Shown one piece after another: positions 1 through 64,000 of a DNA stretch of 64,000 bases. The first letter of the stretch is position 1. Each line of letters opens with the position of its first letter. Origin of the DNA: an uncultured Actinomycetota bacterium (GTDB lineage: Bacteria > Actinomycetota > Actinomycetes > JAHEKZ01). The notes beneath the pieces were generated by a model. It had not been told where the DNA came from. It saw nothing but the letters and a program-made list of their open reading frames with translations, and did not search any database. The DNA lies in NCBI GenBank assembly GCA_963718235.1, contig CAVQYR010000002.1, positions 416,001 to 480,000 on the forward strand. The letters are read 5' to 3'. Position numbers and translations under genes: made by a program.

Positions 1-141
1 GGAGCCGAGATGATCGACGAGGCCTCGCGCAAGATGGCGTTGGTCGTGTCCGGCAAGGGGCGCGCCGCCGCCATGAAGCGAACCGTCTGGTTCGACCCCA
101 CCGCCGACGACGGCCGCACCACCACGGAGCCGTCCTCATGA
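1..141 (+). CDS. 3' end of an unidentified gene (partial)
   Basis: Frame 1 is open from base 1 ([20 protein letters not shown]...TTEPSS*) with GC-rich third positions. Its TGA overlaps the next ATG (ATGA 138-141). Confidence 0.6.
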
Positions 142-908
142 GCCCCGCTCTCGCCGATCGGGTCGCACTCGTCACCGGCGCCGGGAGCCCGACCGGGATC
201 GGGGCGGCCTGCGCCAGGGCCTTGCGTGACCTCGGGGCCAGCGTCGCCGTGACGTCGACGACCGATCGGATCCACGAACGCGCTGCCGAGCTCGGGACGG
301 GGGTCACCGGGTACGTCGCAGACCTGACCGACCCCGAGCAGGTGGCCGACCTGGTGCAGGAGGTCGACGACCGCTTCGGCCCCGTCGACGTCCTGGTCAA
401 CAACGCCGGCATGACGAGCGTCAGCGACGTCGAGCCCTGGCTGTCGCTGGTGGAGCTGACCCCAGAGCAGTTCCGGCACGGAATCGCGCGCAACCTGGAC
501 ACCGCCTTCCTCATGACCCGCGCGGTCCTGCCCGGCATGTGCGAGCGTCGGTTCGGGCGGATCGTGAACGTCGCCTCGACCTCCGGGTCGGTGACGGCGA
601 TGCCGGGGGAGGCCGCCTATGTGACGGGCAAGGCCGGGATGCGCGGACTCGCGATGGCGGCGGCGGTCGAGGTGGCCGCGTTCGGGGTCACGGCGAACAC
701 CGTGGCCCCCGGGTGGGTCGAGACGGGCAGCAGCCTGCCTGCGGAGCACGAGTACGGCGCTCGGACGCCGATGGGCCGGATGGGTCGGCCCGACGAGGTG
801 GCGGCAGCGGTGGCCTTCCTGTGCAGCCCCGGTGCCTCCTACGTCACCGGTCAGACGATCGTGGTCGACGGCGGAAACTCCGTCCGCGAGGCCAACCCGG
901 TCCTCTGA
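138..908 (+). CDS. Short-chain dehydrogenase/reductase (FabG-like)
   Basis: [11 protein letters not shown] Rossmann motif, NNAG, YxxxK (YVTGK), C-terminal [10 protein letters not shown]. Confidence 0.92.
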
Positions 909-971
909 CCCGGGCCGGCTTCGACCGGTTGGGCGGTCAAGTCCGGTCCGCGGGCCGCCGAGACACCCCCC

Positions 972-1655
972 ATGGACCCCTCATCCGTGGGAGCCGGTGA
1001 CCCGGCTGCCCTTCGTCGCCGCGGTTTCCTCGGCGGTGTCCTGGCGGTGTGCGGCGGCTGCCTGGTGACCGCCTGCGGCACGGCCGAACCAACGGCCGGT
1101 GCGGCGTCCAGCGCCGCGCCGACGAGCGCCGCGTCCTCGGCCACGGCCGCACGGACGAAGCGACCCAAGCCGACGTCGTCCCCGAGCCGAGACGCCCGAC
1201 CCAGCAAGAAGGCGACCCGCGAGCCGTCCCCGAGCCAGTCGCAGACCACCGAACCTCAGCCCACGACGTCGGCGAGCACGCGCGAGCCCCGACCGACCGA
1301 CGATCCGACGACCAAGGAGCCCAAGCCCACCAAGTCGTCGTCGACCCCGAAGCCGACCGATCCCAGCGAGGGCTCGATCGTGCGCACCAAGGACGTCCCG
1401 GTCGGCGGTGGCGTGGTCGTGTCCGCCTTCGACGTGGTGGTGACCCAGCCGACGTCCGGGGACTTCCGCGCGTTCGCCGCCCGGTGCACGCATCGCGGCT
1501 GCCTGCTCGGCCCGGTGAGCTCCGCGGAGATCCGCTGCCCCTGCCACAGCTCCCGGTTCTCGATCGAGGACGGCAGCCCGATCTACGGACCGGCCCCGAC
1601 GGCGCTGCCCTCGGTACCGATCACCGTCGACAAGGGGTACGTCTACCCGGCCTGA
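972..1655 (+). CDS. Rieske (2Fe-2S) domain lipoprotein with Tat signal
   Basis: RRRGFL twin-arginine motif, lipobox-like LVTAC, long S/T/P/K linker, Rieske motifs CTHRGC and CPCHSSRF. Confidence 0.9.
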   Translation: MDPSSVGAGDPAALRRRGFLGGVLAVCGGCLVTACGTAEPTAGAASSAAPTSAASSATAARTKRPKPTSSPSRDARPSKKATREPSPSQSQTTEPQPTTSASTREPRPTDDPTTKEPKPTKSSSTPKPTDPSEGSIVRTKDVPVGGGVVVSAFDVVVTQPTSGDFRAFAARCTHRGCLLGPVSSAEIRCPCHSSRFSIEDGSPIYGPAPTALPSVPITVDKGYVYPA

Positions 1656-1678
1656 GCGTCCCGACTGCCCGCGCGGAC

Positions 1679-2941
1679 TCAGGTGAGGTCGCGGGCGAGC
1701 AGGTCGTCGTAGGTGTCGCGGCGGACGACCGCGCGGGCTCGGCCGTCACGGCAGAACACCACGGGCGGCCGCAGAGCGCCGTTGTAGTTGTTGGCCAGGG
1801 TGTGGGTGTAAGCGCCCGTCATCGGCACGGCGACCAGGTCGCCCTCGCGCGGGTCCTGAAGTGGCAGCGCGGAGGCGAACAGGTCACCGGACTCGCACTG
1901 GCGTCCGACCAGCTCGACCGGGGCCCCGCCGCCGACCCGGTCGACGAGCGTGGCCTCGAACCGTTGTCCCATGTACGTCGACGCCTCGAAGTTGTCCGCG
2001 ATCCCGCCGTCGACCGCGACGAACGTCGGGTCGCCGCTCTTGACGGTCACCACGGTGTAGACGGTGACCGTCGACTGGGCGACCAGTGACCGACCCGGCT
2101 CGATCCACAGCTGTGCCGATGCGGGGAGGTGCTCGCTCGCGGCTGCGGTGATGACGTCGAGGTACTCCTCGACCGACGGCGGGTGCTCGGCGTAGGTGTA
2201 GCGGACGCCGAGTCCTCCGCCGATGTCGTAGACGTCGAACGCGCCGAGGCCGGAGACCGCCTGCACCGCCTCGGCGAAGGGCTCGGCGTCGAGGATCTGA
2301 GAACCGACGTGCAGGTGCAGGCCCAGGACCTCGATCAGAGGGTGGCTGCGCATGCGGTCGATGGCCGTCGCTGCCTGGTCGAGGGGGAGGCCGAACTTGG
2401 ACCCGTGGTGTCCGGTGGAGATGGCGGCCTGGGTCTCCGCCCGAACGCCCGGGATCACCCTCAGCAGCACCCGCTGGGGGCGGGTCAGCATCGACTCCAG
2501 CCGCTCGATGTCGGTCAGGTTGTCGACGACGATCGTCCCGACACCTGCTGCGAGGGCGCGGTCGAGCTCGTCGTCGGTCTTGGCGTTTCCGTGCAGCACG
2601 ATCGACGCCGGGTCCGCCCCGGAGGCCAGGGCCATGACGAGCTCGCCTCCACCGGCCACGTCGAGGGCGAGCCCCTCGTCGGCCATGACCGCGTACACGG
2701 CGGTGCACGGGAATGACTTCGAGGCGAAGGCCACGTGGGATCCCGGACGTCGCGCACTCAGTCCGTCGGCGAACCGGCGTGCCTGTCGGCGAAGGGCCGC
2801 CTCGTCGACGACGTAGACGGGAGTCCCGTGGGCATGGGCGACGTCGGTGAGCCGACACCCGCCGACGACGAGCACGCCGTCGTCGTCGACCGTCGTCCCG
2901 TGCGGGAAGAGCCCCAACAGCTCGTCTCGTGGGGGTGTCAT
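1679..2941 (-). CDS. lysA: Diaminopimelate decarboxylase family (LysA-like)
   Basis: GTPVYVVD, FASKSF (PLP lysine), HGNAK, HLHVGSQ, DIGGG, IEPGRS, CESGD, GAY motifs. Start taken at ATG 2941 (MTPPRD). Confidence 0.85.
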   Translation of the reverse strand: MTPPRDELLGLFPHGTTVDDDGVLVVGGCRLTDVAHAHGTPVYVVDEAALRRQARRFADGLSARRPGSHVAFASKSFPCTAVYAVMADEGLALDVAGGGELVMALASGADPASIVLHGNAKTDDELDRALAAGVGTIVVDNLTDIERLESMLTRPQRVLLRVIPGVRAETQAAISTGHHGSKFGLPLDQAATAIDRMRSHPLIEVLGLHLHVGSQILDAEPFAEAVQAVSGLGAFDVYDIGGGLGVRYTYAEHPPSVEEYLDVITAAASEHLPASAQLWIEPGRSLVAQSTVTVYTVVTVKSGDPTFVAVDGGIADNFEASTYMGQRFEATLVDRVGGGAPVELVGRQCESGDLFASALPLQDPREGDLVAVPMTGAYTHTLANNYNGALRPPVVFCRDGRARAVVRRDTYDDLLARDLT

Positions 2942-2948
2942 CGGGCGG

Positions 2949-3916
2949 TCAGCGCCTCGTCGCGTCGGTGGGCAGGTCGCCCCGGCGAGCCACTCGACCA
3001 GGTCAGGGGTCCGGTGGACGAGCTCCATGTGCCCGCCCTGCATCCGGACGACGTGGGCGCCCGGCACGTGCTCGGCCAGCCACTCGCCGTGAGCCCGGGG
3101 AACCAGGGTGTCCTCCACGCCGAACCACACCATGGCGGGCGCGGTGATCGCGTCGACGCTGAACCCCCAGGGCCGGACGAAGACCATGTCGTCGTCGATC
3201 CAGCCGTCGACGCCGGCGCGATACGCCTCCTGGACACCGCGGGTCATGCGCTCGTGGCGTCGTGGGTCGGCCATGATCGCCCGGTCGCCCGGGGACAGCT
3301 CGTAGTCGTCGCCGAGCAGGTTCGCGGGGTCGTCGACGACGCGCTGGAGCTCTCCGGCCGCCAACGACTCGAGGTTCGGGCGCAGGGCGGGCTCGCCACC
3401 CTGCGCCCAGGTGAACTCGTCGACGTTTCCCTGGGTCATGCCTTCGAGCCAGGTCTCGGCTGCGAGCCCAGGACCGCCGAAGGGGGCGACCCCGACGACG
3501 CAGGCGACCCGGGTGACCCGGTCGGGCAGCAGGGCGGCGACCGCCAGGCAGTGCGGCCCGCCCCCGGATCCGCCGGTCACGGCGAAACGGTCGATCCCCA
3601 GGTGGTCGGCGATCGTCGCCACGTCGGTGGCCACGTCCGCGACCGTGCGACCTCTGAGGCGGGTGGAGCGCCCGTAGCCGGGCCGGTCGTAGCCGACGAC
3701 GCGGACCGACTTCTCGTCGTAGAGGTTCGGGTGCTCGACCGGCGGGCCGCCGTAGCGACACCCGGGAGTGCCGTGCAGCGAGAAGACCGGGAAGCCGTCG
3801 GCCGGTCCGTACTCGGCCACCCCGAGGATGCGCCCGTCGGGAGTGGCCACGGTGGACTCGCGGGCCACCGGGTCGGGCACCGTCGCTCCGCCACTGACCC
3901 AGGGCTGCTCGCTCAT
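2949..3916 (-). CDS. Alpha/beta hydrolase (probably one base missing near the 3' end)
   Basis: HGTPG, DRPGYGRS, GGSGGG nucleophile elbow, GGH. TACCCT lies 6 nt before ATG 3916. One extra G in the run at 2980-2983 would give a stop at 2949-2951. Confidence 0.85.
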
Positions 3917-4023
3917 GGTCGGAGGGTACTCAGCGCCCGCCGCCTGGGCCGGACCAGGATTGGATACGATCGAACCATCGACGGCAGGCGCAGGCCGCCG
4001 TACGTCCAGCAAGGAGCTGCGGC

Positions 4024-5223
4024 ATGGGCCGTCTCGCGCAGACCGAAGGCCTCACCGACGTGCAGTCGGAGATCCTCGCGGCGGTCAGGGAGTTCGTCGA
4101 CCACGAGATCATCCCCGTGGCCAACGAGCTCGAGCACGCCGACGAGTACCCCACGAAGATCGTCGAGCAGATGAAGGAGATGGGGATCTTCGGGCTGATG
4201 ATCCCCGAGGAGTACGGCGGGCTCGGTGAGTCGCTGCTCACCTACGCCTTGGTGGTCGAGGAGATCGCTCGCGGCTGGATGAGCATCAGCGGGATCATCA
4301 ACACCCACTTCATCGTCGCCTACCTGCTGCTGCAGCACGGTACCGACGAGCAGAAGCAGAAGTACCTGCCCCGCATGGCGACCGGCGAGGTCCGCGGCGC
4401 GTTCTCGATGTCGGAGCCCGGTTGCGGATCCGACGTGTCGGCGATCAAGACCAGGGCCGTCAAGCAGGACGACGGCAGCTACGTGGTCAACGGGCAGAAG
4501 ATGTGGCTGACCAACGGTGGCTCGTCGACGCTGGTCGCGGTGCTCGTGAAGACCGACGAGGGCGCCGACAGCGTCTACAAGAGCATGACGACCCTGCTCA
4601 TCGAGAAGGAGCCCGGGTTCGGCGAGGTCGCGCCGGGCCTGACCGTGCCGGGCAAGCTCGAGAAGATGGGCTACAAGGGCGTCGACACCACTGAGCTCGT
4701 GCTCGACAACGTGCCGGTCGCTGCCGACCAGGTGCTCGGCGAGCAGCCGGGACGCGGTTTCTACCAGATGATGGACGGCGTCGAGGTGGGTCGGGTCAAC
4801 GTGGCGGCGCGTGCGTGCGGCGTGGCTCTTCGGGCGTTCGAGCTCGGCGTCGACTACGCGCAGCTGCGCGAGACGTTCGGCAAGCCGATCGCGCAGCACC
4901 AGGCGGTGCTGTTCCGACTGGCCGAGATGGGCACGAAGGTCGAGGCAGCCCACCAGATGATGGTTCGGGCAGCGAGGACCAAGGACTCCGGCGAGCGGAA
5001 CGACCTCGAGGCCGGCATGGCCAAGTACCTGGCCAGCGAGTACTGCCGCGACGTCGTCGAGGACTCGTTCCGCATCCACGGCGGCTACGGCTACTCCAAG
5101 GAGTACGAGATCGAGCGGCTCTACCGCGAGGCGCCGATGCTGCTGATCGGTGAGGGGACTGCCGACATCCAGCGGATGATCATCGGGCGGCGGCTGCTCG
5201 AGGACTACCGACGACGCGGCTGA
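4024..5223 (+). CDS. Acyl-CoA dehydrogenase
   Basis: FSMSEPGCGSD, NGQKMWLTNG, RETFGKPI, IHGGYGY, IGEGT motifs. Confidence 0.95.
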   Translation: MGRLAQTEGLTDVQSEILAAVREFVDHEIIPVANELEHADEYPTKIVEQMKEMGIFGLMIPEEYGGLGESLLTYALVVEEIARGWMSISGIINTHFIVAYLLLQHGTDEQKQKYLPRMATGEVRGAFSMSEPGCGSDVSAIKTRAVKQDDGSYVVNGQKMWLTNGGSSTLVAVLVKTDEGADSVYKSMTTLLIEKEPGFGEVAPGLTVPGKLEKMGYKGVDTTELVLDNVPVAADQVLGEQPGRGFYQMMDGVEVGRVNVAARACGVALRAFELGVDYAQLRETFGKPIAQHQAVLFRLAEMGTKVEAAHQMMVRAARTKDSGERNDLEAGMAKYLASEYCRDVVEDSFRIHGGYGYSKEYEIERLYREAPMLLIGEGTADIQRMIIGRRLLEDYRRRG

Positions 5224-5794
5224 GCTCTTCCTCGCGGCGCCGAAGCATCCGACGGCCGAAGATCGCCACCGCCAGCATCACGATGCCGAGCCCGGCAGCA
5301 GCCATGAACGCGAGCGCCATGGCCGTAGCCAGACCGATCGGGCCTTGCAGCCACCAGTCGAGGAGGAATCCGACCACGAGCGCGGCCATGAGGATGCCGT
5401 CGCGAACCAGCCACCCGCGAAGCACCAGCTGCTCGGATCGCAGCCGGGCCACCGACTCGGCGGTAACCGGCTGTGCGGCCGTCGGCGCGGCTGCTGGCCG
5501 AGAAGGCGGCGAAACGGACGACTGCGGCTCCGGTCCGGGGGGACCGAGGGGAGCCGCTCGCCGGGTGGGTTCGGGGCCGACGTCGGGGTCGAGCCCTCGG
5601 GCCAGGCGGAGCCACGCGGCACCCTGGGAGAACCCGATCCTGGCGAGGACGAACAGGGCCAGGATCGCCATGAACAACCAGTCGTCCTGGGCGATCGGCC
5701 ACAGGACGATGCAGCCGGCCACGGCAGCCAGGCTCCCGGCCAGCAGGACGATGCCCCTGGTCGCCGGGGTCAGCGAGTAGAGCCAGTTCCTCAC
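5180..5794 (-). CDS. Hypothetical membrane protein (about 4 TM helices)
   Basis: Two pairs of hydrophobic segments separated by a Pro-rich loop. Fills the gap between two + strand genes. Confidence 0.65.
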   Translation of the reverse strand: MRNWLYSLTPATRGIVLLAGSLAAVAGCIVLWPIAQDDWLFMAILALFVLARIGFSQGAAWLRLARGLDPDVGPEPTRRAAPLGPPGPEPQSSVSPPSRPAAAPTAAQPVTAESVARLRSEQLVLRGWLVRDGILMAALVVGFLLDWWLQGPIGLATAMALAFMAAAGLGIVMLAVAIFGRRMLRRREEELSRVVGSPRAAAAR

Positions 5795-5884
5795 GGTTTC
5801 AGCATCGACCAGTCAGTGACCCACCGACCAGAGGCCTTTGGCAGGATCAAGGGGAGGACACCGGCTGAGGGCTGAGGAGACATC

Positions 5885-6388
5885 ATGCAGTTCGGGCGCT
5901 ACTACGAGGAGTTCGGGGTCGGCGACGTCTACAAGCACTGGCCGGGGAAGACCGTCACCGAGTACGACGACCACCTGTTCTGCCTGATCACGATGAACCA
6001 CCACCCGTTGCACCTGGATGCGCACTACGCGGAGCAGACGACCGACTTCGGCAGGAACGTCGTTGTGGGCAACTACATCTACTCGTTGCTGCTCGGCATG
6101 TCCGTGCCGGACGTCAGCGGCAAGGCGATCGCCAACCTCGAGGTCGAGTCGCTGCGCCACATCGCACCGACCTTCCACGGCGACACGCTCTACGGCGAGA
6201 CCACCGTGCTGGACAAGACGGAGTCGAGGTCCAAGGACGACCGTGGGGTCGTGCACGTGGAGACTCGGGGCTACAAGCAGGACGGCACGGTCGTGTGTGT
6301 GTTCCGACGCAAGGTCATGGTGCCCAAGCGCTCCTACGGTGAGGCCCGGGGCGGGGAGCAGCCCGGCCGTCCGGTGCCACTTCCTTAG
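5885..6388 (+). CDS. MaoC family dehydratase
   Basis: GRYYEEF, MNHHPLHLD, PTFHGDTL hot-dog fold motifs. SD GAGGAG upstream. Confidence 0.93.
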   Translation: MQFGRYYEEFGVGDVYKHWPGKTVTEYDDHLFCLITMNHHPLHLDAHYAEQTTDFGRNVVVGNYIYSLLLGMSVPDVSGKAIANLEVESLRHIAPTFHGDTLYGETTVLDKTESRSKDDRGVVHVETRGYKQDGTVVCVFRRKVMVPKRSYGEARGGEQPGRPVPLP

Positions 6389-6446
6389 GCGAGTACAGCC
6401 GAAATCCGCTGGACGACGGGTGCCTTGGCGGCGGTAGCGTCGCCGC

Positions 6447-7421
6447 GTGCCCAGAGTCGAGGTCGTGCCGTTCGCCGACCACCACCTCACCGAGGCGGCC
6501 TGGCTGCTGAGCCGGCAGCACAAGTCGTTGCGTTCGGTCGAGCCGCTCCTACCGGTGGCGTACGAGCAGCGGGAACGGGTGGAGGCGGGCCTCGTCGAGC
6601 TCCTCTCCGCAGGCGCCACGGGCTCGGTGGCCCTGCGTGCAGGATCCCTGGTCGGGTACCTGCTCGGGTCAGCCCGTGAGGACGACGTGTGGGGACCGAA
6701 CGTCTGGATACCACCGGAGGGTGCGGCGGCGCGCGAGCCGGACGTGCTGCGCGACATCTACGCCGATGCCGCGCAGCGATGGGTCGACGAAGGGCGCACG
6801 GCCCACTACGCGTTGGTCCCGGCGCAGGACCCGTCGGTGGTTCGGGCGTGGTCGCACCTGTGCTTCGGGGTCCAGCACGTCCACGCGGGGCGGCCGCTCC
6901 CGAGGGCACCCGGTGAGCGACCGGACCCGCCGCCCGGCCTGACTGTGCGGCCGGCCGTGCCCGGTGACGTCGCGGCGATCGCGGCGATCGACGTCCAGTT
7001 CGGCGAGCACCTGCGGCGCGCCCCGGTGTTCTCCCGGATGGCGGTCCCCGCTCTGGCCGAGGCTGTGGTGGAGGCGAAGGAGTCCCTCGAGGACCCCACG
7101 CTCCACACGTTCGTGGCCGAGCGGAGCGAACGCGTGATCGGTGCCGCCGTCGGCTGCGACCTGAGCCTCTCGTCGGCCCACTCCGGACCAGCCCGGCTGG
7201 ACGGCGCTGCAATGCTCGCCTGGGTGGGCGTCGACGAGAGCCAGCGCGGAGCGGGGGTCGGCCGGGCCCTTGCCGACGCCGTCCTGACCTGGGCCGAGCA
7301 GGGCGACTACCGCGCCATCGCGACCGACTGGCGTGCGGCCAACCTGCCGTCGTCGCGGGCGTGGCCACCGCTGGGGTTCCACGAGACGTTCCTGCGCCTG
7401 CACCGGCTCATCGGGTACTAG
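6447..7421 (+). CDS. GNAT family N-acetyltransferase
   Basis: C-terminal VDESQRGAGVGRAL acetyl-CoA motif and ANLPSSRAWPPLGF. TAGCGT lies 6 nt before the GTG. Confidence 0.85.
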   Translation: MPRVEVVPFADHHLTEAAWLLSRQHKSLRSVEPLLPVAYEQRERVEAGLVELLSAGATGSVALRAGSLVGYLLGSAREDDVWGPNVWIPPEGAAAREPDVLRDIYADAAQRWVDEGRTAHYALVPAQDPSVVRAWSHLCFGVQHVHAGRPLPRAPGERPDPPPGLTVRPAVPGDVAAIAAIDVQFGEHLRRAPVFSRMAVPALAEAVVEAKESLEDPTLHTFVAERSERVIGAAVGCDLSLSSAHSGPARLDGAAMLAWVGVDESQRGAGVGRALADAVLTWAEQGDYRAIATDWRAANLPSSRAWPPLGFHETFLRLHRLIGY

Positions 7422-7821
7422 CGAGGACCCCCCAGCCGGCGAGCGTGTCGACCAGCCCCGCGCTGGTCGGCAGGGCGCGCAGGGTGGACTCGTCGACCCA
7501 GCGGGCGTCACTCGCGTCGTCGCCGGCCCGAAGGCTCCCCCCGACCACCGTGCAGGAGAAGTCGACCACCTCGAAGGTCGTGGCGCCCGCGACCAGGGTG
7601 AGCCGACCGATCTCGTGGTCGACGAGGACGCGCAGCCCGGTCTCCTCGAGCACTTCGCGGGCGCAGGCGGTGTCCTGGGCCTCGCCGGGCTTCACCCGTC
7701 CTCCGGGCAGGGACCACAGACCCTGGCTCGGCGGGTTCGCCCGACGAACGACCAGGAGGTGCCCGTCGTGGTCCCGGATGACCGCACCTACGGCGGGAAC
7801 GACCAGGTCCTGGGGAGGCAT
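7408..7821 (-). CDS. NUDIX hydrolase
   Basis: Nudix box LPGGRVKPGE...AREVLEETG, plus AGDDA. Confidence 0.92.
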   Translation of the reverse strand: MPPQDLVVPAVGAVIRDHDGHLLVVRRANPPSQGLWSLPGGRVKPGEAQDTACAREVLEETGLRVLVDHEIGRLTLVAGATTFEVVDFSCTVVGGSLRAGDDASDARWVDESTLRALPTSAGLVDTLAGWGVLASTR

Positions 7822-7883
7822 CGGACCATGATGGGCACCAGGTGGGTTGACGGCAACGGTGGTCGGGCGCGACGGTTCGGCTT

Positions 7884-8519
7884 GTGAAAGCCTCGCCGCG
7901 CTGCCCCAGGTGCCACGAGTCGATCGCGCCGCCCGGGCTGTTCTCCAGCGAATGGCGCTGTGAGAGGCACGGTCCGGTTGCTCCCCTGCAGGCGCCTGTG
8001 CCCCCGACCGAGGACGCCCTGACCGCCGTTCTGTCGGCCACCCGGGTTCCGGTGTGGGTGCCCTGGCCGCTGCCGGTCGGGTGGTTGCTCGCCGGTGCCG
8101 TCACGGCAGGGGACGACCGCACCGGCGGTGTCGGCTGCGCCGTGGCGCTCAGCGGTCCGGCGCCCTTGGGGGGGCCGGCCGACCTGGTCCTGGTGGCCGA
8201 GGAGCCCGGGGTCGGCATCGGTGCGGGTCTGGCCGGGCTGCAGGCGTCCGACCCGGGTCCCGGAGCCGCGTTCGGCCCGCCGGTCACCCGGGTGTCGGCG
8301 GCGAGCCATCCCACCCCGATGTGGTCGTTGCCACCGGTGCCGGGGCACGACCGCGCGGTCTACGTCGGCGAGGCCGCCGGATGCTGGCTGTGGGCGCTGT
8401 GCTGGCCCAGCGAGGTCAGCCTCGTGCTGCACGACTCCTTCGAGCTCGTCGACCTGCGGGAACCGGGACACCAGCTGGACCTGCCGTTCGGGGCGCCGTC
8501 CCCGCGCCTTCCCGGCTGA
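7884..8519 (+). CDS. Conserved actinobacterial protein (DUF6758-like)
   Basis: N-terminal CPRC...CERHG and VPVWVPWPLPVGW, LVAEEPGVG motifs recalled from this family. Confidence 0.75.
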   Translation: MKASPRCPRCHESIAPPGLFSSEWRCERHGPVAPLQAPVPPTEDALTAVLSATRVPVWVPWPLPVGWLLAGAVTAGDDRTGGVGCAVALSGPAPLGGPADLVLVAEEPGVGIGAGLAGLQASDPGPGAAFGPPVTRVSAASHPTPMWSLPPVPGHDRAVYVGEAAGCWLWALCWPSEVSLVLHDSFELVDLREPGHQLDLPFGAPSPRLPG

Positions 8520-8537
8520 CCGACGTACGCTTCGCCG

Positions 8538-9356
8538 ATGGCCCAGCTCGACCTGGACGGCATGCCACGACGGCTGTTCTCGTGCACGCCCACCCGACTG
8601 CTGTCCTGGCTGGACTGCCCGCGGCGCTACCGGTTCACCTACCTCGACCGCCCGACCCCGACCAAAGGCCCACCCTGGGCCCACCTGTCGCTGGGCACGT
8701 CGGTCCACAACGTGTTGCGCGCCTGGTGGGAGCAACCGGTGAGCCAGCGCGACGTCGACTCGGTCACTGCGCTGCTGACCCGTCACTGGCAGGGCGACGG
8801 GTACCGCAACGACGTCCAGCAGCTGGAGCAGCGAGACCAGGCGACGCAGTGGCTGCGTCGGTATGTGGCCACGCTCGACCCCGACGACGAGCCACTGGGG
8901 ATCGAGCGCACCGTCGCCACTCGCACCGAGCGGCTGGCCCTCAGCGGGCGGGTCGACCGAATCGACGAGCGGATGAGTGACGACGGAGTGACCGAGGCCG
9001 TCGTCGTCGACTACAAGACCGGACGACGGCCGCCGACCGACGACGACGCCCGCTCGTCGCTTGCGCTGGCGGTGTATGCGCTGGCCACCGAGCGCACGCT
9101 GCGCCGGCGCTGCCGCCAGGTCGAGCTGCACCATGTCCCGACGGGCACCGTCGCGAGCTGGCGACACGACGAGTCGACGCTGCAGCGGCACCTTCGCCGG
9201 GCGACCGAGCTCGCCGACGACGCCCAGGACGCCGAGGCGTACCCGGCGATGCCGGGGCCCGGCTGCGGGTGGTGCGACTTCCGCGCCCACTGCCCGGAGG
9301 GCCAGGCGGCGGCGACGTCGCGGCAGCCCTGGGACGGACTCGTCGAGGTCAGCTGA
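8538..9356 (+). CDS. RecB-family PD-(D/E)XK nuclease with Fe-S cysteines
   Basis: CPRRY, GRVDRID, VVDYKTG, CGWCDFRAHC. TACGCT lies 6 nt before the ATG. Confidence 0.9.
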   Translation: MAQLDLDGMPRRLFSCTPTRLLSWLDCPRRYRFTYLDRPTPTKGPPWAHLSLGTSVHNVLRAWWEQPVSQRDVDSVTALLTRHWQGDGYRNDVQQLEQRDQATQWLRRYVATLDPDDEPLGIERTVATRTERLALSGRVDRIDERMSDDGVTEAVVVDYKTGRRPPTDDDARSSLALAVYALATERTLRRRCRQVELHHVPTGTVASWRHDESTLQRHLRRATELADDAQDAEAYPAMPGPGCGWCDFRAHCPEGQAAATSRQPWDGLVEVS

Positions 9357-11118
9357 GGGGCGCCTGGGGTGGTGGCTGGATGTCGACGCCACGAGGTGGC
9401 GTCCCGTGCCGCTCGGCGTACCACGCGACGTACGCGGCGACCGCCGTCGGCAGCGTCGGGAAGATCCTGTCCTCACCGACCAGGTCGATGAAGCCACCCG
9501 CGGCGAAGTCGTCGCGGAGGTCCTGTTTCACCCGAGCCATCGCGAAGACGACGCCCTGCTTGCGCAGCTCCTCGACGAGCTCGGTCATGGCGTCGACCGC
9601 GGTGATGTCGATCTCGACGTTGGCCTCGGTGTTGAGCACGAACCACTCGACCGGTTCGTCGGCGGCATCCAGGGCCGACATGGCTCGGCGGCGGAAGTCG
9701 TCCCCGTTGGCGAAGAAGAGGGGGGAGTCGTAGCGGTAGACGATCAGGCCGGGTACGAGCCGCGCGGACTCGTAGTCGTCGATGTCGTGCATGCCGGCCA
9801 GCCCGGGCACGTAGCCGAGGATGCCGTCGTGCGGGCGGGCGACCCGACGCAGCAGGTCGATGAGCGACAGGGCCACCGCGATCAGCACGCCATACAAGAT
9901 GTCGAACAGCAGGACACCGGCGGTCGTCGACAGGGCGAGCACGAGCTCACTGGTCCGGAACTGCCTGATCCGGCGGAACTCGGCGACGTCGATGAGTCGC
10001 GTCGCCGCATAGATCACGATCGCCCCGAGCGCGGCGTACGGGAACAGGGCGAGCACTGGACCCAGGAAGAGCAGCACCAGCACGACACCGAGCAGGGCCA
10101 CCAGCGAGTACAGCTGGCTCTTGCTGCCCAGCGAGTCCCCGATCACCGTGCGGCTCCCGCTGCTGCTGACCGGGAACCCCTGGAACAGGCCGCTCGACAG
10201 GTTGGCCCCGCCGAGGGACAGCAGCTCCTGGTTCGCGTCGATCGTGTAGTTGTTGCGGTCGGCGAAGGCACGGGCGGTGAGGACGTTGTCGGAGTAGCCG
10301 ACGATGAGCACGCCCACTGCCGGCAGGAGCAGAGCCTTCAGCTGGTCGGTGGTGACCGACGGCACCTGCGGCGAGGGGATCCCGACCGGGATCTCGCCGA
10401 CTACGGGCAGCCAGGCGTCGAGACCGAGAAGGGCAACCGCCCCCGTGGCGACCACGATGGCCAGCAGGGGCCAGGGCCACCTGGGGCGGAGTCGGGAGCC
10501 GACGAACATCAGGACGAGCACGGCAGCGGTGAACGCAGCGATCCCCACGTTCAGCTCGTCGAAGTGGGCGACGAAGGAGCGCACCTCCTCGACCAGGGTG
10601 TCGCCCTCGACGTCGATGCCCGTGACCTTGCTCAGCTGGCTGATGATCATGATGACCGCGACGCCGGCCATGTACCCGGTCAGCACCGGCTTGCTGAGCA
10701 GCTCGGCGAGGAAGCCCAGCCGGGCGAAGTAGGCAAGCACGGACAGGACCCCGACGATGACGGCCAGAGCGGCCGCCAGGGCCGCGTAGTCGCTGGCGCT
10801 CCCAGCGGCGAGCCCGCCCACGGCCGTCGCCGTCATGAGGGCGGTGGTGGACTCCGGGCCGACCGAGAGCTGGCGCGACGAGCCGACGAACGCGTAGACG
10901 GCCAGCGCCGGCATGATCGCCCACAGGCCGGCGACGGGCGGAAGCCCGGCGATCCCCGCGTACGCCATGACCTGCGGGACGAGGTACGCCGCCACGGTGA
11001 TCCCGGCGATGACGTCGAGCCGAAGCCATGGGCGCTCGTAGTGCCGTAGCCGATCCAGCCCGGGCAGCAGCCGGGCGGTGCGCGAGCGCGGGGCGAGCGT
11101 GGGGCGTTCGGTGGTCAT
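9349..11118 (-). CDS. SulP family anion permease with STAS domain
   Basis: DVIAGITVAAYLVPQVMAYA, GSSRQLSVGP, NQEL, YRYDSPLFFAN. Start at ATG 11118; the longer ORF in the track is a shadow extension. Confidence 0.93.
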   Translation of the reverse strand: MTTERPTLAPRSRTARLLPGLDRLRHYERPWLRLDVIAGITVAAYLVPQVMAYAGIAGLPPVAGLWAIMPALAVYAFVGSSRQLSVGPESTTALMTATAVGGLAAGSASDYAALAAALAVIVGVLSVLAYFARLGFLAELLSKPVLTGYMAGVAVIMIISQLSKVTGIDVEGDTLVEEVRSFVAHFDELNVGIAAFTAAVLVLMFVGSRLRPRWPWPLLAIVVATGAVALLGLDAWLPVVGEIPVGIPSPQVPSVTTDQLKALLLPAVGVLIVGYSDNVLTARAFADRNNYTIDANQELLSLGGANLSSGLFQGFPVSSSGSRTVIGDSLGSKSQLYSLVALLGVVLVLLFLGPVLALFPYAALGAIVIYAATRLIDVAEFRRIRQFRTSELVLALSTTAGVLLFDILYGVLIAVALSLIDLLRRVARPHDGILGYVPGLAGMHDIDDYESARLVPGLIVYRYDSPLFFANGDDFRRRAMSALDAADEPVEWFVLNTEANVEIDITAVDAMTELVEELRKQGVVFAMARVKQDLRDDFAAGGFIDLVGEDRIFPTLPTAVAAYVAWYAERHGTPPRGVDIQPPPQAPLS

Positions 11119-11987
11119 CGGCGTCCCGCCTGTTCGTCCCAGAAGCGGGCGAGGGAGGTCACCGTCTCGTCCGGTCGATCGACGGCTGGCGAGTGCCCAC
11201 TGCCCGAGAGGACCACTTGCCGCGCGTCGAGCGCGTCGGCCATGTCGGCCTGCACCGACGGCCACCACGCGTCGTCGTGCTCCCCGGTGACGACGAGGGT
11301 CGGGATGGCCGTCGCCCTGAGCGCCTCGTTGCGGCAGGGCTCGCCGACTAGGACGTCGACCATGGCCAACAACGACTGCGGGTCGTTGCGACGAAACCGC
11401 TCCGCGAGGAAGGCGCTGACCCGCGGGTCGACTGCGGCATCGCTGCCTTGCTCGACCTCGAGCGCCTGCATGGCCTGCCAGAGGACCTCCGGACCGTGCT
11501 CGGCGAGCACCTCGGCGAACAGCCGCAGCCGCGGGTGCTGCTCGACCGGGAGGGCGGCCGGACCGGAGCAGACCAGGGCCAGCGACGCGAACCGGGTCGA
11601 GCGCAGCACAGCCTCCCGGCCGACCAGCCCCCCCAGCGAGTGACCCACCAGGTGGACCGGTCCCGGCGAGCAGGTGTCGGCAACGGCGAGCACGTCCTCG
11701 GCGAAGACCCCCAACGAGTACCGACCATCTGGTCGGGCGGGGCTCTCGTTCTGGCCGGACAGGTCGAGGGCCACCACGGCGTATCCCGACGCGCTCAGGG
11801 GTGCCAGCAGGGCGACGAAGTCCTCCTTGCTCCCGGTGAAGCCGGGGACGAGCAGCACGGTCTCCTCGACCACCCGGCTCGCCCCGGAGGCCGCCGGTCC
11901 GTGCAGGACGGCCAGGGGTCCCCGGCTCGTCTGCCTCAGCCCGGAGGAGAACCCCGGAGGCAGGTCGAGGTACGCAGGGGTGCTCAC
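11115..11987 (-). CDS. Alpha/beta hydrolase
   Basis: VPGFTGSKEDF, GHSLGG, GHSPA. GTG start with TATTCT 7 nt upstream. Stop overlaps the sulP ATG. Confidence 0.9.
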   Translation of the reverse strand: MSTPAYLDLPPGFSSGLRQTSRGPLAVLHGPAASGASRVVEETVLLVPGFTGSKEDFVALLAPLSASGYAVVALDLSGQNESPARPDGRYSLGVFAEDVLAVADTCSPGPVHLVGHSLGGLVGREAVLRSTRFASLALVCSGPAALPVEQHPRLRLFAEVLAEHGPEVLWQAMQALEVEQGSDAAVDPRVSAFLAERFRRNDPQSLLAMVDVLVGEPCRNEALRATAIPTLVVTGEHDDAWWPSVQADMADALDARQVVLSGSGHSPAVDRPDETVTSLARFWDEQAGRR

Positions 11988-12006
11988 GGCGGGCAGAATA
12001 GGCCAG

Positions 12007-12858
12007 GTGACCCGGACCCTGGCTGTGGCGAACCAGAAGGGTGGTGTCGCCAAGACCACGACCGTGGCCTCGCTCGGGGTGGCTCTGGCCGAGATGGGCC
12101 GCCGGGTCCTGCTCGTCGACCTCGACCCGCAGGCGTGCCTGACCTTCTCGTTGGGGCTGGACCCGGAGGCCGTCGAGCTGTCGGTCCACGACGTCCTCCT
12201 GGGCCGGGTCACCGCGGCGATGGCGATCCGGCCGGTCGACGAAGGAGTCGACCTGCTTCCGTCGACGATCGACCTGGCCGGCACCGAGATCGCCCTGCTG
12301 ACCGTCACGGGCCGGGAGTTCACCTTGCGACACGCCTTGTCGGAGGTGAGCCGCGACTACGACGACGTGATCCTGGACTGCTCGCCGTCCTTGGGGGTGC
12401 TGACCCTCAACGCGTTGACCGCGGCCGACGAGCTGCTGATCCCGCTGCAGTGCGAGACGCTGTCCCATCGAGGTGTCGGCCAGCTCCTCCAGACCGTGCA
12501 GGACGTCCAGCGGCTCACCAACAAGGACCTCACCGTCCTCGGGGTGCTGCCCACGTTGTTCGACTCGCGGACGATCCACGCACGAGCGGTCCTGGCCGAT
12601 GTCAGCACCCGTTACGACCTCACCGTCCTCGAGCCGCCGATCGCGAAGTCGGTGCGGTTCGCCGAGGCGCCGGCCGTCGGTCGGTCCATCCTCAGGACGG
12701 CGAGCTCGAGCAAGGGTGCCAGGGCCTACCGTGAGGTCGCCCGCAGGCTGGTCGTCGGCCCCTCTGCCCATGTGGCTGTCGATGTGGCCGTCGATCTGAC
12801 CGTCGAAGCGAAGGCGGACCTGCCTGCCGACCGGGTCGAGACCTCGGGAGTGACATGA
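12007..12858 (+). CDS. Orphan ParA/Soj family ATPase
   Basis: ANQKGGVAKTTT deviant Walker A, VDLDPQ, DCSPSLG. No parB nearby. Confidence 0.93.
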   Translation: MTRTLAVANQKGGVAKTTTVASLGVALAEMGRRVLLVDLDPQACLTFSLGLDPEAVELSVHDVLLGRVTAAMAIRPVDEGVDLLPSTIDLAGTEIALLTVTGREFTLRHALSEVSRDYDDVILDCSPSLGVLTLNALTAADELLIPLQCETLSHRGVGQLLQTVQDVQRLTNKDLTVLGVLPTLFDSRTIHARAVLADVSTRYDLTVLEPPIAKSVRFAEAPAVGRSILRTASSSKGARAYREVARRLVVGPSAHVAVDVAVDLTVEAKADLPADRVETSGVT

Positions 12859-13205
12859 GCGACCCACGCGACCGCCACAAGCCGGGCACCGACTTCAGTC
12901 GGCTGCACCCGGTGCTCCAGGGCGACGACACGCCGCGGGTCACCGAGGTCACGGCCGACCTGCAGGGGCGTCGCGCCCTCTTCAGCGGTGAGGGCACACC
13001 GCCGACCTCCCCGGCCGCCTCGACCGGTGCCGTGGTCGTCGACTGCGGTGACTGCGGTGAGCGAACGGTGCTGACGGCGGCGGCGGCGTTGCAGCACGTC
13101 GTTCCGTCGGTCCACCTGCCGTACCTCAAGCGCGACCACGGCTCATGGATGCGCTGCCCTGCCTGCCGCAGGCGCACCTGGGTCAGCGTCTCGATCCAGC
13201 TCTGA
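12855..13205 (+). CDS. Hypothetical protein with CxxC...CxxC zinc-ribbon
   Basis: CGDC and CPAC pairs. ATGA overlap with the parA stop. Confidence 0.75.
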   Translation: MSDPRDRHKPGTDFSRLHPVLQGDDTPRVTEVTADLQGRRALFSGEGTPPTSPAASTGAVVVDCGDCGERTVLTAAAALQHVVPSVHLPYLKRDHGSWMRCPACRRRTWVSVSIQL

Positions 13206-13213
13206 TCGCTTCG

Positions 13214-14893
13214 TCAGGAGGGCTGGGCTGCGGCGCCGGTGCCGGTGCCGGCACCGCCCCCACCGCGACGACGGCGCCGACGCCGCGGCGTCGAACCCGT
13301 CCCCGCTGCTGCGCCGTCGGAGGAGCCGGTCGCGGTGGCGGTACCACTGGTCGTCGAGGCGTTGGCGTCCGTGCCCGCCACCGCTGCACCACCGCGTGAG
13401 CGGGTGCGCTGGCGCTTCGGGCGCGGCGTGGACGACCGGGTGTCCTGGCTGCTGCTGCGGGACCCGCCCCGGGACCCGGCGGAGGAGCCTCCCGAGGAGC
13501 CGCTGCGGCGGCGGGAGTCGTCGCGCCCGGCGTTGCTGCGTGGCTTGCGCCCGGTCTCGCCGAGGTCCTCGAGCTCCTCGGCCTCCAGGCCCTCACGGGT
13601 CCGCTTGGACCTCGGGAGGCGGCTGCCGGCTGCGCGCGCGATGCCCAGCTCCTCGAACAGGTGGTCCGACGTCGAGTACGTCTCACGTGGCTCGGGGAAG
13701 GACAGGTCGAGGGCCTTGTTGATCAGGCTCCACTTCGGCAGGTCGTCCCAGTCGACGAACGTGACCGCGACCCCGCTGGCTCCGGCCCGAGCGGTGCGCC
13801 CGATCCGGTGGACGTAGGTCTTGGCGTCCTCGGGGCAGCTGTAGTTGATGACGTGGGTGATGCCCTCGACGTCGATCCCGCGAGCCGCGACGTCGGTGGC
13901 GACCAGGATGTCGACCTTGCCGTTGCGGAAGGCCCGCATGGCCTGCTCGCGGGCACCCTGTCCGAGGTCTCCGTGCACCGCCCCCACGGCGAACCCGCGC
14001 TCGGTCAGGTCGTCGGCCAGCCGCTGCGCGTGCCGCTTGGTGCGGCAGAAGACCACGGTGTGACCACGCCCGGTGGCCTGGAGGATGCGGGCCATCACCT
14101 CGGGCTTGTCCAGCGGGTGCGCGCGGAACACGTGCTGCTCGACGGTCTTGACCAGCTGGCTGCCGTCCTCGTCGGGCGACACCGCGCGGATGTGGGTGGG
14201 CTGGCTCATGTAGCGGCGGGCCAGGGTCACGACGTCACCGGGCATGGTCGCGGAGAACAGCATGGTCTGACGGTCTGCGGGCGTCAGGCCGACGATCCGC
14301 TCGACGTCGGGCAGGAAGCCCATGTCGAGCATCTCGTCGGCCTCGTCGAGCACGAGCGAGTGGACGGCTCCGAGGTGGAGGTGGCGCTTCTCGACCAGGT
14401 CGAGCAGGCGCCCGGGTGTGCCCACGACCACGTCGACGCCGGTCTCGAGCGCCTCGATCTGCGGCTCGTAGGAGCGGCCGCCGTACACCGTGAGCACCCG
14501 CACGCCTCGCGTCTTGGACGCGTGCCGGATCTCGTTGGCCACCTGGATGGCCAGCTCACGGGTCGGGACGACGACCAGCGCCTGCGGGGTGGCCCGCGGC
14601 TCGTGGTCGGGGTGCACCGGGTCGAGCGGCGCCACGAGGCGCTGCAGCAGGGGCAGGGCGAAGCCGAGGGTCTTGCCGGTTCCCGTCTTGGCCTGGCCGA
14701 TGACGTCGTGGCCCTCCAGGGCCACGGGCAGTGTCATCTCCTGGATGGGGAACGCGTCGATGATGCCGAGGGCGGCGAGGTCGGCGACAGTCTCGTCGCG
14801 CACGCCGAGTTCGGTGAACGTGGTCAGGGCTTCCGCCTTGTCGTCGCGCGGGGGCCAGGCAACCTGCGCCGGGATCCAGCGCGGGGCGGCCAC
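13214..14893 (-). CDS. DEAD-box RNA helicase (start uncertain; possibly CTG at 14827)
   Basis: Q motif FPIQ, AKTGTGKT, PTRELA, DEAD, SAT, HRIGRTAR, basic C-terminal tail. Confidence 0.95.
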   Translation of the reverse strand: MAAPRWIPAQVAWPPRDDKAEALTTFTELGVRDETVADLAALGIIDAFPIQEMTLPVALEGHDVIGQAKTGTGKTLGFALPLLQRLVAPLDPVHPDHEPRATPQALVVVPTRELAIQVANEIRHASKTRGVRVLTVYGGRSYEPQIEALETGVDVVVGTPGRLLDLVEKRHLHLGAVHSLVLDEADEMLDMGFLPDVERIVGLTPADRQTMLFSATMPGDVVTLARRYMSQPTHIRAVSPDEDGSQLVKTVEQHVFRAHPLDKPEVMARILQATGRGHTVVFCRTKRHAQRLADDLTERGFAVGAVHGDLGQGAREQAMRAFRNGKVDILVATDVAARGIDVEGITHVINYSCPEDAKTYVHRIGRTARAGASGVAVTFVDWDDLPKWSLINKALDLSFPEPRETYSTSDHLFEELGIARAAGSRLPRSKRTREGLEAEELEDLGETGRKPRSNAGRDDSRRRSGSSGGSSAGSRGGSRSSSQDTRSSTPRPKRQRTRSRGGAAVAGTDANASTTSGTATATGSSDGAAAGTGSTPRRRRRRRGGGGAGTGTGAAAQPS

Positions 14894-14940
14894 ACCGCTG
14901 TAAGACCCCCAGTCTAGCGGTCTCGCCTACGCTGACCCTC

Positions 14941-15630
14941 ATGACCACCGCCGAGGTCGACGAGCTGGCCGATCCGCAGTACCGCGCCGCCGTGGTCGAC
15001 CTGCTCGGTGTGCTGGCCTACGGCGAGCTCAGCGCCTTCGAGCGGCTGTCCGACGACGCGGCAATGGCTCCCACCCTGACCGACCGGGCCAAGGTCGCCG
15101 CGATGGCGTGCGCGGAGTTCGGCCACTTCGTGCTGCTGCGCGACCGTCTGGGCAGCCTGGGCGCCGACCCCGAGGAGGCTATGCGGCCGTTCGTGGCCCC
15201 GCTGGAGGCCTTCCACGCCTCGACCGCACCCGCGGACTGGCTCGAGGGTCTGGTCAAGGCGTACGTCGGCGACGGGATCGCCGCGGACTTCTACCGCGAG
15301 ATCGCCCAGCACCTCGACACCTCGACCAAGGCCCTGGTGCTCGAGGTGTTCGCGAACACCGGGCACGCCGCCTTCGTGGTGGAGACGGTGCGTGAGGCGA
15401 TCGCCAGCGATCCCCGGGTCGGAGGTCGGCTCGCCCTGTGGGGGCGCCGACTGGTGGGGGAGGCGCTGAGCCAGGCGCAGCGGGTGGCGGCCGAGCGCGA
15501 CGGGCTGACCGTGCTGCTGGTCGGGGGGGTGGACCGACCCGGCGTCGACCTGGCCGAGATCGGACGGATGTTCGCCCGGCTCACCGAGGCGCACAGCCGG
15601 CGGATGTCGGCCCTGGGCCTGGCCGCCTGA
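14941..15630 (+). CDS. Ferritin-like fold protein (MiaE-like)
   Basis: LAYGELSAFERL, EFGH, WLEGLVKAYVGDG, H...RM metal ligands. Divergent from the helicase, as in Rv3210c/Rv3211. Confidence 0.88.
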   Translation: MTTAEVDELADPQYRAAVVDLLGVLAYGELSAFERLSDDAAMAPTLTDRAKVAAMACAEFGHFVLLRDRLGSLGADPEEAMRPFVAPLEAFHASTAPADWLEGLVKAYVGDGIAADFYREIAQHLDTSTKALVLEVFANTGHAAFVVETVREAIASDPRVGGRLALWGRRLVGEALSQAQRVAAERDGLTVLLVGGVDRPGVDLAEIGRMFARLTEAHSRRMSALGLAA

Positions 15631-15640
15631 GCCCGACGGG

Positions 15641-15865
15641 TCAGGCGCCGAAACCGACCCGGCCCCGCGTGGGCTCGCCGAGCTCGACGTAGGCCAGCGT
15701 GGCCGTGGGGACGAGCACCCGGCGGCCCTTGGTGTCGGTCAGGTCGAGGATCCCGACGGTGTCCTCGACGGCGGTGCGCACGGCGGCGGCGACGTCGTCG
15801 GCGGCGTCGTCGGTCTCGATGACCAGCTCTCGGGGCGCACCCTTCACACCGATCTTGACCTCCAC
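15641..15865 (-). CDS. DUF3107 family protein
   Basis: VEVKIGV..APREL...LTDTKGRRVLVP...AYVELG...VGF. SD GGAGG upstream. Confidence 0.9.
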   Translation of the reverse strand: MEVKIGVKGAPRELVIETDDAADDVAAAVRTAVEDTVGILDLTDTKGRRVLVPTATLAYVELGEPTRGRVGFGA

Positions 15866-15929
15866 GCCAACCTCCGTCATCTGCAGGACCCGGCACGCAC
15901 CAGCCCGGAGCGCGGGCTGCAGGTGCAGG

Positions 15930-16568
15930 CTAACCGAGGCCGTCGGGGTCGGTTTCGCCGGTGCGGGGGAACCCCGAGATGCCCCGCCAGGACAGCGCGC
16001 TGACCAGGGCCACCGCGACGTCCTGAGGGACCGGCCGGCCTCGGGTGAGCCAGTAGCGGGCGGCCACCTGAGCGGCGCCGGTGAGTCCGGTGGCGAGCAG
16101 CATCGATGCCGCGTCGTCCAGGCCGGTGTCCTCGGCGATGACCGCGCTGACGGCCAGCGCGCAGGCGTGGTCGGCCCGGTCGACCCGCTCCCGGACGGCC
16201 GGTTCGGCGGTGAGGTCGGACTCGAAGACCAACCGGAAGGCGCCGGCCTGCTCGGCGACGAAGGCGAAGTAGGCGGCGATGGTGCCCTCGACCCGCAGCT
16301 TGTTGTCGGTGGTCGAGGCGAGCGCCTCGGCGACGGCCGCCACCAGCTGGTCGGTGCCGGCGTCGAGCAAGGCCAGGTAGAGGTCCAGCTTCCCGGGGAA
16401 ATGCTGGTAGAGGACGGGTTTGCTGACCCCGGCCCGCTCGGCGATGTCGTCCATCGCGGCGGCGTGGTAGCCCTGGGCCACGAAGGTCTCCAGGGCAGCG
16501 GCCAGCAGCTGTTGGCGTCGCTCGACCCGGGGGAGGCGCACCCCCCTGGTGCCACTGGCCACGGTCAT
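15930..16568 (-). CDS. TetR/AcrR family transcriptional regulator
   Basis: GYHAAAMDDIAERAGVSKPVLYQHFPGK HTH. C-terminal WRGISGFP typical of the Rv3208 type. Confidence 0.93.
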   Translation of the reverse strand: MTVASGTRGVRLPRVERRQQLLAAALETFVAQGYHAAAMDDIAERAGVSKPVLYQHFPGKLDLYLALLDAGTDQLVAAVAEALASTTDNKLRVEGTIAAYFAFVAEQAGAFRLVFESDLTAEPAVRERVDRADHACALAVSAVIAEDTGLDDAASMLLATGLTGAAQVAARYWLTRGRPVPQDVAVALVSALSWRGISGFPRTGETDPDGLG

Positions 16569-16611
16569 GGCCGGCGAGCCTACCCCCAGGGCTACTCGTT
16601 GGTAACCGCGC

Positions 16612-16785
16612 TCAGCGGTACTCGTCCTCGTCGATCGGCACTTCCAGGGCGCCGTCGAGCGCATCGGCCTCGTCGAGCTCGGCCTGGTCGTCGAGCTCGG
16701 CCTGAACCGTCGTCTCCACCTCGGCGAGCTCCGCTGACGGCTCACCGACCTCGACCGGATCCACGCGTGGGCTGGAGTCGGACAT
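16612..16785 (-). CDS. Small acidic hypothetical protein (57 aa, not in ORF track)
   Basis: SD GAGGAGG then ATG: MSDSSPRVDPVEVGEPSAELAEVETTVQAELDDQAELDEADALDGALEVPIDEDEYR*. Confidence 0.7.
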   Translation of the reverse strand: MSDSSPRVDPVEVGEPSAELAEVETTVQAELDDQAELDEADALDGALEVPIDEDEYR

Positions 16786-17041
16786 GGGACCTCCTCGGTG
16801 GGGCCTTCCACGCTACGCCTGGTGCCCGGCCGCCAGAACGGCCCCTCGATTGGGGTCCGGATTGGGTCGAGTGGGTGACGCGCGGTGCCGAAAGAGAGCA
16901 AGGGGGCGGGATTTGCCGCCACGGTTTGTCACACTGCCCCTGGGGGTCTCTTTCGAAACGGGCGGACCGAACGTGCGGACCGACCATGCGGACGGAGATC
17001 GGATCGGTCGTGAGGCCGCGGACGAGCATGAGGGGACGACG

Positions 17042-18049
17042 GTGACGAACAGCGCAACTCTGCTGTCGGCCCTGCGCGCCGTGCCGGGCGTGGCCACGGC
17101 CGACATCGAGCCCGACGAGCGTCCGGACGGCGCGGGCACGCTGCGCCTCCAGCTCGACCCCGGGGCCGACGAGGTCGCGGTGGCGACGAGCGTCAACCGG
17201 GTGCTGCGCGAGCAGTTCGGTCTCGCCGTCGACGCCAACCGGGTGCAGGTCGTCGAGGAGGCTGCACCGGCGCGCCGCGCCGACCTGCCCGCCGACCCGT
17301 TGACCGCCCCGATCGGCGACGTCCTGGCCCAGGCCGCACCCCCGCAGCCGACCGCGGAGTCGGCTACCCAGCCGGGCGAGGAGCCGGTGTCGTCGCGCCC
17401 CACGCTGACCGCGGTTCCCGGGTACCTCGGCACCGCCCACGGAGAGGCCGAGCCCGAGCCCGAGCCGGAGGGTGGCGCTTCGGCTCCGATCGGCTTCGAC
17501 CAGGGGCTGGGCGAATTCACCACCGGGCTGGCCCCTGCGTCGTTCGACACCGCTGCGGAGCCGTTCCTGCCCGACCAGGCACTCGTCGACACGGTGGAGA
17601 CGGCCTCGGACCAGGCCTCCGAGGAGGATGCGGAATCGGTCACGCTCCCCGCGCGCAGCCCCCGGATCCTGATCGCCCGGATGCAGCTGGTCTCCGCCGG
17701 GCTCGGTGTGACCACCGAGGTCACCTTGTCCTGGCTCGGCGACGCCTTCGCCGGACAGTCGGCGGCTGCGGCCACTCCGACCAGCGTGCACCGGTCGGTG
17801 GCCCAGGCCACGCTGCGCGCGGTCGAGTCGGTGGTGGGCAACCGGGCCCGGTTCGAGCTCGAGCAGCTCGAGATCAACCAGCTCGGCCCGGATCGGGCGG
17901 TCGTGGTCGTGGTGTCGATGCTCACCAAGGCCGGCTCGGAGCGGTTGACCGGTGTGTCGGTCGTGCGTGAAGACGTCCGGCAGGCGGTGATCCGCGCCAC
18001 CCTCGACGCCCTGAACCGGCGTCTGGAGTCGTTGCTGCTGTCGGCCTGA
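17042..18049 (+). CDS. Hypothetical two-domain protein; C-terminal domain resembles the LeuA regulatory domain
   Basis: GTG after SD GAGGGG. Folded N and C domains joined by an acidic Pro/Ala linker. Ends with DVRQAVIRATLDALNRR. Confidence 0.75.
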   Translation: MTNSATLLSALRAVPGVATADIEPDERPDGAGTLRLQLDPGADEVAVATSVNRVLREQFGLAVDANRVQVVEEAAPARRADLPADPLTAPIGDVLAQAAPPQPTAESATQPGEEPVSSRPTLTAVPGYLGTAHGEAEPEPEPEGGASAPIGFDQGLGEFTTGLAPASFDTAAEPFLPDQALVDTVETASDQASEEDAESVTLPARSPRILIARMQLVSAGLGVTTEVTLSWLGDAFAGQSAAAATPTSVHRSVAQATLRAVESVVGNRARFELEQLEINQLGPDRAVVVVVSMLTKAGSERLTGVSVVREDVRQAVIRATLDALNRRLESLLLSA

Positions 18050-18051
18050 CC

Positions 18052-19077
18052 GTGTCGGCGTCCGTCCACCGGTCAGCGCGCTCCTTGCTGCACCCCGTTC
18101 CACCGAGCGAGCTTGCTGCCGGGTGGGACCGCGCCACCACCGCGCCGTGGCCCGGAGGCGTCGAGACGTTCGGGGACACCACGCTGCACGTGCGGCGCGC
18201 AGAGCCGGTCTCCCCGTCGGCGCGAACCCTCCTTCCGGCGGTCTTCGTGCACGGCCTGGGTGGGCACGCCATGAACTGGACCGACCTCATGGCGCTCCTG
18301 CGCCACCGGGTGGTGGGTGTCGCCCCGGACCTGCCGGGGTTCGGGCGCTCCGGTCCGCCGTCCGACCACGACTACTCACTCGACGCGATGGTTGCCGCCA
18401 TGCTGGCCGTGGTGGAGCGGGAGGCGACCACACACGCAAGCCCCGTCGTGCTGTTCGGCAACTCGTTGGGTGGAGCCGTGTGCGTGCGGTTGGCCGCCAC
18501 CCGGCCCGACCTGGTCTCGAGCCTGGTGCTCGTCTCCCCTGCGCTTCCGGACCTGCGGCCACGACGCGGGATCCTCGGGGTCCCGGTGCTGGCTGTCCCT
18601 GGCGTGGGGGAGCAGATGTGGCGCCAGCTGGCCAGGCTCCCGGCCGAGCGTCAGGTGCAGGCGATGCTCGCGGTGAACTTCGGCGACCCGTCGGTGATCC
18701 CGCAGGTGCGGCTGGACGAGGCCGCCGAGGAGTACCGGCACCGCTTCACCCTCCCCTATGCCGGCGAGGCGCTGTCGGCGACGACGCGTGGGCTGCTGCG
18801 CGCCTTCGTCGACCCTGGTCCTCGCGGACTGTGGCGTCAGGCAGCGTCCCTGCGGTGCCCCACGCTGCTCGTCTACGGCGGGCGTGACCAGCTCGTCGAC
18901 GTGAGGCGGTCCAGACGCGCAGCCCGGGTCATCCCGCACTCCCGCCTGGTCGTGCTTCCCGGCGTCGGGCACGTCGCGCAGATCGAACAGCCGGCACTGG
19001 TCGCCCGCTTCACCCTCGGATTCCTCGACCAGGTCCTCGACGTCGGAGGTACCGCCTCGCTACCGTCGCGCACGTGA
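18052..19077 (+). CDS. Alpha/beta hydrolase
   Basis: VHGLGG, DLPGFGRS, GNSLGG, GHVAQIE. Confidence 0.92.
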   Translation: MSASVHRSARSLLHPVPPSELAAGWDRATTAPWPGGVETFGDTTLHVRRAEPVSPSARTLLPAVFVHGLGGHAMNWTDLMALLRHRVVGVAPDLPGFGRSGPPSDHDYSLDAMVAAMLAVVEREATTHASPVVLFGNSLGGAVCVRLAATRPDLVSSLVLVSPALPDLRPRRGILGVPVLAVPGVGEQMWRQLARLPAERQVQAMLAVNFGDPSVIPQVRLDEAAEEYRHRFTLPYAGEALSATTRGLLRAFVDPGPRGLWRQAASLRCPTLLVYGGRDQLVDVRRSRRAARVIPHSRLVVLPGVGHVAQIEQPALVARFTLGFLDQVLDVGGTASLPSRT

Positions 19078-19982
19078 CCACCGACCTCGACGTCCTGCTG
19101 GACCAGATCGAGGTCCTGCGGGGCCGGGAGCGTGAGGTGTCCGAGCTCAGCGGTGGGCTCACGAACAAGAACTACCGGGTGCGCACCGACGACGGTGACT
19201 ACGTGGTGCGCGTCTCGGAGTCGTCGGCGGGCCTCCTGGCCATCGACCGCGAGCGCGAGCGGACGAACACGGCCGTGGCCGCCCGTTCCGGGGTGGGTGC
19301 GCCGGTGATCGAGTCCCTGCCGCAGCACAACGTGCTGGTGGTCGGCTTCCTCCAGGGGCGGACGTACTCGGAGAAGGACGTCCGCGACCCGGCGACCATC
19401 CCGCGCATCGCCGAAGCGGTGCGGACCCTTCACTCGGGAGAGGCCTTCGTCGGCGATTTCGACATGCGTCAGATCCGTCGCTACTACCTGTCCGTGGTGC
19501 AGGAGCGCGGCTTTCGGCTGCCCGATGACTACCTGTCTCTCGGGGCGCGGGTCGAGGCGCTGGAGGACGCGATGAACGCGCACAAGGAGCCTCTCGTCCC
19601 CTGCAACAACGACCTGCTGGCCGGCAACTTCATCGACGACGGCACGAAGATCTGGCTCATCGACTACGAGTACGCGGGCATGAACGAGGCCAGCTTCGAG
19701 CTCGGGAACATCGCCAGCGAGTCCGGTCTGGACGACGAGGCCACGGCCCTGCTCGTCCGGTCGTACTGGCAGCGGGAGTCGGTGGCCAAGCTGGCCCGGG
19801 CGCGAGCCTGGTCGCTGCTCGCTCGCTACGGCTGGACCCTTTGGGCGTCGATCCAGGACGGCGCCTCGACCCTCGACTTCGACTTCTGGTCCTGGGGCAT
19901 GGCCAAGTACGACTCGGCGCATGCGGAGCTGCTGAGTCGCCGGTACGACGAGATCCTGCTGGGGCTGAGCGCCGATGACTGA
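19074..19982 (+). CDS. Choline/ethanolamine kinase-like phosphotransferase
   Basis: LSGGLTNKNYRV, CNNDLLAGN (Brenner-like), LIDYEYAGMN. Confidence 0.88.
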   Translation: MTTDLDVLLDQIEVLRGREREVSELSGGLTNKNYRVRTDDGDYVVRVSESSAGLLAIDRERERTNTAVAARSGVGAPVIESLPQHNVLVVGFLQGRTYSEKDVRDPATIPRIAEAVRTLHSGEAFVGDFDMRQIRRYYLSVVQERGFRLPDDYLSLGARVEALEDAMNAHKEPLVPCNNDLLAGNFIDDGTKIWLIDYEYAGMNEASFELGNIASESGLDDEATALLVRSYWQRESVAKLARARAWSLLARYGWTLWASIQDGASTLDFDFWSWGMAKYDSAHAELLSRRYDEILLGLSADD

Positions 19983-22434
19983 GCACGCCGACCTGCCCAG
20001 CCGGGCCCGGATCGTGGTCATCGGTGGGGGTGTGGGTGGCACCAGCGTGGCGTACCACCTCGCCCAGCGTGGCGAGCGCGACGTGCTGCTCGTCGAGCGC
20101 TCGGAGCTGACCAGCGGATCGACCTTCCACTCGGCCGGGCTCGTGGGCCAGCTGCGCGGCTCGGTGACGCTGACCCGGATGATGATGTACAGCGCCGAGC
20201 TGTACCGCCGGCTGGCCGCGAACCCCGAGACCGACCCGGGGTGGGTCGAGTGCGGCGGGCTGCGGCTCGCGTCCTCCCAGCCTCGGCTCGAGGAGCTGCA
20301 GCGTCAGGTGGGTTGGGCGGAGACGTTCGGGCTTGAGCTGCAACAGGTGTCGGCCGAGGAGGCGCAAGGGCTGTTCCCCCTCATGTCCACCGAGGGAGTG
20401 CTCGGCGCCACGTTCCTGCCGACCGATGGCTACCTCGACCCCTCGCAGCTGACCTACGCCCTGGCCAAGGGCGCCAGGGCGGGGGGGACCACGGTGGCCG
20501 AGCGCACCCGGGTCGTGGCCATCGACCAGACCCCCGACCGCGACGCCCGATTCCTCGTGCGCACGGACCGGGGCGACGTCGAGGCCGACGTCGTCGTCGA
20601 CGCCGCCGGCATGTACGGGGCGCAGCTCGCCCGCCTGGTCGGCGTGCGGGTACCGATCATCCCGATGTCGCACCAGTACGTCGTCACCCAGCCCTTTCGC
20701 GACGTCTCCGACGGGCACCGGCTGCCGACCCTGCGCGACCCCGACCTGCTCGTGTACTACCGCGAGGACGCCGCCGGTCTGGTCATGGGCGGGTACGAAC
20801 GGCAGTCCCAGCCGTTCGCCCTGCGCGGCGACGGGTGGGATGACGTGCCCCCGGACTTCAACGGTCGGCTGCTCGCGGAGGACTGGTCGCGGCTGGAGGA
20901 GATCTTCGAGAACTCGGTGACCCGGGTGCCTGCCATGGCCGACGTGACGATCCGCAAGGTGATCAACGGTCCCGAGGGGTTCACCCCGGACAACGAGTTC
21001 TGCCTGGGTGAGACCGACGTGCCGGGGTTCTTCGTGGCTGCCGGGTTCTGCGCGCACGGGATCGCGGGTGCCGGTGGCATGGGCCTGGCGATGGCCAACT
21101 GGGTGCTGGACGCCGACCCCGGCTTCGACCTGTGGGAGATGGACGTCCGCCGCTTCGGTCGGCAGTACCGCTCGCCGCACTACACCCGCAAGCGGGTGGT
21201 GGAGAACTACGAGACCTACTACGACATCAAGTACCCCGGGCACGAACGGCAGGCAGGGCGGCCGCTGAAGACCGGGCCCGCCTACCCCTGGCACGTCGAG
21301 CACGGAGCGTTCTTCGGTGAGAAGAGCGGCTGGGAGCGGGTGAACTACTACACGGTCAACGAGGACCCGTCCTTGGAGCACCTGCGACCGCGGGGGTGGG
21401 CCGGCATCAACTGGTCGACCGCGGTCGCGGTGGAGCACCGGGCGGCCCGGCGGTCGGTGGCCCTGTTCGACGAGTCGTCGTTCGCCAAGCTCGAGGTGAC
21501 CGGCGAGGGGGCCGCGTCGCTGATGGAGTGGCTGTGCGACAACCGGGTCGTCAAGGGCCCGGGTCGGATGACGTACACCCAGATGCTCAACCGGCTTGGT
21601 GGGGTGGAGGCCGACGTCACCGTCACCCAGGTCGACGACGAGACGTTCCTCGTGGTCACCGGGACGGCGTTCGGCGCCCACGACCTCTCCTGGATCAAGC
21701 GGCACGCTCCCGGCGACGTCGTCGTGCGCGACGTCACCGGCTCCTCGGTGGTCTTCGGGCTGTGGGGCCCGCTGGCCCGCGACCTGCTGCAGCCGCTCAC
21801 GCCGCAGGCGTTGGACAACGCCTCCTTCCCGTTCCTGCACGCCCGCGACACGACCGTGGCCGACGCCCCGTCCCGGCTGCACCGGGTCACCTTCGTGGGC
21901 GAGCTGGGCTGGGAGATCCACGCGCCGGCCGAGTACGGGCTGTCCCTGTGGCGAGCCCTGTGGGACGCCGGCCGGGTGCACGGGCTGGTCGCTGCCGGCT
22001 ACAAGGCGATCGACTCGCTGCGTGCCGAGAAGGGCTACCGCTACTGGGGCTCGGACGTGACCCCGGACGAGACACCGGACGAGGCCGGGCTGGGGTTCTG
22101 CGTCCGGCTCGACAAGGAGTTCCTCGGGCGAGACGCGGTTGTCGCGGGCAGGGCAGCGGCCCCGGGCCGGCGGCTGGTCTGCGTGACCCTGGACGACCCA
22201 CGGCAGGTGGTCCTCGGGAACGAGCCGGTGCGGGTGGCCGGGGAGACGCTGGGGCGGGTGACGACCGGGTCGCCGGGGTACAGCCTCGACGTCTCGATCG
22301 CCTTCGCGTACCTGCCGGCGACGCACGCGACCGTCGGCACGCAGGTGGAGATCCTGGTGTTCGGTGAGTGGGTGCGCGGCGAGATCCGGGCCGAGCCGCT
22401 GTACGACCCCGAGCACACGACGATCAGGGTCTGA
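19975..22434 (+). CDS. GcvT family FAD-dependent oxidoreductase (dimethylglycine/sarcosine dehydrogenase-like)
   Basis: IGGGVGG, GSTFHSAG, FTPD, GWER, RVTFVGELGWE, LRAEKGY. FAD domain plus folate-binding GcvT domain. Confidence 0.93.
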   Translation: MTEHADLPSRARIVVIGGGVGGTSVAYHLAQRGERDVLLVERSELTSGSTFHSAGLVGQLRGSVTLTRMMMYSAELYRRLAANPETDPGWVECGGLRLASSQPRLEELQRQVGWAETFGLELQQVSAEEAQGLFPLMSTEGVLGATFLPTDGYLDPSQLTYALAKGARAGGTTVAERTRVVAIDQTPDRDARFLVRTDRGDVEADVVVDAAGMYGAQLARLVGVRVPIIPMSHQYVVTQPFRDVSDGHRLPTLRDPDLLVYYREDAAGLVMGGYERQSQPFALRGDGWDDVPPDFNGRLLAEDWSRLEEIFENSVTRVPAMADVTIRKVINGPEGFTPDNEFCLGETDVPGFFVAAGFCAHGIAGAGGMGLAMANWVLDADPGFDLWEMDVRRFGRQYRSPHYTRKRVVENYETYYDIKYPGHERQAGRPLKTGPAYPWHVEHGAFFGEKSGWERVNYYTVNEDPSLEHLRPRGWAGINWSTAVAVEHRAARRSVALFDESSFAKLEVTGEGAASLMEWLCDNRVVKGPGRMTYTQMLNRLGGVEADVTVTQVDDETFLVVTGTAFGAHDLSWIKRHAPGDVVVRDVTGSSVVFGLWGPLARDLLQPLTPQALDNASFPFLHARDTTVADAPSRLHRVTFVGELGWEIHAPAEYGLSLWRALWDAGRVHGLVAAGYKAIDSLRAEKGYRYWGSDVTPDETPDEAGLGFCVRLDKEFLGRDAVVAGRAAAPGRRLVCVTLDDPRQVVLGNEPVRVAGETLGRVTTGSPGYSLDVSIAFAYLPATHATVGTQVEILVFGEWVRGEIRAEPLYDPEHTTIRV

Positions 22435-22470
22435 CCACCCTTGACGCGGCACCGGCGAGAAGATGACGCG

Positions 22471-23202
22471 GTGACTGCCGACCTGCCACGGGCCCTCCTT
22501 CGCCCGGACCGCGACGGCAACGCGTTCGAGCAGGCGGTCGGCCGCCTGGCCGAGGCGATCAAGCTCGGGGTCTTCGCGCCCGGCGACCGGCTCCCGGCCG
22601 AGCGGGACCTCGCCGAGCTGATGCAGGTCAGCCGGATGACCCTGCGCGAGGCCCTGGCCGCGCTGCGTGAGGCAGGGTTCGTCGAGACCCGCCGTGGCCG
22701 GGCCGGTGGCACGTACGTCTGCGCCGACCCCCAGCCACGAACGGCTGCTGGGTGGAGCACTGCGCCGGACGTGCTCCGGCGAAGCGGCCGGCGCCTCGAC
22801 GACGCCCTGGACTTCCGTCGGGTGGTGGAACCGGGGGCCGCCGAGCTGGCCGCCTCCCGGCCGCTGGACACGAGCGAACGTCGTCGGCTGCTCGACGCGC
22901 TGCTGGCGGTGGAGCGCGCGACCGACGACGGACGACGCCGGATCGCCGACGCGCAGCTCCACCTGGCCATCGCCCAGGTGGCCGGGAGCGACAGCCTGAC
23001 CGCAGCCGTTGCCGACGCCCAGATCCGGCTCGGGGAGCTCTTGGCGTCGATCCCGGTCCTGCGCCGCAACATCGCGCACTCCAACGCCCAGCACCGGGCG
23101 ATCGTCACCGCGATCGTCGCGGGGGACCCGACCGGGGCCCGGGCGGCCATGGTCGAGCACTGCGACGGCACGGCGGCGCTGCTGCGGGGTCTGCTCGGCT
23201 GA
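22471..23202 (+). CDS. GntR/FadR family regulator (FCD domain)
   Basis: GDRLPAERDLAELMQVSRMTLREAL, RRGRAGGTYV, C-terminal H...MVEH. Confidence 0.92.
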   Translation: MTADLPRALLRPDRDGNAFEQAVGRLAEAIKLGVFAPGDRLPAERDLAELMQVSRMTLREALAALREAGFVETRRGRAGGTYVCADPQPRTAAGWSTAPDVLRRSGRRLDDALDFRRVVEPGAAELAASRPLDTSERRRLLDALLAVERATDDGRRRIADAQLHLAIAQVAGSDSLTAAVADAQIRLGELLASIPVLRRNIAHSNAQHRAIVTAIVAGDPTGARAAMVEHCDGTAALLRGLLG

Positions 23203-23246
23203 GCCCGGCGCAGCGGGGCGACACCGGCGCGGGAATTGAAAAGATC

Positions 23247-23288
23247 TGGTTGTGGACCATTGATTCGGCCGGACGGCGCCGATAGCGT
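23247..23288 (+). promoter_or_regulatory. Putative sigma-A promoter with a TGGT-N5-ACCA operator
   Basis: TGGTTGTGGACCA (23247-23259) abuts TTGATT (23260-23265), followed by a 17-nt spacer and TAGCGT (23283-23288). Confidence 0.55.
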
Positions 23289-23343
23289 CCGCACCGTCCC
23301 TTCGTGGGACCCCAGCGGACGCACGCGGCTCGAAGGAGTGCCC

Positions 23344-24720
23344 ATGAGGCCCGGCATGCTCACCCTGGATGAGCTTCGCGCCCGAATCGACGTCGGGCAG
23401 GTCGACACGGTGCTGGTCGCGATCACCGACATGCAGGGACGGCTCCAGGGCAAGCGCCTGTCCGCCCGCTTCTTCCTCGACGAGGTGCAGCACCACGGCA
23501 CCGAGGGGTGCAACTACCTGATGGCCGTCGACATCGACATGAACACTGTGGGCGGCTACGCGATCTCCTCGTGGGAGCGCGGGTACGGCGACTTCGTCAT
23601 GGCGCCGGACTACTCCACCCTGCGCCATGTCCCCTGGCACGACGGCACGGTCATGGTCCTCGCCGACGTCCAGTGGGAGGACGGCACACCGGTCGCTCCG
23701 TCCCCGCGACAGGTCCTGCGCCGGCAGCTCGACCGGCTGTCGGCGATGGGACTCAAGGCGCTGGTCGGAACCGAGCTGGAGTTCATCGTCTTCCAGGACA
23801 CCTACGAGGAGGCCTGGGACAAGCGCTTCCACGACCTGGTGCCGGCCAACCAGTACAACGTCGACTACTCCGTGCTGGGCACGTCGCGGATCGAGCCGCT
23901 GCTAAGGCGGATCCGGCTCGGTATGGAGGGTGCGGGGCTGTACGCCGAGTCGGTCAAGGGCGAGTGCAACCTCGGACAGCACGAGATCGCCTTCCGCTAC
24001 GCGGAGGCACTGGAGACCTGCGACAACCACACGATCTACAAGACCGGGGCCAAGGAGATCGCTGCCCAGGACGGCTCGGCCCTGACCTTCATGGCGAAGT
24101 TCAACGAGCGCGAGGGCAACTCCTGCCACATCCACATCTCGGTGCGCGGCAACGGCGACGGTCTTCCCGACGACGCCCCGGTCATGGCCGACGCCGATGA
24201 CGCCATGGGGATGTCCGCCCTGGGCAGGAGCTTCATCGCCGGTCAGCTCGCGCATCTGCCCGAGCTCACCTTGATGCTGGCGCCCAACGTGAACTCCTAC
24301 AAGCGGTTCGTCCCGGGCTCGTTCGCACCGACGACGGTGGCCTGGGGGCGGGACAACCGCACGTGTGCCCTGCGCCTCGTCGGCCATGGCCAGTCGCTGC
24401 GGATCGAGAACCGCGTGCCCGGTGGCGACGTGAACCCCTACCTGGCGGTCGCGGCGCTCGTCGCCTCTGGCATCGACGGGATCGAGCGCGAACTGACCCT
24501 GGAGGATCCGTTGCTGGGCAACGCTTACGTGTCCGACGCGCCCCAGGTGCCGCACACGATGGGTGACGCCCGGCGGCTGTGGACGGACTCGGAGTTCACC
24601 CGATCGGCGTTCGGCGACGACGTCGTCGACCACTACGCGAACATGGCCACGGTCGAGCTCGACGACTACAACCGCACGATCACCGACTGGGAGCTGCGCC
24701 GCAACTTCGAGCGGTCCTAG
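23344..24720 (+). CDS. Glutamine synthetase-like gamma-glutamyl-amine ligase (GlnA4-like)
   Basis: DMQGRLQGKR, GTELEF, GECNLGQHE, GNSCHIH, NSYKRF, DNRT, IENRVPGGDVNPY. Context matches the Streptomyces glnA4 cluster. Confidence 0.9.
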   Translation: MRPGMLTLDELRARIDVGQVDTVLVAITDMQGRLQGKRLSARFFLDEVQHHGTEGCNYLMAVDIDMNTVGGYAISSWERGYGDFVMAPDYSTLRHVPWHDGTVMVLADVQWEDGTPVAPSPRQVLRRQLDRLSAMGLKALVGTELEFIVFQDTYEEAWDKRFHDLVPANQYNVDYSVLGTSRIEPLLRRIRLGMEGAGLYAESVKGECNLGQHEIAFRYAEALETCDNHTIYKTGAKEIAAQDGSALTFMAKFNEREGNSCHIHISVRGNGDGLPDDAPVMADADDAMGMSALGRSFIAGQLAHLPELTLMLAPNVNSYKRFVPGSFAPTTVAWGRDNRTCALRLVGHGQSLRIENRVPGGDVNPYLAVAALVASGIDGIERELTLEDPLLGNAYVSDAPQVPHTMGDARRLWTDSEFTRSAFGDDVVDHYANMATVELDDYNRTITDWELRRNFERS

Positions 24721-24763
24721 TCCTGCGCCACTCCTGCCACGCACAGTCCACGAGGGGACGACG

Positions 24764-26131
24764 ATGACTGCCGTGCACGACGTGATCAACCCTGCCACCG
24801 AGCAGGTGGTCACCACCGTCGAGCTGGCCGACCTGGCGGTCACTGACGACGCCATCGAGCGTGCTGCTCGGGCGTTCGAGTCCTGGCGACACGTGGCACC
24901 GGGTGACCGGGCGCGGCTGCTTCGCTCGTTCGCCGACGTCGTCGATGCCCACCGCGAGGAGCTCGCCGCGCTCGAGGTGGCCAACGCCGGCCACACGATC
25001 GGCAACGCGCGCTGGGAGGCGGGCAACGTCCGCGACGTGCTCATGTACTACTCCGCTGCTCCGGAGCGGCTCTTCGGTCGCCAGATCCCGGTGGCCGGCG
25101 GGGTCGACATCACCTTCCGCGAGCCGATGGGCGTCGTGGGCGTCATCGTCCCGTGGAACTTCCCGATGCCGATCGCCGGATGGGGCTTCGCGCCCGCTCT
25201 GGCCGCGGGCAACACCGTCGTGCTGAAGCCGGCCGAGCTCACCCCGCTCACTGCGATCCGGCTGGGCGAGCTCGCGCTCGAGGCCGGGCTCCCGCCCGAC
25301 GTCTTCGTCGTGGTCCCCGGCAAGGGCTCGGTGGTCGGTGAGCGGTTCGTCACCCACCCCGCGGTGCGCAAGCTCGTCTTCACCGGGTCCACCGAGGTCG
25401 GCAAGCGGGTGATGGCCGGTGCTGCCGACCAGGTCAAGCGGGTCACCCTCGAGCTGGGCGGCAAGAGCGCCAACATCATCTTCGCCGACAGCGACCTGGA
25501 GAAGGCGGCGGCGACGGCACCGTACGGCGTCTTCGACAATGCGGGGCAGGACTGTTGCGCCCGGTCACGCATCCTGGTCCAGCGCAGCGTCTACGACCGG
25601 TTCATGGAGCTCCTGGAGCCGGCTGTGCAGGGGGTGCGCGTCGGCGACCCGACCGACGAGTCGACCGAGATGGGGCCGCTGATCTCCAGGGGCCAGTGGG
25701 AGACCGTCAGCGGCTACGTTCCCGACGATGCGGAGGTCGCCTTTCGCGGTTCCTGCCCGTCCGGGCCCGGTTTCTGGTTTCCTCCAACGGTGCTCACCCC
25801 GTCCGGACCTGCTGACCGAGCGTACCGGGAGGAGATCTTCGGACCGGTGGTCTCCGTCCTGGCGTTCGAGGACGAGGTCGAGGCCGTCACCTTGGCCAAC
25901 GACGGCCCGTACGGGCTGTCCGGGTCGATCTGGACGTCCGACGTCGGGCGGGCCCTGCGGGTCTCTCGGGCGGTCGAGACCGGCGCGTTGTCCGTGAACT
26001 CACACTCGTCGGTTCGATACTGGACGCCGTTCGGTGGTTACAAGCAGTCCGGCCTGGGCCGTGAGCTCGGCCCGGACGCGCTCGAGGCGTTCACCGAGGT
26101 CAAGAACGTCTTCATCGCGACGGAGGGTTGA
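24764..26131 (+). CDS. Aldehyde dehydrogenase
   Basis: PWNFP, FTGSTEVG, LELGGKS, GQDC, EEIFGPV, PFGGYKQSG. Confidence 0.95.
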   Translation: MTAVHDVINPATEQVVTTVELADLAVTDDAIERAARAFESWRHVAPGDRARLLRSFADVVDAHREELAALEVANAGHTIGNARWEAGNVRDVLMYYSAAPERLFGRQIPVAGGVDITFREPMGVVGVIVPWNFPMPIAGWGFAPALAAGNTVVLKPAELTPLTAIRLGELALEAGLPPDVFVVVPGKGSVVGERFVTHPAVRKLVFTGSTEVGKRVMAGAADQVKRVTLELGGKSANIIFADSDLEKAAATAPYGVFDNAGQDCCARSRILVQRSVYDRFMELLEPAVQGVRVGDPTDESTEMGPLISRGQWETVSGYVPDDAEVAFRGSCPSGPGFWFPPTVLTPSGPADRAYREEIFGPVVSVLAFEDEVEAVTLANDGPYGLSGSIWTSDVGRALRVSRAVETGALSVNSHSSVRYWTPFGGYKQSGLGRELGPDALEAFTEVKNVFIATEG

Positions 26132-26134
26132 TCC

Positions 26135-26899
26135 GTGGAACGGTTGCAGGGACGAGTAGCGGTCGTCACCGGTGGCGCCAGTGGGATCGGTCTGGCCTCG
26201 GCGCGCCGACTGGCCGCAGAGGGCGCCCACGTCGTGGTCGTCGACATGAACGACGAGGCGGGGCGCACCGCTGCCGACGAGGTCGGTGGCCGGTACGTGA
26301 GGGCCGACGTGACCAGCCCTGAGGACAACGAGCGCATGTACGCCCAAGCGTTCGAGGCGTACGGCCGGGTCGACATCGCCTTCCACAACGCGGGGATCTC
26401 GCCTCCCGACGACGACTCGATCTTGACGACCGGGCTCGATGCGTGGCGCCGGGTGCAGGAGGTCAACCTCACCTCGGTGTACCTGGGGTGCAAGGCGGTG
26501 ATCCCCTACATGCAGCGCGCGGGCAAGGGGTCGATCATCAACACCGCTTCCTTCGTGGCCACTCTCGGCGCCGCGACGTCGCAGATCTCCTACACCGCCA
26601 GCAAGGGCGGGGTGCTGGCGATGTCCCGAGAGCTCGGCGTCCAGTTCGCCCGTGAGGGCATCCGGGTGAACGCGCTGTCGCCCGGCCCCGTGGCCACGCC
26701 GTTGCTGCTGGAGCTGTTCGCCAAGGACCCGGAGCGGGCCCAGCGACGTCTCGTGCACGTCCCGATGGGACGCTTCGGCGAGCCCGAGGAGCTGGCGGCG
26801 GCGGTCGCGTTCCTGGCCAGTGACGACGCCTCGTTCATCACGGCGTCGAACTTCCTGGTTGACGGTGGGATCTCGGGGGCTTACGTCACGCCCCTGTAG
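26135..26899 (+). CDS. SDR oxidoreductase (3-oxoacyl-ACP reductase-like)
   Basis: TGGASGIG, HNAG, YTASK, VDGG. Confidence 0.93.
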   Translation: MERLQGRVAVVTGGASGIGLASARRLAAEGAHVVVVDMNDEAGRTAADEVGGRYVRADVTSPEDNERMYAQAFEAYGRVDIAFHNAGISPPDDDSILTTGLDAWRRVQEVNLTSVYLGCKAVIPYMQRAGKGSIINTASFVATLGAATSQISYTASKGGVLAMSRELGVQFAREGIRVNALSPGPVATPLLLELFAKDPERAQRRLVHVPMGRFGEPEELAAAVAFLASDDASFITASNFLVDGGISGAYVTPL

Positions 26900-26914
26900 C
26901 CACCCCACGAGACG

Positions 26915-26964
26915 GCCCTCCCTGCTTCGCATCCCCCCTCGAGGCAGGGAGGGTCCTCGTCTTT
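26915..26964 (+). terminator. Probable terminator hairpin of the amine-catabolism operon
   Basis: GCCCTCCCTGCTTCG (26915-26929) pairs with CGAGGCAGGGAGGGT (26940-26954); a short T run follows. Confidence 0.6.
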
Positions 26965-27087
26965 CCCCACCGGGTAAACCGTTCGGACCCCGCCGTGCGA
27001 CATCACGGTGAGACGAACACGCGGGCGGGACAGCGTCTGACCACATCGGTCGGCGTGCTCACTCGCCAACCAACGAGGGAGACAGCT

Positions 27088-27723
27088 ATGCAACGCAGTC
27101 GAATCGTGTCCTTGGGGGCGACGCTCGCCCTGAGCATCGTCAGCCTCGCGCTGGGGGTCGGCTCGGCCTCGGCGACCAGCAGCGGCGGAGGTCAGGTCTA
27201 CCAGCCACCGACGAGGAACACGGGCACCTACTCGTTCGACCCGGAGTGTGCGGGACAACACCTGGTCGTGCGTGGCAAGTACGACAACGTCGATACGACC
27301 TTCAACCTTCCGGGTTCCAACGGCCAGGCGTTCCTGGCCAAGCAGCGGTACAGCTGGAGCGAGCGCTGGGTCGACAAGCGCTCCGGGGACAAGTTCTACG
27401 TCTGGGGACGAGGCCTGTTCCGCGAGACCTCGGGCACGTACGTCCCGAAGTCCGACGTGCCGGCCGACCTGGTCCCCCCGGAGGGCCTGGTGGGGCCGGT
27501 GTACCGGTTCACCTCCCGTGACACGGGCCGGCTCACCGTCGGTGACGGTCAGGGCCACGTGCTGCGGGACCGGGGCACCATCGTGGCCGAGCTCCTGTTC
27601 GACACTCTGGGTGACGGCCAGCCGGGTGGGACCGGTCTCGACTACCAGATCGTCAAGGTGATCGGCCCGCACCCGAGCCTGGACGTCGACTTCTGCGACC
27701 TCGCTGCCGACCTGCTCGACTGA
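27088..27723 (+). CDS. Secreted hypothetical protein
   Basis: SD GAGGGAG; signal peptide MQRSRIVSLGATLALSIVSLALGVGSASA; two cysteines. Confidence 0.75.
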   Translation: MQRSRIVSLGATLALSIVSLALGVGSASATSSGGGQVYQPPTRNTGTYSFDPECAGQHLVVRGKYDNVDTTFNLPGSNGQAFLAKQRYSWSERWVDKRSGDKFYVWGRGLFRETSGTYVPKSDVPADLVPPEGLVGPVYRFTSRDTGRLTVGDGQGHVLRDRGTIVAELLFDTLGDGQPGGTGLDYQIVKVIGPHPSLDVDFCDLAADLLD

Positions 27724-27759
27724 CCACACGATCGGGCGAGAGCTCGACACCCGGTCAAG

Positions 27760-27800
27760 AGATGAGGACGGCGCCCACGACGTGGGCGCCGTCCTCATCT
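27760..27800. terminator. Perfect 20-bp inverted repeat (probable terminator)
   Basis: AGATGAGGACGGCGCCCACG-A-CGTGGGCGCCGTCCTCATCT, shortly after the 27723 stop. Confidence 0.7.
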
Positions 27801-27881
27801 GCGCGGTACCGCTCCGGGTTCGTGCATGATGGCGGCGTTGGTGTCCGATGCCCTGTCGAGTCGTGGAGGTACGGCGCACCC

Positions 27882-28280
27882 GTGACGACGACCCCGAAGA
27901 GCACCGCCGGCCTGGTCGTGTACGCCAAGGACGAGCAACGAGTGGCGGCGTTCTACGCCGCGCTGCTCGGCGTCGATCCCACGGAGGTGACGCCGGACTT
28001 CGTCGTGCTCGAGTCCGACGCCCTCCAGCTCGTGGTCGTGCGGATGCCGGCCGAGATCGTTGCGTCGGTCGAGGTCACCGATCCGCCGTCCGTGCGCGAG
28101 GACACTGCACTGAAACCGGTGTTCGTCGTCGGCGACCTTGACGTCGCGCGCGCTGCTGCGGCTGCGGCCGGAGGCGGGATCAAGCCGGTCGAGGCCGAGT
28201 GGCGCTGGGGTGACGGCACAGTCGTCGACGGTTTCGACCCAGAAGGAAACGTCCTGCAGGTCAGGCGCAACGACACCTGA
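27882..28280 (+). CDS. VOC/glyoxalase family protein
   Basis: VAAFYAALLG and DPEGNVLQ motifs. Confidence 0.85.
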   Translation: MTTTPKSTAGLVVYAKDEQRVAAFYAALLGVDPTEVTPDFVVLESDALQLVVVRMPAEIVASVEVTDPPSVREDTALKPVFVVGDLDVARAAAAAAGGGIKPVEAEWRWGDGTVVDGFDPEGNVLQVRRNDT

Positions 28281-28322
28281 TCCGACGCGTCACGGAGCCT
28301 TTGCGCAGGTGCTGCCGCAGCC

Positions 28323-29027
28323 TCAACGCGCGACTGCGGCCTGCTCGACGAGGGCCTCGAACAGGCGCAGGTCGTCGAGGGCCTCGGGGTGCCACTGCAC
28401 GCCGAGGGCGAAGCGCTTCGTGGGCAGCTCGAGCACCTCGATCGTGCCGTCGTCGGCACGGCCGGTGACGGTGAGCGCGCCCGGGTCGTCTACCCCCTGG
28501 TGGTGGTAGCTGTTGACCGTGAGCTGCGCGCCCAGCAACGACGAGGCCAGCGACCCGGGCTGGAGGTGCACCTGGTGCTCGCTGAACACCCCGGTGCCCC
28601 CTCGGTGGCGGTCCTCCCCGTGCAGGTCGGGCAGGTGCTGGACCAGCGTGCCGCCGGCCTGCACGGCCATCACCTGCATGCCCCGGCAGATTCCGAGGAC
28701 GGGCACGTCCTGGCGCAACGCCTCGTCGAGCAGGGCGAACTCTGCCTCGTCGCGGTCGCGCCGGACGACGACCTCCGGGTGGGGGTCGGCGCCGAAGCGG
28801 GCCGGGTCGACGTCGGGGCCGCCAGCCAGCAGGAGTCCGTCGAGGACGTCCAGGAGCTGGGGGTCCAGCGCGGACGCGTGCGGGACGACGAGGGCCAGGC
28901 CTCCCGCTGCCTCGACCTGCGTGGCGTACCGCTCGGGGACGAGGACGGCGCGCATGTCCCACACGCCCCATCGGGCCTGGTCCGCGTAGGCACTGATGCC
29001 GATCACCGGACGACGCGTGGTGGTCAC
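28323..29027 (-). CDS. Gamma-glutamyl-gamma-aminobutyrate hydrolase family (PuuD-like, peptidase C26)
   Basis: PVIGIS, LAGGPDVDP, GICRGMQ, NSYHHQG, GVQWHPE. Confidence 0.92.
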   Translation of the reverse strand: MTTTRRPVIGISAYADQARWGVWDMRAVLVPERYATQVEAAGGLALVVPHASALDPQLLDVLDGLLLAGGPDVDPARFGADPHPEVVVRRDRDEAEFALLDEALRQDVPVLGICRGMQVMAVQAGGTLVQHLPDLHGEDRHRGGTGVFSEHQVHLQPGSLASSLLGAQLTVNSYHHQGVDDPGALTVTGRADDGTIEVLELPTKRFALGVQWHPEALDDLRLFEALVEQAAVAR

Positions 29028-29137
29028 GTGAGCCAGCGTGGCACACCCGTTGTCCAGCATGCGGACCATCCGGTGAGGAATGCCGAGACGTACGGCACAG
29101 TTGAGCCAGCGAGTCGTCTACCCACGCTGGAGCCCAC

Positions 29138-30349
29138 GTGTCTGCCGCACCTGTCGCGAACGCCCTGCCGCCGCTCGTCGAGCCGGCCGCCGACCTGTCG
29201 GTGCAGGAGGTCATGCGCTACAGCCGGCACATCATCATCCCCGAGGTGGCGATGGCCGGCCAGAAGCGGCTCAAGAACGCCCGGGTGCTCGCGATCGGTG
29301 CCGGCGGTCTGGGTTCTCCGGTTCTGGTGTACCTCGCTGCGGCCGGGGTCGGCACACTCGGTGTCGCCGAGTTCGACGTCGTCGACGAGTCGAACCTCCA
29401 GCGCCAGATCATCCACGGGCAAAGCGACGTCGGCCGGTCGAAGGCTGAGTCGGCGCGCGACTCGATCAAGGAGATCAACCCCTACATCGACGTCGTGCTG
29501 CACGAGCAGCGGCTCGACTCGTCCAACGTGATGGAGATCTTCGCCCAGTACGACCTGATCGTCGACGGCACCGACAACTTCGCGACCCGCTATCTCGTCA
29601 ACGATGCGGCGGTCCTGCTCGGCAAGCCCTACGTGTGGGGCTCGATCTTCCGGTTCGACGGGCAGGTCAGCGTGTTCTGGGCCGACCACGGTCCGTGCTA
29701 CCGCTGCCTCTACCCGGAGCCTCCGCCTCCCGGGATGGTGCCGTCGTGCGCCGAGGGCGGCGTGCTCGGGGTCATGGCCGGCACGGTCGGCACGCTCCAG
29801 GCCAACGAGGCGGTCAAGCTGATCACCGGTGTGGGCGAGCCGTTGCTGGGCACGCTGATGGTCTATGACGCCCTGGAGAGCTCGTTCCGCAAGGTGCGGA
29901 TCCGCAAGGACCCGGCGTGTGCCGTTTGCGGCGAGAACCCCAGTGTCACCGAGCTGATCGACTACGAGGCCTTCTGCGGCACGATCTCCGCGGAGGCGGC
30001 CGAAGCGGCGAAGGACTCCACCATCTCGGTGCTCGAGCTGAAGGAGAAGCTCGAGCGGCGCGAACGCGGCGAGGAGGACTTCGTCCTGATCGACGTCCGC
30101 GAGCCCGCGGAGTACGAGATCGTGTCGATCCCGGGTGCAGTGCTCATCCCGAAGAACGAGTTCCTGATGGGCGACGCGCTGTCACAGCTGCCGCAGGACA
30201 AGCCGATCGTGCTGCACTGCAAGGTGGGTGGACGCTCGGCTGAGGTGCTCGCGGTCGTGAAGAGCGCCGGGTTCAGCGACGCGGTGCACGTGGGTGGCGG
30301 CGTCGTGGCCTGGGTCAGCCAGGTCGAGCCGGACAAGCCCAGCTACTGA
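29138..30349 (+). CDS. moeZ: Adenylyltransferase/sulfurtransferase MoeZ (MoeB plus rhodanese)
   Basis: RYSRH, GAGGLG, SNLQRQ, CYRC, C-terminal rhodanese DVREP...HCKVGGRS. Confidence 0.93.
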   Translation: MSAAPVANALPPLVEPAADLSVQEVMRYSRHIIIPEVAMAGQKRLKNARVLAIGAGGLGSPVLVYLAAAGVGTLGVAEFDVVDESNLQRQIIHGQSDVGRSKAESARDSIKEINPYIDVVLHEQRLDSSNVMEIFAQYDLIVDGTDNFATRYLVNDAAVLLGKPYVWGSIFRFDGQVSVFWADHGPCYRCLYPEPPPPGMVPSCAEGGVLGVMAGTVGTLQANEAVKLITGVGEPLLGTLMVYDALESSFRKVRIRKDPACAVCGENPSVTELIDYEAFCGTISAEAAEAAKDSTISVLELKEKLERRERGEEDFVLIDVREPAEYEIVSIPGAVLIPKNEFLMGDALSQLPQDKPIVLHCKVGGRSAEVLAVVKSAGFSDAVHVGGGVVAWVSQVEPDKPSY

Positions 30350-30405
30350 GCCAGGTCCGCAGCCGATCGGTGCGCGCCACTGGTTCGATCTGCCAGAGTT
30401 CCCTC

Positions 30406-30810
30406 GTGACCGTTCGCTGGCAGTGCGTGTGTGTCGACTCGGTGGACCCCCGAGCCCTGGCCGACTTCTGGGAGCCGGTTCTGGGCTGGCGGCGCACCTT
30501 CGACGACGACCAGGAGGTCGTGCTCGAGCCGCCGGTCGGCAGCCCGGAGGAGGGTGTGTCGCCCGACCTGCTCTTCCTGCGCGTGCCCGAGGCCAAGTCG
30601 ACCAAGAACCGGCTGCACCTCGACCTTCGTCCCGACGACCAGGCGGCGGAGGTCGCCCGGATCGAGGCGCTCGGCGCCCGCCGGGTCGACGTGGGGCAGG
30701 TGGGCGACGAGTCGTGGGTGGTGCTCGCCGACCCCGAGGGCAACGAGTTCTGCGTCCTGCGCGCTCTGACATCCGCGGATGCGGTGTACGAGGGACCGGC
30801 GTCGGGCTGA
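30406..30810 (+). CDS. VOC family protein
   Basis: LADFW, KNRLHLDL, LADPEGNEFC. Confidence 0.9.
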   Translation: MTVRWQCVCVDSVDPRALADFWEPVLGWRRTFDDDQEVVLEPPVGSPEEGVSPDLLFLRVPEAKSTKNRLHLDLRPDDQAAEVARIEALGARRVDVGQVGDESWVVLADPEGNEFCVLRALTSADAVYEGPASG

Positions 30811-30817
30811 CGTCCCC

Positions 30818-33265
30818 TCAGAGCGCGTTGCGCCGCTGCAGGAGGTTGAACGACAGCCAGCCCGGGATGATCGGGATCCAGAACGTGCAGGCTCGGAACA
30901 GCAGTGCGGCCTGCACGGCCGTGGAGCCGTCCAGCCCTGCCGCGGTCAGACCCGCAGCCAGCGCTGCCTCGACCGCGCCGATCCCGCCCGGGGTGGGGGC
31001 GGCCGAGCCGATGGCTCCGGCCGCCAGGTACACGAATCCGACCGTGGCGAAGCCCAGTGTTCCCCCGTACGCCGCCTGGGCCGACCAGAGCGCTGCCGAG
31101 TAGGCGAGGTTGAGGGCGAGCGCTCCGAGCAGGCCGACCACGATCCGCCGAGGTTGACGCAGCATCGACAGGAGGCGGGGCAGGGTCCGCTCCACGAGTG
31201 GGCGCAGCCGCTCGAGCATGGCCCGTCGCGTGCGGGGGATGCCGAACAGCAGGGCTCCGATCAGGGCCAAGGTCACCACCACGAGGATCACCGTGCGCCC
31301 GGGGACGAGTGCCGTGTCCTGCTGCTGGGTGGTGAAGAACCCGAACCCGACGATGAGGAACAGGTACGAGCCGAAGACGACGATCTGCGAGACCCCGACG
31401 CTGGCCAGGGCCAGCGACGGCGCGGCGCCGGCCTGCTGGATGTAGCGCGTGTTGGTCCCGACGGTCCCGACCGCCGGTGGAGCGACGAGTGACACGAAGG
31501 TCGCGGCGAACTGGACCATCAACGTGCGCAGCCACACGAGAGGGACTGGGGAGAAGCTGGTGATCACCAAGGACGCGCCGAGGTAGGTGACGACCGAGAA
31601 CAGCAGCGCGACGAAGAACCAGGTGCCGCTCGCCTCGGTGAACAGGGACACGAGGTCGACGTCACCCAGCTGGCCGAGCAGCAGGAACACGGCCAGGCCG
31701 AAGGCGAGGAAGCTCATGATGGTGCGCGGGCGAAGCCGTTCGAGCCGCACCGGCTCGGTCGGCGCGGTCGGCGACGCGGCGATGACCGCGTCGCGCAGGT
31801 CGGCCAGCAGCCCACGGTGCTCCTTGAGTGCCGAGCGCGTGGTGCGGCTCAAGGCGATCGGCTGGAGCAGCGGCAGTGCCTCGCCAAGTCGTTTGGGGGT
31901 CAGCTCGCGGAGGGCGGCGTCGACCGCCCGCTGCGGCCCGAGGAGTGCGGCCGTGGTGACCAGCATCTCGGCGTCGTCGATCCGCAGGGTGAGCGGCTCG
32001 GCGGCGATCTCCCCGGACTCCAGGCCCAGCAGCCAGCTGTGGCCGTCCCGGTCGACGGCCAGGTTGCTGGCGTGCAGCTCCTCGTGGGCGATGCCGGCCC
32101 GGTGCAGCATCCGCACCTGGTGCCATGCGTCAGCGACCAGCGAGTCGGTGAGCTCGTGCTCGTCGAGCTCGGTGAAGGTGCGCAGCCCCTCGACGATCTC
32201 GTAGGCGAGCACGGCGGCGTCAGGGCCCACTGCCGCCGCGGCCACGAGCGAGGGAGTGCGCACGCCATGCGTCCTGGCGGCCAGCGTGGGCAGTGCGGCC
32301 TGGTCGACCCCTCGCCGAAGGGACAGCGCCGGTCTGCGCTCCACCGGCCGTTGGACCCGTAGTCGACGCCACAGCTGGTAGAGGAACCCCGCGGCTCGGC
32401 GGTCGCGGTCGAACACCGCCAGCTGCAGGTGGCGCCCCTCGAGGGTGCGGGCCCGGTAAGTACGCCCCTCGTCGGTCTCGTCGACCAGCCGGGCATAGGC
32501 CAGCGGAGTGGCGACCCGGGCGAGCGCCTGGGTCACCTGGCGGCCCGACGGCTGCGGGTTCGTCGTCCCGAAGCCGTAGCGAAAGCCCAGGCCGAACGCC
32601 CGACCGAGGGCGGCGCTGAGTGCCAGTGCCAACGGTGTGGCCGACTGGTTGAACAGGGTGAGCACCACGAAGGCCACCACCGAGCCCCACACGATCGCGG
32701 CCAGCCGGGGTCGCCCGGCGAGCCCGTCGACCGTGGCGAACGCGACGATCGCCGCAACGCCCGGGAACGCGAACGCCGACTGCTGTCCACCGACGGTGGT
32801 GGTGAACGCGTCGATCAGGGTGTCGCTGAACCAGTCGCCAGCGAAGGCCGACAGAAGGAGGGTCGCCACGAACACGGTGAGCGACGCCAGGACTGCGACC
32901 AGGAGGGCCTGCCACCGCCGTCGGATCAACAGGTCGACCACCAGGACGACCGGGAGCACGAGCAGCAGCAGCCCGCCGACAGCGGCCAGCAGCGAGACGA
33001 TCAGGTCAGGAAGGGTCGTGACCGCTGTGGTGAGGTCGTTCTCGAGCCCAGAAGTCGTGCCGATGGCCACCGACCCGAGGGCGAGCAGGGCTCCTGAGGC
33101 CACGACCCAGCCGATCGCCCGGATCAGGTCGAAGGGCCGGCGCACCCGGTCCGGGCGCGGTGGCTCCTCGACGGTGGCCGGCGGGGGTGGCAGCGCCACG
33201 GTCGGGACCGGTCGCTCGAGGGGCTGCAGGTGGGCCGGATCGGGGAGGTCGCTGCGCCGGTCCAC
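30818..33265 (-). CDS. Membrane protein with central kinase-like domain and C-terminal LPG-synthase/flippase-like TM domain
   Basis: N-terminal TM bundle, soluble APH-like middle domain, C-terminal PTPGGIGAVEAAL and LFRACTFW. Confidence 0.85.
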   Translation of the reverse strand: MDRRSDLPDPAHLQPLERPVPTVALPPPPATVEEPPRPDRVRRPFDLIRAIGWVVASGALLALGSVAIGTTSGLENDLTTAVTTLPDLIVSLLAAVGGLLLLVLPVVLVVDLLIRRRWQALLVAVLASLTVFVATLLLSAFAGDWFSDTLIDAFTTTVGGQQSAFAFPGVAAIVAFATVDGLAGRPRLAAIVWGSVVAFVVLTLFNQSATPLALALSAALGRAFGLGFRYGFGTTNPQPSGRQVTQALARVATPLAYARLVDETDEGRTYRARTLEGRHLQLAVFDRDRRAAGFLYQLWRRLRVQRPVERRPALSLRRGVDQAALPTLAARTHGVRTPSLVAAAAVGPDAAVLAYEIVEGLRTFTELDEHELTDSLVADAWHQVRMLHRAGIAHEELHASNLAVDRDGHSWLLGLESGEIAAEPLTLRIDDAEMLVTTAALLGPQRAVDAALRELTPKRLGEALPLLQPIALSRTTRSALKEHRGLLADLRDAVIAASPTAPTEPVRLERLRPRTIMSFLAFGLAVFLLLGQLGDVDLVSLFTEASGTWFFVALLFSVVTYLGASLVITSFSPVPLVWLRTLMVQFAATFVSLVAPPAVGTVGTNTRYIQQAGAAPSLALASVGVSQIVVFGSYLFLIVGFGFFTTQQQDTALVPGRTVILVVVTLALIGALLFGIPRTRRAMLERLRPLVERTLPRLLSMLRQPRRIVVGLLGALALNLAYSAALWSAQAAYGGTLGFATVGFVYLAAGAIGSAAPTPGGIGAVEAALAAGLTAAGLDGSTAVQAALLFRACTFWIPIIPGWLSFNLLQRRNAL

Positions 33266-33313
33266 GCGCCGATGGTGCCACAGGGGGCGCGGTGGTTTCG
33301 TACGCTGCGAACC

Positions 33314-33685
33314 GTGGCCTCGCGACGCTTCGACCCACGCCTCCCGTCGGTGTTCGCCGAGGAGGTGCTGGACCTCGTCGCCCAGATCCCCCCGGGGTGC
33401 GCGGTGAGCTACGGGGACGTCGCCCGCCTGCTGCGGCACGGCGGCCCGCGCCAGGTCGGTGCGGTGATGGCCCACTTCGGCGACGGCGTCCCTTGGTGGC
33501 GGGTGGTCCGCGCCGACGGCACGGCGGCCCCGGTCGTGGCCGCCGAGGCGCGGGCGCGTTGGCGGGAGGAGCGGATGCCCACCCGCTCCGACGGCCACCG
33601 GGTCGACCTCGCGGCGGCGCGTTGGGAGCGCGCGCGCCCGGACGGTCCACGGCCGGACGGCGCCAGGAGTGTCGGTCCGACGTGA
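33314..33685 (+). CDS. MGMT-family alkyltransferase-like (ATL) protein
   Basis: IPPG.AVSYGDVA, RQVG, PWWRV (Trp in place of the catalytic Cys). TACGCT lies 7 nt before the GTG. Confidence 0.88.
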   Translation: MASRRFDPRLPSVFAEEVLDLVAQIPPGCAVSYGDVARLLRHGGPRQVGAVMAHFGDGVPWWRVVRADGTAAPVVAAEARARWREERMPTRSDGHRVDLAAARWERARPDGPRPDGARSVGPT

Positions 33686-33697
33686 TACTCACGTGCT

Positions 33698-36600
33698 GTG
33701 ACTGACCAGGGGGCGCACTTTCGGCTGCACGCCGCTGCGGGTGCGACCGCGTCGTCGCGCGGGTCCGGTCTCGTCCTCGACGAGGCGCAGCAGCAGGTGG
33801 TGTCGGCCGTGGCCCGCCCCGGGCACGGTCCGCTGCTCGTGCTCGCCGGACCGGGTACGGGCAAGACCACCACCATCGTGGAGGCGGTGGCCGCGCGGGT
33901 ACGGGCCGGAACCCCCGTCGCCCAGGTGCTCACGCTGACCTTCAGTCGCAAGGCGGCCCAGGAGCTGCGCACCCGGATCACCTCGGCGCTGCCGTGCGCG
34001 GTGGCCGAGCCGGTCGCCTGGACCTTCCACGCGTTCAGCTACCGGCTCATCGGCGAGGCCTGGGCCACGGGGCTCGGCGGTGCGCCCGGCCCGACCGAGC
34101 GGCCGCGGCTGCTGTCCGGGCCCGAGCAGGACGTCGTCGTCCGCGAGCTGCTGGCCGGGTCCGACCGGGTCTCCTGGCCGCGCGAGCTCCTGCCGGCGCT
34201 GGGCACGCGGGGCTTCGCCGACGAGCTGCGGGCCCTGCTCGCCCGCGCCCGGTCGGTCGGCCTGGACGCCGACCGGATGCTCGAGGTGGCCACCGGCCGG
34301 ACCGACTGGGCGGCGGCGGCTGAGTTCCTGGCCGAGTACCTCGACGTGCTCGCGCTGTCCGGCAGTGTCGACTACGCCGAGCTCGTCGGTCAGGCGGTCA
34401 GCTGGGCGGAGTCCGATGCCGGCCGTGCGGCGCTGCAGGGCAGGTACTCGCTGGTCGTCGTCGACGAGTACCAGGACACCGACCCCCAGCAGGAGCGGCT
34501 GCTCCAGGCGCTGGCCGGTGGGGGTCGTGACGTCGTGGTGGTGGGCGACCCCGACCAGTCCATCTATGCCTTCCGCGGTGCGGAGGTGCGCGGGATCGTC
34601 GAGTTCCCCGACCGGTTCCCGCCCTCTGGGGTGTCCCCGCGTCCGGCGCCGACCCTCACCCTGCAGGTGGCACGGCGCAGCGGCGCGGAGCTGCTGACCG
34701 CGAGCCGACGGGTCGCCGAGCGCCTCCCCGGCGGGCGCCTGCCCACCGAGGTCGTCCGGCAGCACCGCTCCCTGCGACCGGCCGAGGGCCTGGCCAGCGG
34801 ATCGGTGGAGGTCTACGCGCATACCAGCGCCGGTGCCGAGCTGCGTCACGTCAGCGACCTGCTGCGCCGCGAGCACCTCGAGCACGGCACCTCCTGGGGG
34901 TCGATGGCGGTGCTCGTCCGCTCGGGCACGACCTCGATCCCGCCGCTGCGCCGCGCCCTCGGCCTGGCCGGGATCCCGGTCGAGGTCGCCGGTGACGAGC
35001 TGCCGCTGGCGCGCGACCCGTCGGTCGCCCCGCTGCTGCTGGCGCTGGGTGTCGCGGTCGACCCCACGAGCCTGGCACCCGACGTCGCGCACCAGCTGTT
35101 GACCGGTCCGCTGGGCCGCGCCGACCCGGCTCGGCTGCGCCGGCTCGGCCGGCTGCTGCGCCAGTCGGCTCGCGAGGCGCTGGTCGAGCGGGGCGCACCG
35201 CCCCTGCCCCCTCCGGCCGACGTCCTGGTCCGCGACGCGCTGGCCGACCCGCGCGAGCTGGTCCTGCTGCCCGACGAGCTGACCGCGCCCGTCGAACGCC
35301 TGGCCGGGTTGCTCGAGCGGGCGCGGGAGGCCGTCCTCGCAGGGGCCAGCGCGCACGACGTGCTGTGGCAGCTGTGGTCGGGCGCCCGCTGGCGGCGTGC
35401 GCTCGAGGCGGCGGCGTTCGGTGGCGGCGCCGCGGCCCGGGCCGCCCACCGTGACCTCGACGCGGTGGTGGCGCTGTTCGAGGCGGCGAGCCGCAGCGAG
35501 TCCCGGGTGCGCCACCGTGGCGTCGCGGCGTTCCTCGCCGAGCTGTCCGCGCAACAGATCCCCGGCGACACGCTGGCCGAGCGGGGGCTGCGGCCGGACG
35601 CCGTGCGGCTGCTCACCGCGCACCGGTCCAAGGGGCTGGAGTGGGACGTCGTCGTCGTGCCCGGAGTCCAGGAGGACAGCTGGCCGGACCTTCGACGTCG
35701 CGGCTCGCTGCTCGAGCCGGACCGGCTCGCCGCCGACGGACCGGCGGCGCCCACCCCACCGAGCGTCCTGCTCGCCGAGGAGCGTCGGCTGTTCTACGTC
35801 GCGGTCACCCGGGCCCGTCGGCGGCTCGTCGTCTCGACGGTGGCGGTCAACGACGCCGAGGGCACCCGGCCGTCACGGTTCGTGGCCGAGCTCGGCGTGC
35901 ACCCGGTAGCGGTCGAGGCGCTTCCCGTGCGGCCGCTGTCGATGTCGGGCCTGGTCGCCGAGCTGCGGGCCACCGCCGTCGACCCGGGCGCCGAGCCGGC
36001 CCTGCGCGACGCCGCCGTCGAGCGGCTGGCCGGGCTGGTCCGCGACGGGGTCGGTGCCGCCGACCCCGACCGTTGGTGGGGGGTGCTCGAGCTCACCCAT
36101 GCCGACCCCGTGCGCGATCCCGATGAGCCGATCCGGCTGTCGGGCTCGTCGCTGGAGACCCTGGTCACCTGTCCCTTGCGCTGGTTCCTGGCCCACGAGG
36201 CCGCCGCGGAGGAGACCCGAAGCGTGGCCATGGGGTTCGGTTCGGTCGTCCACGCCCTCGCCGAGGAGATCGCGCACGGTGACACCCCGGCCGAGCTGTC
36301 CGCGCTCGACGAGCGGCTCGACGTCGTGTGGCAGCACCTGGGGTTCGAGGCCCGCTGGCAGTCGACGCGCGAGCGTGAGCAGGCGCGGATGGCGCTCTCC
36401 CGCCTGCTGCACTGGATGGCCTCCGACCGCCGGCGGAGCCTGGTCGCCGCCGAGGAGCGCTTCGAGGTCGAGCTCACCGTCGAGGGACCGACCGGTCCGC
36501 GACCGGTGCTGCTGCGCGGCTACGTCGACCGGCTCGAGCTCGACGACGGCGGGCGGGTGCACGTCGTCGACTACAAGACCGGGCGGAGCAAGCCGACGAA

Positions 36601-36937
36601 CAAGTCGGTGGCCGACCACGTCCAGCTGGGCGTGTACCAGCACGCGGTGCGGCACGGTGCGTTCGACGCACTCGAGGTTCCCCGTGACCCCGGGGGGGCC
36701 GAGCTGGTGCAGCTGCGGCACGATGCCGGCCGCAAGGCGGGTGGCCCGTACGTCCAGCCGCAGGGGGCACTCGACGTCGACGGCCAAGGACGCAGCTTCG
36801 TCGACGACCTGCTCGAGGAGGCGGTGCAGACCATCGACGTCGAGCTGTTCCCGCCGCGTCCCAGTGACCGTTGCAGGACCTGCTCGTTCACTGCCGCGTG
36901 CCCGGCCCAGGACACCGGTCGGCAGGTGGTGTCATGA
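33698..36937 (+). CDS. adnA: AdnA-like UvrD helicase-nuclease
   Basis: AGPGTGKT, DEYQD, GDPDQSIY, TAHRSKGLE, YVAVTRA; C-terminal PD-(D/E)XK (VDYKTG) with four Fe-S cysteines. Confidence 0.88.
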   Translation: MTDQGAHFRLHAAAGATASSRGSGLVLDEAQQQVVSAVARPGHGPLLVLAGPGTGKTTTIVEAVAARVRAGTPVAQVLTLTFSRKAAQELRTRITSALPCAVAEPVAWTFHAFSYRLIGEAWATGLGGAPGPTERPRLLSGPEQDVVVRELLAGSDRVSWPRELLPALGTRGFADELRALLARARSVGLDADRMLEVATGRTDWAAAAEFLAEYLDVLALSGSVDYAELVGQAVSWAESDAGRAALQGRYSLVVVDEYQDTDPQQERLLQALAGGGRDVVVVGDPDQSIYAFRGAEVRGIVEFPDRFPPSGVSPRPAPTLTLQVARRSGAELLTASRRVAERLPGGRLPTEVVRQHRSLRPAEGLASGSVEVYAHTSAGAELRHVSDLLRREHLEHGTSWGSMAVLVRSGTTSIPPLRRALGLAGIPVEVAGDELPLARDPSVAPLLLALGVAVDPTSLAPDVAHQLLTGPLGRADPARLRRLGRLLRQSAREALVERGAPPLPPPADVLVRDALADPRELVLLPDELTAPVERLAGLLERAREAVLAGASAHDVLWQLWSGARWRRALEAAAFGGGAAARAAHRDLDAVVALFEAASRSESRVRHRGVAAFLAELSAQQIPGDTLAERGLRPDAVRLLTAHRSKGLEWDVVVVPGVQEDSWPDLRRRGSLLEPDRLAADGPAAPTPPSVLLAEERRLFYVAVTRARRRLVVSTVAVNDAEGTRPSRFVAELGVHPVAVEALPVRPLSMSGLVAELRATAVDPGAEPALRDAAVERLAGLVRDGVGAADPDRWWGVLELTHADPVRDPDEPIRLSGSSLETLVTCPLRWFLAHEAAAEETRSVAMGFGSVVHALAEEIAHGDTPAELSALDERLDVVWQHLGFEARWQSTREREQARMALSRLLHWMASDRRRSLVAAEERFEVELTVEGPTGPRPVLLRGYVDRLELDDGGRVHVVDYKTGRSKPTNKSVADHVQLGVYQHAVRHGAFDALEVPRDPGGAELVQLRHDAGRKAGGPYVQPQGALDVDGQGRSFVDDLLEEAVQTIDVELFPPRPSDRCRTCSFTAACPAQDTGRQVVS

Positions 36938-39900
36938 CCGTCACACCGGCGCCGCTCACCCGCGCTCGGCTGGCCGAGCTCATGCAGATCCCCTTTACCG
37001 ACGAGCAGTGGGCGGCGGTTACGGCCCCGCTCGAGCCAGGTCTGGTGATCGCGGGTGCGGGTTCGGGCAAGACCAGTGTCATGGCGGCCCGCGTCGTCTG
37101 GGCGGTCGCGCAGCTGGGCGTCGCCACCGACCAGATCCTGGGTCTCACGTTCACCAACAAGGCTGCGGCCGAGCTGTCCACCCGGGTCCGCCGCTCGCTG
37201 CACGCCTGGGCCGGGTCGACCGGGCTCGTGGCGTCCCTGGACACCGAGCCCACGGTGCTCACCTACCACGCCTACGCGGCCCGGCTGGTGCGCGAGCACG
37301 GGCTGCGGCTGGGGCTCGAGCCGGCAGCGCGACTGCTGGCCGACGCCAGCCGCTACCAGCTGGCCGACCGGGTCCTGCGCCGACAGGACGGGCCTTTCCA
37401 CGGGCTCGAGAAGGGGGTCGCCTCGCTGGTCGGCGACGTGCTCGCCCTCGACGGCGAGCTCAACGAGCACCTGGTCGACCTCGACGCGCTCAGCGCGTTC
37501 GACACCGCTCTGGTGGTCGAGCTGTCGGCGCTCGACAAGCCCACCCGTGAGACCGACGCAGTGCTGTCGGCGGCCCGGGCCCGGCTCGACCTCGTCCGTC
37601 TGGTCAGGCAGTACCGCCTCGAGAAGCGTCAGCGCGACGTCGTCGACTTCGGTGACCAGATGGCCTTCGCGGCCCGGCTGGCGGTCGAGGTCCCCGAGGT
37701 GGCCGCTGCCGAACGGGCGACTTTCCCGGTGGTGCTGCTCGACGAGTACCAGGACACCTCGATCGCGCAGAAGCAGCTGCTCCTGGGACTCTTCGGTGCG
37801 GGTCATCCGGTGACGGCGGTGGGCGACCCGTTCCAGGCCATCTACGGCTGGCGTGGTGCCTCGGTGTCCAACATCGACCGGTTCCCCGAGGAGTTCCTCA
37901 CCTCGTCCGGACAGCCCGCGCACCGGTTTGGGCTGGGCCAGAACAACCGCTCGGGTGGCCGTCTGCTCGCCTTGGCCAACTCGGTAGCCGAGCCGTTGCG
38001 CGCCGTCCACCCGGGGGTGGTGACGTTGACCCCCCGTCCGGACGTCGTCGACGAGGGGCGAACGGTCGTCGGCCTGTTCGATACCTACGCCGACGAGGTG
38101 CAGTGGGTGGCCCAGGACATCGCCAAACGGTGCGCCGGCTCCACGGCACCGGGCGACGTCGCGGTGCTGGTGCGAGTCACCTCCGACGTGCCGGCGTACC
38201 ACGCCGCGCTGGTCGGCCTCGGGGTGCCGGTGCAGGTCGTCGGCCTGGGCGGTCTGCTGGCCCTGCCGGAGGTCGCCGACGTCGTGGCCACCCTGCAGGT
38301 GCTCGACGACCCGACGGCGAACGCGTCCCTGGTCCGGCTGCTCACCGGGCCGCGGTGGCGGATCGGTCCGCGCGACCTCGTCCTGCTCGGGCGCCGGGCC
38401 CGTCAGCTGGTGTCCGACCCCGGGGCGGGTCGAGACGCCGACCGGCCGCGAGACCGCGACCAGGCGCTGTTCGACGCCGTGGCCGGGGTCGACCCGACCG
38501 AGGTGGTCTCGCTGCTCGACGCCCTGTTCGACCCGGGCCCGGCCAGGTACGACCCGCAGGCGCTGGTCCGCTTCGCCCGGCTGTCCGACGAGCTGCGGGC
38601 GTTGCGCCGGCACCTGTCCGAGCCGCTCGACGACGTCGTGCACCGGGTCATCTCCGCCCTCGGTCTGACGGTCGAGGTCGCAGCCTCGCGAGCGGCCAGC
38701 CACGCCCGACGCGGGGAGGTGCTGGCCCAGTTCGTCGAGGCGGCGTCGTCGTTCGTCGACCTCGACGGCGACCCGTCGGTGCGGGCGTTCCTCGCCTACC
38801 TGAAGGCGGCCACCACCCATGACCGCGGGCTCGACGCGGCGCTGCCCACCGAGGCCGACGCAGTCACCCTGATGACGGTGCACAAGGCCAAGGGGCTGGA
38901 GTGGTCGGCGGTGTACGTGCCCGACCTGACCCGCGGGGTGTTCCCTTCGTCGCGGGGGCGTGCTCGGTGGACCTCGCGCGCGGCCACCCTTCCCTTCCCG
39001 TTGCGTGGCGACGTCGACGACCACCCGAGCACGCCGCAGTGGAACAACGCTGCGCTGAGGCAGTTCGCGACCGAGTGCACGGCCCTCGACGCGCGCGAGG
39101 AGCTCCGCCTGGCCTACGTCGCCACCACCCGGGCCCGCGACCTCGCCGTGCTCACGTCGCACTGGTGGGGCCCGACCCAGGTCGAGGTCCGCGGCCCGTC
39201 GCCGTACCTGGTGACCGCCCACGACCACGTGGCCGCCGACCCCGGCCACGGTCACGTCGTCGCCTGGAGTGACCCGCCCACCGAGACGTCCAACCCGCAC
39301 CTGACGTCGGCCGCTGCCTACACCTGGCCGACCCCGCTCGAACCCGAGGCGCTGCGGGTCCGCACCGAGGTCGCCGCCCGGGTGCGCCAGGCCCTGGCCC
39401 AGGGCGCGGCCCCACCGACGTCGCCGGAGGGCCAGCCCTCGCTGTCGCCGGCGGGGCGGGCCCTGGTCGCCGAGTGGGACCGCGACCGTGACCTGCTGCT
39501 CGAGGAGGCGCGCCGCTCCCACGAGCCGGTGCGCGACGTCGACCTCCCGGTGTCCCTCACCGCCTCCCAGCTGGTCCGCCTGCACGCCGACCCACAGGGC
39601 TTCGCCCGCGACATCGTGCGCCCGCTCCCGCGCCCGCCGGCCCCGGCCGCCGACCGGGGTACCGCTTTCCACGCCTGGGTCGAGGCGCGCTTCTCCCGGC
39701 CGGCCCTGCTCGACCTCGACGACCTGCCGGCAGCCGACGACCTCGCCCTCGACGACGACCTGGCGACCCTGCAGCAGTCGTTCCTCGCCGGGCCGTACGC
39801 CGAGCGGGTGCCGTTCGCGGTCGAGGCCCCGTTCGAGGTGGTGGTCGCCGGTCATCCGGTGCGCGGACGGATCGACGCCGTCTACCTGACCGAGACCGGT

Positions 39901-40158
39901 TCAGCTGGCACGCCAGGTTCCGCACCGACCCGTCGGTTCGAGGTCGTCGACTGGAAGACCGGTCGACGCGGCGCCGACCCGCTCCAGCTGGCCATCTACC
40001 GGGTGGCCTGGGCCGAGCTGCACGACGTCCCGCTCGACCAGGTCGACGCAGCCTTCTACGCCGTCGCCACCGGCGAGGTCCAGCGCTTCGACAACCTCCC
40101 GGACAAGGCGGGGATCGCAGCCCTGCTGGGTGGGGCCACGGTGGGCGGGTCGCCCTGA
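36934..40158 (+). CDS. adnB: AdnB-like UvrD helicase-nuclease
   Basis: AGAGSGKT, DEYQD, TVHKAKGLE, GRIDAV, VDWKTG, QLAIY. ATGA overlap with adnA. Confidence 0.88.
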   Translation: MTVTPAPLTRARLAELMQIPFTDEQWAAVTAPLEPGLVIAGAGSGKTSVMAARVVWAVAQLGVATDQILGLTFTNKAAAELSTRVRRSLHAWAGSTGLVASLDTEPTVLTYHAYAARLVREHGLRLGLEPAARLLADASRYQLADRVLRRQDGPFHGLEKGVASLVGDVLALDGELNEHLVDLDALSAFDTALVVELSALDKPTRETDAVLSAARARLDLVRLVRQYRLEKRQRDVVDFGDQMAFAARLAVEVPEVAAAERATFPVVLLDEYQDTSIAQKQLLLGLFGAGHPVTAVGDPFQAIYGWRGASVSNIDRFPEEFLTSSGQPAHRFGLGQNNRSGGRLLALANSVAEPLRAVHPGVVTLTPRPDVVDEGRTVVGLFDTYADEVQWVAQDIAKRCAGSTAPGDVAVLVRVTSDVPAYHAALVGLGVPVQVVGLGGLLALPEVADVVATLQVLDDPTANASLVRLLTGPRWRIGPRDLVLLGRRARQLVSDPGAGRDADRPRDRDQALFDAVAGVDPTEVVSLLDALFDPGPARYDPQALVRFARLSDELRALRRHLSEPLDDVVHRVISALGLTVEVAASRAASHARRGEVLAQFVEAASSFVDLDGDPSVRAFLAYLKAATTHDRGLDAALPTEADAVTLMTVHKAKGLEWSAVYVPDLTRGVFPSSRGRARWTSRAATLPFPLRGDVDDHPSTPQWNNAALRQFATECTALDAREELRLAYVATTRARDLAVLTSHWWGPTQVEVRGPSPYLVTAHDHVAADPGHGHVVAWSDPPTETSNPHLTSAAAYTWPTPLEPEALRVRTEVAARVRQALAQGAAPPTSPEGQPSLSPAGRALVAEWDRDRDLLLEEARRSHEPVRDVDLPVSLTASQLVRLHADPQGFARDIVRPLPRPPAPAADRGTAFHAWVEARFSRPALLDLDDLPAADDLALDDDLATLQQSFLAGPYAERVPFAVEAPFEVVVAGHPVRGRIDAVYLTETGSAGTPGSAPTRRFEVVDWKTGRRGADPLQLAIYRVAWAELHDVPLDQVDAAFYAVATGEVQRFDNLPDKAGIAALLGGATVGGSP

Positions 40159-40194
40159 CCGCTGTGGCGCGCTGACCGCCGTACCCTGACCGGT

Positions 40195-41130
40195 GTGTCG
40201 AGCCTGCCGTCCTTGGCGCTGTCGCGGTCGTCGGTCGACCGCCTGGCGCACCGTCGAGACGACGCACCGTGGCTGGCCGCCGCCTGGTCCGACCCCCGCA
40301 CCCGGGTGCTCGTGGTGACCGGTGGCCGGGTCCCGGTCGAGGGTGAGCCACCACACCTCGTCGGAGTCGCGAGCGGATCGGCGCCCGACGGTGAGCGCTA
40401 CCTGCTCGGCGTCGACCCCGACGACCAGGTCTGGTTCGCGGTGCGGGTCGACCACCCGGTCGACGAGCCGGCACCCGGGACCGTGGCATTGCGCGAGGTC
40501 GGAGCCCTGCTCGACGACCGCGACGCCGGCCTGGCCGTGCACGCCGTGTCCCTGGCCAACTGGCACGCCACCCACACGCACTGTCCGCGCTGCGGCACCC
40601 CCACGGTGGTGTCCGCCGCGGGGGCCCAGCGGTGGTGCCCGACCGACCAGAGCACCCACTTCCCGCGCACCGACCCGGCGATGATCGTGCTGGTCACCGA
40701 CCCCGACGACCGGGCCCTGCTCGGCCGCCAGGCGGTCTGGCTGCCCGGGCGCTACTCGACCCTCGCCGGCTTCGTCGAGCCGGGCGAGGACGCCGAGCGC
40801 TGCGTGGTGCGTGAGGTCTGGGAGGAGGCCGGCGTGGTCGTTCAGGACGTCGAGTACCTGGGCTCGCAGCCGTGGCCGTTCCCGGGGTCGCTGATGCTCG
40901 GGTTCACGGCTCGGTGCGTCGACGGTGCCGAGCCGACGGTCGACGGTGTGGAGCTCACCGAGGCCCGGTGGTTCACCCGTGACGACCTGGCCGCAGCGGT
41001 GGCAGGTGGTGTGCTGACCCTGCCGCCTCAGGTGTCGATCGCCCGCCGCCTGATCGAGCACTGGTTCGGTGCGCCGATCGGCGAACCGAGCGACGGCGGT
41101 CAGGCGGCCAGCTCGGCCAGCTTCTCCTGA
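40195..41130 (+). CDS. nudC: NAD(H) diphosphatase NudC
   Basis: HCPRCG, FPRTDPA, AGFVEPGE...REVWEEAG, SQPWPFPGS. Confidence 0.95.
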   Translation: MSSLPSLALSRSSVDRLAHRRDDAPWLAAAWSDPRTRVLVVTGGRVPVEGEPPHLVGVASGSAPDGERYLLGVDPDDQVWFAVRVDHPVDEPAPGTVALREVGALLDDRDAGLAVHAVSLANWHATHTHCPRCGTPTVVSAAGAQRWCPTDQSTHFPRTDPAMIVLVTDPDDRALLGRQAVWLPGRYSTLAGFVEPGEDAERCVVREVWEEAGVVVQDVEYLGSQPWPFPGSLMLGFTARCVDGAEPTVDGVELTEARWFTRDDLAAAVAGGVLTLPPQVSIARRLIEHWFGAPIGEPSDGGQAASSASFS

Positions 41131-41342
41131 ACCTCGCGCAGCGACGGGTTGGTCAGCGTGGAGCCGTCGTCGAACAGCAGGGTGGGGACCGTCTGGTCGC
41201 CGTCGTTGCGGCTCATCACGAACGCCGCGGCGTCGTCGTCCGCCTCGAGGTCGACGACGACGAACGGGATCGCCGCGTCCTGCATCAACCGCTTGAGCCG
41301 GTGGCAGTAGCCGCACCAGGCGGTCGAGTACATGGTGAGCAC
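41100..41342 (-). CDS. mrx1: Mycoredoxin (glutaredoxin-like)
   Basis: MYSTAWCGYC, GDQTVPT, TNPS. Lies between nudC and uvrD2. Confidence 0.9.
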   Translation of the reverse strand: MLTMYSTAWCGYCHRLKRLMQDAAIPFVVVDLEADDDAAAFVMSRNDGDQTVPTLLFDDGSTLTNPSLREVQEKLAELAA

Positions 41343-41413
41343 CCCCGAACCGTACGGAACGGACCGGCCACCCGCGAATCGGGACGGTCGGACCCGGCTG
41401 GGAGGATGCGGGC

Positions 41414-43513
41414 GTGGATGCCGACGCCGTGCTTGCCGGGCTCGACCCCGAGCAGCGCGCCGTGGCCACGGCGCCTCGGGGTCCGGTGTGTGTGCTGGCC
41501 GGGGCGGGCACTGGCAAGACCCGGGCCCTGACCCACCGGATCGCCTACGCCGTCCACTCCGGTCAGGTCGACCCGGCCCGGGTGCTGTCGCTCACCTTCA
41601 CCGCGCGCGCTGCCGGCGAGCTGCGCGGTCGGCTGCGGACGCTCGAGGTCGACGGGGTCCAGGCACGCACCATCCATGCGGCGGCGCTGCGGCAGCTGCG
41701 CTACTTCTGGCCCCAGGTGGTCGGGGGCGAGCCGCCGAGCGTCCTGGCCCAGAAGGCCGGGCTCGTGGCCGAGGCCGCGTCGCGGTGCCGGGTGCGGGTC
41801 GACCGCACCGCCCTGCGCGACCTCGCCTCGGAGATCGAGTGGGCGAAGGTGAGCCAGGTCGCACCGGACGACTACCCCGCGTCGGCCGCCGCAGCAGCCC
41901 GGGCCATGCCCGCCGACCTCCCCCCGGGTGAGGTCGCGCGCGTCTACGGCGCCTACGACGACGTCAAGCGGGGGCGCGGCCAGATCGACTTCGAGGACGT
42001 CCTGCTGCTCACCGCCGGCATGCTCGACGACGACAGCCGGATGGCCGGCAACGTCCGGGCCCAGTACCAGCACCTGCTCGTCGATGAGTACCAGGACGTC
42101 AGCCCGGCCCAGCAGAGGCTGATCGACCTCTGGCTCGGCGACGGTGACGACCTGACCGTCGTCGGCGATGCCGCCCAGACCATCTACTCCTTCACCGGGG
42201 CGTCGCCGCGGTTCCTGACCGGCTTCGCCCAGCGCTATCCGCACGCGACCGTGGTGCGGCTCGTGCGCGACTACCGGTCAACCCCTCAGGTCGTCGGTCT
42301 GGCGAACCGGGTGCTCGCGTCGTCCCCCGGCGACCCGGCACTGCGCCTCCAGCTCGTGGCGCAGCGGCCCGACGGTCCCGAGCCCGCGTTCGTCGGTCAC
42401 GCCGACGAGCCCGCCGAGGCGGCCGACGTCGTGGCCCGGATCAAGCACCTCGTCGAGTCCGGTGTCGCGGCGCGCGACATCGCCGTGCTGTACCGGGTCA
42501 ACGCGCAGAGCGAGGTCTACGAGGAGGAGCTGGCCCGCTGGGGGATCGACTACGTCGTCCGTGGCGGCGAGCGGTTCTTCGAACGGCCCGAGGTGCGCGA
42601 GGCGGTGGCGCTGCTGCGTGGCTCCCTGCGCAGCGGCGAGTCGCTCGGCGGCGACGTCTCGCTCACCGACCAGGTCAGCTCGGTCCTGGCCACCGCCGGC
42701 TACACCTCCACCGCGCCCGCAGGTCAGGGCACGGCCCGGACCCGCTGGGAGTCGTGGGCCGCACTGGTCGCCCTGGCCGGTGAGGTCGAGGCGCAGTCGC
42801 CCGGTGCGGGGTTGGCGCAGTTCGTGGACGAGCTCGACGAGCGAGCCGCGCTGCAGCATGCGCCAACCGTCGACGGCGTCACGCTGGCGTCGCTGCATGC
42901 CGCGAAGGGGCTCGAGTGGGACGCCGTCTTCCTGGTCGGGCTCGTCGACGGCACGCTGCCGATCACGTACGCGACCACCGCTGACCAGGTCGAGGAGGAG
43001 CGACGCTTGCTGTACGTCGGTGTCACCCGGGCTCGCGAGCACCTGACCTTGAGCTGGGCCACGGCCCGCAACCCCGGCACGCGCGGTCAACGCCGTCCGT
43101 CACGCTTCCTCGACGGCCTTCGCCCCGCCGATCCAGCGTCGACCGACGGGTCGGCGACCGGTCGAGGTTCCAGGCGCCGTAAGGGCTCGGCGCGCTGTCG
43201 GGTGTGCGGTCGAGCACTGACGACTGCCGTCGAACGCAAGCTGAGGCACTGCGCCGACTGCGAGGTCGACGTCGACCTCGCACTCTTCGAGCGACTGCGT
43301 GAGTGGCGGCTGACCGAGGCGCAGCACGCCAGTGTCCCTGCCTACGTCGTGTTCACCGACGTCACCCTCACCGCGATCGCCCAGGACCGTCCGACCACCG
43401 AGGCCGAGCTCGTCGCCGTGCCCGGAGTCGGACCCTCCAAGCTGGCGCGGTACGGACCTGCGGTGCTCGCCGTCGTCGCGGGCGAGTGGACCGGACACGC
43501 CGACGCACGATAA
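41414..43513 (+). CDS. uvrD2: ATP-dependent DNA helicase UvrD2
   Basis: AGAGTGKT, DEYQD, SLHAAKGLEW, tetracysteine CRVC...CADC, C-terminal HRDC (VPAYVVFTD). Confidence 0.93.
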   Translation: MDADAVLAGLDPEQRAVATAPRGPVCVLAGAGTGKTRALTHRIAYAVHSGQVDPARVLSLTFTARAAGELRGRLRTLEVDGVQARTIHAAALRQLRYFWPQVVGGEPPSVLAQKAGLVAEAASRCRVRVDRTALRDLASEIEWAKVSQVAPDDYPASAAAAARAMPADLPPGEVARVYGAYDDVKRGRGQIDFEDVLLLTAGMLDDDSRMAGNVRAQYQHLLVDEYQDVSPAQQRLIDLWLGDGDDLTVVGDAAQTIYSFTGASPRFLTGFAQRYPHATVVRLVRDYRSTPQVVGLANRVLASSPGDPALRLQLVAQRPDGPEPAFVGHADEPAEAADVVARIKHLVESGVAARDIAVLYRVNAQSEVYEEELARWGIDYVVRGGERFFERPEVREAVALLRGSLRSGESLGGDVSLTDQVSSVLATAGYTSTAPAGQGTARTRWESWAALVALAGEVEAQSPGAGLAQFVDELDERAALQHAPTVDGVTLASLHAAKGLEWDAVFLVGLVDGTLPITYATTADQVEEERRLLYVGVTRAREHLTLSWATARNPGTRGQRRPSRFLDGLRPADPASTDGSATGRGSRRRKGSARCRVCGRALTTAVERKLRHCADCEVDVDLALFERLREWRLTEAQHASVPAYVVFTDVTLTAIAQDRPTTEAELVAVPGVGPSKLARYGPAVLAVVAGEWTGHADAR

Positions 43514-43548
43514 ATCCCTTGCCCGCGCGTGACGGCGTCGCGTACCCT
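43509..43548 (+). promoter_or_regulatory. WhiB7-dependent promoter (AT-rich box, -35, -10)
   Basis: GATAAAT ends 3 nt before TTGCCC (43519-43524); 18-nt spacer; TACCCT (43543-43548). Confidence 0.75.
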
Positions 43549-43622
43549 GTCCGAACGCGCGGCACCACTGGTGCCCGCGCACTGTTGACGAAGTCCGAGC
43601 CGCGACGAGGAGGTGACCTGAG

Positions 43623-43769
43623 GTGAAGCACATGACGCAGTACTCCGCAACGACCCCCGCTGCACGCCCGGTCGCCCTCGGCGCCCCCGTGTCGCAGGGG
43701 ATCGGTGCACGTGGATTCGTCGGCCCGAACGCCGACTCGGCTGTCCGCACCTGGAGTCCACCAGTCTGA
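43623..43769 (+). CDS. whiB7 leader peptide (uORF, 48 aa; not in ORF track)
   Basis: SD AGGAGG upstream; VKHMTQYSATTPAARPVALGAPVSQGIGARGFVGPNADSAVRTWSPPV*. Lies between the promoter and the attenuator. Confidence 0.72.
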   Translation: MKHMTQYSATTPAARPVALGAPVSQGIGARGFVGPNADSAVRTWSPPV

Positions 43770-43790
43770 CCCTTTGACTGGCTCACTCCA

Positions 43791-43826
43791 GGCCGCGGAT
43801 CCCGACCAGGGACCGCGGTCTTTCTC
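43791..43826 (+). terminator. Intrinsic terminator/attenuator in the whiB7 leader
   Basis: GGCCGCGGATCCC...GGGACCGCGGTC hairpin followed by TTTCTC. Confidence 0.72.
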
Positions 43827-43888
43827 ATGGTCCAGCCAGAACAAAGAGCCAACCAGAACACCGAACCAACGCAAGGAGGTGAGCACCG

Positions 43889-44197
43889 ATGCCGCTGAAC
43901 CTGATCAACCCATCGATCGAGAGTGCCGCCGAGCTCGCAGTCGAGCTGACCGTCGTTGCAACGCGCGCACCGTGCGAGGCCTTCGACCCCGAGCTGTGGT
44001 TCTCCGAGACCCCGGACGGCGTGGAACAGGCCAAGGCCCTGTGCCGCACCTGCCCCCGGCGTGAGTCGTGCCTCGTCGGTGCTCTCGAGCGCAAGGAGCC
44101 GTGGGGTGTGTGGGGTGGCGAGCTCTTCGTCAGTGGAGTCGTGGTCCCACGCAAGCGGCCGCGCGGTCGTCCGCGCAAGGACGCCCAGGTCGCCTGA
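43889..44197 (+). CDS. whiB7: WhiB7/WblC transcriptional regulator
   Basis: Four Cys (C...CRTC.....C), EPWGVWGGE, AT-hook RKRPRGRPRK. SD AAGGAGG; downstream of uvrD2. Confidence 0.95.
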   Translation: MPLNLINPSIESAAELAVELTVVATRAPCEAFDPELWFSETPDGVEQAKALCRTCPRRESCLVGALERKEPWGVWGGELFVSGVVVPRKRPRGRPRKDAQVA

Positions 44198-44275
44198 CCT
44201 TGGGTCGACTGCTCACCCCTGCGGTCTCGACGTCGGCTCTCGAACCATCGTGTCCACGTGTAGGAAGGACCTGTC

Positions 44276-44458
44276 ATGTTCACCGTTCTCGAGCACACTC
44301 GTGCTCATCACGACGAGCGGCTGAGATCCGCTCATGAGCACCGGCGGCAGCTCCGGCTGCTCGCGGCTCGGCGCGCTCAGCGTCGCGCCGAGCGCGCCGC
44401 CTGCCGGGCCCGTGAGGCTGCTCTGCAGGCCTCACTGGCCGCCACGAACATGTGGTGA
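44276..44458 (+). CDS. Small Arg/Ala-rich hypothetical protein downstream of whiB7
   Basis: SD AGGAAGGA; 60-aa sequence that looks helical. Confidence 0.65.
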   Translation: MFTVLEHTRAHHDERLRSAHEHRRQLRLLAARRAQRRAERAACRAREAALQASLAATNMW

Positions 44459-44527
44459 CCGCAGCTCACGCCGTCCGCGGCGAGTGCCGACTTCGGTCGT
44501 GTTCTCGCCGCGGACTGCTGCCCGGCC

Positions 44528-45832
44528 TCAGCTGGCGAAGCCGGGGACCCAGGTCTCGCACTCGCTGCGGAAGGGCGCCTCGCAGTCCAGCTGGCACAGC
44601 ACCCCCATGATGCCGAGGGTCGTCCGGTGGATCAGCAGGTACGACGGGGGCAGGTTGAGCTTGGTCCCGGTCGTGGCCTGACGCAGGTCGCCCAGACGGA
44701 TGGCCTCGGCGCGAAGCCAGGGGCGGGTGAACCGGAACGTGGGGGTGCGCACCGGGTCGAGCAGTGGGAGCAGGTACTCGAGCAGCACCTCGGGATCGAG
44801 GTCGACCTTCGAACGGACGAACCCCTCCTCGCGCAGTCCGTCGATGACCGCGTCGGCATCGCCGTCGATGGCCAGCCGGGCCAGGCGACCGATCGACGGG
44901 GGCAACCCGTCGGGCAGCTCGCTGACGGCGCCGAAGTCGAGGACTCCCAGCCGCGCGTCCGGCATGAGGCGGAAGTTGCCTGGGTGCGGGTCGCCGTGCA
45001 GCAGACCGGCACGTTGAGGGCCGGAGTACAGGAAACGCACGAGCAGGAGACCGGCGCGGTCGCGGTCGGCCTGGTGACCGTTGGCGATCACCCGGGACAG
45101 CGGCGTTCCCTCGATCCACTCGGTGACGAGCACCTGGTCGGCCCCGGCGATGACGTCGGGGACGACGAAGTCCGGGTCGTCGCGGTAGGCCAGGGCGAAC
45201 TGGTGCTGCACGCGCGCCTCGCGGCGGTAGTCCAGCTCCTCGACCATCCGCAGCTTCATCTCCTCGACCAGCGGCTTCATGTCCATACCGGGGTACAGCG
45301 GTCCGACCAGCCGCATCATCCGGCTGATCTGGTTGAGGTCGGACACGAGCGCCTGACCGGCGCCCGGGTACTGGATCTTGACCGCCACCGGGCGACCGTC
45401 GGACCACACCGCGCGGTGCACCTGGCCGATCGAGGCGGCTGCGGCAGGCGTGTCGTCGAAGCTGAGGAACTGCCGACGCCACTGCGGGCCGAGCTGCTCG
45501 GCGAGCACGGCGTGCACCGTGGCCGCGGCCAGCGGGGGAGCGGCTTCCTGCAGCTTGGCCAGCGTCTCGCGGTAGGGCTGGGCCAGCTCTTCGGGAAAGG
45601 CGGCCTCGAAGACGCTGAGCGCCTGGCCGAACTTCATCGCGCCGCCCTTGAGCTCTCCGAGGACCTTGAACATCTGTTCGGCGGTGCGCAGCTGCACCTC
45701 GGCCATGACCTGCTCCGCGGGACGGCCACCGACGCGTCGTCCGAGTCCCAAGGCGGTGCGTCCGGCCAGCCCGAGGGGCAACGTGGCCAGCTTGGCCGTG
45801 CGGGCAGCGGCACGGCGCGGGATCTCGGTCAC
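44528..45832 (-). CDS. ABC1/AarF/UbiB family kinase
   Basis: [39 protein letters not shown]. Confidence 0.93.
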
Positions 45833-46917
45833 ACAGGTGATTGTGCCTGTTGGCGCCAGGCGCAGCCGCACGACGGGTGGCGGGGGTACGGGTGTTGGCT
45901 CACGATGCCGTCCGGGGGGCGCATCGTGAGCTCGGCATCCACGCTCGGTGGAAGGCCGCCGTCGACCCACGAGGTGATGTGCCACGCGGCCCAGGCTGCC
46001 GTCGCCGTGACGGCGATCGCGGGCGCCTCGTCGTGGGCCGGACCGGACAGCTGGGCCATCAGTCGCGGCCAGGCGGGGTCACGATCGGTGCGGTGGTGGT
46101 CGACGCACGTGAGGCACGCGGTCTCACCCGGGACGACGAGTGGGCCGAGGCGACCCACACCCTCGACCACGTCGACCACGAGGTGTGGCTGCCCCGCGTT
46201 CACCAGTGCTTGTGCGCGCCGCCTCAGCTCGGGGAGGTCGGACCGGCCGGCGAGGACGACCAGCGCCGGCGCCGTGGACGACGGAGGAGTCGGCGCCCGA
46301 TGGGCGTGCTCGGCCAGTCGTTCGTGCAGCACTCGGTCGCGCGGTTGGTCGATGTCGCAGGAGCGGTGACCACCTGGGAGGACATCGACCTCGCGGACCG
46401 GTGCCGGGTCGAGCAGGCGCAGGTGGTCCAGCCCGGCCGCATGGAGCAGCACCGTGAGAGAGGCACCCAGTCGGCCCAGGCCCTCGATCTGCAGGCAGGT
46501 CCGCTGACGCCGGACGAAGGCGCGGGTTCCGTCTCCCGGCGCGCGCTGGGACAAGACCAGCGACGTGAGCTCAGGGCCCAGCCGCGCGCGGCGGGCGCGC
46601 AGGGAGCGCCCGAACGGCGTGCTGACCGCGGCCGCGTCGTCGAGCACCCCGTGGGCGACCAGTCCGTCGAGCAGCACGGAGGCGGTCTCCGGCGGGAGCC
46701 CACCTGCGGAGACGACCTGCGCCCGGGTCTGGTGACCGTCCAGGCCGAGCAGGAAGGCCGCGACGGCGTCGTCGACCTCGGGGACGACCACGGCGGTGTC
46801 CGGGTCGGTGCCGAACTGGACGGTGTGCGGGTCCCGCCACAGGCGGCGCAGGCCGGGCTTCAGGGCCGGTCGCCAGCGCGAGGACGCCGGCGGTTCTGGG
46901 GACGGGTGGGACGGCAC
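45829..46917 (-). CDS. ThiF/E1-like protein (Rv3196-like)
   Basis: LWRDPHTVQFG, GLGRLG, GPLVVPGETACLTC, HPSCGC. Start approximate. Confidence 0.8.
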   Translation of the reverse strand: MPSHPSPEPPASSRWRPALKPGLRRLWRDPHTVQFGTDPDTAVVVPEVDDAVAAFLLGLDGHQTRAQVVSAGGLPPETASVLLDGLVAHGVLDDAAAVSTPFGRSLRARRARLGPELTSLVLSQRAPGDGTRAFVRRQRTCLQIEGLGRLGASLTVLLHAAGLDHLRLLDPAPVREVDVLPGGHRSCDIDQPRDRVLHERLAEHAHRAPTPPSSTAPALVVLAGRSDLPELRRRAQALVNAGQPHLVVDVVEGVGRLGPLVVPGETACLTCVDHHRTDRDPAWPRLMAQLSGPAHDEAPAIAVTATAAWAAWHITSWVDGGLPPSVDAELTMRPPDGIVSQHPYPRHPSCGCAWRQQAQSPV

Positions 46918-47011
46918 GACACCTCCGTGGGACACGGGAAGGCGTGCAGCGTGCCACGCGCCCACGATCGACCGCGGTCGGCGTCCACAGGAGCGAGCGG
47001 GCCACGACATG

Positions 47012-47053
47012 CGTCGAGGGGGGCAGGTCGTGATCGACCCACCCCCCTCGACG
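47012..47053 (-). terminator. Hairpin after the DUF5679 gene
   Basis: CGTCGAGGGGGG (47012-47023) pairs with CCCCCCTCGACG (47042-47053), with an inner GGTCG/CGACC stem. Confidence 0.6.
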
Positions 47054-47085
47054 TCGTCGTGGGGGCGGAAGCCCTCAGCAGGCGG

Positions 47086-47241
47086 TCAGGCCTTGCCGAG
47101 GATCCGGTTGAGCTTGGTGCCGCAGACGGGGCAGATGCCCTTGGCCATGCGTCGGCCATTGGCCTCGTGGACCTCGCCGGTGAAGTCGCGCTTCTCCTTG
47201 CACTTCACGCAGTAGGCCTCGCCGGTGTAGCTCTCGGCCAT
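47086..47241 (-). CDS. DUF5679-like small zinc-ribbon protein (51 aa)
   Basis: SD AGGAGG; MAESYTGEAYCVKCKEKR...GICPVCGTKLNRILGKA. Confidence 0.85.
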   Translation of the reverse strand: MAESYTGEAYCVKCKEKRDFTGEVHEANGRRMAKGICPVCGTKLNRILGKA

Positions 47242-47778
47242 GGTGGGACTCCTCCTGGGTTCGTCCGGGGACTTCGCTCCCCGGCTCGGGGGGCCACGCA
47301 ACACGTGGCCGACACCGTGGGAACCCTACGGGACTGCCGTGGCAAAGCGCGCCACGCCACGCCGCACCGGAAGAACGGCTCCCTCGCGGCCGATCGGGCC
47401 CGAATCGGCCCCGATCGGCCGCGAACCGGACTAGACACGAAACCCCCGGGTCGCGTGACCGGCCATTCGCCTTCCCCTTGCGAATGCCCAGCCCGTTATC
47501 CCGGGGGTTTCGTCGGGAGCGACCGTAGGGCTCGCGCGACCCGCGCGTCAACGTCGGGCCGGTGGGCCTGTGGACGTCCCTGGGGACAGGCCTGGGGACG
47601 GCTTGGTGTGTCGCTGTTGACGAGCGGTTCACAACCTGGGGACGAAGTGGGCCCGTCGGCGAGGCTGCGACGCTGACCTGCACGAACGCCGGAGAGGGTT
47701 GTGGACGTCAGAAATCTTGAACTCCAGGTGTCGACCAGGACGCCGCTCGGTGTCGGTGACCCGACGTAGGGTCGACGC

Positions 47779-48333
47779 ATGGACGAGCAAGGGTCGGCCA
47801 GCCTGCCCTCTGGCCCACGGGTGGAGGTGCGCCGCAGCTCCCGCCGGCGCCGCACGGTGTCTGCCTACCGCGACGGAGACACGACCATCGTGCTCATGCC
47901 CGCGCGGATCCCCCGGCGCGAGGAGCAGCAGTGGGTGGCCGAGATGGTGGCCAGGCTCGACGCCCGTGAGGCCAAGACCCGGCCCAGCGACGCGGGCCTG
48001 GCCGAAAGGGCCGAGCTGCTCTCGCGGCAGTACCTGGACGGCCGGGCCCGCCCGCGTTCGGTGCAGTGGGTCGCCAACCAGCGGCACCGGTGGGGTTCCT
48101 GCACGATCGACGACGCCTCGATCCGGCTGTCGCGGCGGTTGCAGGGCATGCCCACCTGGGTGGTCGACTACGTGCTTCTGCACGAGCTGACCCACCTGAT
48201 CGTGCCCGGGCACGGCCGTGACTTCTGGGCCCTGCTCGAGCCGTACCCGCAGCTGGAGCGGGCCCGTGGGTACCTCGAGGGCGTGTCTGCAGCCTGGGAC
48301 GAGAAGCTCGGCGATCCGGCGTCCCCGGTCTGA
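47779..48333 (+). CDS. M48/YgjP (DUF45) family metal-dependent hydrolase
   Basis: RWGSC, DYVLLHELTH, HGRDFW. TAGGGT lies 6 nt before the ATG. Confidence 0.9.
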   Translation: MDEQGSASLPSGPRVEVRRSSRRRRTVSAYRDGDTTIVLMPARIPRREEQQWVAEMVARLDAREAKTRPSDAGLAERAELLSRQYLDGRARPRSVQWVANQRHRWGSCTIDDASIRLSRRLQGMPTWVVDYVLLHELTHLIVPGHGRDFWALLEPYPQLERARGYLEGVSAAWDEKLGDPASPV

Positions 48334-48394
48334 CTCCTCAGCTGCTCAGCCGGTCAGCGGCCCAACCGCTCAGTAGCCCGGCGCCCTCGGCCGC

Positions 48395-48937
48395 TCAGCG
48401 GTCCAGCTGGTGGATGCCGGCCGTGACCAGGTCGTGCACCGAACGGTCGCCTGGCGTGGGCAGGGAGCCGACGTCGAACCAGGCGACCTTCAGCGACTCC
48501 GCGCTGGTTGCCGGCTCGGCGTCGGGGTCGCACGAAGCGAGGAACTGCACGTCGAGGTGACAGTCGGCCCCGCACGGCGCCGGATGGATGTCGAGGCGCA
48601 GCGGTTCGGGCGACCACAGCGTGAGCCCGGCGACCCCCGACTCCTCGCGCGCCTCGCGCAGCGCAGCCGCGGCCAGGCCGTCGTCCTCGGGCTCGACATG
48701 ACCGCCGAACTGCAGCCAGCGCCCGACCTTGCGGTGCAGCCCGAGCATGACCCGAGTGCCGTCCGGTGACAGCACGATCGCGCTCGCGGTCACATGGTTG
48801 GGTCGACAGCTGCGGCGCAACGCGTCGGGGTGTTCGCGCACGAAGTCGAGCACCACGGTGCGTTGCTGCTGTTGCCCCGGTTCGACCGGGTCGAACGAGG
48901 TCAGGACGGCCAGGGCGTCGTCGTACGCGCTGCTCAC
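48395..48937 (-). CDS. NUDIX hydrolase
   Basis: HVTASA, WLQFGGHVE...REAREESG, HLDVQF. Confidence 0.9.
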   Translation of the reverse strand: MSSAYDDALAVLTSFDPVEPGQQQQRTVVLDFVREHPDALRRSCRPNHVTASAIVLSPDGTRVMLGLHRKVGRWLQFGGHVEPEDDGLAAAALREAREESGVAGLTLWSPEPLRLDIHPAPCGADCHLDVQFLASCDPDAEPATSAESLKVAWFDVGSLPTPGDRSVHDLVTAGIHQLDR

Positions 48938-50247
48938 TCGTCGGTGTCGCTCGACGGCGGGAGGTCGTCGAACACCGAGACGTCAAGCGGCTTGGTCTCC
49001 CCTGCCGCCCGCTCGAAGAACGCGGTCGGGTCGTCCAGGTCGTCGGCCGTGGGCAGGAGGTCCGGGTGGTTCCACACGGCGTCGCGGGTCGCTGTGCCGT
49101 GGACCGCCCCGAGCTCGAGCCACAACGCTGCGGCGTCGCGCGAGCGACGCGGACGAAGCTCGAGGCCGACCAGGTTGGCGAACGTTGCCTCGGCCGGGCC
49201 ACCGGTGGCCCGACGCCGACGCACCGACTCCCGAAGCGCGCCCGCTGCCGGCAGTCGTGGCGAGGCCGCGGCGTCGACGACGACGTCGACCCAACCCTCG
49301 ACCAGGGCGAGGAGCGTCTCCAGCCGGGCCAGCGTGGCCTGCTGCTCGGGGGTCGTGGCGGGCTCGAACATGCCCGAGGTCATCAGCTCGTTCAACGCCT
49401 CCGGGTTCGACGGGTCGACGCCACCCAGCGCTCCCTCGAGCCCGCTGAGGTCGATCGAGATCCCGCGGGCGTAGTCGCTGACGGCGCTGGTGATGCGCGA
49501 CCTCAGCCACGGGGCGTGGTGGAACAGGCGAACGTGGGCCACCTCGCGCAGCGCGAGGTACAGACGCACCTGGTCGTCGGGGACGCCGAGACCCTCACCG
49601 AAGGCAGCGAGGTTCACCGGGAGCAGCACCGCTGTGCCCGCGGGTGCCAGCGGGATCCCGACGTCGGTGGACCCGACGACCTCACCGGCGAGGGCGCCCA
49701 GGCCCTGCCCCACCTGCATGCCGAACATGGCACCGGACATCTGCTGCACCATCGACAGCATCGGCCCGGCCATCGCGCGCATCTCCTCGGGGATCGCGCG
49801 CGCGGACTCCTCGGCCATCCGCACGGCCAGCGGCTCGACGAGGTCCTTCCACTGGGGCAGCGTCGCGCTGACCCACTGGCTTCGGCTCCACGCCTCGGTC
49901 GTGCTGACGGCGGGAGGCAGCTCGGTGACGTCGTCGAGCCACAGCTCGGCCAGGCGCAGCGCATCGTCGACCAGGGCCCGGTCGCCGACCGAGGGGGCGC
50001 CGTCGCCGGCAGCGTCGACGAGCTGGCGGGCGGTGTCGGTGGCCGCCTTCCAGTTCACCGGCCCGGTGGACGACGAGAGGAGCTGGCCCAGCTGCTGGAA
50101 TGCTGCCCCGAGGTCGACCGGCTGACCCGGTGCCCCGCCCAGCCCGCCTCCGAACAGCGCGCCGAACGGGTTGGCCGCCGGGTCGGGGCCGGCGCTGTCG
50201 TCGTCGCCGGGCTCGGGCGGGCCGAAGCCGAACGGTACGTTGCTCAT
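48934..50247 (-). CDS. Zinc-dependent metalloprotease-like (DUF2342/Rv3195-like)
   Basis: GPVNW, LREVAH, LLALVEGWVD, LVGLELRPRR, WNHPDLLPT. Confidence 0.88.
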   Translation of the reverse strand: MSNVPFGFGPPEPGDDDSAGPDPAANPFGALFGGGLGGAPGQPVDLGAAFQQLGQLLSSSTGPVNWKAATDTARQLVDAAGDGAPSVGDRALVDDALRLAELWLDDVTELPPAVSTTEAWSRSQWVSATLPQWKDLVEPLAVRMAEESARAIPEEMRAMAGPMLSMVQQMSGAMFGMQVGQGLGALAGEVVGSTDVGIPLAPAGTAVLLPVNLAAFGEGLGVPDDQVRLYLALREVAHVRLFHHAPWLRSRITSAVSDYARGISIDLSGLEGALGGVDPSNPEALNELMTSGMFEPATTPEQQATLARLETLLALVEGWVDVVVDAAASPRLPAAGALRESVRRRRATGGPAEATFANLVGLELRPRRSRDAAALWLELGAVHGTATRDAVWNHPDLLPTADDLDDPTAFFERAAGETKPLDVSVFDDLPPSSDTDE

Positions 50248-50521
50248 CGTCCACCTCATTGCCTGGTCAGGACGGTCGGTCGGCCGTGTGGTCGACCCCG
50301 CCGGTCCCGCTGTGCTGGTGCTGCTCCGCCGATCTGCCGATCGTCTCCACCGTAACCGGGGTTGGCCTCTCAGGAGTTCCCGCGTTCGCCGCCAGCGGAC
50401 CTCGCCGGTGCGCTGCGTGAGCGGTGGGCCCGGTCGCCGTCCGGGCTGACCTACCCTGGTGGGAGACACGCTGCATGGGCGGGTCGTCAGGGTCGACGTC
50501 CGGGAGGGCCCCGTGGGAGCG

Positions 50522-50746
50522 ATGGTGTGGTGGCTCATCCCGCTGGTGGCCACCGTCGTCGCGATCGCATGGGTCACCTGGCTTAACCGCCCGCGCCCGC
50601 CGGCCGACACCCATGACTCGCTGCAGGAGCACGAGCGGTTCAAGCAGGCCATGTCGAAGCAGACTCCGAAGCAACCTCCCAAGCAGGCCCCGAAGCCACC
50701 ACCCGAGCAGCCTCCACCCCCTGCCGACGAGCAGGAACCCCGCTGA
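50522..50746 (+). CDS. Small membrane protein
   Basis: MVWWLIPLVATVVAIAWVTW TM helix with a Pro-rich tail; stop overlaps the next ATG. Confidence 0.7.
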   Translation: MVWWLIPLVATVVAIAWVTWLNRPRPPADTHDSLQEHERFKQAMSKQTPKQPPKQAPKPPPEQPPPPADEQEPR

Positions 50747-51798
50747 TGCACCGACGCACCGCCGCCCTGCTGACGTCGGCAGGCCTGACCGTTGCCTTCG
50801 TGGGGGCCATGTCCTGGCTGCCCGTGCCCTACGTCGCCCTCAGCCCCGGTCCGGTGTTCAACGCGCTGGGTGACCTGGACGGACGTCCGGTCGTCTCGGT
50901 GTCTGGGGCGTCGACGTTCCCGACCGAGGGAACCCTCGACGCCACCACGGTGTACGAGACCGGTGGTCCCGGGAGCTCGCTGAGCCTGGTGGCTGCCCTG
51001 AAGGGGTGGATCGACCCGGCGGTCGCGGTGGTCCCGCGTGAGCTGATGCACCCGGAGGAGGAGAGCGAGAAGGACGCCGAGCAGCAGGGCGCGCAGCAGA
51101 TGACGTTCTCCCAGCAGGACGCCGTGGCGGCCGCGCTGCTCTACCTGGACAAGCCGGTGCGCCGAGTGGTGCAGGTGCAGTCCGTCATCGACGACAGCCC
51201 CGCTGCGGGCAAGATCGAGCCTGCGGACCGGATCGTTGCGGTGGACGGCAAGCGGGTCCGTGGCCCCGAGCAGGTCCGTCGGCTGGTCTCGAGCCGCGAG
51301 CCGGGCGACCCGGTCGAGCTGACCGTGCTGCGCGGTACGGAGCGGCTGACCGTCGAGCTGGTCACCGAGGAGTCACCCGACGAGCCGGGCCGGGCTGTGG
51401 TCGGGGTCGTGCCCGGAGTTGGTTACGTCAGCCCGATCGACGTCACGATCCGCCTCGGTGGTGTCGGTGGCCCGAGCGCCGGACTCGTCTTCGCTCTCGC
51501 CGTCATCGACAAGCTGACCCCGGGTTCGCTCGGTGGCGACGCGCAGGTCGCCGGCACGGGGACGATCGACTCGGCCGGCAAGGTCGGGCCGATCGGTGGC
51601 ATCGAGCAGAAGATGCACGGAGCCAGGAGCGACGGCGCCCAGTTCTTCCTGGCACCGGGCGACAACTGCACCGACGTGGTCGGAGCGATCCCTGACGGGC
51701 TGCAGGTGGTCCGGGTCGACACCCTCGACGACGCGGTCCAGTCCCTCGAGAAGATCGCGCAGGGGGACACCACCGCCCTGCCCTCCTGCGCGGCGTAG
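50746..51798 (+). CDS. PDZ domain Lon-like protease (YlbL family)
   Basis: PYVALSPGP, PDZ domain, GGPSAGL (Ser), GPIGGIEQK (Lys). Confidence 0.92.
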   Translation: MHRRTAALLTSAGLTVAFVGAMSWLPVPYVALSPGPVFNALGDLDGRPVVSVSGASTFPTEGTLDATTVYETGGPGSSLSLVAALKGWIDPAVAVVPRELMHPEEESEKDAEQQGAQQMTFSQQDAVAAALLYLDKPVRRVVQVQSVIDDSPAAGKIEPADRIVAVDGKRVRGPEQVRRLVSSREPGDPVELTVLRGTERLTVELVTEESPDEPGRAVVGVVPGVGYVSPIDVTIRLGGVGGPSAGLVFALAVIDKLTPGSLGGDAQVAGTGTIDSAGKVGPIGGIEQKMHGARSDGAQFFLAPGDNCTDVVGAIPDGLQVVRVDTLDDAVQSLEKIAQGDTTALPSCAA

Positions 51799-51826
51799 CG
51801 CAGCGGGTCGAGGACCTGGCTCAGGG

Positions 51827-52354
51827 TCAGCCGAAGGTGCCCATCAGCGCCTGTCCCAGGGTCTCGACGAGGTCAGGGGCGTCGACTACGTCGTCGTCGT
51901 GGTCGTGACGCCGCCACCGCAGGGCTGCCGACGTCTCACCGGAGCGCAGCGCCGCCACGACCACCCGCAGCTCCTGGCGCGCGGGGTGGTGGAGGGCCGC
52001 CTGCTGGGCCATCAGCGGGTCGTCCGGTACGACGGCCCCTTCAGGGAGCATGAACATCTCCAGTGCGATCGCTGCGCCGTCGACGTCGTCGGGCCAGGCG
52101 ATGGCCGACAGCAGCTCGACCGGGTCGGTGTGCGCGGGCAGCCCGTCCTGCTCGACGGGGGTCAGCGAGCCAAGGGTGACATCGTCACTGGCGACCAGCT
52201 GTTCGGCCAGTGCCGGCTCTCTGCGCAGCAGGGCCGCGGTGTCGACCAGGGCGAACAGCCGAGTCGGTTGGTCCCACCCGGTCGACGCGACGAAGCGCTC
52301 GATCTCCCGGGTGGCGCTGTGCACGGCATCCGGTGCAGGTTGCGAAGCGGTCAC
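51827..52354 (-). CDS. PPA1309 family protein
   Basis: GWDQPTRLFALVDT, LTPVEQ, IAWP, HPARQELR. Confidence 0.85.
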   Translation of the reverse strand: MTASQPAPDAVHSATREIERFVASTGWDQPTRLFALVDTAALLRREPALAEQLVASDDVTLGSLTPVEQDGLPAHTDPVELLSAIAWPDDVDGAAIALEMFMLPEGAVVPDDPLMAQQAALHHPARQELRVVVAALRSGETSAALRWRRHDHDDDVVDAPDLVETLGQALMGTFG

Positions 52355-52427
52355 GAGTTCATCCTGCCCGACGCCTGCGTGTCAGGGCCGAGGCGCAGGC
52401 GGCTCCACGTGCGGTTACGGTGGGGTG

Positions 52428-55394
52428 GTGACGTTCCAGACGCCGCCGCCTGCTGCCCCCGCCAGCCCGGCCCCGGCCCCTTCCCGCCGTAACCGTGCCC
52501 TGCTGCCGACGGTGGTGGTGGTCGGACTGCTGGTGGTCGGCTTCCTGCTGTTCGTCAGCTTCTACACCGACTGGTTGTGGTTCTCCGAGGTGGGGTTCAC
52601 CTCCGTCTTCACCAAGTCGCTGGTGACCCGGTTCGCGCTGTTCGCCGCGTTCTTCGCCGTCATGTTCGGCGGCGTCGTCCTCAACGGCTACCTTGCCTAC
52701 CGGTACCGGCCGCCCTTCCGCTCGATCTCCCTGGAGCAGCAGAGCCTCGACCGCTACCGGGTCGCCATCGACCCCTTCCGGAGGACCCTGCTGATCGCAC
52801 TCGGTGCGATGCTCGGCTTCTTCCTCGGGCTCTCGGCCGTCGCCGAGTGGCAGACCGTGTTGGCCTGGCTCAACCGGACCGCATTCGGCGTCGTCGACCC
52901 GCACTTCAAGTGGGACCTCTCGTTCTACACCTTCACCCTGCCCTGGCTGCGGTTCGTCCTCGGGGCGCTGATGTGGGTCGTGGCCATCTCAGCGGCCGTC
53001 GCGGCGGTGGTCCACTACCTGTACGGGGGGTTCCGGCTCCAGACGCCGGGCGAGAAGACCACCCCGGCGGCGCGCGCCCACCTGTCGATCCTGATCGGCC
53101 TGTTCGTGCTGCTCAAGGCCTTCGCGTACTTCCTCGACCGCTACGAGCTGCTGGTGTCCAACTTCAACCCAGACCTCACGGGTGCGGGGTACACCGAGAT
53201 CAACGCCGTCCTCCCGGCCAAGAACATCCTGATGGTCATTGCGGTCATCTGCTCCCTGCTGTTCTTCGCCAACGTGTTCCGCCGCACGTGGTCGCTGGCC
53301 GTGCTCGGCCTCGGCCTGCTCGTGGTCAGCGCCTTCGTCATCGGCGGCGTGTATCCGGCACTTGTGCAGCGCTTCACTGTGCAGCCCAGCGCCGTCCAGA
53401 AGCAGCAGCCGTACATCGAGGACAACATCGCGTCCACCCGGCAGGCGTACCAGCTCGACGGGATCGAGAAGGAGGCGTACTCGGGGATCATCGACGCCAC
53501 CAAGAAGAACTTCGCAGCGTCACGAGGCACCATCAACAACGTGCGACTGATGGACCCGTCCCTGCTTGCGCCTACCTACGACCAGCTGCAGCAGATCCGT
53601 GGGTACTACGGCTTCCAGGAACCGTTGGACATCGGACGGTACAACCTCACCGAGCAACAGCAGAGCGTCGTCGTCTCGGTGCGTGAGCTCGACCTCGACG
53701 GTGTTCCCGAGGCGCAGCGCAACTGGATCAACGAGCACCTCGTCTACACGCACGGGTACGGCATCGTGGCGGCACCCGACGACACGGTCACGGCAAACGG
53801 TGAACCCGACTTCATCGAGTACGACATCCCACCGCAGGGAGTGCTGGACGTCGAGGAACCACGGGTCTACTACGGCGAGCTCTCGCCGAGCTACTCCATC
53901 GTCGGTGCCGGCGAGGGTGACGGTGCACGTGAGCTCGACTACCCGGACGACACCACGGAGTCAGGGCAGCGCAACAACACCTATGACGGCGGGGGAGGGG
54001 TCCCGATCGGGTCCTTCTTCAACAAGCTGGTGTTCGCCACGAAGTACCAGGAGGGGAACATCCTGTTCTCCGACCTGGTGAACGAGAACTCCCGGATCCT
54101 CTACAACCGCGAGCCCCGTGAGCGGGTCCAGGCGGTTGCGCCGTGGCTGACCCTGGACGCCGACCCGTACCCGGCCGTGATCAACGGACGGATCACCTGG
54201 ATCATCGACGGCTACACGACCACCGACGGAATCCCCTACTCCGAGCGGGTGCCCTTCGGCGACGTCACCACCGACGCACTGACCGCACAGCAGAACCTGG
54301 GACAGCCCCTTCCGCGCGAGCAGATCAACTACATCCGCAACTCAGTGAAGGCGACCGTCGACGCCTACGACGGAACCGTGACCCTGTACGAGTGGGACGA
54401 GTCCGACCCGGTTCTGCAGACCTGGATGAAGGCCTTCCCAGGAAGTGTTCAGCCAAAGTCGGAGATCAGCCCAGACCTGTTGCAGCACCTGCGCTACCCC
54501 GAGGACCTGTTCAAGGTTCAGCGCGAGCTGTACGCCTCGTACCACGTCACCGACCCTTCGACGTTCTTCTCCGGCAACGACCTGTGGCAGGTGCCCGCCG
54601 ACCCGACGGTCGAGGCCGACGTCGCCCAGCCGCCGTACTACTTGACGATGCAGATGCCGGACCAGACCCAGCCGACGTTCTCCTTGACGACGCCACTTGC
54701 GCCGAACAAGCGCGAGACGCTGGCTGCCTTCATGGCTGTCAACAGTGATCCGCTCTCGGCGGACTACGGGACCATCAGGGTGCTCGAGCTGGGCCGCAAC
54801 ACTTCCCTGCCTGGACCGAGTCAGATGCAGAACCAGTTCACCTCCGACACCACGGTGGCTGAGCAGCTTCGTCTGCTCCAGGGAGGAAGCTCCCAGGTCG
54901 AGCTCGGCAACCTGCTGTCGCTCCCGGTGGCTGGAGGGTTCATCTACGTGGAGCCGGTCTACGTCCGGGCCACCTCGGGTGTGGCCCCCTACCCACTGCT
55001 GCGCAAGGTGCTGGTCTCCTTCGGCAGCGAGGTTGCCATGGAGGACACGTTCGAGGAGTCACTCGCGTCCTTGGTCGAGCAGTCGGGTGGGTCGTTCGAT
55101 CCAGGCGGTGGCAGCGGCGGTGGCAGCGGTGGCGGTGGTTCGGACCAGACCGCCCAGGAGCAGCTGGTCCAGGCACTGCGCGACGCCGAGCAGGCTTACG
55201 CCGACGGTCAAGCGGCGCTGCGTGCGGGCGACTTCACCGCCTACGGGGCGGCGCAGGACCGACTCGAGGCCGCCCTCGAGCGTGCGGACGCCGCAGCCCA
55301 GGAGCTGGGGGTCGCGCCACCGAGCGACACAGTGACGCCGGGCGAGTCACCGTCGCCGTCGGCGACCGCGACGACAGCGTCCGACATCGCCTGA
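52428..55394 (+). CDS. UPF0182 family membrane protein
   Basis: YTDWLWF, HLVYTHGYG, PRVYYGE, NYIRNSVKATVDAYDG, HLRYPEDLF. TACGGT lies 6 nt before the GTG. Confidence 0.95.
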   Translation: MTFQTPPPAAPASPAPAPSRRNRALLPTVVVVGLLVVGFLLFVSFYTDWLWFSEVGFTSVFTKSLVTRFALFAAFFAVMFGGVVLNGYLAYRYRPPFRSISLEQQSLDRYRVAIDPFRRTLLIALGAMLGFFLGLSAVAEWQTVLAWLNRTAFGVVDPHFKWDLSFYTFTLPWLRFVLGALMWVVAISAAVAAVVHYLYGGFRLQTPGEKTTPAARAHLSILIGLFVLLKAFAYFLDRYELLVSNFNPDLTGAGYTEINAVLPAKNILMVIAVICSLLFFANVFRRTWSLAVLGLGLLVVSAFVIGGVYPALVQRFTVQPSAVQKQQPYIEDNIASTRQAYQLDGIEKEAYSGIIDATKKNFAASRGTINNVRLMDPSLLAPTYDQLQQIRGYYGFQEPLDIGRYNLTEQQQSVVVSVRELDLDGVPEAQRNWINEHLVYTHGYGIVAAPDDTVTANGEPDFIEYDIPPQGVLDVEEPRVYYGELSPSYSIVGAGEGDGARELDYPDDTTESGQRNNTYDGGGGVPIGSFFNKLVFATKYQEGNILFSDLVNENSRILYNREPRERVQAVAPWLTLDADPYPAVINGRITWIIDGYTTTDGIPYSERVPFGDVTTDALTAQQNLGQPLPREQINYIRNSVKATVDAYDGTVTLYEWDESDPVLQTWMKAFPGSVQPKSEISPDLLQHLRYPEDLFKVQRELYASYHVTDPSTFFSGNDLWQVPADPTVEADVAQPPYYLTMQMPDQTQPTFSLTTPLAPNKRETLAAFMAVNSDPLSADYGTIRVLELGRNTSLPGPSQMQNQFTSDTTVAEQLRLLQGGSSQVELGNLLSLPVAGGFIYVEPVYVRATSGVAPYPLLRKVLVSFGSEVAMEDTFEESLASLVEQSGGSFDPGGGSGGGSGGGGSDQTAQEQLVQALRDAEQAYADGQAALRAGDFTAYGAAQDRLEAALERADAAAQELGVAPPSDTVTPGESPSPSATATTASDIA

Positions 55395-55494
55395 CGGCGT
55401 TCGACCAGGCCCCGGCGTTGCTCGGCACGGGTACCGGTTTGGTCGTGGGGGCCCGCTTCGCCTAGAGTGTGCGCAGCACGTGACGACGTGTCGG

Positions 55495-55571
55495 CGCGGG
55501 GTGGAGCAGCTCGGTAGCTCGCTGGGCTCATAACCCAGAGGTCGCAGGTTCAAATCCTGCCCCCGCTACCA
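55495..55571 (+). tRNA. tRNA-Met(CAT), initiator type
   Basis: 77 nt; unpaired C1/U72, GGG-CTCATAA-CCC anticodon arm, GTTCAAATC T-loop, encoded CCA. Confidence 0.97.
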
Positions 55572-55580
55572 ATGTTTTCG

Positions 55581-55619
55581 CAGGTCAGGGCCATGATCAT
55601 TGATCATGGCCCTGACCTG
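55581..55619. repeat. Perfect 19-bp palindrome after the tRNA (terminator or protein site)
   Basis: CAGGTCAGGGCCATGATCA-T-TGATCATGGCCCTGACCTG; a 14-bp-arm version recurs at 58774-58802. Confidence 0.85.
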
Positions 55620-55874
55620 TGTGTAGGCAAAATGTCGGCAACCCTGCCGACACGGGACACCGTCTCGGTTGGCGCAGAAGCCGGTTTGCTCGACGCTGGT
55701 GCACGTCCGGAGACACTCGTGGACGACACGTCTGCGCCGGCGGCGCGTTTGCGCCGGTTGACCTCTGGGTCGAAAACCCAGGAGTCGCCGAAGGTGGTCG
55801 CTCACGGCGTCAACCGTCGCGGTGACCGGCGCGACGACCGTCGCGATCGCCGTTAGCACACCGACGGGAGTGGG

Positions 55875-58226
55875 CTACTGGCGGGCCAGATGTGCTCGTA
55901 GCTCGGCTTCGGGGTCGACGATCAGTTCCCCGCTGACGTCCACGACCACTTGCTCGAGGCGGCCGGTGAACTTGAACGGGCTCGGGTACGCCGGGGTCAC
56001 CGGGGACCCCGGGTTGTGGCCGCAGCTGACGCCGCCGGGGTTGAACATGAACGGCGTGGTGTAGGGGGCGTCGGCGCTGGCGACCAGTGAACCGTCGACG
56101 TACAGCTGGAGCCGTCCGGGGGCGCCCCGGCCGTGCGGCAGGTCGGCCTCGCCGGTGGGCTCGAACTCGAAGCGAAGCTCGTGGCGCCCGGCCGGGAGCG
56201 GGTCGGGCGAGGAGACGGTGAACCGCTCCCGCGCAACGTAGTTGTGGACGTAGTGCAGCCGGCCGTCCTTGACATACAGCGAGTAGCCACCGGCGGCCGT
56301 CCCCTGGCAGAACAGGACGCCCTCGGCACCCCCCTCCGGGATGTCCACGGTCGCGCTGATGCTGTGCGGACGGTTGTGCAGGCGCGGGGCAGCGAAGTTG
56401 GGGATCGACTGGGTGCCCGGCCGGTAGGTGTACTGGTTCCGCGGCAACGCGACATGCGGCTTCTCGACTGTCATCCGGGCCAGGCCGCTGCCATCGACTG
56501 GCATGACCTGGTACTTGCCGGCTTCGACGTACCAGGTCCCGATCAGCTCGATGAGCTTCTCGCGGTTCTCGGTGGCGAGGTTGTGGTTCTCCGCCGGGTC
56601 CTCGTCGATGTGGTATAGCTCCCAGCCGGTGGCGTCGAGCTTCGTCAACGTCTCGGCCGAGATGGGGTTGCCGAAGCCGGTGCCTGCCTCGGCGAACGAC
56701 GGGCCCGGCCACGGGCAGACGGCACGCCAGCCGTCCTTGTAAATGGCCCGGTGGCCCAGCATCTCGAAGTACTGGGTGTGGTGCCGGCTGGGCGCCGCCG
56801 GGTCGTCGAGCGCGTGGGCGAAGCTGACGCCCTGGATCGGCGACTGCGTGACGCCGCGGATCGCCGTCGGCGGCTCCACGCCGAGGAGGTCGAGGACTGT
56901 CGGCACCATGTCGATGATGTGGGTGTACTGCGAGCGCACCTCGCCACGCGCCTTGACACCGGCCGGCCAGGACACAATGAACGGGTCGCTGGAGCCGCCG
57001 CGGTAGGTCTCGCGCTTCCAGCGCCGGAACGGCGTGTTGCCGGCGAATGTCCAGCCCCACGGGTAGTGGTTGAAGTGCTCGGGGCCGCCGATCTTGTCGA
57101 TGACGGCCAGGCTCTCCTCGAGCGTCTCCTGGGCGTTGTTGAAGAACTGCGCCTCGTTGGTCGTTCCGCCCGGGCCGCCTTCGGCACTGGCACCGTTATC
57201 GCTGATAACCATGACGATCGTGTTGTCGAGGATGCCCTGCTCGCGCAGGAAAGCGAGCAGCCGGCCAAGGTGGTGGTCGGTATGGCTGAGGAACCCCGCG
57301 AACACCTCCATCATGCGCGCGTAGAGCCTCCGCGCCTCCGGCGACAGGGACTCCCACTCCGGCACGTCCGGGTCGTGGCGGGACAGCTCGGCGTCCGCCG
57401 CCAGGATGCCCAGCTCCTTCTGCCGGGCGAACACCTTCTCCCGGTAGGCATCCCAGCCGTCGTCGAACTGGCCGGCGTACCGGTCGGCCCACTCCTTGGG
57501 CACGTGGTGCGGGGCGTGGGTCGCCCCGAAGCACAGGTGCAGATAGAACGGCTTGGCGGGATCGATCTGGCGCAGGTCGGTGATGAACTCGATCGACTTG
57601 TCGACGAGGTCCTCGGTCAGGTGGTAACCCTCCTCCGGTGTCCGGGGCGGCTCGACCGGGTGGTTGTCATAGACCAGCTCGGGGTACCACTGGCTGGTGT
57701 CGCCGCCCAAGAACCCGTAGAAGCGCTGGAAGCCGCGTCCCAGCGGCCACCGGTCGTACGGGCCGGCGGCGGTCTCATAGACGCTCGGCGTCAGGTGCCA
57801 CTTGCCAACCATGTACGTGCCGTAGCCCTGCTCGACGAGCATCTCCGACAGCATGCCGTTCTCGAACGGCATGATGCCGTTGTAGCCCGGGTAGCCGGTG
57901 GCGAACTCGGTGATGCATGCCATGCCGTTGCTGTGATGGTTGCGCCCCGTCACGATGCACGACCGGCTCGGCGAGCACAGCGCCGTCGTGTGCATGTTCG
58001 AAAACCGTAGCCCGCCCGCCGCAAGCGCATCGAAGTTCGGCGTCTGGATCGGGCTCCCGTAGCACCCCAGTTGGCCGAAACCCGTGTCGTCCAACACCAC
58101 GAACAACACGTTCGGCGCGTCCGCCCGAGCTCGCGTTGGCGCCGGCCACGCCGCAGACGACTCCTCCGCCGTACGACCGATCACACCCGGAAACGGCCGA
58201 CCCGAGTCGTACTCAACGACCGCCAT
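55875..58226 (-). CDS. Arylsulfatase (Cys-type, cytoplasmic)
   Basis: PNVLFVVLDDTG, ALCSPSRS (CxPxR), GKWH, SDNG. No signal peptide. Confidence 0.95.
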   Translation of the reverse strand: MAVVEYDSGRPFPGVIGRTAEESSAAWPAPTRARADAPNVLFVVLDDTGFGQLGCYGSPIQTPNFDALAAGGLRFSNMHTTALCSPSRSCIVTGRNHHSNGMACITEFATGYPGYNGIMPFENGMLSEMLVEQGYGTYMVGKWHLTPSVYETAAGPYDRWPLGRGFQRFYGFLGGDTSQWYPELVYDNHPVEPPRTPEEGYHLTEDLVDKSIEFITDLRQIDPAKPFYLHLCFGATHAPHHVPKEWADRYAGQFDDGWDAYREKVFARQKELGILAADAELSRHDPDVPEWESLSPEARRLYARMMEVFAGFLSHTDHHLGRLLAFLREQGILDNTIVMVISDNGASAEGGPGGTTNEAQFFNNAQETLEESLAVIDKIGGPEHFNHYPWGWTFAGNTPFRRWKRETYRGGSSDPFIVSWPAGVKARGEVRSQYTHIIDMVPTVLDLLGVEPPTAIRGVTQSPIQGVSFAHALDDPAAPSRHHTQYFEMLGHRAIYKDGWRAVCPWPGPSFAEAGTGFGNPISAETLTKLDATGWELYHIDEDPAENHNLATENREKLIELIGTWYVEAGKYQVMPVDGSGLARMTVEKPHVALPRNQYTYRPGTQSIPNFAAPRLHNRPHSISATVDIPEGGAEGVLFCQGTAAGGYSLYVKDGRLHYVHNYVARERFTVSSPDPLPAGRHELRFEFEPTGEADLPHGRGAPGRLQLYVDGSLVASADAPYTTPFMFNPGGVSCGHNPGSPVTPAYPSPFKFTGRLEQVVVDVSGELIVDPEAELRAHLARQ

Positions 58227-58713
58227 CGCAAGCCTCCGCATCCGCTGGTCAACAGGGCGGTCAACCCCGACTCGAACTCGACCACGGACCCAGTCGCACG
58301 GTCAAGGGGCCCAGGTCCCCCCGAGTGCGAAGCCCCGATGGCACGCTGACCGTCAAGACCGCTCTGGCAGTTCCGACCCTGAGGCGGGCGGCTCACGACC
58401 CACGCCGTCGCACACCTGATTACGCCTCTCGTGATGGCAAGTCGATCGCCGGGGCCCGCGACTCCGCGTCGACGGGCTTCGTATGCGGGACGTCCGCCGG
58501 CGTCGGAGGCGCTCTGTCGAAGGCCGCGTCGAGCGAAGAAGTCAGCCGGGAGGCAGGTTCGCCATGTCGGCAGAATGTCGGCAACACATGCGCGGACGTG
58601 GCTGGATGCCAGGCGACGCCGACAGGCGTGGGTGGGGCTGTCACCTGCGACGACGGTCCTTCCACGACCGTCCCCGAGCGTCCAGGGCTGCTCGTTGGCC
58701 CGGGTGCTTCTGC

Positions 58714-58760
58714 GGCTCATAACCCAGAGGTCGCAGGTTCAAATCCTGCCCCCGCTACCA
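58714..58760 (+). repeat. Duplicated 3' part of tRNA-fMet (att core)
   Basis: GGCTCATAACCCAGAGGTCGCAGGTTCAAATCCTGCCCCCGCTACCA; the 5' half of the tRNA is absent. Confidence 0.95.
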
Positions 58761-58978
58761 CGTTTACGCAGGTCAGGGCCATGATCAGTGATCATGGCCC
58801 TGTATCAGTGTTGGCAGAATGTCGGCAAGCCTGCCGACACGGGGACCGCGCCGACACCGGGTTGACGCCGGTCCGCTCGACGCTGATGGACGTGCGGGGA
58901 CGCTCGTGGACGTCCTGTTTGCTCCGGCGGGCTGCAAGGCCGTTTGACCTCTGGGTCGCTACCCCACGGATCTCCGAA
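58761..58978 (+). repeat. Diverged copy of the post-tRNA module at 55572-55791
   Basis: Colinear blocks: GCAGGTCAGGGCCATGATCA, AATGTCGGCAA.CCTGCCGACACGGG, GCTCGACGCTG, CTCGTGGACG, TTGACCTCTGGGTCG. Confidence 0.88.
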
Positions 58979-59300
58979 CCACCCCTGACCCGTGCGGTCC
59001 CTGCGTCATGTCGGTACGTCACGCGCGCCACCATGCTCAGTAGGGCGACGCGGCCACTGCGGAACAACCGAGAGATAAGGTGAACGTGGTGCGCCGGGAA
59101 GTCTGGTCGGCAGTCATGTCGTCGACCCCTAGGGGCCCTGTGTTGACTCGTTCCGCTTTGACTGGCTCGCGACGAGAAGCGCGACGCCGGGCACGCCGCC
59201 TCTCGAACCTCGCGGTTCGTGTCCGTACCCGGTCGTTTGAGGACGCGACTCGGACGGGTCGCACCTCCTGCACCGGCACGAGCGCGACACAGGTCACCTG

Positions 59301-62011
59301 ATGGCCACCCACGTGGGCGCCAGAGCAACCGCTCATCATGTCCTGGCTGGGCATGAGGTCGTGCTGCTGTTGGAGACTGATCCGCATCGAGGGTTGACGT
59401 CGGCAGAGGCAGCCGAGCGGCTAGACCGCTTCGGGCCGAACGTGCTGCCGCGCACGGGGACGGCTGGGCCGTTGCGGCGGTTCCTTCGCCAGTTCCAGCA
59501 CCCGCTGATCTACGTCCTGATCGCTGCGGGCGCGATCACCTTGGCGTTGGGCGAGGTGGTGGACTCCGTCGTCATCTTCGGCGTGGTGTTGATCAACGCG
59601 GTCATCGGCTTCATTCAGGAGTCCAAGGCCGAGGCGGCGCTTGATGCGTTGCGCGCGATGGTGCGGACCCAGGCTCGGGTGGTGCGCGACGGGCGCGCCC
59701 GCACGGTTGCGTCCGACGAGCTGGTGCCCGGCGATCTGGTCAGGGTCGAGGCCGGTGACAAGGTCCCCGCAGACCTGCGGCTACTTGGGCATGCCGAGCT
59801 GCAGGTCGACGAGTCGGCGCTGACCGGGGAGTCGGTCCCGGTGGTCAAGGACGAAGTGGCGCTCCCTCCGGACACCGCGGTCGCCGACCGCCGGAACATG
59901 CTCTACTCGGGCACGTTGGTCACCCACGGCACCGCGGTCGGCGATCGTGGTCGCGACGGGCGCGCAGACCGAGCTGGGTGAGATCCACCGCTTGGTCGGC
60001 GCCGCCGACGTGCTGGCCACTCCTCTGACCCGCAAGCTGACGTGGTTCAGCAAGGTGCTGACTGTGGTCATTCTCGGTCTGGCGGCGGTGACCTTCCTCG
60101 TCGGTATGCTCCGCGGGGAGAAGCCAGCCGAGATGTTCACCGCGGCGGTCGCACTGGCGGTTGGTGCGATCCCTGAGGGATTGCCGGCGGCGGTGACCAT
60201 CACGTTGGCCATCGGTGTCAGCCGGATGGCCCGGCAGCGGGCGGTGATCCGGCGGCTGCCCGCGGTGGAAACCCTCGGCAGCACCACCGTCATCTGCACC
60301 GACAAGACCGGAACGTTGACTGAGAACCAGATGACCGTCCGCCAGGTGTGGACGCCAGGCGGTGGCTTCCAGTTGAGCGGGTCCGGCTACGCCCCGGACG
60401 GTCGGCTGGTCGACGACGCTGGGCTGGTTGGTGACACCTCGGTCGAGGGGGCGCTGCGGTGGAGCCTCCTGGCCGGGGCCCTGTGCAACGATGCGCGGCT
60501 GTCCGAGACAAGAGGGCCTGTGGCAGGTGGTGGGTGACCCCACGGAAGGTGCCTTGTTGGTTGCGGCCGCCAAGTCGGGCCTGGACCTGGACGAGGGGCG
60601 CGGCGCGCTGCCCCGGATCTCGACCGTTCCGTTCAGCTCCGAGCGGCAGTTCATGGCGACCCTGCACCGCGACCGCCGCATCGGGGAGCGCGTGGTGCTG
60701 GCCAAGGGCGCCACGGAGCGCATCGTGGACTTGTGCGGCGCCCAGATGGACGCCGTGGGCTCGCGGCAGCCGCTGGACCGCGACCGCGTCCTGTCTGCGG
60801 CCGAGACGATGGCCGCCGGCGGACTCCGGGTGCTCGCCACCGCCCAAGGGCACCTCGAGGACGCCGACGAGCTCGGCGAGGACCAGCTGCCCGGGGCCCT
60901 CGTCCTCACTGGCCTGCAAGGCATGCTCGACCCGCCCCGCGCGGCCGCCATCGCGGCCGTGGCCGCCTGCCACGCGGCCGGCATCGAGGTGAAGATGATC
61001 ACCGGTGACCACGCTGGCACCGCCAGCGCAATCGCCGAGCAGGTCGGTGTGATCGGCGCTGAACACGAAGGCAAGGTCGTGCTCGGGACGGAGCTCAACC
61101 AGCTCGACGATGCGGCCTACACGGGAACGGTCGAGCGCGCCGCGGTGTTCGCCCGGGTTAGCCCGGAGCAGAAATTGCGCCTGGTCGAAGCGCTGCAAGG
61201 GCTTGGCCACGTGGTCGCGATGACCGGAGACGGCGTCAACGACGCCCCCGCGCTCCGCCAGGCCGACATCGGAATCGCCATGGGCCAAGCCGGGACGGAG
61301 GTGGCGAAGGAAGCAGCCGACATGGTCCTCACCGACGACGACTTCGCCACCATCGAGGGCGCCATCGAAGAGGGCCGCGGAGTCTTCGACAACCTCACCA
61401 AGTTCATCGTCTGGACCCTGCCGACCAACATGGGTGAGGGACTGGTCATCCTGGTCGCGATCCTGCTCGGGACCGCGCTGCCGATCTCACCGGTGCAGAT
61501 CCTGTGGATCAACATGACCACCGCGGTGGCACTCGGCCTGATGCTCGCGTTCGAACCGAAGGAACCAGGCATCATGACCCGACCGCCCCGCGACCCGCGA
61601 CGCCCCCTGCTCACCGGTGCGCTCATCACTCGGATCCTGCTGGTCTCCGCGCTGCTGGTCGGCGGGGCGTGGTGGCTGTTCGAATGGGAGCGCGCCAACG
61701 GCGCCTCGTTGGCCGAGGCGCAGACTGTCGCGGTCAACCTGTTCGTCACGGTTGAGGCGTTCTACCTGTTCAGCTGTCGCTCGCTCACAAGGGCGGTCTG
61801 GCGCATCGGATTCTTCAGCAACCGCTGGCTGCTCGGCGGTGTCGCTCTCCAAGCGATCGGGCAGCTCGCCCTCACATACCTGCCCGCCATGAACGGGCTG
61901 TTCAGCACCGCGCCGATCCCACCCGAGGCGTGGCTGCGGATCCTCGCGGTCGCGCTCGCCGCATCGGTTGTCGTCGCGGTCGACAAGCGGATTCGCCGTG
62001 CGGTTCTGTGA
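59301..62011 (+). pseudogene. Cation-transporting P-type ATPase (CtpF/PacL-like) split by two +1 frameshifts
   Basis: TGES in frame A; PEGL and DKTGT in frame B; GDPTE, KGA, TGD, GDGVND in frame C. Shifts near 59943 and 60508. May be a sequencing error. Confidence 0.85.
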
Positions 62012-62044
62012 CGCTGGGCGCCGGTTTCACGGGAGGATGGGATC

Positions 62045-62362
62045 ATGGACGTGACCGAGACACTTCTACCTGGCGTAGGAGTGCGGTACGAGTTCGACAC
62101 CGCACGGGGTGGCCGAGTGGGTGTCGTCTCTTACCGAGACGGCCGTTTCGAGCTGGTCCGGTACGACGCTGATGACCCGGACTCGTGCGACTCGCTGCTC
62201 ATCTTGGCCTCCGAGGAGGCGGACACGATCGCGGAGATCATGGGAGCCCCGCGGATCACTGAACGGTTCGCCGATCTGACCCGCGAGATTCCCGGGCTGG
62301 CCTCGGCCACGGTGGACATCCCGGACGGTTCCCTGTTCGACGGCGCCCCGCTCGGCGACACC
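62045..62362 (+). pseudogene. Truncated KhtT/TrkA-C-like cation:proton antiporter regulatory subunit
   Basis: MDVTETLLPGVGVRYEF...DDPD...EEADTIAEIMGAP...GAPLGDT. Similarity is lost after ~62362 and no antiporter gene follows. Confidence 0.7.
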
Positions 62363-62554
62363 AGCCCGCGACGAGCAGCATGCGGGTGTCGGACATGGGC
62401 ACAACCCTCTCGGTCGGTGTGCGGCGACGCACGTTCGGCCGCCCAGTTGGGAAGCATTGTTCAGCACCGTGGCGGACTGCGCCAGGCAGGTACGGCGGGT
62501 GATTCATGAGATGCGCAGCCCTCGAAGTCGCCAGAACTGCCCTACGCTCTCGGC

Positions 62555-64000
62555 ATGCGCCGTGCACTTGCCGCCCTGACCTCCGTCGTCGTCGCTTTGT
62601 GCCTCACCAGCGTCGCGACCGCGAGTCCTCCGAGCCGGACGCTTCGCTCCCACCGGAGCTGCGATCCGGTCAGCGCCAAGCCGCAGTACAGCGGCGCGGT
62701 GCCGTCCCCCCAGCAGGTGCTCGGCTACCGACTGGGCACGCGGGAGGCCACCAATCGGGAGATCGGCCGTTACTGGCAGGTCGTTGATCGAGCGAGCGAT
62801 CGGGTGAGGACAGGGGTGTATGCGCACTCCTGGCAGGGCCGCCCCCTGCGGTACGCGCTGGTCGGCACCCCGAGCATCCTGCACAGACTGCCGACGATCC
62901 GCCGCGATCTCCACAGGCTGCGCAATCCTTCGACGTCGGACCGGCAGGCGGAGGCGATCATCCGTCGTACCCCTCCGATCCTGTGGATCGCAGCCAACGC
63001 GCATGGCAACGAGCCGTCCGGCGGGGACGCCGTTGCGAAGCTGCTGTACGACCTTGCCGACCGCTCGGACTGTGTGGCTCAAGCGATCCTCGGCCATGCG
63101 ATCGTCGGCCTGATCCCGGTGCAGAACCCGGACGGGCGGGCGCATGACACGCGCTACAACTCCTACGCGTTCGACATGAACCGCGACGGTCTCGTCGGCA
63201 CCCAGCCGGAGGTCTCAGGCCGGCTCCGGCTGCTGTGGAAGTACCCGCCCCAGTTGTTCGTCGACGAGCACGAGAACAGCAGCAACAGCTACTTCTTCCC
63301 GCCGACCGCGGACCCGATCTACCACGAGACACCGAATGGGCTGTACCGAGAGATCGAAGAGATGTACGGCCCGGCCAACGCCAAGGCGTTCAAGGCCCAC
63401 GGCTGGCGCTACGAGACCTGGAGGTCGGGGTACGACTTCTTTGCCCAGGTGTACGGCGACACCGTCCCGACCACCCAGATGGGCGCGGTGGGGATGACCT
63501 TCGAGCAGGGGGACACCAAGCCCTACCCGACACGCGTGCGACACCACTTCACGTCCGCACTCACCACCTTGTTCACCGGTGCGACCCATCGAGCCAAGGT
63601 CCTGCGCACATGGCGCAACACCTTCGTCCAGGCGAAGGCGCAAGGAATGGACTGCCGCTTGGAGCCGAACCGGATCTACAACCCCGGACATCAGCTGCTG
63701 CGGAAGGTACCGAAGCGCAAGGTCTGCGGCTACTTCCTGCTCGGGAACTCGCGCAAGACCAAGTTGCTCGTCAGTCGGCTGCAGACCGCTCACGTCATCG
63801 TGGACCAGTTGGAGCGGGCGACCGTGGTCCAGGACTTCCGCGCGTACGGGGACGCGCCGCAACCGACGACGCTGCCGGCTGGCACGTACTGGATCAGTCT
63901 CGCCCAAGCGCAGAAGCACTGGGTGCAGGCGACCCTGAACGAGGACACGTATGTACCGTTCCCGTACTTCTACGACGTGAGCGGATGGAGTCTGCCGTTG
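62555..64000 (+). CDS. Secreted M14 family zinc carboxypeptidase (partial; not in ORF track)
   Basis: Signal peptide MRRALAALTSVVVALCLTSVATA; HGNEPSG (from 63002), NPDGR, DMNRD, DEHE. TACGCT lies 6 nt before the ATG. Open to the window end. Confidence 0.9.
   Translation, partial: MRRALAALTSVVVALCLTSVATASPPSRTLRSHRSCDPVSAKPQYSGAVPSPQQVLGYRLGTREATNREIGRYWQVVDRASDRVRTGVYAHSWQGRPLRYALVGTPSILHRLPTIRRDLHRLRNPSTSDRQAEAIIRRTPPILWIAANAHGNEPSGGDAVAKLLYDLADRSDCVAQAILGHAIVGLIPVQNPDGRAHDTRYNSYAFDMNRDGLVGTQPEVSGRLRLLWKYPPQLFVDEHENSSNSYFFPPTADPIYHETPNGLYREIEEMYGPANAKAFKAHGWRYETWRSGYDFFAQVYGDTVPTTQMGAVGMTFEQGDTKPYPTRVRHHFTSALTTLFTGATHRAKVLRTWRNTFVQAKAQGMDCRLEPNRIYNPGHQLLRKVPKRKVCGYFLLGNSRKTKLLVSRLQTAHVIVDQLERATVVQDFRAYGDAPQPTTLPAGTYWISLAQAQKHWVQATLNEDTYVPFPYFYDVSGWSLPL

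Follow-up and report, generated by a model that had tools for sequence, protein, structure and literature searches.

An integrase-less sulfatase unit and its relatives stacked at tRNA-fMet in uncultured Actinomycetota

How did the 3' half of a tRNA gene come to be repeated 3189 nt further along the chromosome, with a single sulfatase gene in between? The question is raised by a 64,000-nt stretch of DNA (the window) from the genome studied here, G000, a 3.17-Mb MAG assembly of 2 contigs with an estimated contamination of 2.15%. ARAGORN identified a sole tRNA in the window. This tRNA-Met(CAT), at 55495-55571 on the plus strand (Rfam tRNA score 63.6 bits), is one of three CAT-anticodon tRNAs in G000. 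We take it to be of the initiator type (tRNA-fMet), based on the C1:U72 mismatch and the three G:C pairs of the anticodon stem, as read by eye. A repeat search showed that its 3' 47 nt (55525-55571, att core copy 1, on the attL side) recur exactly, in direct orientation, at 58714-58760 on the plus strand, 3189 nt start to start. The repeat begins at the anticodon loop, and the tRNA-fMet upstream stays intact. The second core is a partial tRNA 3' half and no functional tRNA (21.4 bits vs. the Rfam gathering score of 29); in an Rfam scan of 55300-59400 the tRNA alone was above threshold, and two miRNA matches on the hairpin described below were spurious. The first-pass annotation had reported an exact 47-bp att-like repeat of this spacing that starts near the anticodon loop, encloses only an arylsulfatase and is followed after the second core by a diverged module, and all of its coordinates and numbers were correct.

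A search of the 3.17-Mb assembly for the core with the module that follows it found two copies only (100% and 81%), and a sensitive search of C2:460-560 kb found no third core. The same core and module search also returned a weak match to another tRNA-Met and palindrome self-matches. A Xer/dif-type (IMEX) reading was set aside, as no dif-like sequence was seen in the core when judged by eye.

Analyses of the DNA between the cores identified one ORF with a Pfam match, a gene for a type I sulfatase of 788 aa (55875-58241, minus strand; PF00884, E 1e-67) with a CSPSR motif; the ORFs overlapping the arms had no Pfam match. To the right of the sulfatase and its upstream region lies a 160-nt P (right) arm (58554-58713, plus strand), which was found in 13 copies in 10 genomes. 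It carries a pair of TGTCGGCA 8-mers at 58565 and 58576, that is, at -149 and -138 from the core. This pair is the best-conserved 19-column stretch of the arm, with a mean pairwise identity of 0.90 vs. 0.69 elsewhere in the 13 copies, and such better preservation than that of the surroundings is expected of a site that is still used. An exact 22-mer scan of the genome contigs with the P arm found three loci, and all three were integrase-less.

Similarity continues in register downstream of both cores, in stretches of 41 nt at 95% (D6), 36 nt at 92% (D2), 67 nt at 81% (D3) and 40 nt at 80% (D1). The P' (left) arm of the 3189-nt unit (55572-55874) is non-coding, has no Pfam match and is 79-86% identical to the P' arms of three other genomes (G005, G041 and G042), with single-nt indels relative to the G041 copy. 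Directly 3' of the tRNA it forms a GC-rich hairpin, the inverted repeat CAGGTCAGGGCCATGATCA / TGATCATGGCCCTGACCTG (55581-55619, plus strand), for which an alignment of 34 related arms gave an RNAalifold prediction of 16 pairs, with compensatory changes in 8; this hairpin is probably a tRNA terminator brought by the element. Putative arm-type sites follow at 55622-55652 on the plus strand, namely TGTAGGCA at 55622 and TGTCGGCA at 55633, with an 11-nt period, and an inverted TGCCGACA at 55645 (+97, +108 and +120 from the core start). The same order, a covarying hairpin and then 8-mers at 11-nt spacing (TGTNGGCA), is found to the right of each core, and the paired 8-mer motif at that spacing occurs four times in G000, three of these at the tRNA-fMet locus. 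Behind the second core, the arm at 58761-58978 (plus strand) has the hairpin, a TGTTGGCA/TGTCGGCA pair at 58809 and 58820 and an inverted TGCCGACA at 58832, and is without a matching right end downstream. This orphan arm is a P' arm left by an older integration. The stretch 58554-58978 is a P-arm/core/P'-arm junction, as the earlier proposal of a hybrid attP had it. Judged by its sequence, the unit carries both halves of an attP-like site, with the arm 8-mers as predicted integrase docking sites.

Other genomes of uncultured Actinomycetota contained units with the same arms but unrelated cargo, and in these, too, the arms enclose no integrase, as had been proposed for a family of integrase-less elements. 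The cargo is an ars operon in G005 (4.3 kb, between the same two arms), an MBL-fold hydrolase in G042, HigB in G013 (3.2 kb), and an MBL-fold hydrolase (1.9 kb) and the sulfatase (3.2 kb) in two integrase-less units of G041. The inner arm ends are common to units with unrelated cargo, and the arm motif type agrees between both arms of one element: TGTNGGCA in G000, G005, G041 and G013, TGACCGCA in G043 and GGTATGCA in G046. A tandem stack in G003 had four cores on re-check and a fifth, weak core, the extra copies being 95.7-100% identical and the fifth 83%, and a single contig, G043:C30, held integrase-bearing and integrase-less units together. Cargo content and order varied when genomes were compared, as the first-pass annotation had suggested examining. 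Its refuting case, in which a single deletion would have left this unit behind from a large island, did not apply. The tandem array that it described at tRNA-fMet is real in the stacks of G003, G041 and G043; the G000 array itself consists of one complete unit and one orphan left arm, not two complete units, and the further core and module copies that it suggested seeking were present in relatives, with none further in the 3.17-Mb G000 assembly.

Two scans, which took in G005, G041, G042 and G013 among others, gave 264 candidate ORFs at 13 loci (161 + 103), among which PF00589 was found once, in G020, at a locus of a different arm type. In addition, tblastn with 13 integrases detected no integrase remnants in the integrase-less units (best E 0.056). 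A conserved order of downstream neighbours, sought as a synteny anchor delimiting an older island, was not found between genera.

The distant genome G041 has the same sulfatase unit. The unit common to both genomes is 94.9% identical over 3276 nt and its sulfatase protein 99.1% identical; for the flanking UPF0182 gene, identity is 68.4% at the DNA level and 55.8% at the protein level. In the G041 array the sulfatase unit occupies the second position, behind another unit. These identities suggest that the sulfatase unit has spread horizontally. The similarity is a mosaic, with the cargo at ~98%, the P' arm at 82-89% and the core-proximal P arm at ~70-80%. The ~98% block (55955-58553) takes in the region upstream of the sulfatase (58242-58553; 94.6% identical to G041), which travels with the cargo. 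As the arms are far more diverged than the cargo, homologous exchange fits as well as en-bloc site-specific transfer, and such a mosaic is not what one would expect had the unit recently been transferred en bloc.

Integrase-bearing islands were found at the same tRNA in three genomes, two in G043, one in G015 and one in G046 (locus L070), and their integrases are 58-60% identical across these genomes. The geometry of the islands is that of the sulfatase unit, with an 8-mer pair ~150 nt left of the core and the integrase start ~20 nt further on; the 8-mers themselves differ. One G043 island is 21 kb long and comprises an integrase and cargo. Pfam searches of 56 ORFs detected no conjugation or phage genes in the integrase-bearing relatives. 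The identical TGTCGGCA-N3-TGTCGGCA pair was present at at least 80 metagenome loci; 21 of the 80 listed had a tyrosine integrase ORF with the pair 23-75 nt behind it, and 22 had a tRNA 36-83 nt from the pair. The one metagenome integrase compared from beside such a pair (L231) shares only 25-29% identity with those of the islands.

The first-pass annotation had suggested a search for a tyrosine integrase beside the same arms, and none was found in G000 or, among the matches listed, in other Actinomycetota with such units. In G000, a PF00589 profile search, an arm-motif scan and tblastn with the relatives' integrases yielded no cognate integrase: of the six PF00589 loci, two are Xer-like and two are short, another is a C-terminal remnant at tRNA-Val, the last has an in-frame TAG, and none of the six adjoins TGTCGGCA pairs. 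G041, G042 and G005 had no relative of the island integrase. The nearest Actinomycetota locus with an integrase beside its arms, among the matches listed, was L070, whose motif is TGTGGGCR rather than of the TGTCGGCA type. Seven pattern matches to the island integrase in viral contigs were checked and none was confirmed. The genomes compared are MAGs, several with frameshifts, so that a gene's absence from them carries little weight. Searches for sequencing runs found 23, with a best word share of 0.30; the four examined (X1, X2, X21 and X23, ~12% of each raw run) gave short contigs of depth 2-10, with no joint across the unit among these.

Based on these findings, we propose, with moderate confidence, that the locus is an accretion site of tRNA-fMet tyrosine-integrase islands and that 55572-58760 is a complete, integrase-less, CIME-like non-autonomous member. 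In uncultured Actinomycetota of soil and sediment, the target of the island family would be the tRNA-fMet segment that runs from the anticodon loop to the 3' end. From left to right, the unit consists of the P' arm with its hairpin and arm-type 8-mers, the sulfatase with its upstream region, the P arm with its TGTCGGCA pair, and the second core. On integration, the element would place its own tRNA 3' half and terminator hairpin behind the tRNA 5' half, and since the element supplies both, the essential tRNA would stay intact. The original 3' half would have been displaced to 58714-58760, still ahead of the left arm of the earlier element. We infer that units would move by core-by-core recombination, with an autonomous relative that shares the cell providing the integrase in trans. 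As G000 has no cognate integrase, the sulfatase unit is probably fixed there for now.

A less probable reading, to which we nonetheless give appreciable weight, is that the units are inert decay remnants: islands would have integrated serially at tRNA-fMet, their integrases would have been deleted, and the differences between genomes would reflect homologous recombination at cores, hairpins and arms. The lack of a detected cognate integrase in G000, G041, G042 and G005 is in keeping with this, as are the mosaic of the sulfatase unit (cargo ~98%, arms 70-89%), the mismatches in older cores such as those of G003, and the integrase remnants elsewhere in G000. In addition, at one locus (L201) a C-terminal integrase remnant of 36 aa lies behind a TGTCGGCA-type P' arm, an arrangement that fits an origin by decay. 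However, the arm 8-mer pair has outlasted its surroundings in 13 integrase-less copies, and both arms are intact in every unit, yet no integrase fragment is detectable. Shared inner arm ends around unrelated cargo would be hard to obtain from repeated independent deletions, and the sulfatase unit occupies another place in the array of a host in which the flanking ortholog shares only 56% identity.

Local tandem duplication of the tRNA 3' half with its downstream region, followed by insertion of the sulfatase and involving no mobile element, would account for a repeat that extends ~220 nt past the tRNA, farther than a minimal att core would need. We consider it very improbable, as the first P' arm of G000 is 0.76 identical to the orphan arm vs. 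0.84 to the G041 copy; the two G000 arms are not each other's closest relatives, which argues against a local duplication. Moreover, the 160-nt P arm has no counterpart upstream of tRNA-fMet, yet recurs in 10 genomes, and the entire unit is found again in G041. The chance that the locus is a MAG assembly or binning artefact, with a repeat-induced misjoin and foreign DNA behind the tRNA, is slighter still and close to negligible: the assembly has the two contigs and estimated contamination given above, and neighbor genes have frame breaks (a P-type ATPase in G000, UPF0182 in G005), but independent assemblies of many genomes and metagenome contigs have the same architecture, the unit sits within contigs of 906 kb and 821 kb, and low-depth contigs from two public runs match parts of the unit at 99-100% identity.

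How does an integrase-less member of the tRNA-fMet islands compare with known systems? Elements that lack an integrase, are flanked by att sites and have accreted in tandem have already been described, as CIMEs (available text of PMC5704250), and the term "undescribed system" used in the first-pass annotation was too strong. CIMEs and site-specific accretion are known from ICESt1/ICESt3 of Streptococcus thermophilus according to that text, whose references include Pavlovic 2004, Bellanger 2011 and Zhang & Loria 2017 (Streptomyces). As there described, CIMEs lack integration and transfer genes, keep attL and attR, and line up in tandem with relatives at a target gene's 3' end, in arrays that arise when newcomers enter the att site of residents; the sulfatase unit shares these traits. 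The units here differ in being very small (1.9-4.3 kb, mostly one gene or operon), in holding several unrelated cargos within the same two arms, in having autonomous relatives (G043, 21 kb) without a Pfam-detected conjugation or phage gene, and in targeting tRNA-fMet. Among the papers listed by literature searches, none described the tRNA-fMet island family.

Tycheposons of Prochlorococcus, in the text available (bioRxiv 10.1101/2020.12.28.424599), are likewise tRNA-targeting tyrosine-recombinase elements with niche cargo and flanking partial tRNAs, and their newcomers push older elements deeper into the island, leaving degenerate remnants and scattered partial tRNAs. They carry their own integrase (937 integrase-carrying elements there), many with a replication module, and that text did not bear out integrase-less, cargo-only forms among them, whereas the units here have neither integrase nor replication module; they also belong to another phylum and use other integrases. 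Integron cassettes resemble the units in being small, mostly single-gene, promoter-poor and recombinase-less and in stacking at one site. However, the array here has no adjoining intI, attI or Pc and no attC-type imperfect palindrome, and no PF00589 match lies nearby (the six G000 matches are elsewhere), so that "integron-style", as the array was first called, overstated the likeness. What recurs in it is a tRNA 3' half flanked on either side by lambda-like arm sites, giving a full attP-like site per unit. Of the features of a lambda-type tRNA island, the locus has the bounding tRNA repeat and the two-sided arm repeats and lacks an integrase inside the element. In staphylococci, ccr-less SCC-type elements (ACME, pseudo-SCC) stack at rlmH/orfX; these, too, are cargo bounded by target 3'-end repeats, without a recombinase, in tandem with recombinase-bearing units and dependent on a recombinase provided in trans. 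They differ in their serine recombinases (Ccr), protein-gene target and much larger units. An Enterococcus cassette chromosome has also been the subject of a paper (PMC6222049).

Were the units remnants only, the locus would still be a clean case of a tRNA hotspot at which elements accrete and decay. The conserved arms and 8-mer pairs offer a concrete DNA target for a specific integrase family. We also raise a more speculative idea, which we regard as rather unlikely: that the arms act as a portable attP "handle", such that a single gene or operon between them is a cassette that any cell with a matching integrase could cut out, take up and stack at tRNA-fMet, with integrases shared in trans among uncultured soil Actinomycetota and cargo swapped between arm sets. 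Such swapping would yield the mosaic of 98% cargo and 80% arms, and a handle of this kind would amount to a cassette economy parallel to that of integrons, built on lambda-type tRNA integration. If units do move in trans, abundant uncultured soil and sediment Actinomycetota would have a very small transfer unit, ~400 nt of arms and one gene, that integrase-seeking island finders would miss, and this movement would explain the flexible gene stacks behind an essential single-copy tRNA.

A single tRNA was identified in the window, tRNA-Met(CAT) at 55495-55571 on the forward strand (Rfam, 63.6 bits). It is one of three CAT-anticodon tRNAs in the host genome (G000), and we take it to be the initiator, based on an anticodon stem with three G:C pairs and a C1:U72 mismatch. 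An exact second copy of the 47 nt of its 3' half (55525-55571, the core) lies 3189 nt downstream, at 58714-58760, and the only family-matching ORF between the cores encodes a 788-aa sulfatase (PF00884, CSPSR motif). The repeat search and Pfam analysis agreed in every number with the first-pass annotation, which had described this repeat and its lone cargo. Its description of a diverged module after the second core also held, as the post-core sequences match in register over ~220 nt, block by block at 80-95% identity. The search it proposed for more copies found core plus module only twice in the whole assembly (3.17 Mb, two contigs), with no further core in C2:460-560 kb.

Each core is followed by a spacer of ~8 nt, a hairpin, and then 8-mers at 11-nt spacing with an inverted copy, together the P' arm. 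The 8-mers after the first core are TGTAGGCA (55622), TGTCGGCA (55633) and inverted TGCCGACA (55645), and those after the second are TGTTGGCA (58809) and TGTCGGCA (58820). Some 150 nt before the second core, another TGTCGGCA pair (58565 and 58576) falls within a 160-nt stretch, the P arm, that has no counterpart upstream of the tRNA. The paired motif at 11-nt spacing occurs four times in G000, three of them at the tRNA-fMet locus; taken singly, the 8-mer is about as frequent as chance predicts (127 observed vs 112 expected). The layout is thus tRNA-core, P' arm, cargo, P arm, core and an older element's P' arm, and the last three, spanning 58554-58978, read from their sequence as the hybrid attP-like junction proposed earlier.

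The hairpin, which opens with the nearly invariant GCAGGTCAG, is predicted to have 16 pairs, with compensatory changes in 8 of the 16 among 34 related arms. Because a GC-rich hairpin also lies 3' of tRNA-fMet in relatives lacking arms, we read it as the tRNA terminator. An integrating element would bring its own copy of this terminator, and the gene would still work after integration.

Several other features were observed. A GC-rich stretch of ~50 nt at the 3' end of the sulfatase gene (55794-55860; internal repeats GCGTCAACCGTCGCGGTGACCG and GCGACGACCGTCGCGATCGCCG) recurs at C2:499718-499776 and in G001, G006, G008, G023, G025 and G038, and may be a REP-like or terminator element. At 59301-62011 (+), the coding sequence of a P-type cation ATPase is broken into segments in different frames, at least two and probably three (59301-59981, with the N-terminus and E1-E2; 59947-60537; 60428-62011, with HAD and the C-terminus), reflecting either a pseudogene or assembly indel errors. 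Outside the window, ARAGORN reported a 90-nt 'tRNA-???' with the four-letter anticodon ctcg adjoining tRNA-Thr (C2:70458-70547).

The tRNA was matched in 40 of the 41 genomes surrounding G000 (the unpublished G025 is counted in this tally only). Extra copies of the 3' half were present on the tRNA's contig in eight genomes (G000, G003, G004, G005, G012, G014, G020 and G030), and fragmented assemblies had further copies on other contigs. In G003, re-checking confirmed the tRNA and three more cores in 9 kb; the first search had included a fifth, weak one. The P arm was present in 5 of 20 genomes of the order. In an alignment of 13 P arms from 10 genomes, including loci from pattern scans of genome collections, the 8-mer pair formed the most conserved 19-column window (mean pairwise identity 0.90 vs 0.69 elsewhere).

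The complete units tabulated, with TGTNGGCA-type arms on both sides and no integrase, carried sulfatase in G000 (3189 nt); ArsR, a permease, two LMW phosphatases and thioredoxin in G005 (4.3 kb); an MBL-fold hydrolase (1.9 kb) and, in a second unit, sulfatase (3.2 kb) in G041; an MBL-fold hydrolase in G042; and HigB and others in G013:C168 (3.2 kb). PF00589 matched one of 161 candidate ORFs from seven loci, a G020 ORF adjoining another type of arm, and none of 103 ORFs in one scan of related units; tblastn with 13 integrases detected no remnants in the integrase-less units (best E 0.056). Together, these data are good evidence for a family of integrase-less units that retain their att arms and differ in cargo.

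In G012 (L030, 6933-8177) and G042 (L077, 6503-7702), the tRNA-fMet core is directly followed on its 3' side by an rve/rve_3 (DDE) insertion sequence, and similar end sequences occur in L053 (G019), L081 (G044) and L169 (G046:C4). The core's last 15 nt are repeated after the insertion sequence in G042, and these observations suggest that it targets the tRNA end or hairpin.

Comparison of 55525-58797 with G041 (L076, 6970-10221) gave 94.9% identity over 3276 nt, in an alignment starting exactly at the core and ending in the hairpin past the next core. The sulfatase proteins are 99.1% identical, and the flanking UPF0182 only 68.4% in DNA and 55.8% in protein, the distance of other genera or families (52-60%). 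The two P' arms of G000 share 0.76 identity vs 0.84 between the first and its G041 copy, which argues against local duplication. These findings are good evidence that one unit crossed between distant hosts. Cargo order, whose comparison the first-pass annotation had proposed, differs among genomes: the sulfatase unit of G041 is second, behind an MBL unit that G042 shares (90%; flanks 86%), and the following units differ. Of the 80 top-ranking sulfatase loci in the collection of species-representative genomes, the G041 locus alone had arms; the next-best homologues (88-91% amino-acid identity) were in Chloroflexia MAGs without arms. Overall, the Chloroflexia homologues (L085-L087, L121), the closest outside G041, showed 86-91% amino-acid and 84-87% nucleotide identity, suggesting cross-phylum transfer of the cargo gene.

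Compared with G041, the gene and its upstream region (55955-58553) are ~98% identical and the P' arm 82-89%, with a drop to ~70-80% in the part of the P arm next to the core. At least two sequence subtypes of that part exist and are shuffled among units. The history of the arms is thus partly separate from that of the cargo, and homologous exchange among family members must have contributed. This mosaic weakens the case for en-bloc transfer of the shared unit. The main rival explanation, that the units are inert remnants reshuffled by homologous recombination, is a serious possibility that we consider the less probable.

Tyrosine integrases (PF00589) do occur in islands at tRNA-fMet. In G043:C30, two cores separated by 20.9 kb each have a gene for a 374-aa integrase immediately to their left, the two integrases being 95% identical, and integrase-less segments of 17 and 6.5 kb, delimited by P-arm/core units, follow. 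The 21-kb island carries an integrase with metal and sulfur cargo, and no conjugation or phage family was found among 56 ORFs. The 17-kb segment, between two cores (L079, 3634-20000), encodes a polysaccharide cluster that includes glycosyltransferases, three sulfotransferases, two proteins with a pectate-lyase fold, and Wzz/Wzy-like and flippase proteins. Relatives of these integrases (58-60% identical) adjoin cores in G015 and L070/G046. In G043, G015 and L070 an 8-mer pair at 11-nt spacing (TGACCGCA, TTGGCAGCA and TGTGGGCR, respectively) is found ~150 nt to the left of the core, where integrase-less arms have the TGTCGGCA pair, and the integrase start (M-A-W) is ~20 nt beyond the 8-mers; left- and right-arm types match in G043 and G046. 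The proteins have SAM-like and catalytic domains, and their ~60 N-terminal residues, which have no Pfam match, are a candidate arm-binding domain.

A metagenome scan for TGTCGGCA-N-AA-TGTCGGCA matched at least 120 stretches. Among the 80 loci read, a tyrosine-integrase ORF ended 23-75 nt upstream of the pair in 21, and a tRNA (Thr, Ser, Arg, Trp, Pro, Lys, Phe or Leu) lay 36-83 nt downstream in 22, which shows that the pair is an integrase-associated arm feature. Most of these 80 had 43-55% G+C and therefore belong to other lineages; only L201 and L210 had the tRNA-fMet core beside the pair, and L188 was P-arm-like. The L231 integrase, the sole pair-adjoining one compared, shared only 25-29% identity with the island integrases, so the metagenome pairs do not name the helper. 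In L201, tRNA-fMet, hairpin and TGTCGGCA pair are followed 270 nt on by a remnant of a G020-type integrase, 36 aa from its C-terminus, and the locus is possibly a decay intermediate.

G000 has six PF00589 loci (two Xer-like; two short and close together; one with an in-frame TAG; one C-terminal remnant), none closely related to the island integrases (best ~30% identity). The remnant (C1:1378853-1380059, outside the window) reads toward tRNA-Val(TAC), directly after which a AGTCTCACA pair (11-nt spacing) and a GCAGGTCAGAG motif reproduce the att architecture seen at tRNA-fMet. No island-integrase relative was found in G041, G042 or G005, although absence is not proof because all are MAGs (G000: 95% complete).

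The locus lacks the defining features of an integron, and the earlier likening to an integron-style array was too strong. Among described elements, CIMEs that accrete site-specifically (PMC5704250) come nearest. Tycheposons resemble the locus in how islands grow at tRNAs, but as described they carry their own integrase (10.1101/2020.12.28.424599), unlike the units here. An origin by integration with accretion at tRNA-fMet is well supported. Of the proposed family mobilised in trans, the family stands, with its kept arms and varied cargo; its mobilisation we still only infer, and we lean towards the integrase-less units having been moved by an integrase acting in trans.
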